64,000 nt of DNA from Orbicella franksi (lineage: Eukaryota). Position 1 is the first letter of the stretch. Every line of letters starts with the position of its first letter. Under the pieces are notes generated by a model. The model was not told the origin of the DNA, searched no databases, and saw only the letters and a list, made by a program, of their open reading frames with translations. Positions 1 through 64,000 of the stretch are shown one piece after another. A program made the position numbers and the translations under genes. Where the stretch lies: positions 16,802,001 through 16,866,000 of the forward strand of contig OZ116702.1 in the NCBI GenBank assembly GCA_964199315.1, given 5' to 3'.

Positions 1-204
1 AAACATTGAGTTTAAAAAAATTCAGTTTCAGCTGTTTAATTCTTAACTTACAGTGACACAACCAAAACATAGCAGTATACTAATTTCTTCCATAAAGCAA
101 ATACCTCAGTTCTCAAAACAATTTTTAACAGTACACTTTTTCAACAAAGTCCTTGGGTTTTGCCATTAGTGTGTGAAATATATAACTATTTCATGACACA
201 AGAA

Positions 205-400
205 CTAGTTCTTTAGAGCTTGAAGTTTCTTGTCTATTGTCTCCTCGATGGACTTCAACTCTCCTATTTCTTTAGCACTTCGCTCATTGCATTTGATTTA
301 GAAATGAGAGTTACTTTCCCAGTCGACTCTGCCTCTTCTGCAAATTGGTCAGCAGACTTCAACAGTGCCTCAATGTTTGCTTCTATTCTTTTCTTTACTC
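205..400 (-). pseudogene. C-terminal coiled-coil remnant of a hAT-like DNA transposase
   Basis: Minus-strand translation gives KKRIEANIEALLKSADQFAEEAESTGKVTLISKSNAM, a frameshift, then ELKSIEETIDKKLQALKN* (stop at 207-205). This is collinear with the piece at 5978-6180. Confidence 0.55.
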
Positions 401-1521
401 CTGATATTGTTAAACTGAACACGTGTATGCTCTTTTATGATTATTTCCACCATGATAAGTTTCCTAATTTACCTGTTTCATTAGTATCTGAACTACATAA
501 TTACAGTACCTGTAGTGCATCATCCAACCAAGTTGCAATACCTTCATTTCGCACTAATCTTAGGAGATTTTGCCCCAGCATTATTGAAAGTTTCTTTTGG
601 AATAATTTTCCGCAATCCATTAGAGACAAACCATCTAAAAGAACGTTTAGAAAAGCACTTTTACGCTGGTACCTTCTTCAATACTAATGAAAACATTATC
701 TCTTTATAACTTTCTGACCTATTTCGTCATTTTTCCTCTTCTTTTTCTTTTTTTTTATTAATAATCTCAAGTTATACATAACTTTTAGGGGTACAAAATT
801 AGTTTATCTAGATGTGCCCCTCTTCTCTCCTTCCAATATATAATGTAATTCAATTTAAGGTGGCTCTATATAGTATTTCACAAAGCTTTGGATATTAAAT
901 ATGCATAAGTAATTTCTCCCTTGGCAAATGTTTACAACATAGCACTCGGTAGAAGGTCAATAATAAAAAACCTACAGCCTTAGGCTACGTATGGAAGACA
1001 CTTTCAGAACCTAAATGTTGTTGCTATGGTAACTACTGATAGAAATGCTTGGCTTGTTTTTTTAACCTGCCTGACTTCTAGACGGTGTTTCTAGGTTTCT
1101 ACACGGTGAATTTTCTTTGTTTTGGGGGAAACACAGTTAACACACAAGGAGTTTCAACTGACAAAGCTACAAGAAAATCTGTACATAATTTTCAGAGGAA
1201 TTCGCAATTTTCGTTTTTTACGCATATTACATTAACGTATGTATAACAGCGAGAAAAAGAAAAATCCTATCCATGTGCCAATTTTCAAAAAAATTCACCG
1301 TCTGGAACTCGCTTAATATGCGTTTTAGATCACCCAAAGACCCCTGTATTTTCGTGACGTCATCAAAATAGAAATTCTTCAAGTTACGGTACTGTGCATA
1401 CTCACGTTTCGCTTCCTTCGCACATGCTAGTTGAAAATTAGTCGAGATGTAGAAGCTTATTTTTCCCCACGACGGCGAAAAGTATACCTAATAAGTGTTG
1501 TAATACTTATGGAAATGCGTT

Positions 1522-2685
1522 TTAACTTGTGGTTTCCTCCACTGCTTTGAAGTGCTCAACGATCTTGGCTAGAATACGGGTTGTTTTTGTCACTCGTGGA
1601 GCCTTGCTAGTTGCTGACGATGGAGGCAGAGACAATACGCCAACAAGCCCTTTTGCTCCGAACTTGTCGAAAACATTCTTAAGATCTCGATATGAAATGC
1701 CACTTCCGGCTATTTTTTCAGCAATCTGTTGCTTGATGGGGAATTCCGCGTTTGTTGGATGATAAAGCGTTCCTCGGAACGTCTGCAGGAGTTTGTAGCG
1801 ACGATCAAGGTATTTCATGTCGTTTTCTGCGTACTGTGTTGTTGACATGTTCTCTGTCAACATGTCCTCTGAAATGTTCAAACGGGAGTCAAAGACTATT
1901 CTTCTTAAAGCTCTAACATCCTCCATTGCATCGTGTGCAGGGAAAGGCTCATGGAAAAGTGTCTGATAAATGGATTGTTGATTTAATTTAACTGTGGAAC
2001 CATCCGGTAAGACCAGAGAGGGATGTTTACGTTTGACCAAGTTCTTCATCACAGGGAGAGTGTCGGAAAAGAAAACGTTAAGACAGGAAAGCTTTTCACA
2101 AAGTTGATGTCCACCTTGACGAAGAAGAGTTGGATTATCGAAAACCTGAGAGTTGTGCCCGATTAAAACAGTATAAATATTATTATCGCCTTTCACATGC
2201 TTGACAGTTTTCTCCAAGTAGGTTAGAAAATTTTCGAGTGACTTTCCAAGTGACACAGTTTCGACTGGTTGATTGTTTTTGAACAGGGTCCTGACGCCGC
2301 TGACTGTTCGGACACTTAAACCATTTACCCTTGTAGCATGAATATCTACATCCCTCAAAGGTAATATATAGTCGTTGAAACAGTGCAAACCTGATTGATC
2401 AACTGCTGAGAGCTGGCATATTTCTGCGGTTTTTCCAGACGTGTTTGTTTCAATATCGTAAATGATGAAATTGTAAACAGTGTTTCTGTCATAGGGAAAT
2501 TTCTCCGCCACTGGTCTGATCGTTAATTCAGGAATGCATGTTTCAAAGTTTTTCAGCTCCTCACTTGAAATTTTCAAATTGATGATGTCGAATTCTTGGA
2601 TCAGTTTGGTAGAATTGTTTGGATCCAGGTTAAGTCCTATTCCACTTTGGTATGTGTTTCCTTCCTTAGCTTGTTTTTTACCATC
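1522..2685 (-). CDS. DEDDh 3'-5' exonuclease domain (TREX/exuperantia/PML-like family), C-terminal part of the transposase fusion
   Basis: ExoI IIYDIETNT, ExoII GHNSQVFDNP and ExoIII AHDAMED motifs are all intact. The frame stays open upstream of the called start to about 2697 (NLDGKKQAKEGNTYQSGIGLNLD). Confidence 0.85.
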   Translation of the reverse strand, partial: DGKKQAKEGNTYQSGIGLNLDPNNSTKLIQEFDIINLKISSEELKNFETCIPELTIRPVAEKFPYDRNTVYNFIIYDIETNTSGKTAEICQLSAVDQSGLHCFNDYILPLRDVDIHATRVNGLSVRTVSGVRTLFKNNQPVETVSLGKSLENFLTYLEKTVKHVKGDNNIYTVLIGHNSQVFDNPTLLRQGGHQLCEKLSCLNVFFSDTLPVMKNLVKRKHPSLVLPDGSTVKLNQQSIYQTLFHEPFPAHDAMEDVRALRRIVFDSRLNISEDMLTENMSTTQYAENDMKYLDRRYKLLQTFRGTLYHPTNAEFPIKQQIAEKIAGSGISYRDLKNVFDKFGAKGLVGVLSLPPSSATSKAPRVTKTTRILAKIVEHFKAVEETTS

Positions 2686-2694
2686 AAGATTTAT

Positions 2695-2978
2695 TTTTTA
2701 TCTGCACGGATATTATTGTACTGTAGGTCAACCTTAACAAGTATTGCACTTGTCAGTATTGTAAGTAACGTGTATTGTATGTAAGTAGTAAGTAGTCTTT
2801 TTAATTAATTAATTAATTGATTGATTAATACAATGTAACTTATTGTAGTGTAAGTAATGTAAGTAATTGTATTGTTAGTAATTATCCAGTAAGTGATGTA
2901 GGTAATTGTCCCATAAGTAATGTAAGTAGTTGAACTGTAAGTTGTTTTTTTTCCCTGTGTTTTGCAATAAAAAAAAAA
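2695..2978 (+). mobile_element. 5'-truncated non-LTR retro-insert (LINE 3' UTR with AATAAA and poly(A)) with a 9-bp TSD
   Basis: AAGATTTAT at 2686-2694 and 2979-2987. The insert is (TGTAAGTA)-rich and ends gcaataaaaaaaaaaaa. Removing it plus one TSD copy restores the reading frame. Confidence 0.85.
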
Positions 2979-4394
2979 AAGATTTATCTTCTGCTTATGT
3001 AGTTGAGCTCTTCGGCGTTTGAAATTAATGCTGTTTTTTCTTAGTTTGTCTTGGGTAGCCTTGTGATCCATCCTTTCAATGTAGCTGATACAGTGTATAC
3101 CAGGTTCAATGTTGAGGCTCTCAAGTGTTTGGCTAATGTACTGATATCCAAGGTTTACTTGCGAGATGCCACAGGCCACTCGGAAGTCATTACTTTCACT
3201 TCCACCATAGTATCTGATTTTGGGATTTTTTGAGCCTATAACACTGTTTAGGGCCTCATTTCTCTGCGAATTTGACCCAGGTGATAACTTTGCAACTACT
3301 ATGTCAGTACAATATTCATCAAAAATTCTCTCCAAAGCTTTCCTTAAGTCATCGCCATAGAGATCTTTGCCATAGGGTAAGTCAGAGTGTTTATAGTTAA
3401 TGGGGTCTTTCTTGGCACCACACCATGATTCATTGCAATTTTTGTGGTCTCCAAACGAATGTGGTAGAATGCTTTTTAAGGATTTTTGAAGTGCTGATGG
3501 ATTTCCCTTATTTTGAGACACACTATAAGTAAAACATTTGACCAAGTAGTTGATAACTTTCTGTGAGAGAGTTGATGAATTTACAAATTTCCCACGTTGG
3601 CTTAGGTTATACAGCCTTGTAGTAAGGGATCTTTTGGCATGCACAATGTCTGTCCACTTTTCTACAGGATAAGGGACCTTCTCTTTTATATGTGCAGCTG
3701 TTGTGGAGTCTTCATCCCCGACATAAACAGATAGTTTGACTTTAGAATTTAGGCTTTCAGTGAACAAATGGACTGCTGCCATAGGCTCCATTGCTTTTGA
3801 TGATGCTGTATGATTGAGTTGGCAATTGTGTTGCTTGGCTTGTTTTCCAGTTTTTTTAGCATTTGTGCAAACCCTGCAGGATTTTGTTCTTGTAGTGTAA
3901 TCCATAACCTTCCCATAAGTTAAACCCATGACTGCAGCATGACTGGTTGAAGAGTTATGCCCCTTTCCCCGTTTTTGCCAACCCATGTCATATGAGCAGG
4001 GGATATTGATGCAGCCTTGGTCATCTGCTTTTACACCCTTTTTGATGGCAGCATTTCTTTCTTCTGACATTGCAGTTTTGCAACTTTTCTTTGTTACTTG
4101 CTCTACTGCATGTCCAATCTCATTTTCTCTACTCTTGAAAGTTACTGGATTCATAGAGGGAATATTTAATGTACACAGTAAATTATTTAGGTGGGTTTCA
4201 CCGATTCCTGTATGTAGACACCCAAGAACAGCTCTTGAATTAACATCCTGACTGAGTGGACCTCTTTGATCGCTCCTGTGTTCATTGGAGGTCTTGACAA
4301 CATTCTCTGTACCACACACTGCACAGGTAACTGAGAACACTGAGGCTAACCCACATTTTTTTTCCTGCTGTTATGTTCCACAATGACAAATTGG
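2979..4394 (-). CDS. DDE transposase core (Kolobok; 'Mutator-like transposase' domain type), exon 3
   Basis: Motifs SYDMGWQKRGKGHNS (D), YVGDEDSTT (D), DIVHAKR and SQRNEALNS (E), plus CxxC and HxC zinc motifs. AG acceptor at 4396-4395. There is a 1-nt frameshift in the A8 run near 4356-4363. Confidence 0.85.
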
Positions 4395-4866
4395 CTGCAA
4401 ATAAAGTGAATATATTGATACTCAGGAAGATCTGATACTTTGTTCTGGCAGTGTGTTTTCTCCTTTAATTTGGAATAAACGAGCACAAGTAAATTTTTGC
4501 AAAAACTAACAACATTTCAAAATGCAGTGAATGCAATTTGTGGTCTGTGGCAAATTTACAACTGCTTGTTTGTTCCAAATTTATCAAAAACATTTTTGTT
4601 GCTCGCAATAGACAAACAATTGTGTGACGCTTGTTATAGGGAACTTGCCCAAAAATTTAAGGACCAAGACTTTTTATGGCTGATTGCATATGAGACGTTT
4701 TGTAATGTATTGAAGATATACATGTATTATCAACCTCATAATTCTTTTTTGGAAACCTGTTAATTTTATAGCCTTAAAGCTGTGTGTACTTGCCATAAAA
4801 CTGAGAATTCATTTTGACTTTTCTTTAGTGTTGATTTTCTTTAGGCAGAAAAATGTTTCTTCTCAC

Positions 4867-4966
4867 CTGCTTTACAGTGTTGACAACATTTCAATGAACT
4901 TCTCAAAACATCCAAGTCCATAATTCTACTTCCATGTGGAATGCAATTTTCCTTCTTTGTTTGTTT
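4867..4966 (-). CDS. Transposase exon 2 (KQTKKENCIPHGSRIMDLDVLRSSLKCCQHCKA)
   Basis: 100-nt exon bounded by AG (4968-4967) and GT (4866-4865). Phase 0 in and phase 1 out match exons 1 and 3, and it carries a CxxC motif. Confidence 0.7.
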
Positions 4967-5230
4967 CTGATAAAAATTTAAAACTTCTACATTTTAATGG
5001 TAATTATTAGGTTGTAACTGTAACAAAAAATGTTGGAATTTTAAAATGAAATGTCAGAATGTTCAGGTATAATTATGTTGACAATTTGCTATGAGCTACC
5101 TGTGGTATAATACAAAAGTTCAAATTGAGAACTATTTCAGAGCAAAGAAAGTCTTGATGAAGCACTTGTCTTAAAACTTTTAGGGAATTGCTTGGTGCCA
5201 CGAATAGCGAAAACAAGATTTAAACCATAC

Positions 5231-5497
5231 CTGACTTAAACGGGTTTCTCTTTTCTTCGGTGGGGACCAATCTTCGACCATTCCTTGAAACTCCAATTTC
5301 CTCTTTGCCCTCCACTCCTTTATCCCACGAGTCCTGTCGTCCGTGTTTCCACTTTGAGCGGGTTTCTTTCTTGAGAACCGACCCTTCTCGTCACGCAATG
5401 GTGGTTTTGTTTCTGGTGTCAGTTGCGCCGTTGCAGACTCTTCAGCTGTTTTTGGTGTTTCATCGCCCAGGGAACTCAAAGCGAAGCCTCCGACCAT
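5231..5497 (-). CDS. Putative transposase exon 1 (basic, low-complexity N-terminus)
   Basis: Part of ORF 5180-5668, with a phase-0 donor CAG|GTATGG at 5231/5230. The start codon choice (MVGGF) is uncertain. Confidence 0.55.
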
Positions 5498-5831
5498 AAA
5501 AAGTACACCGTGACCACTCTGTGACTTCCTTCGCGTATGATCACGACCGTCTTCTCTCTCTGATGTCGGCATGATAAGTGCTGCGAATTGGCTTCTCAGT
5601 TTAACCACGTCAGGAGAACACGAAAGAAGTGTATTTTTAAACATTTCTAGGCGTTTTTTGATGAACACTTGTTCTGGTCAAAAAGGATAGCGGTAAGTGG
5701 AACGCGACTCGCGATAAAAGTCTCGCCACCATGTTTATTTTTGTTTTTTACTTTTCTTTTAAATACTCGCGCGCTCGCGCCATTCGCACCCATGCCTCGC
5801 GCGCCAAAAAAACTATATAGAGCCACCTTAA

Positions 5832-5977
5832 GTGATGTAGTTTTTGTTTTATGCGCTTTTTTTTCTTCCTTACAAAGCACTATTGGTTTCTATTTATTTT
5901 CTTTACGTTATATTTACACATCTCTGTATTAGCTAGGAATTGAAGGAATAAAAATTAAAATTAAAATTAAAATTAAA
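5832..5977 (+). mobile_element. L2/CR1-like LINE 3' end with (TTAAAA)n tail; probably continues at about 782-858 on the other side of the Kolobok
   Basis: T-rich UTR ending gaataaaaattaaaattaaaattaaaattaaa, abutting the TTAA TSD. Confidence 0.45.
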
Positions 5978-7549
5978 GGGCAGCTTTCCCTTTCTCTCCT
6001 CTCTTGTGCTCCTCTTTCTTTCTTTTCTCTTCAACTAGGTCAGCTTGGTACCTCTGTCTTGCATGACTTGCACTGACAAGGAGCTCTTTAGTTAAGGAGA
6101 CTTTGGTAACCCCTCTAACATTCAGGAGATGGTCTTTTAATCACTCTCTGTGAAATCAATGTCTGTGCAGTCATGTTTTGAAGGAATGCTTATCTGTAAT
6201 TTGAAGAGCCCAGTAAATTTCAGCTGAAAGGACCTCTTTTCCATTAAAGAAGTTCCCAGTAGGCTGATTTGGTGCAGTAGAAACCACAGATTCAGCTCTG
6301 GTAGTTGCGCTCCTGTAAAACATGTGCAGCTAACTAAGGAACTGAGTACATGTACATGCACTGTACATGACGAAATTAATTATATGTCATGTATGTTGTG
6401 GTTCACTTGACTTTTGTCTCTGGTCTTGAAATTTGTTGTTATACATTGCCATACCGAAAAACAAAGGCAAATAAAATCTATACCAAGAATCAATTCAACC
6501 ACAACCAAAAACACAAAGTATAAAAACAAGTGATAAAAATTTAGACAAAGAATTAAACTGAATTACAACATATAATTACATTGCAATAAATCCATCAAGC
6601 CAGATAAAGAAATATTTCAATAGCATCTTGACGTTTGGTTGCACGAAGACTGGAACAAACAAAACAAAACAAAACAAAACAAAGAAATATGGCATCCAAC
6701 TTGTACAAGTTGCTTTTAGTAGACATCATTGAAACAAAATATTTAAAGGAAGACAACCACTTGGTTACACTCAATGGAAAATGGATTTAATATTTTTTAG
6801 TAAAATAGTGGTGTATACCAGACATGGAAGTGACTTAACATAACTCAAAAAACCTACATTTCAAGAACCACAGAAATATGTAAACTTTGCTTTACTCTTA
6901 GGTCTTACCTTAAATTTTCCTAACTAGAAGACAGGAAATGTGTAACAGAAGGAGACAACAGTTTCAATTCCATGAGTTTCTTGTCAATCGTGTGGCTTTG
7001 CAAAGCAGCTTCTCCCATACTTAAAATATCAATTGCCTCATTACAAACAACACACATTGCTTTGGTCTTTGACATAGGACCAGCTACAATCCTGGCCTTA
7101 AATTTTTCATCTGCTTTCCACTTTCCGTTAAAGACACACTGCCCCATTATTACAAAGCGAAAGAAAAGCCAGGGAAGAACAACAGCTACATGACTGCGAA
7201 CAAATATTGCTTCCTTTGCTCAACTAACGCGGGAAACAAATAAACCATGCTGCATTGCAAACACAATGAACCATAATACAATGCAGGGCATTGGAGACTG
7301 GACTTTCCGACTGTACCACCATTTATTATAGAGTGTTTTGCCGTTTGGCCAAGTTAATTCAAGTGAAATCAGCTACATTACAAAGATTTCAGCTAGCTTT
7401 TAAACACCTGCTGCTCCTTGAGAAAAATTCCAGACTTCCAGACATTTTTCAAGACTTTGCCTTTAATTTCCATACTATTTCCAGGTCTGGAAAAGTAGTT
7501 TGCAAATTTCCAGACTTTTTCAAGAATTCAAGACTTTGTACGAACCCTG
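5978..7549 (-). mobile_element. Internally deleted hAT-like DNA transposon (5' end, zinc-finger N-terminus, joined middle and C-terminal pieces)
   Basis: Terminus CAGGGTTCGTACAAAGTCTTGAATTC (reverse complement, ending at 7549). N-terminal MGQCVFNGKW..CVVC..SH at 7147-6960. KEVLSAEIYWALQITDKHS joins directly to QTLISQRVIKDHLLNVRGV..ARQRYQADLVEEKRKK. Confidence 0.6.
6654..6683 (+). repeat. (CAAAA)n microsatellite
   Basis: About 5-6 tandem units directly visible. Confidence 0.9.
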
Positions 7550-7559
7550 CATGTTTACA

Positions 7560-8220
7560 CTCTGAACCTCCGCCTTGAATGTTGTCACATTGGAGAGGGT
7601 AAGTATGCTATGCTTAACGTGTCTGCTAACTGCACCTGGCGGCCAAATCTGTAGGTGAGGGTAACCTCGTATACTAGTAAGTGTAGCAGGAGGCGCTGGA
7701 GTCGTTTCAGGGCCATGTGGAGGGGCTTCTTTACGTTAGCTTCAAGTGGCTTGTGGTTGGTTTGCACTGTGACTTTTCAGCCATATGTATATTGATGGAA
7801 CTTCTCTAAGCCAAAAACAACAGATAGGAGCTCCTTTTTGATCTGGGCATATCTTGTCTCAGCATCAGACAATTCTCTACTGGCAAATGCCAGAGGCTGA
7901 TCGTTTTGAGTCAGTTCTGCACCTAGTCCTGTTTGTGAGGCATCGCTCTGGAGGGTTAGCTCTTCTGTTGGCACGTAGTATTTCAATACAGGTGCTTCAG
8001 TGACTAGCTGACAAGTCCTTTGGAACACTTGATCTTGATGACCTGTCCAGTGCCACTCCACATCCTTTGCATAAGTGTTCTGAGGGGTTCGCATACATCA
8101 CTGAGGCAGAAATTTGATCTCTCAGAGATCAAATTTCTCAGATTTCTCAGCTCAAACCGCCTGGAAACTTGGATTTTGGAAATCGCAGTGAGTTTCCTCA
8201 TTCCTCATTTCCACTGGTCT
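7560..8220 (-). pseudogene. Ty3/Gypsy pol fragment (RT connection and RNase H)
   Basis: APVLKYY..LQSDASQTGLGAELTQ..LAFASREL..ETRYAQIKKELLSVVFGLEKFHQYTYG, then TNHKPL..RLQRLLL..LADTLS, with stops and frameshifts. Confidence 0.9.
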
Positions 8221-8221
8221 C

Positions 8222-9110
8222 CTCTTACACCACCAAAGTCATGTCGACAACCGCTATAAAAGATCTTTAGTTAAAACCATGTTAAACCGTGCTTACTGCT
8301 TGTCCTCAACATGGGAACTATTCTCAACAGAATGCGAACGCCTTAAACTGATCTTTTCTAACCTCGAGTACTCAGATTCTCTTGTGAACTCCACCATCAC
8401 CCGTTTCGTTAATTCAGTGATGTCACCAGACACAAGATCGACGCCTCCAACAGAGAATATCTACCGCATAGTCCTGCCTTTTAAAGACCAGAAATCAGCG
8501 GACATAGTAAAGAAACATCTCTCAGACTTGAGTAATAAACTTGATCACAAACTACAGCCGGTGTTCAGAAGCCGTAAAATTGGCGATGATCTCAAAGTAC
8601 AAGAGCCAAAACCACCTTTGATCAATCAACAGTGCGTTGTTTATAACTATATATGTGATCTGTGTGATGCAGAATACGTCGGTTACACTAGCCGTCATCT
8701 TTACAAGCGCACTGAGGAACACCGATTTACCGCCATCGGAAAACACCTTCAAAATGAACACCGAGTTGATACAGTTGGTGACCTGACTAACAACTTTAAG
8801 ATCCTAAAGAAATGTCAGGGAAAGTTCGATTGCTCGATCCACGAAATGTTGTGGATTCGCAAGAAGAAACCGAGCCTTAACACACAGTCAGACTCCATTC
8901 GCGCAAAAGTATTTGTTTAGGCTTTGAACAGACACTGAACTCATTACCAGTGTTTGACACCTCATTGGAATGAACATGAACATTGAACAGCTATCTTAAT
9001 CTTAATTTATTCAATTTCGCACCTCTACCATTGGTATAAATTAGTTTACTTTTCGCACAAATATTTTTTAACTTGAAAATGGTGCCAGGATGACACCGAA
9101 ACGTCGTTGC
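8222..9110 (+). mobile_element. Penelope-like element (PLE), 5'-truncated
   Basis: RT thumb (HHQSHVDNRYKRSL) followed by a GIY-YIG ORF. The 3' region ends cttgaaaatggtgccaggatgacaccgaaacgtcg, a degenerate hammerhead-type PLE tail. Confidence 0.85.
8279..8920 (+). CDS. PLE RT C-terminus plus GIY-YIG endonuclease
   Basis: CVVYNYICDLCDAEYVGYTSRHLYKRTEEH..HEMLWIRKKKPSLNTQ. Confidence 0.85.
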   Translation: MLNRAYCLSSTWELFSTECERLKLIFSNLEYSDSLVNSTITRFVNSVMSPDTRSTPPTENIYRIVLPFKDQKSADIVKKHLSDLSNKLDHKLQPVFRSRKIGDDLKVQEPKPPLINQQCVVYNYICDLCDAEYVGYTSRHLYKRTEEHRFTAIGKHLQNEHRVDTVGDLTNNFKILKKCQGKFDCSIHEMLWIRKKKPSLNTQSDSIRAKVFV

Positions 9111-9159
9111 TCAGTTTTTTCGCTAATCTTTATTGTTAACTGTATTTCCAAATTTAATC

Positions 9160-10250
9160 TTATAAGAGTTTCCTCATGCCTGGAAAAGATGGAAAAAAGA
9201 AATTACTCTTTACATGGATCTGGCAATGGAAGGGAGAGATGAAAAGATGAAGGTAAAGCTCTTTCTCTATATTATCAGCAACCAGAGAAGAGAGATATAC
9301 CATGCACTGCCATTTACATGTGGCCCAAGCAAGCATTTGCTGCAGGACATGATTGATGCTTTTGAAACCCATTGCAATCCCAAGAAAAATGAAACAGTAG
9401 GACGCTATAAGTTCTTCACTAGAATACAAGAAGGAGAACCGGTAGAAAAATTCATAGTTGCCCTGAAGATCTTAGCTTCAACTTGTAATTTTAGCACCCT
9501 GCGGAACTCGCTGGTCCGTGACCGAATCATCTGTGAAATTCACGCCTCAAAGCTCAGAAAGGATCTTTAGAAAGCTCCTGACTTAGATCTTGATAAGTGC
9601 ATCAATGCACGCAGAGCCTCCGAATTATCAAAAGAAAGAAATAATGCGATCGAGGCGACGTCAGAAACAGTGCATCACTTACACAGCAGAAACAAAAGGG
9701 ATCAGGGTGGCAAGGATGACAAAGATGCGCACCAGAAATTGATGCGAAAATGTAAATTTTGCAGAAGACAGCATATGGTGTAGAATGCCAAAAGGGCCAC
9801 AAACGAAATCATTTCGCTTCTGTTTCCATGTCTACGAAGCCAAAGCCAGTATACTGTGGAAAGCGACAACGAAAATATTAGCGACGATGATGAAATCAAA
9901 ACAGTCGATTTGAACCCTGATGACGAGATCAACACCATGAGGGCACGGAAATTTCCAAAAGGACTGTTTGTGACAATAAATGTGGCCAAGACGCCAGCAC
10001 ACTTTCAGCTTGCAAACTCTCGAAAATTTGGCAAAAACTCTTGAAAATTGCCAGGGTCAAGTTGAATTAAAGAAGAAAACGAAAATGCTCTCCATGCACA
10101 ACCACACATGGTGCAACTGCTGGAACTCTGTCAGCTGGACCTCTGCAATACTGAAACCAAGACACAGACAGTTAAGTTCAGAGCAGAATCAATATGTATT
10201 CAGGTATGCATGCTGATTTCACGATTACACAATGCCCAGTCCCCAGGCGA
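9160..10250 (+). pseudogene. Ty3/Gypsy gag-(protease) remnant
   Basis: WKRWKKEI..FETHCNPKKNETVGRYKFFTRIQEGEPVEKFIVALKILASTCNF..VRDRII, typical of Gypsy Gag. Degenerate downstream. Confidence 0.75.
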
Positions 10251-11390
10251 GATCAGCTTATGTAACTTGATCTGTACACATGTATCACACATGTATCAAA
10301 ATGTTCATTCAGTTTTCTTTACATTCCAGTCGTCTGTCCTGTATGACACTTTTGTAGGCCGAATAGCGGCCTACAAAATCTGCGTTTCTGTGTTTATATT
10401 TGGCTGCACCAAATATACACCACTGCTGATGTCTTTCCTTAACCATCTTGTTTGCATGCTAATAACTGAAGAAAAACTGACCTCCCACCAGCAGGTGATT
10501 TTCTGATCCAAAAGAACAGTTAATATTTTCAAAACCACGGAAAAACCTTTAGGTAAGATTGACATTTCCAAGTCCTGTCGTCTGACCTTTGAATCTGTAG
10601 CTAGTCACCCCTTCCGAAAAAGAAACTGATGTAAACAAGGGGTTTGCAGAAGTCCCAAAATTAAAATTCAGGGAAAAGCCTTGCTCACTAATAGCTTGCA
10701 GTCTGTTCTCCTAAACAGCAAAAAAGACCAGTGAACTGAGGATCCAATTTGTTTTTCCAAGCAGCGTGACATTAAAAATAGAACTTTTGCGGGAAAATTT
10801 AGCCTAAATATTGGTAAGGATTTGGCGAGTTTGAAATGTTCACATAGGTTAATAACAATGTCACAGCTTAAATATTCTATTCTGCAGTCCAGCTAACTAT
10901 TATTGCAATCTTTCAGTAAATCATGGACAACAATCCCAGAAAGTCGGTATAAGGCGATATTCTTCACTAAAAATTTGGAGGGAAATATCTCTGACTAATG
11001 ATTTTTTTTGGACTTTGCAAGACCAATTACTCTGATTTACCTGTAGATACCAATTTTAACTAGACTGGATATTGATAACAGTGCAAAAGACTATCACAAA
11101 TATGTCTTTCTGTGGAAATAAACAGACGCACTTTTGAAAAACGACTGGCTGAAAATGGCTAAAATATGGGTAACACTCACTAACAATTCGGCAGCGATAT
11201 TCAGCTTCTTGTGAGAACCGTAGAATTAAAGCGAAAGACCTCTAATATTTCTCAGTCAACTAATAAGGGGACAAATATTATCTCATGAAAATAAGAGTTT
11301 CTGGAATTTGTACGAAGTATCTTTTAGGCTCACCTAAAGTTGCCCGAAATTTCGGCCATTTTAGACTGCTTGAGAGGCCAAAATCATGTG

Positions 11391-24450: not shown

Positions 24451-25159
24451 AATACTTTCTCCAGGTTATGATAGTTCTTCTATTATACCATAAATGACTG
24501 AGAAGTTGTTTCAAACGACTGAAAGATAAATCATATTACCAGAGATGAATTTTGCCCAAGAAGATGTTTTACAAGGGAGTCCACCATCGCCTCCATCCTA
24601 GATTTAACTTTTGAAGAGCCATCCAGAGTAAATGGTATTTCTAAATGTACAGGAAAGAAAATAAAATGTGGAACTAAGCTGGTATTATCTATATGTGCAT
24701 ATATGAAAACATGCAAACAGCTGCACAAATATATCACTGCATAGACTAGATAGTTTTGAAAGAAATATCGCAAGTTGCAGTTCTACTGACTTGTATAGCC
24801 TACAACTTCTTCACCAAAAAAAATCATTTGGAAGATAGATTGCACTTTTTGTGTTGACTACAGTTTTGTCACATACTGGGCAATAACATCTGTAGGTGAC
24901 TCAGCTTTCATTTGCAAACAAACATCCAAACAATTTTCCAGTGAAAGCCTCATTTCTTTTTCTCATTTAATAGCGCAACAGCAAATTTGCTGTTTCTTCA
25001 GTACCTCAATACCTAACAGTATATAAAAATCATTATTACTCTACATTGGATGTTGCTTCACTCCAAAAACTGTAACTGGAAGTAGGCTCTTCCCAATACT
25101 GCTAGCACATTTTTGGCATAATTTGGCTTAGGCTTCTGTTTGCTACCTTTCCTCCAATA

Positions 25160-25440
25160 AGCATTGCCAGCATAATTGAGCGGTTTTGGCTACTTTTTAA
25201 GACTTTTTTTGCCCAACTCCAATCGAAGAAGGACCAGGAAAAGAGAAAAGAAAGTAGACTGGTGGCATTGTCTTAAGGAGAAGTTCACTCATTGGGTTTC
25301 AGCAGTGAAGCAAATTCTCTTGGTAGAGCCACCTTTCTGCTGCAGCAGAGTGTTTTCATCACTTTCAGGGTTGTTCAGTGACCAATAGGAAAATGCTCTT
25401 GTTGACTTCTTTGAAGCAAGTGCAATGTTTCAGTACACTG
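25160..25440 (+). pseudogene. hAT dimerisation-domain remnant
   Basis: WW..LKEKFTHWVSAVKQILLV..RVFS..FSDQ*ENAL.DF.EASAMFQY resembles hATC C-termini. Confidence 0.5.
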
Positions 25441-25829
25441 GGCAACATAGAATGTTGTACATAAAACAGATTTTGCAAGCCATATAAATGCCTTACCTAT
25501 GCTATGTTGCTATCTTGTGTTCATTGCTGAGCTTGAATAACCCAACAATGACCTATTTGCTGGATCAGAAGCCTGGACTACATTGTTGCTAGAACTAGCC
25601 ATCAAGGTACATGACTTTCATACAACTTTGACGCCTACAGTTCAAACTACCCAGCCCTTTGTACATATTATTCCTATATACACCGGATGCCTTCAAATAT
25701 TGTATAGTAGATTGAGTGAAGTGGAGTAATCATCCGCTTCACATGTGCATGTTTTTTGAGTAGCAATGATTTCTTTTCTTTCTTTTTCGTTGCATTTCCT
25801 TTTTTTATTAATGCATATTTGCCTTTCCA

Positions 25830-28800
25830 TTTATTGTGTTCAGGAATCGTCTGGAGCTTTAAATCATTTTTATATTGAGAAGTATTCAGATTTGAAAGAC
25901 CGTCGGTTAAAATGGGAATTAATTAAAATGGAAATAAGACATCTCACCATTTCATACTCAAAACACAAAGAAAAACAACGGAGAATTTGAGAAACGGAGC
26001 TTCAAAAGCGTTTGGAAGCTTTAGAAATGAAAATTAACACCTGTAATACGGACAAACAGTCAAGCGCTGAAATTGAAGATTATGACAACTTAAAAATCGA
26101 ACTTCAACGTATCTGCGAAGCCAAAGGGAAAGGTGCAATCTTTTGATCTAAAGTCAGGTGGGTTGAACAAGGTGAAAAACCCACAAAGCACTTCTTTAAT
26201 TTAGAGAAAAGGAATTTCAACCTTAAAGTAATTATGGAAATGAAAAGAGAAGACAGCAAAATACTTGTTGAAGAAGACGAGATAATGAGAGAAATCAAAT
26301 CCTTCTATGAGAATTTATATGCTTTGCATGACGAGGATAACAATGAGGCCTTTAATGATTTTGTGCGTGATCTGCAAACTGATAAATTAACAGACGAAGA
26401 AAGAGAGGACCTAGAGGGTTACATAACGATAGAGGAATGTTCCAAAGTCTTAAAAACCTCCCCCGCTGGTAAGTTGCCTGGAGATGATGGTTTCACGGCA
26501 GAATTCTACAATTTCTTCTTTGATTTAGTGAGCCGCGACTTAGTAAATAGTTTTAACACTGCATACAAAGGAAAGCTGTCAATATCTCAACCCAGAGGTG
26601 TAATAACTCTTGTGCCAAAGGATGATTCTTGTTTGTCAGAACTTTCAAATTGGGGCCCAATTACACTTTTAAATTTAGATTATAAGATCGCGTCAAAAGT
26701 AATAGCAAAGAGAATAGAAAATGTTTAAGATACGGCAAGAAAAAACAAATAGAAGAAATCAAATCTTCAACTCCGAAGCCAATATAAGTCAATTTGCCGA
26801 TGATACATCATTAATCTGTAGTAGCCTCGACTCTGTTGAGAAAGCAACTCAAGTGTTAAATTCCTTTGGGAATGTCTCCAGTTTATGATTAAACCCCACT
26901 AAAACCAAAGCTTTGTGGCTTGGCCCTTGGCATAATAGGGAAGAAAAACCAGTCCGAGTATTAGGTATCTTCATATCGTATGATGAAAAGCAAAATAATA
27001 AAAAGAATTGTCAGGTTAAAATCGAAAAATTAGGCTCTAAACTAGAGGTTTGGCGATCTCGGAATCTATCAATACTAGGCAGATGCCTAATCACAAAATG
27101 CCTCGGTATCCCGCAGTTAGTCTATTCTATGTCAATTCTAGATGTTCCTACAAATTGTATCCCAACCATTAATACATCTATTTTTCAGTTCATTTGGAAA
27201 AAAAGAAAAGACAAGATTAAGCATCAAGTGATGTATCAAAATTACGAAAAAGGAGGATTGCGTGTTCCAAACGCAGATGTAATGACAAAATCCTTAAGGC
27301 TAGCTTGGATATCGTGACTTCTAGCCAAAGATGACAAAAGAAACGAGGTTTGGAAAACAATCCCAAACCATTTCTTTGACATGTACGATGGTCTTAATTT
27401 TTTGTTAAGATGCAATTATGATTCGAAGTTTCTTGAGCGGACTGGTATGCCTCAATTCTTTAATTCAATGCTGCAATTCTTTCTTGAACTAAAATCCTCC
27501 TATGATAATAATAATAATAATAATCATCATCAATATTTAAACAGGGTGACCCCTTCAGTCGCAGGACTGGTATCAACGGGGGCCCTGTATAACGTAAAAT
27601 AAAAAGAGCATGTATAAATAATATATATCTATAAAAAAAACTAACTACTTTAAAAGATACGCTGAAATGTTTAAAAAATTTAAAAGCTTAAAAAGGTAAT
27701 AGCGTTCTCATAAAAATTGGATATAGAATTGAATCTGACATTGGGCAAGACTTGGTCTCATTTAACAATATAGAAATTCTTATTGATCAAAAGACTTTCT
27801 TTTACAAATTGTGGTTTCAAAAAGGAATTTTCCGGATACACGACCTCCTCACAAGGAATGGCACCTTTCTTTCGCATGGTGATTTCACCCACAAGTATGA
27901 CTTAAAATGCAATTTCCTACAGTATTTACAAGTAGTTTCAGCAATACCCCGGCAACTTGTTGAAAAAGCAAAGCAAAACCTGGGTGCCAAATTCACTTTT
28001 TCACCAGAAAACAGTTTTTTCCCAGCTATCACCTTCAATAAAGTGAACCTTCTGAAAATGAAGAGTAAAGATTATTACTCGTTTTTTTCAAAACAAATTA
28101 GATGCAGAACTTAAGGCGCCTGGAAAATAGATCCGTGATTTGCAGACTACTGATATAGAATTTAATGTCTACTTTAAAAACCTAAAAGGTTTCTACTTTA
28201 AATTTCTACACAGAATCATTGTTATGAAAAAGGAATTATGTCTGTATGGTATAGAATGCAACAGTGCATGCATGTACTGTCAGGAGTCTGACTCGATAAG
28301 CCACTCATTCATCCATTGTCGATGGTCAAAAAATTTTTCTCTGAAGTAATTAAGAGGTTTAATAAGGAAAATGACACCTCCTACTCACTTAACACAATTG
28401 AATTACTCTTCAGGAAATAATCAAATGAACCTGAACCCGGTTCATCCCAGAAGATGGTAAAAAAGCTTAACTATGTCCTTCTGTTTGCTAAATACTATAT
28501 TTATAACAATAAGCTTAGTTCAAAACAAGGAAGCTTGAACGAATTTACTACGAAACTGGAATTCAAGTATCATCTAGAAGGATTTTAAGTCAACATACAA
28601 GTGTAATTATGCCTCAAAATGTACAGAAAAGGGAATTGTAAGTTAACGTTTTATGATCTGCACAGTATTCGCTGTAAAAAAAGTAATAGCTTATTTTCAC
28701 TGACTAGACGTCGTATGTATGTAAAGCAGTATAACATAGTTTAATGTAGTCTATTTGAAATGTAGTGTAAGTTGTGTAAAGTAGTGTAATTTGGTTAAGT

Positions 28801-28850
28801 AAATTATATTGTAATATAGTGCTATGTGTTTGAAATAAAGTGTAAAAAAA
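25830..28850 (+). mobile_element. Tx1/L1-clade LINE, 5'-truncated, internally deleted, degenerate
   Basis: KLPGDDGFTAEFY; NWGPITLLNLDYKIASKVIAKRI; QFADDT; KTKALWLG; C-terminal CMYC..HSFIHC; 3' UTR ending AATAAAGTGTAAAAAAAA at about 28835-28850. Confidence 0.88.
27506..27729 (-). mobile_element. L2/CR1-type 3' end with (TAT)n tail inserted antisense into the Tx1 LINE
   Basis: Minus strand ends cagggcccccgttgatac..ggtcaccctgtttaaatattgatgatgattattattat. TGA duplication at 27503-27505 and 27730-27732. Excision restores SYESDIGQDLVSFNN. Confidence 0.7.
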
Positions 28851-29693
28851 ATTATATTTTGATCAAATTTGAACTCGTGCTTACCGCTCCTTCATCGCCC
28901 CTAAGTTATCACTAACATCATGTCAGACTGAAAAGGGAAAACCATGAAGAGTTTCCCTTACGATCGAATTAGTGTTTTCAAAACTAGCCAAACCAGCCAT
29001 CGACCATTGCATCCACTGGCAACTTTTCCATTTGCGACACCTAATTTCCCTGACTAAATTCTGAAATAAATAAAGTTTTCTCAAAGGAGCCTAGTTTCCA
29101 TGGAGTTTGTGAGTAAATAGACTTGAAAGTTTCCCTAAGGATTTTACAGGAACATTGCTTCAATCTACTTGCATTGCAGACATCAATGTTGATTAAATGA
29201 CAGCAAGGTAAACAGGCTCAGAATAATAGGTAAGCAGCAGTTTCTGAAACTACTCTATTAGACAACATATTCCATATTCAAACATGGGGTAAAATGGCAG
29301 AAAAATGACAGCCTAGTCTAGCTGAGATGTGGCAGCTTGCAGTGTCAAAGATCAAAAGAAAAAGGACATTCCAAGTAATCATATAATGTAATCAGATGTA
29401 TCATTATCAAGTTTTATCAAGCAGTAGCAAACTCATTTACATATTTTTTTTCTGAACAAGATCTACCATAAATTATCACTATGATAACTTACTATGATAA
29501 ATTTACTATGATAAATTATCACGTTAACAAAAAATTATGATTTGAAAGCAATCGTCATAACTCACTCATCTTTATAATTATTTTTGCACACTGTATCAAC
29601 ATCAACACAGAAATCAAGAAACAAATTGTCACTTCTGAGTAATGAAAGACTTAATTCAAAAAATACTGGCAATCCCTACAGCTTACATAAAGC

Positions 29694-32283
29694 CCCAGGG
29701 GAGCCCCAGCATAAGGTCTCCTGGAGACACCCACACTCAAAACACTGGCACCAGCTGGATCTCATTCTGGTCAGACAAACCGCCATTAAGAAAGTTCTCC
29801 ACACACGCTCTTATCACAGCGCGGACTGCGATACAGACCACTCCTTGGTGTGCTGCAAGATCAAGCTCCAGCCCAAGAGGTATCACCGCAGCAAGAAGCA
29901 AGGGAATCCTTGCATTGATGTCAGCAAGTTGAGCCAGCCAGACCTTGTGGAGCAGTTTGCTGGGGGGTTTGAGAGTGAACTGAAAACCTCACAGACCGGA
30001 GACTCTGCCACGGAGAAGTGGGCTACCCTGCTGGATACCATGCACTCCACTGCGTTGGCCACCTTTGGGAGAAAGACCCTGAAGTCACACCACTGGTTTG
30101 AAGCCCAGTCTGCCGAGATGACTCCCGTCATTGAAGCCAAGTGCACCGCTCTAGCGGAGTATAGGCGGTCTCCCAGCGAGAGAAACCTGCAGATTCTCCG
30201 GGCTGCCAGGAGCAAAGCTCAGCAAACTGCCAGACACTGTGCCAACGAGTATTGGTCACAGCTCAGCGAAACAATCCAGACAGCAGCAATTACAGGGAAC
30301 ATCAGAGGGATGTATGATGGCATCAAGACAGCAATGGGACCAGTGCAGGACAAGACAGCTCACCTGAAATCCACCACTGGGGAAATCATCACAGACAAGG
30401 GGCAACAGATGGAGAGATGGGTGGAACACTATTCTGACCTCTACTCCAGACAGAATGTTGCGACAACTGCAGTCCTTGATGCCATCGAGTGCCTGCCTGT
30501 CATCGGACAGCTCGACACTGAACTGACCACAGAGGAACTTAACAATGCCATCAACAGCTTGGCCTCAGGGAAAGCCCCAGGCAGTGATGGGATCTCCCTG
30601 ACCTGATCAAGCACTGCGCGACTACCCTACTGCTTCCTTTGCATGAAGTCCTCTGCCAGTGCTGGAAAGATGGGGCTGTTCCACAAGACATGAGGGATGC
30701 CAAGATCGTCACCCTCTACAAAAACAAAGGTGAGTGAAGCGACTGTAACAACTACAGAGGCATCTTGCTACTCAGCATCGTGGGCAAAGTCTTCGTTCGG
30801 GTCATCTTGGTCCGTCTGCAGAAACTTGTCTACCTAGAGTCACAGTGCGGTTTCTGAGCTGAAAGATCAACAGTAGACATGGTCTTCTCCCTTCGCCAGC
30901 TTCAGGAGAAGTGCAGGGAACAGCAGATGCCCCTGTATGCCGCCTTTCATCGATCTCATAAAGGCATTCGACCTTGTCAGCAGAGAGGGCCTCTTCAGAA
31001 TCCTGCCCAAGATTGGCTGCCCACCCAAGCTGCAGAGCTTGATTGAGTCCTTCCACAGCAACATGCAGGGGACCACGCAGTTCAACAGCAGCACCTCAGA
31101 GCCCTTCAACATCTGCAGTGGGGTCAAACAGGGTTGTGTCCTCACACCAACTCTCTTGGGGATCTTCACCATGCTTCTGAAGCATGCATTCGGCATGTCA
31201 AGGGATCTACCTGCGTACGAGATCAGATGGCAGGCTTTTCAATCATGCCCACCTCAGAGCCACGACCAAAGTACGCGAAGCCCTTATCAGAGACATGCTG
31301 CTTGCTGACAATGCGGCAGTAGCAACCCACACCCAGCCAGAACTTCAGTCACTGATGGACCACTTCTCCCAGGCCTGTAGAGACTTTGGGCTGACCATCA
31401 GCCTGAAAAAGACCAACGTCCTGGGACAAGGCACTGAATCACCACCAGTCATCACTATTGACGACTATGAGCTTGATGCGGTGCATCAGTTCACATACCT
31501 TGGCTCCACTATCACTAAAAACCTCTCCCTAGACACAGAGCTTGATAAGAGAATTGGGAAGGCAGCCACAACCCTTGCACACCTCACATCACGTGTATGG
31601 ACCAACCCCAAGTTGACAATGAAGACCAAGATGGCAGTTTACAATGCCTGTGTCATCAGCACACTGCTATACGGCAGCAAGACATGGACCACATACGCCA
31701 GGCAAGAAAGGCATCTGAACACCTTCCACATGAGAAGCCTCTGCCGCATCCTGGGAATATCGTGGCAATATAAGGTGCCCAACACTGAGGTCCTACCTCT
31801 CACAGGTCTGCCCAGCATATTCACACTGCTCAGACAGTGCAGACTCCGTTGGCTAGGCCACGTCGACTGCATGCCAGACGGCTGCATCCCCAAAGACCTC
31901 CTGTAAGGAGAGCTGGCCTGTGGAAAAAGACCCACCGGGCGGCCACAGCTGCAATACCGCGACGTTGTGAAACGCAACATGAAGGCTGTAGACATCAACA
32001 CAGAGTCCTGGGAGAGCCTGGCAGCCAACTGGTCCAAGTGGAGAGAAGCCCTGACCAAACACCTCAAATCAGGGGAGGAGAAGCTGACACAAGCCGCCAC
32101 AGAGAGGTGGGTCCACAGAAAACAAAGCGACAGCCTTGACAGACCAGAGACAGAACACAAATGCAGCCTCTGCAACAGAGACTGACACTCCCGCATCGGC
32201 CTCTACAGCCAGACTTCAGTGCTCCAGCCAAGCAGACAACTAGGATGCTACCGATGGTCAACCCTGACTGACGGAGGCCTACC
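29694..32283 (+). mobile_element. RTE-clade LINE, 5'-truncated (end of APE plus RT), degenerate
   Basis: HWHQLDLIL..SADCDTDHSLV; GKAPGSDG; FIDLIKAFDLV; GVKQGCVL; LLADNAA; FTYLGS; LRWLGHV. 9-bp TSD ACATAAAGC at 29685-29693 and 32284-32292. Confidence 0.92.
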
Positions 32284-32639
32284 ACATAAAGCAAATGTTT
32301 CGGTGTTCATGTAAACATAATTTAAGTGTTTGAAAAATTGCCACGTAGGTGACATGAAGTGGTTTCATTGTTTAGGTGACAAAACCCCAAACGAAACTGA
32401 AGTGAGAAAAACAAATTCTGAAATAGCAACTTCAGAGACATCAACTCCAAAAACAACAGCTCCAGCAACAAAAACTTCAGAAACAAGATCGCAACCACTG
32501 CAGCCAACAACTGGGTCATCAACCCAGCCTCGATATGAAAAAGCCAATTTGAAAAAACATCTGCCCAAGGCCAGATTACAGAGATCTACAAGCAGTTCCC
32601 TGATGCTTCCTCTTCCAAAGCTGTAAATGCAAAGGCTTT

Positions 32640-34810
32640 GTACTTACATCTCCAATGAAGAGCATGACAGAATTAAAGTCAAAAGAAACAGGGAAAAGTT
32701 CCATCACAGTTAGCTTGGAAACAAAACAATATATTTCTGTCAGCAAACTGCCATGTTTTGGCCTGTGTATACTTAGGGGGAATGGTTTTGTTGCCTTCAG
32801 TGAAGAAGCACCAAAAGGAAATCTTCAGAACAAAGAGGTTAAATTCACTGTGAGGATAAAGGAGCAATTCCTTAAGAGTCATGTAGCATGCAGGGCACAG
32901 CTAAAAGCAGTATCAGGAGAACTGCTGAATTGTGTATCCTACCTCCAGCATCAATCAGACTGTGCTGCAGAAATTGAAGATGAAGTAGACTTCAACACCT
33001 TTTATGCAATGTACTGCCTGGTAAAACATTGCATTGCAAACAAACATCATGTTACCTTAACATCTTGGTTGTGAAGTTATGGATTTTAGCACAGATCAGC
33101 AGTTAATGCGACCACCTTGTTATTATGGCCACTTTAGTCTGGCCCGTAAAAAAGCTCAGTCAGTCATTTTCTTATTTAAAGAACCCCTTTAATACAACCA
33201 CCCTGTTGATGCGCCCAATTTTCCATGGCCTGAAGGTGGTCGTAATAAGAGGGTTCCACTATACTGCAGGAAAAAAGAGAAAGTAAAGACAAAGCTTCTC
33301 AGTGGAAAATGTCCTTGATCAGAGTGACAGCTACAGTGTCAATGCTGAAACACTGTTTCAAGTGTTTTGTAAGAGACTAAATTAACTGGGTCTTAATGTG
33401 ACCAAGGTCAGTGGCATGGTGTCAGGATACAACAACAGTGTAGTAGCCAAATTAAAGGCCATTGTACCTTCTGTAATTGTTGTTAATTGTGTCTGTCATC
33501 AGTTTGCACTAGCTGAGAGAAAGTGACAACCTATCTGACTGAACTCTGGAAGCTGTTTCAGTATTCAAACCAGAATATGGCAGCATTTAGGAAGATTCAG
33601 TTGAACACATGCAACCATCAGCTCCCGTCAAATGTGAAGATGACCACTAAGAATATTAAAAAGGCATGCAAAACACAGGGGCTCTCCACAGACACTGCTA
33701 TCAGATAAACTGTGGAAAACTACCCAGCTATCATCCAAACCCTTCACATGAATACTGCAGAGTTTCTTAGTACAATGTACATTCTACGTTCTGTTCTGCC
33801 TAGACTTTCATATGTCTCCAAAGCTTTCCAAAGGTCAGTGGAAAATTTCAGCCACATGAAACAATGTCTGGATTTTTAAATGGGTGCCTTGAAAGGGATG
33901 CAACCATCTCAAAGTCCAATTGAAGACTTTAAATCTGCCACAGAAAAGCTGAAAGAAACAGATCCACTTGATTATGAAGTTCCCAACAGAGTTATGGAGG
34001 ACATAAAGAGAATGTTAGTGAACTACCGTGATGTGCAAGTGAGAAATATGGATGACCAGCTCAAGGAATCTTTACCAGTTGACAGCAGGGCAGCGTCTAT
34101 ATTTGACCCTTTGTTGATGCCCTAAGCTGGTGATGTAAAGTCATATGGCCTTGTGGAGACTGACTAGCACTTCTTCCCTGAGGATGCAGATTAACATGAG
34201 AGAGTGAAAGCTGAATGGTGGTAGTTAAAATATGACATCCTAGACTGAAGAAGCAAAATTCCTAGAGCTATCAAGGAAGGGACCACAAATTTTCCAGCAA
34301 TGCGCCCTTGGAGCACTGTATCCCTGTGTTTCAAATATTGCAGAAGTTGCCTTGGCATTGCCTGTTTCTAATACATGGTCTGAAATGGGTGCAAGCAAAC
34401 TCAAGTTAATAAACTCAAGGCTTCAAAGTCGTTTAAAGAATGATCTGCTTAATTCCTTTCTGCAGATGTCAACAAATGGCCCAGATGCCTTTTCCAAGGA
34501 GAGTGATGACATAATCAGAAGAGCAATAAAGCTGTGGATGAAAGTGAAGAAAGTTTGCTACAAGACAACAGGAGGGCAAAATGATGTGGCTGAAGCACCA
34601 CGAGCAGGGCAGACTGAACAGGCCAAGTCCATTACTGTTACAGAAGCAGGTACACAAACAGAAAAGAAATCTGTTGAACTCGTGGAGAAGCAGGAAGTGG
34701 CAGCAAACGTTTCATGCTTAGATCTGGATCATGAGGGAAACGAAGAATCTGACAGCAAGGAAGATAGTGGATGGGAGGATGATGATAATGAAGACTACAT
34801 TTATGACTGA
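32640..34810 (+). pseudogene. hAT transposase remnant (ZNF862-like)
   Basis: VRIKEQFLKSHVAC..FYAMYCLVKH; GMVSG..VVAKLKAIVPSVIVVNCVCHQFAL; YLTELWKLF; hATC ALPVSN..GASKLKLI..RL.SRLKNDLLN; acidic tail. Confidence 0.8.
33100..33262. mobile_element. Tc1/pogo-type MITE fragment
   Basis: Ends GGTGGTCGTAATAAGAGGGTTCCACTATA, resembling TA-flanked CAGTGGAACC termini. The other end is missing. Confidence 0.45.
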
Positions 34811-36028
34811 AAAGTAGTCAGTGTTCCAATAATTTCAACAAATAAGCACAAATCCCTGGGATAAACTTGTATTTTTTATTGACAATGATTCATCAAGTGT
34901 TCAGTTAACACCTACCTATATTTTTCAATTCCAAATTAAAGATGAAGGTGTAAGAATGTAAGTAACCAGAGACTACCGTCTTTCTAAACTTGTAATTAAT
35001 TACACATACATGTAAGATGTTGTCTAACCTTAAACTTCAAGGCCCAAATTTTAATTCCAAGGACATGAACGATATCAAAAACCAAGCAAACCAGTTTAAT
35101 TTGATTTGATTTATTATTATGTATCACACTTTGCTCTTTCAAAATTGTACTTACTTTCTTAACACTTGTTTGAACCAATGATATACAATGTTCTTACTAG
35201 AGTTAATATATTGATTTAACCTAGCCTAAAAGCAGAGCTCTTGGGCCGGGTTGTTCAAAGTCCAATTGAGTTAGCCCAGGGTGAGCAAGAATTTTGATTT
35301 GAGTTTGGTAACTTTTTGGTGAGGTTCTCTGTTTATACTGTTTGGCCTTCTGTTTTGAGTTTGAATAATCTCAAACTATGCAGAACAAAAACAGGGAAAA
35401 CAATTTGTATACAAGACAAATTTATACTTCAGTTAACTTTTAATCCTGCATTTGCCTGACATGAGCCTGTGATCTAATCCAAAACCAGTATTTGGTCAGT
35501 GTTGAACTTTAAAAAACATGTGACCTCAATGAGCTCTAAACCTGAACCCACGATATGGTTACATGATACTGGTCAGCAGATACCTTGTTTTAACAGGTGT
35601 CAATTGACCATAACACCAATGTGCAATATCAAAGATGCACCTGTTGACCAAGGCTGCAGGACTTGGTGTTAGCTGTAGTATGGCTGCCACGTTTTGCGAC
35701 ATCGTCATCATTTGTCATCGTTGCAGAGTGCCCACGCTGGCCATGTTGGCCATGAAAAAAGAGTTGCATGGTTTTCTATTTCTTTGCATGCACATGGTTC
35801 TGTTCCTATAGTTATGGTAATCCTCTTGGTGGCCCTTCAGGCCACTGGAGCTCTGCTATTAAAACCTACTAAAACATCAGTGTTTTTTGGCATTTGAATT
35901 ATCCTATTTTGCAACTCAAAATGCTTAAAAGTGAGTCTAGAATTTCAAACATTTCTGGGGGAACATGCCCCAAGACTCCTTTTTGGGCCTTCAAACTCCT
36001 ACTCAGCACAATGTGACTTTTTCTTTAA

Positions 36029-37805
36029 AGTGCACCTAACCCCCAATTTTTTTTTCGCTAAAACAAATCTAGACTTTATTTGAAGCATTTGGGCGAAGAA
36101 ATTTTTGAATTTGGTTGAATCCTCGATTTTCTATGCCCTTTCAAAGTCACGATTAAGTGTTTCACGACCGCGTTTTAGGGAGTCTGGGGCGGCGGTACCT
36201 GATGACGTCTACCCAGGAACCAAACACAATAGCGCCTCAGTCAACTCACTGTATTTGCTCGAGAAAATAGAATGCAAAACTAATCGTTCCGATGCATTTT
36301 GGGACTAAAACGTCCAAGTTTTGTCTCAGAATCATTTCTTTTTCGTCACTGGAGTCAGAGTTAAGTTTCGATTTGGAAGACTCTGAAATAAACTTTGATT
36401 GAGCACGTTTGACAACTGTGAACTCACTGCTTAGAGCTTTGAGAGCAATTTGCAATATTTCAAGCGACGATGGGGAAGACGTCTTTGTGGATGAGCTGCT
36501 TGTATATTAGGAATGGAAAGCTAGATACAAAGTGGAGGAGCAGGCAAACGAACAGCAGGAAAGAAAACTCAAGGACTGCTTTGGATGGTAATTTCGTCAA
36601 CTAAACATAAGATTCCCACGCGTGTTTATAGCCCGTTTACATTTGTCCTTACCGAGAATGTATTTTGTCAAGGTTCTGTTAAATCCAGTTTACTTTCAGT
36701 TGAATGCTTCATGTTTATAAGAGCGACGTACGTGTTGCAGTTTTCGAGACTTGATGACCTCCAAAACATTGGCTTCGATCGATTGAAAATCGTATTGTTT
36801 GGACCTGTATTTTTGAAGCTGCGGGAAGCAAGGCGGAAGGAAACATTTCATACAATTACTGATTTCACATTGTCACACGTTTTAAGTTGTAACTCCAAAT
36901 AACCAATGTAAATTGTTCTCAAAGTTTGCAGTGAAATTCGTCGGATAAGCGAAAAGGATGTGTTCCCTAAGTGGTCTGCAGATATTGTTACGCGGTCATA
37001 TTTTCGACGCTATTGCACAGAATCTTTGTCACACTGCTGATTTCCAAACCTTCGAGAAACTCTGTGCGTCTAACAATTTTGTTATCATGTAATTCTAGAG
37101 GATTAATCTTCGACTTTCATCTAAATCGAAAGAGAAATAAGTGTTGGTTAGCAGCGTACAGTTGCGATCTATTTACGTATCAGTATAACGCTTCTTGATC
37201 ATGACCGGATCACACAACTTTGCCGGTTATGTTATAAATACTGCGGGATTGGAAGATATAGGTTGTCGGTGGTATTTCTACAAATTGCTGGTTAGCTTTA
37301 AGCAGAAAATTTATGAAAACAGCGTTCGAAAGTCTGCAGAACAAATTCCAGTGAGAGTTCTTCAATGGTTCTCACAGATTCAGTTCGCTTGGTTCGGTTC
37401 GACAAAATCAACCATCGTTTACGTCTTTATTGCACCATTAGCCGATTATCGCCAGTAAATTGTACAGTATACCTTTCTTTAAATCTGGAATATTGCTGCA
37501 ACAGCCGATAGCACCTCTGGAAGGCGTTTCTGCGCACTTTTCGAATGTGTATTGCACCATCCTGAAGGAGATGAGAGGAAATGAGATATCCAACCTTCCT
37601 GGGTAGACGTCACAAGAGCCGCTGGACCCATTCTCCTCAAACTCGGTCGTGAAACAAAATGGCGGTGTTTTGGAGCGATTTTCGAGATTTCGTCGTGGCA
37701 CAGAAAATCGAGGATTTAACGGAATCCAAAAATATTTTCACAGAACTATTTCAAATAATAAATAGATTCGTTCTAGCAAAAAAAATTTTGGGGGTTAGGT
37801 GCACT
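36029..37805. mobile_element. Non-autonomous Kolobok element (deletion derivative with THAP and probable KolX remnants)
   Basis: TIR AGTGCACCTAACCCCCAA / TTGGGGGTTAGGTGCACT with TTAA at 36025-36028 and 37806-37809. The subterminal motif GACGTCTACCCAGGAA occurs near both ends. Confidence 0.8.
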
Positions 37806-38648
37806 TTAAAAGTTGTGAAAACAATGCAAATTCAGAAAAACGAGTTATGAAGTGTTTCCTTTACAATTGAATATAAATCCTATTTGTGTCCTAGTGTAGT
37901 CAATCAACAAATCTGCGTACAGGCTGCTTTTCAGCATTGAACAGCATTAAATTGGTTTACCAGTATGAACCTTAAGTTAAAAACACACTGTTAACTGTCT
38001 AAATGATTCTAGAACAAGAAAAATTGTCACCAAAACAGTTTACTAGGTGAGTAAATTGTCTTCATGGTGATCAACTACACTCCAATTGTGTCAAACTACA
38101 GCATCTGCTTGATCTACTGGTCTGCCAGTTTACAAAAACGTGACAGAGTGATTAAAGGCAAAGAGGATCTAGTGAAATTTGTCCCATCCATACCTACAAC
38201 TTGGAACTGAATCCTTCATTTTCCAAGTTTAAAATCTCTGAGATATTTCAATGCCCATTCCTATCCCCTCCATCTATCCATTTTCTGATGAATCTCAGTT
38301 ACCTTGAATTCTGTTGACACAAACCAGGTACAACTGTTTGGGAACAGGCAAACTTCCCTCACTATGCTCAGTAACCTGTGTCAAAACTACAGAGAAATTC
38401 ACACAGTGGTACTTTTAGTTCAAGCAGTATTAGTATGGTCTTCCATATTGGAGTATCACTTAGCTGCTGCACAGCCCACATGGTAGCCAGAGACATGAAA
38501 AACAGAACTTGTTAACAGATCAAGAGTCTTCACTTTGAAAGACTAGCAATCACTTCAAAATGTGTTAAAATGAAGCAGTCTGACAAATCAAAAGCCTTCC
38601 CAGTAATGAGTGACACTGATATCAGCCTTGCAGAAACAATGGTTTTAA

Positions 38649-39432
38649 GGTGGCCGAACACAGTTTTTGCGCACGCTTTTGCTGATCCAATTCAGCGCGT
38701 GCACAAGTATCGCAAAAAACAAACATGCCGTCAACAGAGCGATTATTTTATTTACTCAACACTCGCCGTATCTGTGCTATTTTTCTCTATAATTGAACGC
38801 AGCGTATTGATGGCTTTAGTCTTTTATTACAAAGATATCTTAGAATAGGTAACGATGCAAAGAACCCAGCAATTCTCAGCTTTTTCTTTCTTACCGAAGG
38901 AACCCAGTTAAATGCAGCGCATGCGCAGTTGCTCGAAAAATTGAGACCGATTGCTTTTGCAGAAACTGGTGGATTTCTGACAATCCAGTCATTAGAATTT
39001 CAAGAAATTTGGCAAAAAAATAGTTCAGAAACCACGTGAATGATCTATCGCAAAAAAATCTGAATTTTGACATAGGAATTTTTAATAATACAGAACATGC
39101 GGTGAAAATGATTTACAGCGAATTACAAAAATCGCCTATGTCAAAATTTTATCAGAACAGTGTTGACAGAGGGGATTTAATGTCAATTCGTATTGGGCAA
39201 AAGATGAAAAAATCTAACGACTGGATTTTTTTAAATAAACAAAAACCATTTTTTAAGCCTTGTTTTTAACCAGCCCCGTTGCCATGGCAACAGCACACAC
39301 CTTAGCCAAAATGCAAGAATAAACTTTTCTGTGGTTAACCTTGACTCTTGCAAAAAACGAGCGGCAAAGCGTAAATAGCTTAAAAGTAATGGTGAATTAG
39401 GCATAGGCTCTTGAAAACTGTGTTCCGCCACC
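38649..39432. mobile_element. Kolobok-type MITE (784 bp)
   Basis: 19-bp TIR GGTGGC(C/G)GAACACAGTTTT with one mismatch; TTAA at 38645-38648 and 39433-39436. Confidence 0.85.
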
Positions 39433-39804
39433 TTAAGTCTAGAATTTTGAAAAGGGCATTTAAATAAATTATGTCATCATTATGACATCAGTAATCATTA
39501 TCCATAATCATTATTTAACCTGAATCATCATCACATTTGATTGGCAGCAATTTTATTTCTATTTACACAGCCCATATTAGAAACTCCTAGGAACACAAGA
39601 GGAAAAACTACTGTTAAAGAGTCATCGCTTTCTTGGCCACAACATTCCTGACAGAACTGCCATGAAGATACATATGTGAGATGGGAGCCTTTATCTTCAA
39701 GAAAGTTATTGAAAACAGGTTTCAAAAGTGACAGCATATAACACAGGGACACACTTTGCATTCCCTTGCATTACAACAGTGTTCTTGATTGTGAATGGCT
39801 TTAA

Positions 39805-40307
39805 GGTAGCTCAAAACAGTTTCCAGCCCTTAGATTTGAATAAGTAGTTATAAACACTCTCTACCACTTGGTGCCACAATCATGGTATCAAAAAACTGCC
39901 CAAATCATTGGTGGACATGTTGTTATCATTTTCATGACACAGTACATTACCATAGCAACAGTATGACCTGCCAAAAACACCCTTAATTACAGCTTTAGGG
40001 GCTTATAAATCAAAACTGCACGGTGAAATTTTTTGTATTATCAAATTTTAGTAAGCATGATATGATGCAACTTTTGGCAAAGTTTAAAAAAATTCTATAC
40101 ACAGCGTTCAGAGCCACCTTAAAGTTTTGAAAATTTAAGGTGGCTCTGAGCCCTATGTACAGGTAACGTATTGTGTCATGAAAATGATGACAACATGTTC
40201 ACCAATGATTGGGCAGTTTTTTGATACCATGATTGTAGCATCAAGTGAAAAAGGGTGGTTGCAAGGACCCATCAAAATCTAACTGCTGGAAACTTTTTTG
40301 AGCCACC
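39805..40307. mobile_element. Kolobok-type fold-back MITE (503 bp) with internal back-to-back ends
   Basis: About 33-bp terminal IR; TTAA at 39801-39804 and 40308-40311; inverted arms at about 39865-39950 and 40162-40247; internal perfect 16-bp stem at 40108-40123 / 40134-40149. Confidence 0.85.
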
Positions 40308-42460
40308 TTAACCACCTCTCTGTTGAACAGCATGTATTGCAAGGGTTTGTTTTGTCTTGATTCAGTCACTGAAAAGAGCATCAAAAAAATCAAAAGGATT
40401 TGGGGTATTTTGGGACTCAAATATAATTTACTTGTAGAAACAGGTATAATATGATTGCTTTAGATGCCAGTTGGCTTAGAACTGCTGTATTTTGAAATTC
40501 TGACCTTGTGTCGCAAGGTGACAAGTGTCAGCTAAAGAGAAGGAACTTTTCATTGATAAAAAATTTCACAAAATCTTGTCAAAGTTAACCTAAAATTGAA
40601 TGAATCTACAAGTGATGATATAGCTTTTTCTGAAGGCTAATAATGAACTAGGCAATGACACCATTACAATGGAAAATAAAATCAATTCTCTGTCACTGCA
40701 GCAAATGGGAGTATTTCTTTCTGTATCCAAGTACATCTTCCCTACTGTTTCTCCACAGATCCCGAACAGATTTTCTCAGATAATTGTCTTAAGAACTTTT
40801 ATGGTCTAAACCTTCCACAAGGGTTCTTCGCAAATGACATCGTCCTGGCTGTTGTTTAGCTTCTTAAATATGTAACAGACAATTTACTACCAGTTTATTG
40901 TTCTCCTAAACTAATTGCCCTATCCAAAAGAGCAGTATTGGAAATCAAATTAGATTGTTCAGATTATCACAGACTGAAATAGCTACTACAAAACGCTTCA
41001 AAACAAAGGTTTTTGTATCATAGAAAGCACACAATGCATGCCATTCGACAGAGTCTTAAAATGAAAAAATGTAATGTCTCTTTCTGTAAAAGAAACAATC
41101 TCCGATTAGTTCCTACATTGTTGTTTCTCAACATTATATTTTCAAATTTTTGTTTCTTGCATGCTTGAAACATCACATAAAATTGGGGAACATTTACAGC
41201 ATTTGTCATAACCAATAATGAACAATGACAGCTGCCAATTAGTTTTTTTTGGAGAGGGGAGGGCACACATAAATTAACACTATATTTGTATCATACTTTT
41301 CTATAAAGTGAAAGAGAAACTTACATTCTAAAGCACCTAAAAGTATATTCTGCAGAGCAGTGTAATCCTCCTTCACAAAGACAACAGGATCTTCAACTTT
41401 CTTATACTGGAGCATTACTGGCAAAAAATATAAAAGATGGTTAAAATACTAAAGGTCAAGCACATACTCGGCATATTTGAGTTCTCTCTCTTTTGATATG
41501 TCTAATAGAACAAGAAAATTGTTTCAAATTTGACAGGAAGTTCTTGGCTTGCTCTACAAGGTAATATATTTGGATCAATTTTAGTTTCTGGGCACCCGAG
41601 GTTGAATCATGGTAATTGGCCTCGATATCCATATCGACCACCATTACTAATCAACCTCGGCTGGTCGTGTTCGATTTGTGGCAATACAGCTCAAAAAGAA
41701 TCAAGGACGGTATTGACTGATCATGCTCGGTAGACAGATGAACCTCAGATCACAAATTGAGCTCAGTTGCTTTTGAGCTTGATGAGAAAGTGCAGCTGTT
41801 CTTTTCTGGGGGATCCGTATGGATTTATGAGCTTGATTCACCAGCGCATAGACAATCGAGCTCAGTTCCCGTTTAACGCGATCAGGTGCAAATCAAGCTA
41901 AAATCGGATGGTCGGCAAACTGAATTCACATGTGAAAGAACATGTGAGTTTATATCAAAATAGCTCCATATTGCAGATCAGCCATTGAGTGCCCAGAAAT
42001 CTACAAAAAATGCCGTCAAAGAAACACAAAATAACGAGGTCGAGCTTGAAAAAAGTAAGGATTAAAAAGTACATTGTACCATTGGCTAGCTGTTATAGCC
42101 AATAGAAACCAGACATTTTCGATCTGTGACAAGGGTACACACCACGAGGAGTTTGTGCCAAGCCGCAGAATGTCTTGCATTCTCACAGAGGTACGGGTTG
42201 TGCTAGCTACTTCAGACATACAGAGTACTTTAGAAATACCAGCAACTGATGAGATCCACATGGAGGATCGAAACCATGGTCTTGCCTGAACTAAGCCGAA
42301 CAATGGCATATAAACCGCGCAAAACAGTCAACAGGAATTGCGCGTAAACAGCTACATTTGAATCATATGGTGCCAGAACAACCAAAGGAGGAATAAACCT
42401 ATATATCGACCAAGAGAAACATAAGCTCAATCAGATAGCTGCAAGAAACATAACAATGTC

Positions 42461-42534
42461 TGAAAGTGAAGTATGATCATCGCAGTAAATTTTCCAATTT
42501 AAGCAACTGGAAAGAAGAAGCCTGAAAAAAATCA

Positions 42535-42568
<34 letters not shown>

Positions 42569-42899
42569 GATACCGGTGCGATGCTCTACCAACTGAGCTA
42601 TGAAGCCACACATTGGGAGCGAGGTCAATTAATTGAGTTCATATCTTCCCGTGAGTGAAATGATGTGAAGTATATATGAAATAATTCATATTTGAACTGC
42701 AGTAGTAGATGAAAGTGAAGTATGATCATCGCAGTAAATTTTCCAATTTAAGCAACGGGTTCGAATCCCGTCGAAGCCCTGATTTTTTTCAGGCTTCTTC
42801 TTTCCAGTTGCTTAAATTGGAAAATTTACTGCGATGATCATACTTCACTTTTATCTACTACCGCAGTTCAAATATGAATTATTTCATATATACTTCACA
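42461..42899. repeat. tRNA-derived 249-bp tandem/SINE-like repeat with an inverted partial copy
   Basis: The unit start TGAAAGTGAAGTATGATCATCGCAG recurs at 42461 and 42710. 42757-42899 is an inverted copy of the unit. Confidence 0.85.
42535..42607 (-). tRNA. tRNA-like head (pseudo-tRNA, GGT anticodon) of the repeat
   Basis: Acceptor stem GGCTTCA/TGAAGCC, D arm GCTC-AGTTGGTA-GAGC and T arm ACGGG-TTCGAAT-CCCGT, with intact A and B boxes. The anticodon stem has an A-C mismatch and position 33 is C. Confidence 0.45.
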
Positions 42900-45800
42900 T
42901 AACAATGTCTCTAGACAAACATATAGATTTCCCAAAGTAAAGCTACAGTGTCTCCGAAGGAAATCGTACGAGAACAAATATGTTATCTGTGATAAGGATC
43001 TACCTACTGTGCTTGCAAACAGTTCTAATCACAGCTGGGCCCAGCATCACAATATAGAATGCAAGAAAGGACATGTTCATGGTAAATTTCATGTTTTGTC
43101 CCTCAAAGGCAAATACTTGGAGACTGAAAAGCATGTCTTGCTGTAGAAATGGGCCTAAACAATGCATAAACACATGGCAAATTACAGGTGTCAAACTCAA
43201 TGAGTCGACATGCAGATAACAGCGGAAATCAGGTAGGCCTATCACTTATAGAACTTTGCCATAACACGATCTAACGGCTCAACTCCACTTAAAATTCCTC
43301 CTTATAACACAACACAAGTGCCCTTCATAAACACGAGTGAAGCGACAACAATGGTTGGGTGACCGAACAGAGAACGGCAAATGTACAAATGTCACAAACT
43401 GTAGAAGTTGTGTAGGCTAGTGAACCCCATTTTACACTAACAAGGCCTAATGTGAAGACAAAAGTAGCAAACCCTTTACGAGAAGTAATCTGATCAAGAA
43501 AGGGTAAACAAATGCCAAAATTTCCTACCTTCTTTGACTTTTCTTGTACATTTACAAGTTGCAGTTTGGTAAATTTCAGTCTGATCCGCAGCTCACTTGA
43601 TACCAGTCCCTTTGCGAGAGCTTCTTTTATTTCTTTGCACCAGTCTCCCTTTCACTTTAACAATCAAGCTCGATGTAAAATACATTCACGCACAAATCCA
43701 GTCCTGCTCGATATAATTCGAGCTTGATAAAAATCTAATCGGGCTAGAAGAAAAAGATCGAGCTCCATATAGCATGGCATGGATCCCCCGGAAAAGAACG
43801 GCTGCACTTACACATCAAGCTCAAAAGCAACTGAGCTTGATTTGTGATCTGAGGTTCGTCTGTCTAACAAGCACGATCAGGTGATACTGTCCTTGATTCT
43901 TTTCGAGCTCTACTGCCACAAATCGAACATGACAAACTGAGGCTGATTAGTAACGGAGGTCCATATGGATATCAAGGTCGATTACCATGATTCAACCTCA
44001 GTTGCCCAGAAACCAAAATTGATCCATATGTTTTTGGCCCATGATGTCATTAAATCCATCATCTTAGATTCATCATCTTCAATTTCAACATTTTCTTAGA
44101 CTGCCAAAAAATTTTGCTTCACCTCAGTGAATGTGCTGAAGTCATCAATCAGAGAGGATAGGTTGTAATTGGTACTTTTTCCTTATTTTCAGTCATTAAA
44201 ATTGTTGATTTGAAATCTTGTTGATAGTGGACTCAACATTTTGTGTCAATTCTGGATTATCGCCTTGGTGGAGATTGAGAATCTCTTGGGGTTGAGACTT
44301 CTGGAGTTTGCAAAAGTGCACTTAGCTGCATTTGCAACATCTAGAGAAGGTAAAAAGGATAACTGAGTGCCAAGAGGGGTAGAATCAATGTCCTCATTAG
44401 CTCAGATTACTCAGTCTGTTTTTTCCTAAGAAGGAAGTTCATGGAGATGATGCTGAGCCATGCCAAACTGATGGATGGCTATTAGTGCCAGTAATGCAAC
44501 CATAGATGTTACCTTTCCATCCGAGGAATCTGCCTTTATGACAGTTATGTATGGTGCTGAAAACTTGGTAATTATTTTAGATTTCAAATTAACTTCTTTT
44601 CACAAGGACATCCACTTGCTCTAAATGTAGAGCTTTTCTCAGTCCAGACATGCTGCAATTTTCAGATAAGGTTGATAGTGCTTTTTGCTCTATTCTAGAT
44701 GTTTGGATTTAAGTGTCCAAAAAAAAAAAGAAACAGATTTTGGAAATTGACCAGGGTGTTAATGAAATCACCAATCTTCTCAATTTTACTACAGCAATTC
44801 TTAGGCCAACTACATTGAAGCAAAGTACAGCCCACTAGGAAACATAGTTTAATTCAACCTTTTGGGAGAGGCATTCTGCCTTATTAAGAAGAATATTTTG
44901 TGCTGGACAGTTTGATATGTGGTTTAAGTGCACTAGGACTTAAAGTCAGAGCTGTTGTCACATTTGGAACACATGGATCAACATATCCAGGATTGGTTTG
45001 CGTTTAACACTGTTAGTTTTGTGGTACATGATTGCATTCTTATCTTCAAATAATATCCAATGCTTTTTTATTTTCAGTGTTACTTGTCAAAGTTAAAAAA
45101 ATTTGTTTACTTCATTTCAAAGTAAATCTAAGCCTACACAGGTACACTCTGCAGACCTATTTGTAACTGTTTTACAACGACTGGAAGTTAATGACAGAAA
45201 TAACTTTAATAATAAATTTATTCAAGTGTAAGTGAAATGCTAGCAGTTGCTTACCACTAATTGAGGACATTATCTAGAAGTAAAAGAATGATAAAAAAGT
45301 GAATCTTTAGTACAAATTAAATAGTGATACATGGACCTAATGGTAATTGGCATAATCAGTAAGCGTTAAAGGTATGCATGGTGAACCATTTATTACAAGG
45401 GTTTATTTTAAGGAATCTCCAATATATGAACAAGTAAAAAGCCAAATTAATGAAATGTTTTAAGCTTAATAAGTAACCCCAATGATAAAATAAAAAGAAC
45501 ATTAGATATTGTTTACAAACAAGAATGCAATCACGTACCACAAGATTAACAGTGATATACTATCAACAATCTTCACACACTACCAAATTTCCATCTCAGC
45601 CTCTTACTGTTTTTATTTTTGGTGTTAGAACATAATCATACCACTTTTTAGCAAATGTGCATATCTTTCACAGGTTTTGAATCCTTTACTTGAAAATTCA
45701 TTCTGACTGGATGATGATGAGAGGTCAAAACCTACGAGAAACATTTTGAACACAAAACATCACCAAAAACATTACAAAATGGCATCATCACCAAAGGTAA

Positions 45801-46283
45801 GGGAAGATTTCTGTCTGCTTCAGAAGAACCTTCTTCATCAAATGGATCTCACCTTTACTCAAATATGTGCTTGATAAAACTGCTGACATCCACTCATGTG
45901 GCTGCCGTAGCATCATTTTGCCCCACTCAGCCACCTTTAAAAAAACCAGTGCAACATTTCAACGCATACCCTATGTATACAGAGAACTTAATATTTCACT
46001 TAAGGTATTGTTGATGACTGATGCACTCAGTCTGTGCCTATTTTTTCTTTGTAATAGTTCTGAATAACATGTGTAAAACGTGCATTCTATCTCGTCATCA
46101 CTTAGTGCAGGGATCCCATGAGATTGCGTAATCCAGTACCAGAAGTCAATGCGAATCCTTTCCCGCTCAGTGGTGGACGTGTTTCTGAAAACTCCACAGT
46201 TTTCACAGTTTTTCTGGCTTTCTTAATAAAAAGTCAGGGTCATGTCAGATTTTTATCATCATAAATATCTTTAAAACCACACC

Positions 46284-47567
46284 ATGCCGCAACCGGCCGT
46301 GGTTTCAAATGCAAACACAGCAGAATTGCTGTCGCTCAACTCAGATGTAACTTCGCTGAACTCACGGAGTTCTTCAGCTGGTTCTATACAGGCCTCTACA
46401 CAGAACGATACACAAACAACTAAAACAAAGGTAAAACCATCTTCTAGTGGTAAGGCCGATACAAAAAAGGGGCCAACGGCAACTAATACCGGTAAAACTA
46501 CCGCCAAAGCCCCAGTTAAGCGTACTTCATGTACAAAGATGGGCACCGAACATCAGCATCAAGTCATTCAAGGTTTGAACGAACTTAAAGACCTCCAACA
46601 ACAGTCTCTTGATTCGATGAATCACATGATTTCATCGGTAGCATCTGCAGTGCAAGTTATCACTCAGTCTAAGACATCTCATAAGACAAAAAGAGACAAC
46701 ATGAGCGACTTGGAGTCCACGGATGTTGAAGACTCCACTCATGGGGAAATGGCAGGAAATCCGCTTGATATTTCCACCGAGGTCAACGACCTCTTACAAC
46801 AAGCTGAGACTTGTAAGCAATCCAAGACCTCGAAAACTGACGAGGATGAAGTTCTTGGCGAGCTCTCTAAACTGTATGAATCAGAAGGAACAGTAAGTGA
46901 GCCGATAAATGCTACATTAGCTTCGCTTGTTGACAAGATGGTCAAAACAAGCTTATCTGAAGAGAAAACGAAAGAAAAGCATGAGAAATACAACAGGCCA
47001 CAGAACTGTGAGAACTTGATCAATACAAGAGTCAATCCAGAAATCTGGAGCAAGATTAGATCAAATACCCGTTCTCAAGATCTCAGAATGCAGAAACTTG
47101 AAACAAGTCTCATTAAGAGCATGATCCCGATTATCAAAATCGTAGATAAAATGTTAGAGTTGAAGTCTAACTCCAACCCTGCATCTGAGACCGATGTGTC
47201 TGCTTTTCTTCAGCTTTCGCTTGATTCTCTTGCCCTTCTTGGACACTCAATAAATGAGGTCAATCTCAAGAGGCGTGAGCTAATTAAACCTGACTTGAAT
47301 GATCAATTCAAGCAACTCTGTAGCTCCCAAACGCCAGTTACAAAACTGCTATTTGGTGACGATTTACCAAAATCTGTGAAGGAAATCTCGGAAACCAATA
47401 AAGTTGGTGTAAAGGTTTCATCAAAGCAGTCGAACCATTTTCCTAAGCATCAAAAAAGATCAAACTCTTCACACCATCAGAGGCCTTTTTTATGGAAATC
47501 CCAAGGATCGGGGAGGAGATCAATCCCGGATCCCAAAAGGAAAGGGAAATCCGAACAACAGCATTAG
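46284..47567 (+). CDS. DIRS ORF1 (gag-like), 427 aa, uninterrupted
   Basis: [41 protein letters not shown], typical of DIRS ORF1. Confidence 0.8.
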
Positions 47568-47579
47568 ACCACCTAAATT

Positions 47580-48830
47580 GTCTGGTGAGTCTTGATATTG
47601 CTGATCATGAAAATAGCTCATTATCTGTACCATATGTTGCAGGTAGACTGAAACAATTTCAAACTACGTGGCAAAGTATAACTTCAGACAGTTTTGTACT
47701 AAATGCCATAAAGAGTCAAAATTGGGTTTGCTAATAATCCAGAACAAACAGTCACTCCCAAACGATACTGTTTTCATGAAATTGAGGTCAAAATTATTGA
47801 CATGACAATAGACAAATTTCTAGAAACAGGAGTCATTGAGAAAACAAAACATTCTGAAGGAGAATACATCTCCAACATTTTTGTTCGGCCTAAGAAGGAT
47901 GGTTCATATCACTTAATTCTTAATCTGAAGCATCTGAATCAATTTGTAGAATACTGTCACTTTAAGATGGAAAACCTTAAAAGTGCTATCACTTTAATGA
48001 GTCCAAACTGTTACATGGCCACTATTGATTTAAAAGATGCTTACTATTCTGTGTCAATAGACAAAGACAATAGGAAATACCTCAGATTTACATGGAATAA
48101 TCAGTTGTTTCAGTTTACCTGTCTTCCAAATGGCTCGAGTAGTGCTCCCAGAATTTTCACAAAACTGATGAAGCCAGTATATTCTACTTTGTGTTGTAAA
48201 GGCTTCGAAAATGTGGGATATATAGATGATACATACCTCAAAGGGACAACCTTTCATGACTGTGAGGTGAAAATAACTAACAGAGTCAAATTGTTCAGAG
48301 ACTTGGGTCTGACCTTAAACATGGCAAAGTCAGTACTTATTCCTACTCAGTGTATTACCTTTTTGGGTTTTGTATTGAATTCAAATGAGATGACTGTCTC
48401 ATTAACACCAACAAAGGCTATAAAGCTTCAATCGAAAGCAGTTGAACTGCTCAACACCCCTTCTCCGACAATAAGAGCTGTCTCAGAGGTTATAGGCCTT
48501 ATGGTTGCCAGTTTTCCTGGTGTAATGTATGGACCTCTTTATTATAGACAGTTGGAAATAGAGAAAGTGGCAGCTCTTAAACAAAGCAGGGGGAATTTTG
48601 AAGCAACCATGAACCTTTCTGATATGGCAAAATCTGATCTTCATTGGTGGATTGAAAATATTACCACTACATCCAACCAGACCACTCATGGTAATCCCCA
48701 ACTCACAGTTCATTCTGATGCCTCCCTGACTGGTTGGGGGGGGGGGGGGGAGTTCTTAATGACCTATTTACTGGGGGACAGTGGTCTGAGGATGAGTCAA
48801 AAAATCATATTAATTACCTTGAGATTTTAG
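47580..48830 (+). pseudogene. DIRS reverse transcriptase and start of RNase H
   Basis: VAGRLKQF..W; DLKDAYYSV; CLPNGSSSAPRIFTK; GYIDD; HSDASLTGWG. Frameshifts near 47720 and in the poly-G tract at about 48735-48750. Confidence 0.9.
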
Positions 48831-49630
48831 CATGCTTTCTTACCCTGAAAGCACTCTGCTCAGATTTACAGAATTCTCATGTCAAAGCAATGCTTGATAA
48901 CACAACTGCTATAGCATACATCAATAGCATGGGAGGTAGAAAGTCTCAATGCAATCAAATTACCCGGGATCTGTGGGTTTGGTGTTCAACACATAACATA
49001 TGGCTAACTGCAGTACACATCCCCGCGAAACAAAATGTTTTAGCAGATAAAGAGTCAAGGGAAAAGCACTCTGACATAGAATGGAAATTGAATACACAGT
49101 TGTTTGAAGGTGTAACAGCACATTGGGGTACCCCCTCAATAGACCTTTTTGCCTCCAGATTAAACTATCAGTTAAAGCCCTTTGTCTCTTGGAGGCCTGA
49201 CCCAGAGGCAATGGTTATTGATGCTTTTTCTATTAATTGGAAAGAAAACTTCTATGCTTTTCCTCCTTTTGCTTTGATTAACAGAGTACTTCAGAAAGTC
49301 GAACAGGACCAGAGCCAGGGCATCATTATTGTACCACTGTGGACAACTCAAGTTTGGTTTCCCAGGTTACTCCACATGTTGATAGACTATCCAATTACTC
49401 TTCCAAAAGGTCCAAGGACACTGTCACTCCCATCCAATCAAGAGAGACTACATCCTCTCCACAAGAAACTTACCCTCCTGGCATGCAAATTATCAGGAAT
49501 TCCCTCACAACAAGAGGCATTTCGGAGAAAGCTGCCAAAGTCATTCTCCAATCCTGGAGAGGGAGTACACAAAAACAGTATTCTGTATACCTCAATAAAT
49601 GGATGGTGTTTGCAGCTCAAGGGGCATTGA
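48734..49630 (+). CDS. DIRS RNase H plus N6-adenine methyltransferase-like (MT) domain
   Basis: HINYLEILA, LDNTTAIAYIN, NVLADKESR; IDLFASRLN..DAF..W..YAFPPF..RVLQKV..IIVPLWTTQVWFP. Confidence 0.85.
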   Translation: MGGGGGVLNDLFTGGQWSEDESKNHINYLEILACFLTLKALCSDLQNSHVKAMLDNTTAIAYINSMGGRKSQCNQITRDLWVWCSTHNIWLTAVHIPAKQNVLADKESREKHSDIEWKLNTQLFEGVTAHWGTPSIDLFASRLNYQLKPFVSWRPDPEAMVIDAFSINWKENFYAFPPFALINRVLQKVEQDQSQGIIIVPLWTTQVWFPRLLHMLIDYPITLPKGPRTLSLPSNQERLHPLHKKLTLLACKLSGIPSQQEAFRRKLPKSFSNPGEGVHKNSILYTSINGWCLQLKGH

Positions 49631-50453
49631 TCCATACAAAGCAACTTCAGCACAGGCGTTACATTTTACAACTGATTTATCTGAACAGGGCCTGGGTTAC
49701 AGTGCCATGAACACAGTTAGGTCTGCTTTATCACAGGTTCTATACAGTCCTAGTGGTGTTGCATTTGGAGAACTTCCAATTGTTAAACAGTTTTTAAAGG
49801 GTATTTTTCAACGAAAACCTGCATTACCTAGGTACACTGTCACTTGGGACCCGAGTATCTTGTTAAATTATTTAAAGAGTTTGTCTCCTGTTAAAGAGTT
49901 ATCGTTGAAAATGTTGACGTACAAGACTGTTGCTTTATTGGGCATCCTTTCAGTTCAGAGATGTCAAACCCTTCATTTCTTGGTCATTCGTAACATGGTA
50001 TTGACTGACAAAATTGTCAAGTTCTCGACTGGTGACAAACTAAAGCAGACCAAACCTGGAAAACATGTCCATGAATTGGAGTTTCCTGCATACCCAACAG
50101 ATACTTGTCTTTGTATTGTTGTTGTTGTTAAAGAATACACAGAACGCACTAAATCTCTACGAGGAAATATTACAAGTTTCTTCATTACTTATGTTAAACT
50201 TTACAAAGTAGCGAGTAAAGATACTATCTCTAGGTGGATCAAGGCTACCTTAGGTCAGGCTGGTATTGACTTAACTCATTTTAAACCCCACAGCATCAGG
50301 TCTTTGTCAACCAGTGCAGCAGCAAAAGCTAAGGTTCCTTTGGACACCATTCTCCGAACTGCTGGTTGGTCAGGACATTGCACGTTTGCAACATATAAGA
50401 AACCAATTCACAAAAGTGGGGAACTAGCAACTACTCTCTTGAATAGCCAGTAA
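49440..50453 (+). pseudogene. DIRS tyrosine recombinase (overlapping frame; one frameshift at about 49610)
   Basis: SWRGSTQKQYSVYLNKW; VQRCQTL (R); KQTKPG (K); KPHSIRS (HxxR); AGWS; TFATY (Y). Confidence 0.9.
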
Positions 50454-50533
50454 TCATTTCTTGGAATAAAGATTTTCTTGTTGTGTTTTGCAACTCTTGG
50501 TTGTCTTTGTGCTCACAAATACTGGCTCTCAAC

Positions 50534-50656
50534 ATCTCATGGGATCCCTGCACTAAGTGATGATGAAATAGAATTGAGAATTAAACGAGACTTACCTGTA
50601 AGTTGAAGTTTGATGGTAATTCTATCGAGTCATCACAAGGTGTAAGGGATCACATG
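50534..50656 (+). repeat. DIRS internal complementary region (ICR)
   Basis: Reverse complement of the left end joined to the right end, with the junction ATAGAA|TTGAGA at about 50568-50579. Confidence 0.9.
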
Positions 50657-51579
50657 CCTGCCCTAATTTTGATCGACCCACCCTAACATATACTTTTCAG
50701 TATTTGTTCACCTCTTTGAAAGTTGACTTCTGGGACTGGATTATGCAATCTCATGTGATCCCTTACACCTTGTGACGACTTGATAGAATTACCATCAAAC
50801 TTCAACTTACAGGTAAGTCTCGCTTAATTCTCAATTATATGTATTAATGTGTTATGTGTATTCACCATTCTCAAATTACATATCAGCAGTATTTTTCATT
50901 AGGCAAAGAATTATGTTTCAAGATGTGGTGCTATGATTGTCCCTCAACACACATCCACTTTATAGGGCTGCAACAGACATAAAGAAAGCATAATCCCTGA
51001 CTTTTACCTTCCAAAATAAATACAAAGAGTCAGATATACCAGCAACTTTCAGCCTCCTTTATGCCTATCCTTTTTAGTGCAGAGTACACTACTTAGTCCG
51101 GCAGCATAGCTTTTGAATTGTGCGATTTTCAATACAAGCACCAAACCTTTTAGGATTATGTACATTGCCATACTGATCAATTCCTGTTATATTGCCAGGC
51201 TCAATTTGATAATTCCAGCTAGTTAGCGATAATTAGTTTTCACTGATTAGACCCCCCGCGAACTTCTTCTGAGAATTAACATTTTTCCTTTACTTTTTCA
51301 CGTTATTAATGTACGTATGATTGGAATTGTTATTTTTCTCCCTTTTTTTATTCAAGTAGATGTAATTTTCCATCGAAAAATGTTGAACGAAAGGCCTTAA
51401 TTTTCATAACTCTGCATTTCTTCTTTATTTCTGCAACACTTTCTCATAGTTCAGATGATAGGAGTAGCATCACATTGTTTAGTGCAGAGTGCACTACTGG
51501 GATGGTTTAGGGGGCTGCTCTTTCAGTCAGGCACTAATGCTATAACACAATAAGGTGTAAACTTTAATGTTTGTCTAAT

Positions 51580-51660
51580 TAATTAATTTCAATTAATCAA
51601 TTAGCCTCATGGGAACGGGGGCTTGGTGGGGTAGCTCAAAGGTGCCCGTGTGCATTGTGC
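51580..51660 (-). mobile_element. L2/CR1-type LINE 3' tail fragment
   Basis: Minus strand gagctaccccaccaagcccccg..gaggctaattgattaattgaaattaattaa resembles a stem-loop plus simple tail. Confidence 0.35.
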
Positions 51661-52326
51661 AAAACGTGTCACACTTACCTTACTTTCTTTAATTACATGA
51701 CAAATATATATGTGGTTTTGCAAGTCTCATGCTCTCCTTCTGATGCTATTCTCTTAAGAACAAAAGCAATTTGCTCCAAACGCATGCACAGATTAGTTAG
51801 CGTCAAAAGTCGGCTGTATGTTAGGTGCAAGATACATCTCATACAGGACTACCCACGAACATTGAGTTCTTTTCCTTTTGGTAGAACATAACATGTAAGA
51901 CGCATGCATTCTAGCATTGCTAGTGTGATAAACTCTGTTCTCGAGTTCAGATGCACACTTTTTTTATTTTTTGTAATGAGTGATACCACACTCTCGTTTT
52001 GGCCGGGGATAGCAGCTATATTTCAGGTAACGTCAGTGCTCCTTTTTAGTTGTGAAGAACGCTACTGTGTCTTCGTATCTTCTGGATCTTCCCTAACTTG
52101 ATTCAAGAAATGTCGTCTGTTGTGTGTTTGCCAAGGCTCAAATAAAGAATGAACACATATTGCTTCTCCTTAGCAGCTTGTTTGTTTCCTCTTCTACAAA
52201 GACTCAAAAGTTCATATTCAGCTGAAACTTTCCCGCATTAGTCACACGTAAAACAAGTAAATTTGTGACACAAGAAACTTCGTTATTATTGTGGCAGACT
52301 CCGTGGCACTTACTGAAACCGTCAAT

Positions 52327-52748
52327 TAATAAGTTTATTATACATTGAACTATGTCTTTCCTGATTGGCCGAAAGCGTATGGTGAATTTTTGAAATCAGC
52401 GCCCATGATGTCATAACTGCAGATTATACAATAATCATGTCAAGGACACTCAAGGTCACAGGTAATCATGTCATATATGACTGAAGTGCATGATATCTAA
52501 GGGCAAACATGTCAAGTTCGCGCACTTTGTGCTGCTTGCTGTCATTGAAGAAGCAAAAACATGACTTTCATTTTTTTTCCGTTCAGTGTATAATAAAACA
52601 ATTACTAGATTCGGTTTTTGTGATATGTAGAATAATGGAGGTCTTGGGAAGGGTTATCTTCCTCAGCCTTCGGCTTTGGCTGATAACCCCTACCTCGACC
52701 TTGATTATTCTGGATATCACAAAACCCTCATCCAATAATTGTTTATTA
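52327..52748. mobile_element. Non-autonomous Helentron/HINE-like interspersed repeat
   Basis: Short hairpin GGTTATC..GCCTTCGGC..GATAACC nested within subterminal inverted repeats (GATAT..GAATAAT..AGGTC / GACCTTGATTATTC..ATATC), ending AATAATTGTTTATTA in a T/A-rich site. No ORF. Confidence 0.5.
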
Positions 52749-53989
52749 TCAGTTGATGAGGTGACTCGCTCACCGATGTGGGATATAATTTCAGTCAAGT
52801 AAAGATCTCTTCCTTCAATACCTCTTGTTGAAACTCTCCTCAGTTGTATGTATTACTTGATAGCATTGTGTATTTGTTCAACGTGGTGTTATTGTTAACA
52901 CTGAAGCTGGCAACAGAATAAGAATGCACTATCCTGTGACTCGACGTGACTTTTTGATAATTAGATTAGTTTTGTTTATTGGTGAAATGAAAATTTGTGT
53001 TTTAAATAAAGCAAAATTGTTCCTCTTCGACTTTTCAGCAGATATTTATCTTTTATATTCCATTTATCTCCAGCAGTGAGTAAAAAAATAGACATCTTTC
53101 TTATATTTTTGTGGAAACAAAGGTATCTTGTTGCATACATTGGCGAGGAAAACAAAAGTATCAAATTACAAATGCTGGCATGAAAAGTAAAATTGTCACA
53201 TTTGCTACAAAATGAACGAAACTCTACATAAAATACCATGATAAATTATAGTTAGCTGGACTGCAGGATAGAATACTAAAGTGTGCCAAATCCATTTAAG
53301 CTAATAAATTTTACCCAGTAAGTAGGTTGAATTTTCCCAAGAGAATTCTCTTTTAGACGTCACGCATGTAAAAATGATACGTATCCTCAGTTCCATTGTT
53401 GTTGCTTTTGCTTTGCGTTTTTTTTTTTTTTGCTGTCAAGTAAAACATACTGCAACCATATAATGATCGATGCCCTACTCTAAATTAATTTTGAGACTTT
53501 TGCTAACACTTTGTTTGCTTTTGGAAAGTGTGACAGAGTAAGAGTACATTTTCAGTTGATGATGAGCATTCTGATGAGTCTGAGGAACTTAGTGAAACAA
53601 AGCAGGTTTTTCGGATGAGTTAATATAATTATTATAACAAAAAGTTTCAAATTGTTAGTTGTGTTCTATGGCTTTGTTTTTGACAGTCTGAAAAAGTCAG
53701 TCTTAAACTCTTTGGTTTAGAACTCAGTGCTCTTAGGAGTGAAAGGGTATCTGCCCTTATAGCAATTATTAGTTGTTAAACTTGTATGTCTCCCTGTTCA
53801 GAGAGTGTAAGTGCACGTAGTATAAGTTGATGATGATTGTGATGATAAATTATGATTGACAGATATATGTTGTTGCTATAATAAGAGTCCATATATTCTT
53901 TTTTTCAATAAAGAAAAGTTTATTCACCTACTTGACATTGTGTTTTCTAGTTGTTCTAATGTATCAAGATTGTTAAAATAAAGGAATAT

Positions 53990-54435
53990 TCCAATGATTA
54001 TCCAATGAATACCAGCACTTTACAACGTTGGAAAATTTTTCTAGCACACCATTGTTGCTAAAGAATAATAACTATTCCATTAATTTTCCAGTGAATAACA
54101 ACATTTCCCAATATTGGGAGATTGTTACAATATACCAACGTTGGTGCAACAAAATAAATATTCCAATGGTTTTCCAACAAAAATGAGCATTTTCCAAGGT
54201 GGGGAAATTGTGCCAATATACCAAGATTGGTAAGACAAAATGAAACCTCCAATGATTTTTGAATCAATATTATTACCTCCCAATGTTGGGAGATTATTTT
54301 AACATACCAACATTGGTATTTATATCACTCCTCCAATGTTGGTATTCCAGTTAATCTACCAATAATATCCCAGTATAAAACCACTGATATTCCGAAATTA
54401 TTCCAAAATTGGAATTTCACTTTTTTTCCTGTGGG
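53990..54435. repeat. Array of CCAA-NN-TTGG palindromes ending in a TTTTTTTCCTGTGGG terminus (EnSpm/CACTA-like end)
   Basis: cccaatattggg, ccaacgttgg, ccaagattgg, cccaatgttggg, ccaacattgg, ccaatgttgg and ccaaaattgg within about 330 bp. Confidence 0.55.
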
Positions 54436-55399
54436 AGGAAAATACAAGATGAACAGAATAAAATGTGTTGTTTCTTAGTGGAGACAACGATAATGAAAAT
54501 GACCTCACCCTCAAGAGCGAGGTCACTGTGTGCTGTGAAGAGGTAGTGACGTGTCACTACCTGAAGTCAATATGCAGGCCATTACAGTTAAATGTAAGTT
54601 GGTTATATGTTTTTGGAGAGGTTGGGTAACTATTTGAACTTAATTTAAGTTAGATATTAGGGTGGTATAGTGTATTTTTTCTGAAATGTTAACTTGAAAC
54701 AATGCCCTAATCAGTTTTTGTTATTCATTATTTTGTAAAGTGCTGTTTAAGTGAAATATGTCTAAAGTTTCATGATTCTCCATACCAAATGATCTCAGTG
54801 TAATCTTAATGCATTGCCAAGACACTGAAAGCACAGTGGATACAACTCTTCATTGTACCTGCTAATTCAAGACCTCCAAGAACAGTAATTGCACATTTAA
54901 GTTTGTTCATGATTGTATATGTTCCACACATGCATGCCCCATGACAACATGTTATGGTATGCACCTGTTCAACTAACAATGGATGTTACTCTAAATATGC
55001 TGCTAAAGACATCTTCCAGAAACCATTCTCCACAGTCTACATTTTTATTACTAAAGAAGAATTCCGAAAAACAATTATGGATGTCACTTTAAATATGTCA
55101 TTCAAGTCATCTGCAAAAAGATCTGTTCAAATCAGACTCTGCTGTGTCTCAAAGCAAGAATGATGACAAACCCAGTAAAAAAGACACTAAAGAGGTTACT
55201 CAAAAACAGTGCCAAGGCATATTATACACTGTTAGCTGTACATGTGGTACACAAGATGGAAATCAAAAGAACAGACATCAGTTAACCAAGTTACTGTCAT
55301 TTATGTAGTTAATATATTAAATAAATAACCCTAATTCACCCTCGATCACTTTACAAAGCATAAAGGTCAGTGGACAAAGTAATTCAATGTCAGGAACAA

Positions 55400-55512
55400 A
55401 TCATTCAAATCAAACAAAACAAGGTTAAAACCCTGATATAACTGGCAGAAGGCAAACCAGTTGGCTATTTACAAGCTTAGCCAAGGAGTTGAACTTGGGT
55501 CTGCCTGAAATA
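55400..55512 (-). mobile_element. SINE 3' fragment
   Basis: aactggcagaaggcaaaccagttggctatttacaag..ggagttgaact matches a tRNA-derived SINE body I recall from cnidarian genomes. It has an adjacent simple tail. Confidence 0.5.
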
Positions 55513-56209
55513 CTCAGCCATGCTTATTATTTTGAGATAATTATGTGATGTGGGCTGCGCAGTCCAAGAATCAATGTGTCATTTGTAAACAACGAAGCAT
55601 AGTATTTAGTATTGCAATCAGCAGAAACTGCCAATAAAGTGACCTGCTAGGAATGCTGAGATAGTCCTAAGTTAATTTACTTAGTACTGTGTGAAAGCAT
55701 GGCGATTGTCCACCACAGTTACTGTAAAAGCTTGCTGTTTACCATTAAAAGCATTAGGAGTAAAAAATGTACGTTTGTGTTGAAAAAAGTGATGTCAAGT
55801 TGTTTTACTGTATTGAGTGCACACACTCGCAATGATAACATTACATGAATGACTATTGATCAAGGTTTCTACAGTATCTGCCATATTTGACAAGGGGCAA
55901 AGCCCAAGCTGTCTTGGGGACTACTACAGGTCACCTATAAGTAGATGACTAGATTAACTGCTGTACATTATTGGGTTGACATTAAAGCCCATAGCACCTG
56001 TTAAAGCAGAGTATGCTTGGTGGGCCCTAATGTTATAGATGAACTTGCCTATTGCTCACTAAGCTGGCACAATTCACATAAACTAACAAGTTACATAAAA
56101 GCAGGAGGCGACTCAAAACGTAATGATAACCCTGCATAACACTCTGCACTATATGAGATTGTCTCACTAGTTCTCCTTTTTACACACTGAATGCGTGAAC
56201 ACTTACCGC

Positions 56210-58891
56210 CAAGATGTCATGACAACATCTGCTTTTCCTCGGTTATGTCGGTTACTGAGCTAAACCATGCCTGATGAGGCATTCAACTCTCGACAAACCT
56301 AGGTTGGCTTACTTTTGATTTTGCCGCCATTTACCAAGGTTTGCTGCTGTGTTTACACAATTAAAAATTTCACTTCAGTAAAGTTAAAACAAAGCCAAGG
56401 TACACATCTCTCATGAAAACGTGGGCTGAAAAGGACAGAACAGTAAAATGCACGCATTGTCTGGGATGCAAGTGGGACTTGCAGAATCATGCTGGCACAT
56501 TGCTAGCATTCTTTTTTACCTTAAGACCTGGACAAAGGTAAATGGAAGGCTTTCTTGCACACAAATGAAGTGCAGCTGGATACATCTAAGCTTCGCAAAC
56601 AAGGTAGAATACACTCAAGTCCGTGACATCAACTTTGAATCCGTTGAGAAAATGAAATTCGACCTTGACAAAATGCGAGCATCTCTCTGAAGACCTTGAT
56701 CTTTCTGGGATCTCGAAAGTCTACCCTGAAAGCCTCGCTCCCAAACCGGAAGTGCCAGTGCTCACACAAGCAGAAATGTAAGATTTTTATTCTAATCTCA
56801 GTAAACGCAAATCAAAACCTGTAGTGATGTTTGGTACCCCTATATGCTGAAAGCTACGTGCTACCCAGCCGAAAAATACCAACTATAATGGATTTAGAAT
56901 TGCCCTACAATGAACTGCTTAAAATGTGCCAGAGCACCAGCATTGAAGTTACAAAAGAACAAATTGACCAGGTGCAAAAAGACACTGTTTCACAGTCGAG
57001 TGGTACAAACTTATTCAAGCATAGAGCAGGGATAACTGGTGCCTCACAGAGTAAGGCTGTAGCACATTCAGACCCAGCACTGCCCTCCCTGTCTCTAATA
57101 CAGCAAATTTGTTATCCAGAACTACACAAGGTTAACACCAACACTGTGCGTCATGGGTGTAAGCATGAAGTTTCTGCAACCCCTGCTTCTGAAGAATCTT
57201 TGAAAAAACACACGTAAATTTCACGGTTGTCAAATGTGGTCTCTTTGTTAATGAAGAGCATCCCTGGATGCATGCTACCCCAGGTTTTTTATGTTCATGT
57301 GACTGCTGTGGAGAAGGGTGCGGGGGAAATAAAGTGTCCCCTCTGTTTGGAAAACTGCAACTTTGATTCATACATTTTGAAGCCTGCCCCCTGCATGGAA
57401 AAGAACAGTGCTGGGAAATTCATACTGGTATCCACACATGAATATCATTACCAGGTGCAACAACAGCTTTTTACTACAAAGCTAAACTACAGCTACTTTG
57501 TTGTCTGTGGAGTAAATGTAAATCAACTTAAGCTGGTATCGCAAAGAATTCTTCAAGATAAAGACCACTAGAACAGAGTTTTACCTAAATTGCACAAATT
57601 TTGGAGAATTTGTGTCTTGCCTGAGGTACTTGCTCGACGATATGCGAGAGGAGAGAATGTAACTGTGGATGGGACTCCACTAGCTGATGCTGTCTGCTAT
57701 TGCAGACAGGAAAATGTTGCGGATACTGTTGAGTGCTGCAATCCAAACTGTCCTATTCAGCGATTTCACTTATCATGTTTAGGAATTCATGCTATTCCCA
57801 CTGGTACTGCCCCAAATGCAGAGCTTTACCAGAATTTAAGCGAGGAAGCTCTAAGCAACATTCAGCTGGCATTATTGGTGAAGTTATGAAGCTGAACTCA
57901 ATTTGTATGTGCAAAGCTGTGGCCAAGAAAAAAGGACAAGCTGGTGAAGTGCTCAAACTCAGACTACACTAATGGGAAGTTTTTCCATTTATCTTGTCTA
58001 GGCAGGTAAAGGATGCCAAATAACAGTAAATCTTGGCAATGTCTAGTATGCTTTGTAGCAAAATCTCAGGAGCCCATGAGTGGTACACCAAGTAAGCCCA
58101 CAGCCATGAATGCAACAACAAGCACCAAGACAGTCACATGTGTCACAACAAACACCAGGCCAACAGTCACACATGTCACAACAAACACCAGGCCAACAGT
58201 CACACATGTCACATTAAACACCAAGCCAACAGTCACACATGTCACATCAAACACCACGCCAGCAACAAATGTGACAATGGACACTAAACCAACAGTCAGT
58301 TCTGACACTGAAGGGATAACAATTCTGAAAACTGTCTTTGGAAAAAGAACCCCCCGAGACAAGTATGTACTAGAGGGAAAATGGGGTCAGTATGAATATT
58401 ACCTTATTGCTTACCCAAATGGATGGCTGGACTGTGTAATTATACACAAGCCCCACATAATATTGAAGAGAATCTGTAACGGCATACAAGGATTTCAGAG
58501 GCCCACTCTTGGCCCCGTCCAGCAATTTGACATAATGACAGGACCATTTATTCAAACAGTTAACATTAATAACAATCATTGGATATGTTTTAGTAGCATA
58601 CATAGCCCCCCTGGTTATGTTGATGTCTATGATAGCCTCTCAACCCCAGTGACCCAAGAGATACTGGAGTTGGCTTATGATTTGACTGGACTAGCCTTTC
58701 AGGGAATTCGTCGTATTCTAGTGCAACAGCAAACAAATCTCTCTGACTGTGTTGTCTTTTCAATAGCTTTTGCAACAAGTTTAGTTTATGGACAGAATCC
58801 AATGAATGTATAATATGATATTTGTCAGATGCGTCCTCACTTAATGCAGTGTCCAAAAGGGGGAATTATGACTCCTTTCCCTACTACTTGA
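56210..58891 (+). pseudogene. ORF2: SWIM finger, YqaJ (lambda-exonuclease-like), two PHD fingers, Thr-rich linker, Ulp1/C48-like protease
   Basis: SWIM CxC..ESCWHIASILFY; YqaJ HATP(G)..CDCCG..EIKCP..YHYQVQQQL; PHD CYC..CCNPNC..FHLSCLG..YCPKC; second CMC..FHLSCLG..WQCLVC; Ulp1 NNHW, YDS, QQTN..DC. Confidence 0.8.
58130..58290 (+). repeat. 33-bp coding minisatellite (TVTHVTTNTRP)n, about 4.5 copies
   Basis: The acagtcacacatgtcacaacaaacaccaggcca unit repeats in frame in ORF 58013-58813. Confidence 0.9.
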
Positions 58892-59207
58892 ACTTGTTTT
58901 ACGGAACAGATTTCACATGACTGGAAGAGAAACAACATGCACCATAGCCTTAGTTATCCGACATAAGTGCTCAGAACACCTTATGGCATGAACTGGAGAG
59001 TAAAACAGTTTGCACTCATACAAAATCTGCTCTATAAAAATTAACTACAAAATGTTGAGATAAATTTTAAGTACCGAGACATTACGTTACATAGAAAAAA
59101 AACATTTCATTTAATTGAGTATCTGTCTTAAACCAACTAATTCAATAAAGCAGGTTGTGGTCATAACACAGCACATAACAAGAATTACCTATAAAAATAT
59201 ACTGATT

Positions 59208-61158
59208 TAATCCCAAGGTACAATACCATTGGACAGGTTTGTCAAAGCAACACAAACTGTAATAGTTCTGTCAATCATAGGAATTTTAACCTCTCAGGAA
59301 CCATTAGGATCACACTGCAGGAAGTCAATTGGTAAAATTCCAGAAAGAATTGTGTACTTTCTCCTTAACATCCCAATTACTCTTTCCACATGTATTCGGA
59401 CATTTGCAATGCCACAGGTTCCCTCAACATCTACTGGGTCCAGCTGGTCCCTCCCCATTGTAAATGCTGGAATAACAAGTTCAGCTCTGTGGAACATTAG
59501 GCTTTCCTGGATAATGAAGCCGCGGTCAGCCATATGTAAATCTCCAGGAAGTAGCGTTTTAAGAATCCTACAGTTGTCAGTTAGATACTTATCAGAAGTT
59601 CTGCCACCCTACTCATTTGGGGGGAATGAAATGCTTCCTTGTTGGGTTATTTAATTCCAACCAAACTTTTGACAGTGTTATGATTTTTGTAGTTGGAATA
59701 AGTCTCCTCTGGCCATGAGATTTGAAGGTCTATTGTCGTCCACTTCAAAACAATTGATTATCACAGTAGTTTTGTTACCAAAAGCAACTTGAAAACATTG
59801 AGGCATGGTTCCCCATAAATCTTCACCCTCTGGCCACCTTATTAAGGGCACTAATCGAACATCAAGAACCACCATCCAAGTAGAAAATATCTTTGAAACA
59901 GTTGCTATGGAAATTCCAAAGCGATAGGCAAGATCTTGCAGTTTGAGTCAACTCAAACAGCAGAAAATACAAAGCTAAGTGGACCACTCTCTGCATTTGC
60001 AATGTGTAAAGTATTTTTCCTTTTCTAACTTCTGTGTACATGTATATTGTCAACCCTATTTCCAGGTTCCAATAATGAAAGCTAAGGTGTCACATTTTTT
60101 TTATTTTTTTGACCTCTTTGTACTTTTCCTATATAAATATATTTTTTGTGTAGTGTATCCTTAGAGCTTCAGCGATATAAATGTAATCTTGAAATAAGCC
60201 TTAGTTTTCTGTGCTAGTAGTGTGCATGTGCGTTACTTTTTACAAATTATTTCTTGGTCTGTACTTTAAAAAGGTGAAAAAAAAGAAAGAATTGCAAGCA
60301 GTGTACTATTGAGTATTGTATTAGCATTATTTTTGTACGTAGAAGTTTAAATTGTAAGTAGTTTCAGCAGTGTTTTGTTGTGTTAATAGAAAGAAAGGCA
60401 AGATCCTGCATTGGCATGTTTAATTTAAGTTTCATTAGCGTGAGGGCAAATTCTTGAAACTGGGACAAAGTTGGCGACTTCCTTACAACGAATTTTGAAA
60501 CATTCTGTAAAATTGTTTGTAGGACATCATAAGCAGGAAATCCAGTGTAAAATCAAATCTTCTCGTTGTCATTGTGAAGTAAGTCTCATTGAATGGTGGT
60601 TTAACAGTCGAGGTGTGAAAGAAATAGTCCAACTCCTCTGTTTGAGTCAATGTCCCGTTTCAGTTTCCACTTCCATTGCTGAGTTGGCGTTGAAAGAAAT
60701 ATTGATGAACTTTTCCCCTGGTTCACCAATTTTTGTCTCTTGGAATCGATTTTTTCCCGAAGCCACTTTTCATTTTCTGCCACAACACATTTCATCTCTC
60801 AATCTCTGGCTCTCTTGTCTTGCTTTGGGGCATCTTCTTGATTGACTTGAAGCTTTTCGACAGAATCACATTTATCATGACCTAAATTTTGGGTTGGAAT
60901 CCAGTCTGGATTGTACCTATCACACAGTTTTGCCGCTTTTCCAAAGATAAAATGTCTACCACAGACTCATGCGTGATCCAAAATGCTGTCTGTGAGATCA
61001 TCTCGACTGATGGTGGAAATCCATTTTTTTCATCTTTACTCAGAGAGATTTCTTATTTCTATGCCTTAATTAGTTATAACTGAAGGTATTCTTGCTATAT
61101 CAATTCCTTTATCATGGATACTGTGGGTTCCACAGCCAAAAATTGCCCACAAAACCAT
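59208..61158 (-). pseudogene. THAP, HTH and DDE_Tnp_4 (Harbinger/IS5-like) transposase
   Basis: MVLWAIFGC..ISRDDL..VCGRHF..DWIPT (THAP); [17 protein letters not shown]; IINCFEV..RPSNL; [32 protein letters not shown]. Confidence 0.88.
59941..60395 (+). mobile_element. LINE 3'-UTR-like retro-insert with a 15-bp TSD
   Basis: AGGCAAGATC(T/C)TGCA at 59926-59940 and 60396-60410. The insert ends tgtaagtag..gtgttttgttgtgttaatagaaagaa. Excision restores [11 protein letters not shown]. Confidence 0.75.
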
Positions 61159-61252
61159 TTTTTATAATCTCACACGATATGTATTTACTGTTTACATGTG
61201 TACTAATATGGCGGCCAATTGTAAAGTGATCACGTGACTGAAGACGATCTAT

Positions 61253-63016
61253 ACTGGGGAAGGTACACTTCAAGAGATGTTTCTCATTCTTAGGAGAGTT
61301 GTGAAGGACAAAGTTGTTGAAAAAATGAAGGAGTCCAATTTTTTGGCTGCCTTGTTGACGAAGTGACGGACACTTCTATCCTTCAACAGTTCGTCACATT
61401 TGTTTAGTAAGTCCGTGAGGGGAAAAGTAGGACAGAGCTTTTACATACAGAACACCTGTCTGAAGTTACAGGTAAAGCACTAACAGGATCCCATGAAGGT
61501 GACCTGGAGAAATGTTCTCTTGGGATTTCAAAAATGAAGTCTTGTGTTTCTGATGGGGCTGCTGCAATGCTCGGGGTACATAATGGAATGGTTATGCACA
61601 TCCAAGAGAAAGTCCCTGACCTCATTAAAATGCACTGCGTTTGTCACCGGTTGGCATTGGCATGTGTTGTCATGTATAAAGAACTGTTGTGCTTGCAGAA
61701 TCAAGTGTGGAAATTTAACAAGTACTTTCGATAGAAAACAGCTATGTTAGTGATGGAACTTCTTAAGTTCCTTCAATCTGAGCAAATGGAGCAGGCCAGG
61801 CAGAGAGTAAAGAAAGCCAATAAAGCAGCAGCAACAAGACGGCTTTCACACAAGGCTTTGGTGGAAGCTATGAAGCAAGAGTATGCTGTTCATATTACTG
61901 TGTTAGACTTCTTCAATAAATCAGATGCAACAGCATGTGCCCTGTTGACCCACACCCAGAATCAAAAGTTTAGCGGTGCAATTTTATTTTACCTCCCCTG
62001 CTGATCCTCAGAAAAGCTTTTCAATTTGGGGAACTTACTTTTGATTCAATTCCTTCAGCAATTTCCACCTGCACAGCAAAGTTGGGTAATGTTGTGAGTG
62101 AAAAAGATCAAATCCTTGCCCAGTTAAACTGGGATATGGAGCAGAATAGCAAGTTTGGAATGATTGAGCTATCACCTAACGAGACAACTACACAGTTTCT
62201 GAGTCATCTCCACATTTCTTATGCAGAGAGTCTAAAGAAGAACATCTCTAATCATTCCCCTAATATTCCACTCAGCTGCTCACTCAGTCTTTGATTCAGC
62301 AGCTGTCAATGAAAGGATTTCTCCAGAGTTTCAAAAATATGGCAAAGGAAAGTTGACCAAACTTGCAGACCACTTCGCCTCTGCATTGGATATTGAAAGG
62401 TTAAAATCAGAATGGGATCACTTCAAGTTCATGGCTATAGAGATGAAGCAAGAGTACTCCACAATCAGCACACAACTCAAAACCACTCCAACTGAATGGC
62501 TTCTTTCAAAGTTGACACGATTTTAAGTCCTACAGCTTCATGTTCCCCAACCTTGTCACCCTGGGCAGAACTGGCTCCAGAGCATACCTGTCAGCAATGC
62601 CTGGCCTGAGAGAGGCACCAGTGCAGTTAAACACCATCAAAACAAGACTGAGAAACAGGCTCACAGACAAGATGCTCAACAGCTTGCTCCACTTGTCAAT
62701 CAATGCACCCCCTTCAAGCTCAGTTGACGTTTCTGCCATTATGCAAGGAGCATCAACCAGGTTTGTGGCAATGAAAGAGAGAAGGAAGCTACCTAGCAGA
62801 CAAGACGTGCAAAACATTGAAACGGAAGTTGGTATTGCAAGCATGGATCAGAGTCAATCTGTTAGGGTTGAACTGGAAGCAGCAGTCCAGGAACTTGAAG
62901 ATAAACTTGAGGTTGAAATGATGCATGCTGAACCGATTACTCTACTGATAAAGAATGTGCTTCTGCAGTTCTGTGATATTGGATGCAATTCAGCGAGCGA
63001 GCCAGATGCGACATGA
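61253..63016 (+). pseudogene. hAT transposase remnant (ZNF862-like)
   Basis: GCLVDEVTD; VSDGAAAMLG..MHCVCHRLALAC; TRRLS; hATC ..LNTIKTRLRNRLTDKMLNSLLHLSINAP. Confidence 0.85.
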
Positions 63017-63559
63017 AAGTTAAATCAGACAACATTAATTTTTTATATAGCATTCCCAGCAGAACATTTTGTCTATAACTAGTGCAAACACCGGTCATGT
63101 CAGATAACAGTGAAAGTGACAAACCATGTGGTTGCCACAAACTTTAAGTATACCAAAAACTGTGATAAGCTGTGTTTTGGAAAAGAGTTTTGTTATTGTT
63201 CAGATTCTCACAAATTAATTAATAGTCACTGAGTTAGCTCCTAGTCTCTGGATACCCCCATTAGGAGCTGACTAGCTTAATACTGATGTGTACAAAATTA
63301 ATGCCAGTAACTCAAAGTGCAAAGCATTGTGACTGCAGGTAAATATTTCAGTAAATATTACAATGTAAATTTCCCATTGGGATGGTGCAATTTCAACTTT
63401 TCTGTGTTGAAAGCCACCAAACAGATAATATTGTGTCAAAATGAAGGAGAATTCATTTCAGAGTACCTAAATTCAAATATTTCCCAGGAGAGCATGGCCC
63501 CCGACCCCCTAGATGGGACCCAAGCTACATGGCCTTCGGCCATACACTTCAATGTTTGC

Positions 63560-64000
63560 ATATACATTGCAATGCAACGGATGATCAAAATTCTACTCAG
63601 AATCCTGATGCTGCTACATCTGCCCTTTTTGACTACACAATTGCAAAGCTGAGTGAGATCAAGGAAAGAAAGCTGCCTATCATAGATTTAAGGAACCCCT
63701 CAGATGCCAGCCTGACACTCACAATAGAAGAACAGCTTTCAAGCCTTCTTGCCAGATTTATCAGGTCTCTTGAGGTGAACATCCATAGCCGGTTTGATGC
63801 TGCCTTACCAGTAGGGAGTGCTTTCTCTATCTTCGATCCATTGGCTTTTCCAAATCCTGAATGACCTGGCTTCAAAGACTATGGGGCAAATGAAGTGTAG
63901 ATCTTGGCTAGGCTTTTCTATTCAGACGACACTCGAGAGCATCAGCTAGTTGCTGAATAGGAGATGTTCAAACATGACTTAGCCAGTTGGAAACCTTCCA
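63560..64000 (+). pseudogene. Further hAT transposase fragment running off the window
   Basis: LARFIRSLEVNIHSRFDAALPVGSAFSIFDP..F.DYGANEV..L..LF..QLVAE*EMFKHDL. Confidence 0.6.

Follow-up and report, generated by a model that had tools for sequence, protein, structure and literature searches.

The transposon at positions 859-5827 of the analysed stretch of Orbicella franksi DNA (64,000 nucleotides, referred to as the window) is very probably, at odds of roughly 90%, a young and once autonomous KolobokD element, inactivated in this copy; its gene would encode transposase and exonuclease as one protein. It is 4.97 kb long, or 4.70 kb without a later insertion, and its sense strand is the minus strand of the window. 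By its encoded features the element belongs to KolobokD, a known lineage to which Kojima and Bao gave this name (2022, Mob DNA 13:24; PMC9587614). As the fusion is itself this named lineage, only the family may be new, and the caveat to this effect in the earlier note on this DNA was justified.

Results

The sequence GGTGGCTCTATATAGT, read at 5827-5812 (the sense 5' end), has its exact reverse complement at 859-874. The perfect 16-bp terminal inverted repeats (TIRs) and the TTAA duplication described in the earlier note were thus confirmed, and they are repeated in other copies (Table 1). The termini, GGTGG...CCACC, match the 5'-RR...YY-3' pattern that characterizes Kolobok, unlike piggyBac (PMC9587614). 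TTAA is present on both sides, within unrelated flanks, in the window copy, in five other full copies, and in L041, L043 and L045. The ends of the full copies recur in the two deletion derivatives, which provide natural evidence of mobilization in trans. Judging from these sites, TTAA is the target of the element's cut-and-paste movement. At least five further full-length copies, 97.8-98.8% alike, occur in the O. franksi genome, none of them with the 285-bp retroposon found here; L041 is an intact relative which also lacks the retroposon and has the same ends and TTAA.

Table 1. Features of the element and its borders, in the order of window coordinates.
Feature	Position	Strand	Remarks
TTAA target-site duplication, sense 3' side	855..858	.	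read in the sequence
3' TIR, 16 bp	859..874	-	ends ...CC; identical in other copies, L041 and L042
3' UTR and subterminal region	875..1521	-	conserved blocks, e.g. GTTGCCATAGCAAC, ACGGTGAATTTTTTTGAAAAT; 21-bp private deletion
Exon 3, distal part	1522..2694	-	linker, DEDDh exonuclease, PML_C; stop 1522-1524
SAM-like PML_C	1546-1737	-	
DEDDh exonuclease	about 1852-2478	-	catalytic codons: D 2455-2457, E 2449-2451, D 2137-2139, H 1933-1935, D 1918-1920
Poly(A) retroposon, 285 bp	2695..2979	+	private; opposite in orientation to the gene; splits the transposase-exonuclease linker
Exon 3, proximal part	2980..4394	-	Kolobok DDE transposase; AG precedes 4394
DDE core, E	3255-3257	-	
DDE core, H/H/C/C finger	3420-3461	-	
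Pfam PF20700 match	3420-4337	-	Kolobok DDE transposase
DDE core, DxxH	3639-3650	-	
DDE core, D	3714-3716	-	
DDE core, CCHC finger	3822-3878	-	
DDE core, D	3987-3989	-	
Intron 2 (GT...AG)	4395..4866	-	8 indels, 9.7% substitutions relative to L041
Exon 2, 100 nt	4867..4966	-	AG before, GT after; first CxxC of the N-terminal zinc motif
Intron 1 (GT...AG)	4967..5230	-	6 indels, 12.5% substitutions relative to L041
Exon 1	5231..5731	-	ancestral ATG 5731-5729; GT follows 5231; weakly constrained basic N-terminus
5' TIR, 16 bp	5812..5827	-	starts GG...
TTAA target-site duplication, sense 5' side	5828..5831	.	

The gene is predicted to have three exons with GT-AG introns, as had been proposed before, the phases being 0 and then 1; the splice sites (5231, 4966/4867 and 4394) were read directly, and the model is based on canonical sites, on how conservation is distributed and on a colinear protein predicted from Oculina. 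Exon 2 aligns to residues 10-37 of that protein (P0006), with which exon 3 is colinear from residue 41 (BLASTP). Compared with L041, exon 3 shows no indels in 2,573 nt and 4.2% substitutions, and exon 2 diverges by 2.0%, whereas the introns carry 14 indels in 741 nt. The exon 1 motif RDEKGRF is also found in the bivalve proteins P0108 and P0112. The Pfam check suggested in the earlier note, made by exon and ORF, found PF20700, Exu_RNase_H_like and PML_C; exon 1 alone and exon 2 alone, the latter too short, gave no domain, and the flanking ORF 220-684 no match. The three-exon gene would encode one protein of about 1,000-1,060 aa. Its ancestral length is about 1,060 aa by arithmetic (168 + 33.3 + 858.7 codons), compared with about 980 aa in the earlier note. 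The predicted order would be a basic N-terminus, CxxC...CxxC (exons 2 and 3), the DDE core, the linker, the DEDDh exonuclease and PML_C. There is no second gene in the 3' region 875-1521, and no KolX gene in the element, in line with the earlier reading; blocks of this region are conserved relative to a family with saturated synonymous sites.

The retroposon carries AATAAA and poly(A) on the plus strand, lies between two copies of the duplicated 8-bp sequence AGATTTAT (2687-2694 and 2980-2987), and belongs to a dispersed repeat of about 277 bp with at least 18 other copies. It is absent from every other copy of the transposon. An insert with one duplicated target copy had been recognized previously, although its size was given as 284 bp. 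The extra A postulated at the same time was located in the A-run 4356-4363 (sense strand), where it shifts the frame; other copies lack it. Exon 1 has also lost 2 bp, in this copy alone, near 5643; the loss, unnoticed in the earlier note, places the ancestral ATG out of frame and creates a local ATG, which was probably the start used by the earlier reader. Together with the deletion in the 3' UTR, which is likewise confined to this copy and was not noticed before, these changes amount to four private lesions through which the window copy is dead. Lesions differ from one genomic copy to the next, and of the copies examined in the genome none is fully intact. The majority consensus of six genomic copies, used for the ORF, divergence and dN/dS counts, is intact, with an open frame of 882 codons.

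Copies that naturally lack the interruption, and not an edited sequence, show that transposase and exonuclease are in frame without the insert. The full genomic copies without the insert, for which a genome-wide search had been advised, have the exonuclease in the same frame as the transposase. Uninterrupted transposase-to-exonuclease frames extend over 787 aa in L033, 700 aa in L031 and 860 aa in the intact L041, which has all three Pfam domains, and the frame of L042 is uninterrupted too. Most of 116 homologs, from Oculina, Montipora, Acropora, Paramuricea, Mercenaria, Leptopilina and Hypothenemus, contain PF20700, an exonuclease family and PML_C in one chain; the one-protein fusion is found in corals, an octocoral, bivalves and insects. 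The fusion is thereby placed, by sequence comparison, as ancestral to the family and common to several phyla. Between the consensus and L041, dN/dS is 0.18 for the transposase, 0.20 for the exonuclease (an estimate proposed in the earlier note) and 0.05 for the C-terminal domain. For exon 1, dN/dS is 0.47. Exonuclease and transposase experience purifying selection of equal strength, and the locus supplies clean evidence from nature for one selected reading frame across the fusion. The proteins P0105, P0106 and P0110 are deep-branching members among the fusions.

In the transposase, the putative catalytic residues D118, D209 (or D211) and E362, together with DIVH 231-234 and H294/H299/C302/C307 (numbering of window:2982-4340:-), are conserved in A3. 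A second zinc finger, of the CCHC type (C155, C158, H171, C173), lies downstream of the first catalytic D, as in KolobokD (PMC9587614). The core motifs agree, motif by motif, with the printed Kolobok_1_ADi_1p and Kolobok_1_CGi_1p rows of Data S5, a comparison made by eye and not by a scored search. With these motifs, TTAA and the RR...YY termini, the earlier assignment to the Kolobok superfamily is upheld. For the transposase model, the nearest structure is that of ISCth4, a transposase of the IS256/Mutator type, followed by P element, Transib and Hermes.

All five catalytic residues claimed previously for the exonuclease, D81, E83, D187, H255 and D260 (window:1525-2697:-), are present with H-x4-D spacing; they align with Plex9-type PDB chains, and across 31 sequences each is either invariant or conserved at 90% or above. 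Pfam identified PML_C (3.7e-8; 33.9-34.9 bits against a cut-off of 27.1) and Exu_RNase_H_like (2.4e-7). In profile comparison with the PDB, Plex9.1 (E 1e-40 to 6e-49) came far ahead of Exuperantia (6e-16) and TREX1 (1e-5). An AF2 model of the exonuclease-PML_C part had a pLDDT of 89, and its top Foldseek matches were Plex9.1 (TM 0.85, with 27% identity to the exonuclease) and Exu, which confirms the fold. The PML-like type suggested at first thus proved apt, and judged by its residues the exonuclease is catalytically complete, of the DEDDh 3'-5' type and Plex9/PML-like. The linker preceding it (KRRR...EGxTYxSxIGL) is conserved from cnidarians to insects.

Discussion

We would give even odds to the tethered enzyme acting in cis on transposition intermediates. 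It could trim 3' ends or flaps at excised ends or at donor and target gaps, and this would let joining and repair finish. The earlier note suggested three possible functions, namely trimming of intermediates, donor repair and anti-retroelement cargo, and the first of these was put forward by the KolobokD authors as well (PMC9587614). A rather unlikely alternative is that the enzyme is cargo which clears cytosolic or reverse-transcribed DNA, as do TREX1, gar PML and Plex9, and not a cofactor of transposition; competing retroelements would then be restricted, or excised transposon DNA hidden from innate DNA sensing. The intact catalytic residues and the kinship with Plex9.1-type enzymes, the closest characterized relatives, which restrict LINE-1 and complement TREX1 loss (PMC10123124), agree with such a role. 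However, the covalent tether through a widely conserved linker, and a dN/dS equal to that of the transposase, fit selection through transposition success better than a benefit at the host level. Moreover, KolobokE, KolobokP and KolobokH transposases likewise have a DNA-processing partner domain or gene, in the same position, but it is a PD-(D/E)xK nuclease, a His-Me nuclease or a RecQ helicase instead of a DEDDh exonuclease (PMC9587614).

It is improbable that the module, like Exuperantia or the human PML PXL, lacks catalysis and binds nucleic acids for targeting or localization. Both share the arrangement of EXO and SAM-like domains, but they lost the DEDD residues (PMC13659232), all of which are kept here. 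Drosophila Exuperantia (PDB 5L80), the second-best PDB match (334 columns in Foldseek), is an RNA-binding pseudo-exonuclease, and SAM_Exu, its SAM family, is not among the Pfam matches listed, where the C-terminal domain matches PML_C.

The studied family (16-bp TIR, three exons, 4.70 kb) does not differ in kind from KolobokD, with which it shares the TTAA duplication, the RR...YY termini, the DDE core with DxxH and the two zinc fingers, a DEDDh (DnaQ) exonuclease that the element itself encodes and that resembles Exu and TREX, and cnidarian, mollusc and arthropod hosts; the KolobokD paper makes no mention, however, of a PML_C domain or of closeness to Plex9 (PMC9587614). Kolobok-1_ADi from Acropora digitifera (Data S5, PMC9587614) matches the studied family in its core motifs (SYDMGWQKRG, CR.C...HDCRKN, GDDDSTT, SDIVH.KRS and PHAFGDH..C...WC), as compared by eye in the printed text. 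These motifs are almost identical to those of P0012, a fusion protein 52% identical to the studied family, yet at about 50% protein identity Kolobok-1_ADi is a different family. There is very little to recommend piggyBac or Mutator/MULE as the group of the element, even though piggyBac also duplicates TTAA, Pfam labels PF20700 'Mutator-like' and the nearest solved fold is ISCth4. The termini are GG...CC and not CCC...GGG, PF20700 is the only transposase domain found by Pfam, and the core motifs are those of the curated Kolobok-1_ADi and Kolobok-1_CGi (by eye). Target-site duplications of MULEs measure about 8-11 bp, against 4-bp TTAA in every copy here. The Pfam name and the fold match go back to a deeper relationship between Kolobok and MuDR, P and hAT. 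From the stops and 285 bp between the ORFs in the window one might suspect an accident of this copy or of the assembly, with ORFs that are unrelated or an exonuclease gene of the host beside a transposase, but this separation is a private retroposon insertion, and the uninterrupted frames in other copies, L041, L042 and proteins of several phyla refute the suspicion. A domesticated host gene was also considered and rejected.

The locus itself is routine, another decayed copy of a published lineage, useful for repeat annotation of an anthozoan genome.

A separate lead is that the enigmatic C-terminal exonuclease of PML and fish Plex9 fall into one family with an invertebrate transposon-borne module. 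Zebrafish Plex9.1 (PDB 9MRC/9MRD), fish TREX4-type proteins and the PML-I C-terminal DEDDh domain form the best match of the exonuclease in both sequence and fold; all DEDDh residues are present in them, as here, and PML_C follows the exonuclease as in PML-I. They are, however, single-copy vertebrate host genes without a transposase, and human PML has lost the catalytic residues kept here. We suggest, tentatively and with less than even confidence, that the PML C-terminal exonuclease and fish Plex9/TREX4 derive from the EXO and PML_C module of KolobokD or have in it their nearest living sister. A Kolobok transposon might then have contributed exon 9 of PML when jawed vertebrates originated, the group in which PML is said to have arisen (PMC10123124). 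The superiority of the Plex9.1 profile match over Exu and TREX1 and the PML-I-like position of PML_C support this suggestion, as does the wide occurrence of the module among cnidarians, molluscs and insects, compared with the jawed-vertebrate origin of PML. On the other side, EXO-PML_C genes that stand alone in invertebrates are an equally good candidate source, and no vertebrate KolobokD was seen in our analysis. We found no link between Kolobok and PML/Plex9 in the literature, the papers on PML/Plex9 and on KolobokD each being silent on the other family. Should phylogeny bear the link out, PML would join the vertebrate genome-defence genes built from transposon parts, and there would be an enzyme family in which the use of a 3'-5' exonuclease to a cut-and-paste transposase can be studied. 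Further support comes from the exonuclease tree, where the fish Plex9-type row, one vertebrate sequence of odd composition, nests among transposon-fused rows with supports of 86-92, and an AU test gave p = 0.03 against placing it outside, for a clade named after the tree had been seen. The fish Plex9-type protein P0221 (Conger) has 212 aa, too short to include a PML_C domain.

Results

The transposon at this locus is read on the minus strand, and direct reading of the sequence placed TTAA next to both of its inverted ends, as had been claimed in the earlier note. Three phase-compatible exons had also been proposed there; their predicted GT-AG sites are canonical, with intron phases of 0 and then 1. 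Exon 2 matches residues 10-37 of P0006, a homologous protein of Oculina patagonica, and exon 3 matches it from residue 41; this colinearity is exactly what the proposed splice predicts. By simple arithmetic, the ancestral product would comprise about 1,060 aa, provided that the upstream ATG listed in the table serves as the start. The shorter length proposed earlier probably reflects the choice of an ATG that is a product of a deletion in this copy. This 2-bp deletion, near 5643 in exon 1, abolished the ancestral frame and made a new in-frame ATG (MFKNT...), due to which the broken copy seems to have a shorter intact start.

Coordinates of features of the element, its relatives and its surroundings (unprefixed positions refer to the window)
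Feature	Position	Strand	Remarks
Element	859-5827	-	TTAA adjoins both ends
5' terminal inverted repeat, GGTGGCTCTATATAGT (sense)	5827-5812	-	perfect 16-bp match to other end
3' terminal inverted repeat, complement of GGTGGCTCTATATAGT	859-874	-	perfect 16 bp
Putative ancestral ATG	5731-5729	-	
Exon 1	end at 5231	-	GT next
Exon 2	4966-4867	-	100 nt; AG upstream, GT downstream
Exon 3	start 4394	-	AG upstream
PF20700 ('Mutator-like transposase')	in 2808-4340	-	Pfam, E 6e-92
Exu_RNase_H_like and PML_C	in 1525-2697	-	Pfam, 2.4e-7 and 3.7e-8; both over curated cut-offs
Insert	2695-2979		parts transposase and exonuclease ORFs
3' subterminal region, window	875-1521		
3' subterminal region, intact relative	L041:5000-5686		
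3' subterminal region, more distant family	L042:3011-3706		
ORF directly outside element	220-687	+	155 aa
Internally deleted derivative L043	G000:C14:12288432-12291952		
Internally deleted derivative L045	G000:C11:6827954-6831285		
Internally deleted derivative L044	G000:C9:20524521-20528044		

A search of the window's own genome (497 Mb, in which the window is C5:16802001-16866000) revealed 85 matching places, including at least seven near full-length copies of 97-98% identity, all of which lack the insert. The in-frame fusion postulated earlier is borne out by uninterrupted sense frames, running from transposase into exonuclease, in L033 (787 aa), L031 (700), L035 (524), L032 (473) and L036 (464). 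Five of the full-length copies retrieved retain both 16-bp ends with TTAA at each side, in unrelated flanks. Lesions are private to each copy: a 2-bp insertion in L031, a 1-bp insertion in L032, a 2-bp deletion in L033, two 1-bp deletions in L035, two in-frame stops in L036 and, in the window, the exon 1 deletion, an extra A in the run 4356-4363, the insert and the loss of 21 bp from the 3' UTR. In the majority consensus of six copies, a frame of 882 codons is intact through exon 3. A complete related element on an ENA contig, L041 (93% DNA identity), has the same ends with TTAA, and its exon 3 is an intact frame of 860 aa holding all three Pfam domains; L042, representing a more distant family (69% protein identity), has the same 3' end and a frame of 864 aa.

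When the consensus was compared with L041, 4.2% of sites differed in exon 3, with no indels in 2,573 nt, and 2.0% in exon 2; the corresponding values were 9.7-12.5% for the two introns, with 14 indels in 741 nt, and 9.6% for exon 1, with one in-frame indel. For transposase and exonuclease, dN/dS amounted to 0.18 and 0.20, respectively; it was lower in the C-terminal domain (0.05) and higher in exon 1 (0.47).

The retro-insert described previously is present, with the 8-bp duplication AGATTTAT at both sides, and its size is 285 bp rather than 284. It bears AATAAA and poly(A) on the plus strand and is one copy of a dispersed repeat of about 277 bp, of which at least 18 others occur (91-97% identity). 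It is a short poly(A) retroposon, probably of a SINE-like family that was active after the Kolobok burst. The repeat has no tRNA-like or other annotation so far.

Discussion

Kolobok transposons are defined by TTAA duplications with 5'-RR...YY-3' termini and by a DDD/E core with C/DxxH and zinc fingers, and the lineage encoding a DEDDh (DnaQ) exonuclease, similar to Exuperantia, TREX and ERI1, was named KolobokD by Kojima and Bao in 2022, with molluscs, arthropods and cnidarians as hosts (PMC9587614). Every one of these features that was open to testing was found in our element. Its termini, GG...CC, fit the rule; predicted catalytic residues of the transposase are D118, D209 and E362, the DxxH motif is DIVH at 231-234, and the fingers are formed by C155, C158, H171 and C173 (CCHC) and by H294, H299, C302 and C307. 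These motifs are shared by the printed alignment row of Kolobok-1_ADi, which is nearly identical to P0012, a fusion protein that shares 52% identity with the window's family. For the transposase, the AF2 model (pLDDT 85) comes closest to ISCth4, an IS256/Mutator-type transposase, which explains the Pfam name; the P element, Transib and Hermes follow. Such neighbours fit the known relationship of Kolobok to MuDR, P and hAT. The possibility, raised earlier, that the fusion belongs to an already named lineage proved correct (PMC9587614); elements of this kind have been described before, and novelty, if any, lies with the family.

A word search yielded 116 relatives, most of which combine PF20700, an exonuclease family and PML_C in one chain; named sources are Oculina, Montipora, Acropora, Paramuricea, Actinia, Saccostrea, Mercenaria, Leptopilina and Hypothenemus. 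Conservation of the linker across the phyla of these relatives (KRRR, then EGxxYxSxxGL) points to one ancient event of transposase-exonuclease fusion.

The element inserts by cut-and-paste into TTAA, and transposase and exonuclease constitute a single selected frame. Its past activity is evident from the young copies and from two deletion derivatives, L043 and L045, that have TTAA at both sides. The tethered 3'-5' exonuclease would process DNA ends of transposition intermediates, a role to which we ascribe a probability of about 50%, considering that the tether is conserved, that both domains are equally constrained and that sister Kolobok lineages have other DNA-processing partners at the same position (PMC9587614).

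The five DEDDh residues reported earlier correspond to D81, E83, D187, H255 and D260. Across 31 sequences they show no or almost no variation, and they align to the catalytic residues of the PDB chains that were matched. Searched against PDB, the exonuclease family profile matched 9L8B (6e-49), zebrafish Plex9.1 (9MRC and 9MRD, about 1e-40; PMC13659232), Exuperantia (6e-16), PolC exonuclease (8e-14) and TREX1 (about 1e-5). By fold, the AF2 model (pLDDT 89) resembles Plex9.1 most (TM 0.85), with Exu EXO+SAM next and TREX1 and TREX2 after it. With such relatives, the module might clear cytosolic or reverse-transcribed DNA in a TREX1- or Plex9-like manner, which we regard as rather unlikely for a domain kept in one frame with a transposase. 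That a module with near-invariant catalytic residues is a silent binding one seems very improbable.

The KolobokD exonuclease module and the PML/Plex9 module are each other's best characterised relatives. In a 51-row tree, in which vertebrates are represented by one sequence of odd composition, P0221 (a TREX4/Plex9-type protein of the fish Conger conger), this sequence nests among transposon-fused exonucleases (supports 86-92). An AU test spoke against its placement outside them (p = 0.03), for a clade named post hoc, after tree inspection. In the literature searched, PML/Plex9 papers do not mention KolobokD, nor does the KolobokD paper mention PML/Plex9. The connection goes beyond that literature, and we treat this kinship as a lead, not a result.

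A KolX-type second gene is absent from the element, as stated earlier; the 650-bp 3' region instead contains short blocks kept even in L042, between families with saturated synonymous sites. One of them is the palindromic GTTGCCATAGCAAC; another, ACGGTGAAT, lies at 1097-1117 and again, inverted, about 200 bp off at 1287-1307. These blocks are possible transposase-binding or regulatory sites. The ORF flanking the element has no Pfam match; its C-terminal part is reminiscent of LINE ORF2 protein tails.

The deletion derivatives (3.1 and 2.9 kb) are devoid of consensus positions ~1086-2678, a stretch that takes in the DDE core and the greater part of intron 2, and still carry the transposase end, the exonuclease and both element ends. 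In L043 and L045 the 3' breakpoint is the same, yet they lie at different loci, each with TTAA at both sides; as the core is missing, they must have been moved in trans. Over the 5' 1.1 kb, identity of the derivatives to the consensus is only 93-94%, against 98% for the remainder, which suggests recombination between subfamilies. Many partial copies with repeated breakpoints lie within 70 kb at G000:C3:16381199-16450277, an arrangement suggestive of segmental or tandem duplication of a unit containing the transposon.
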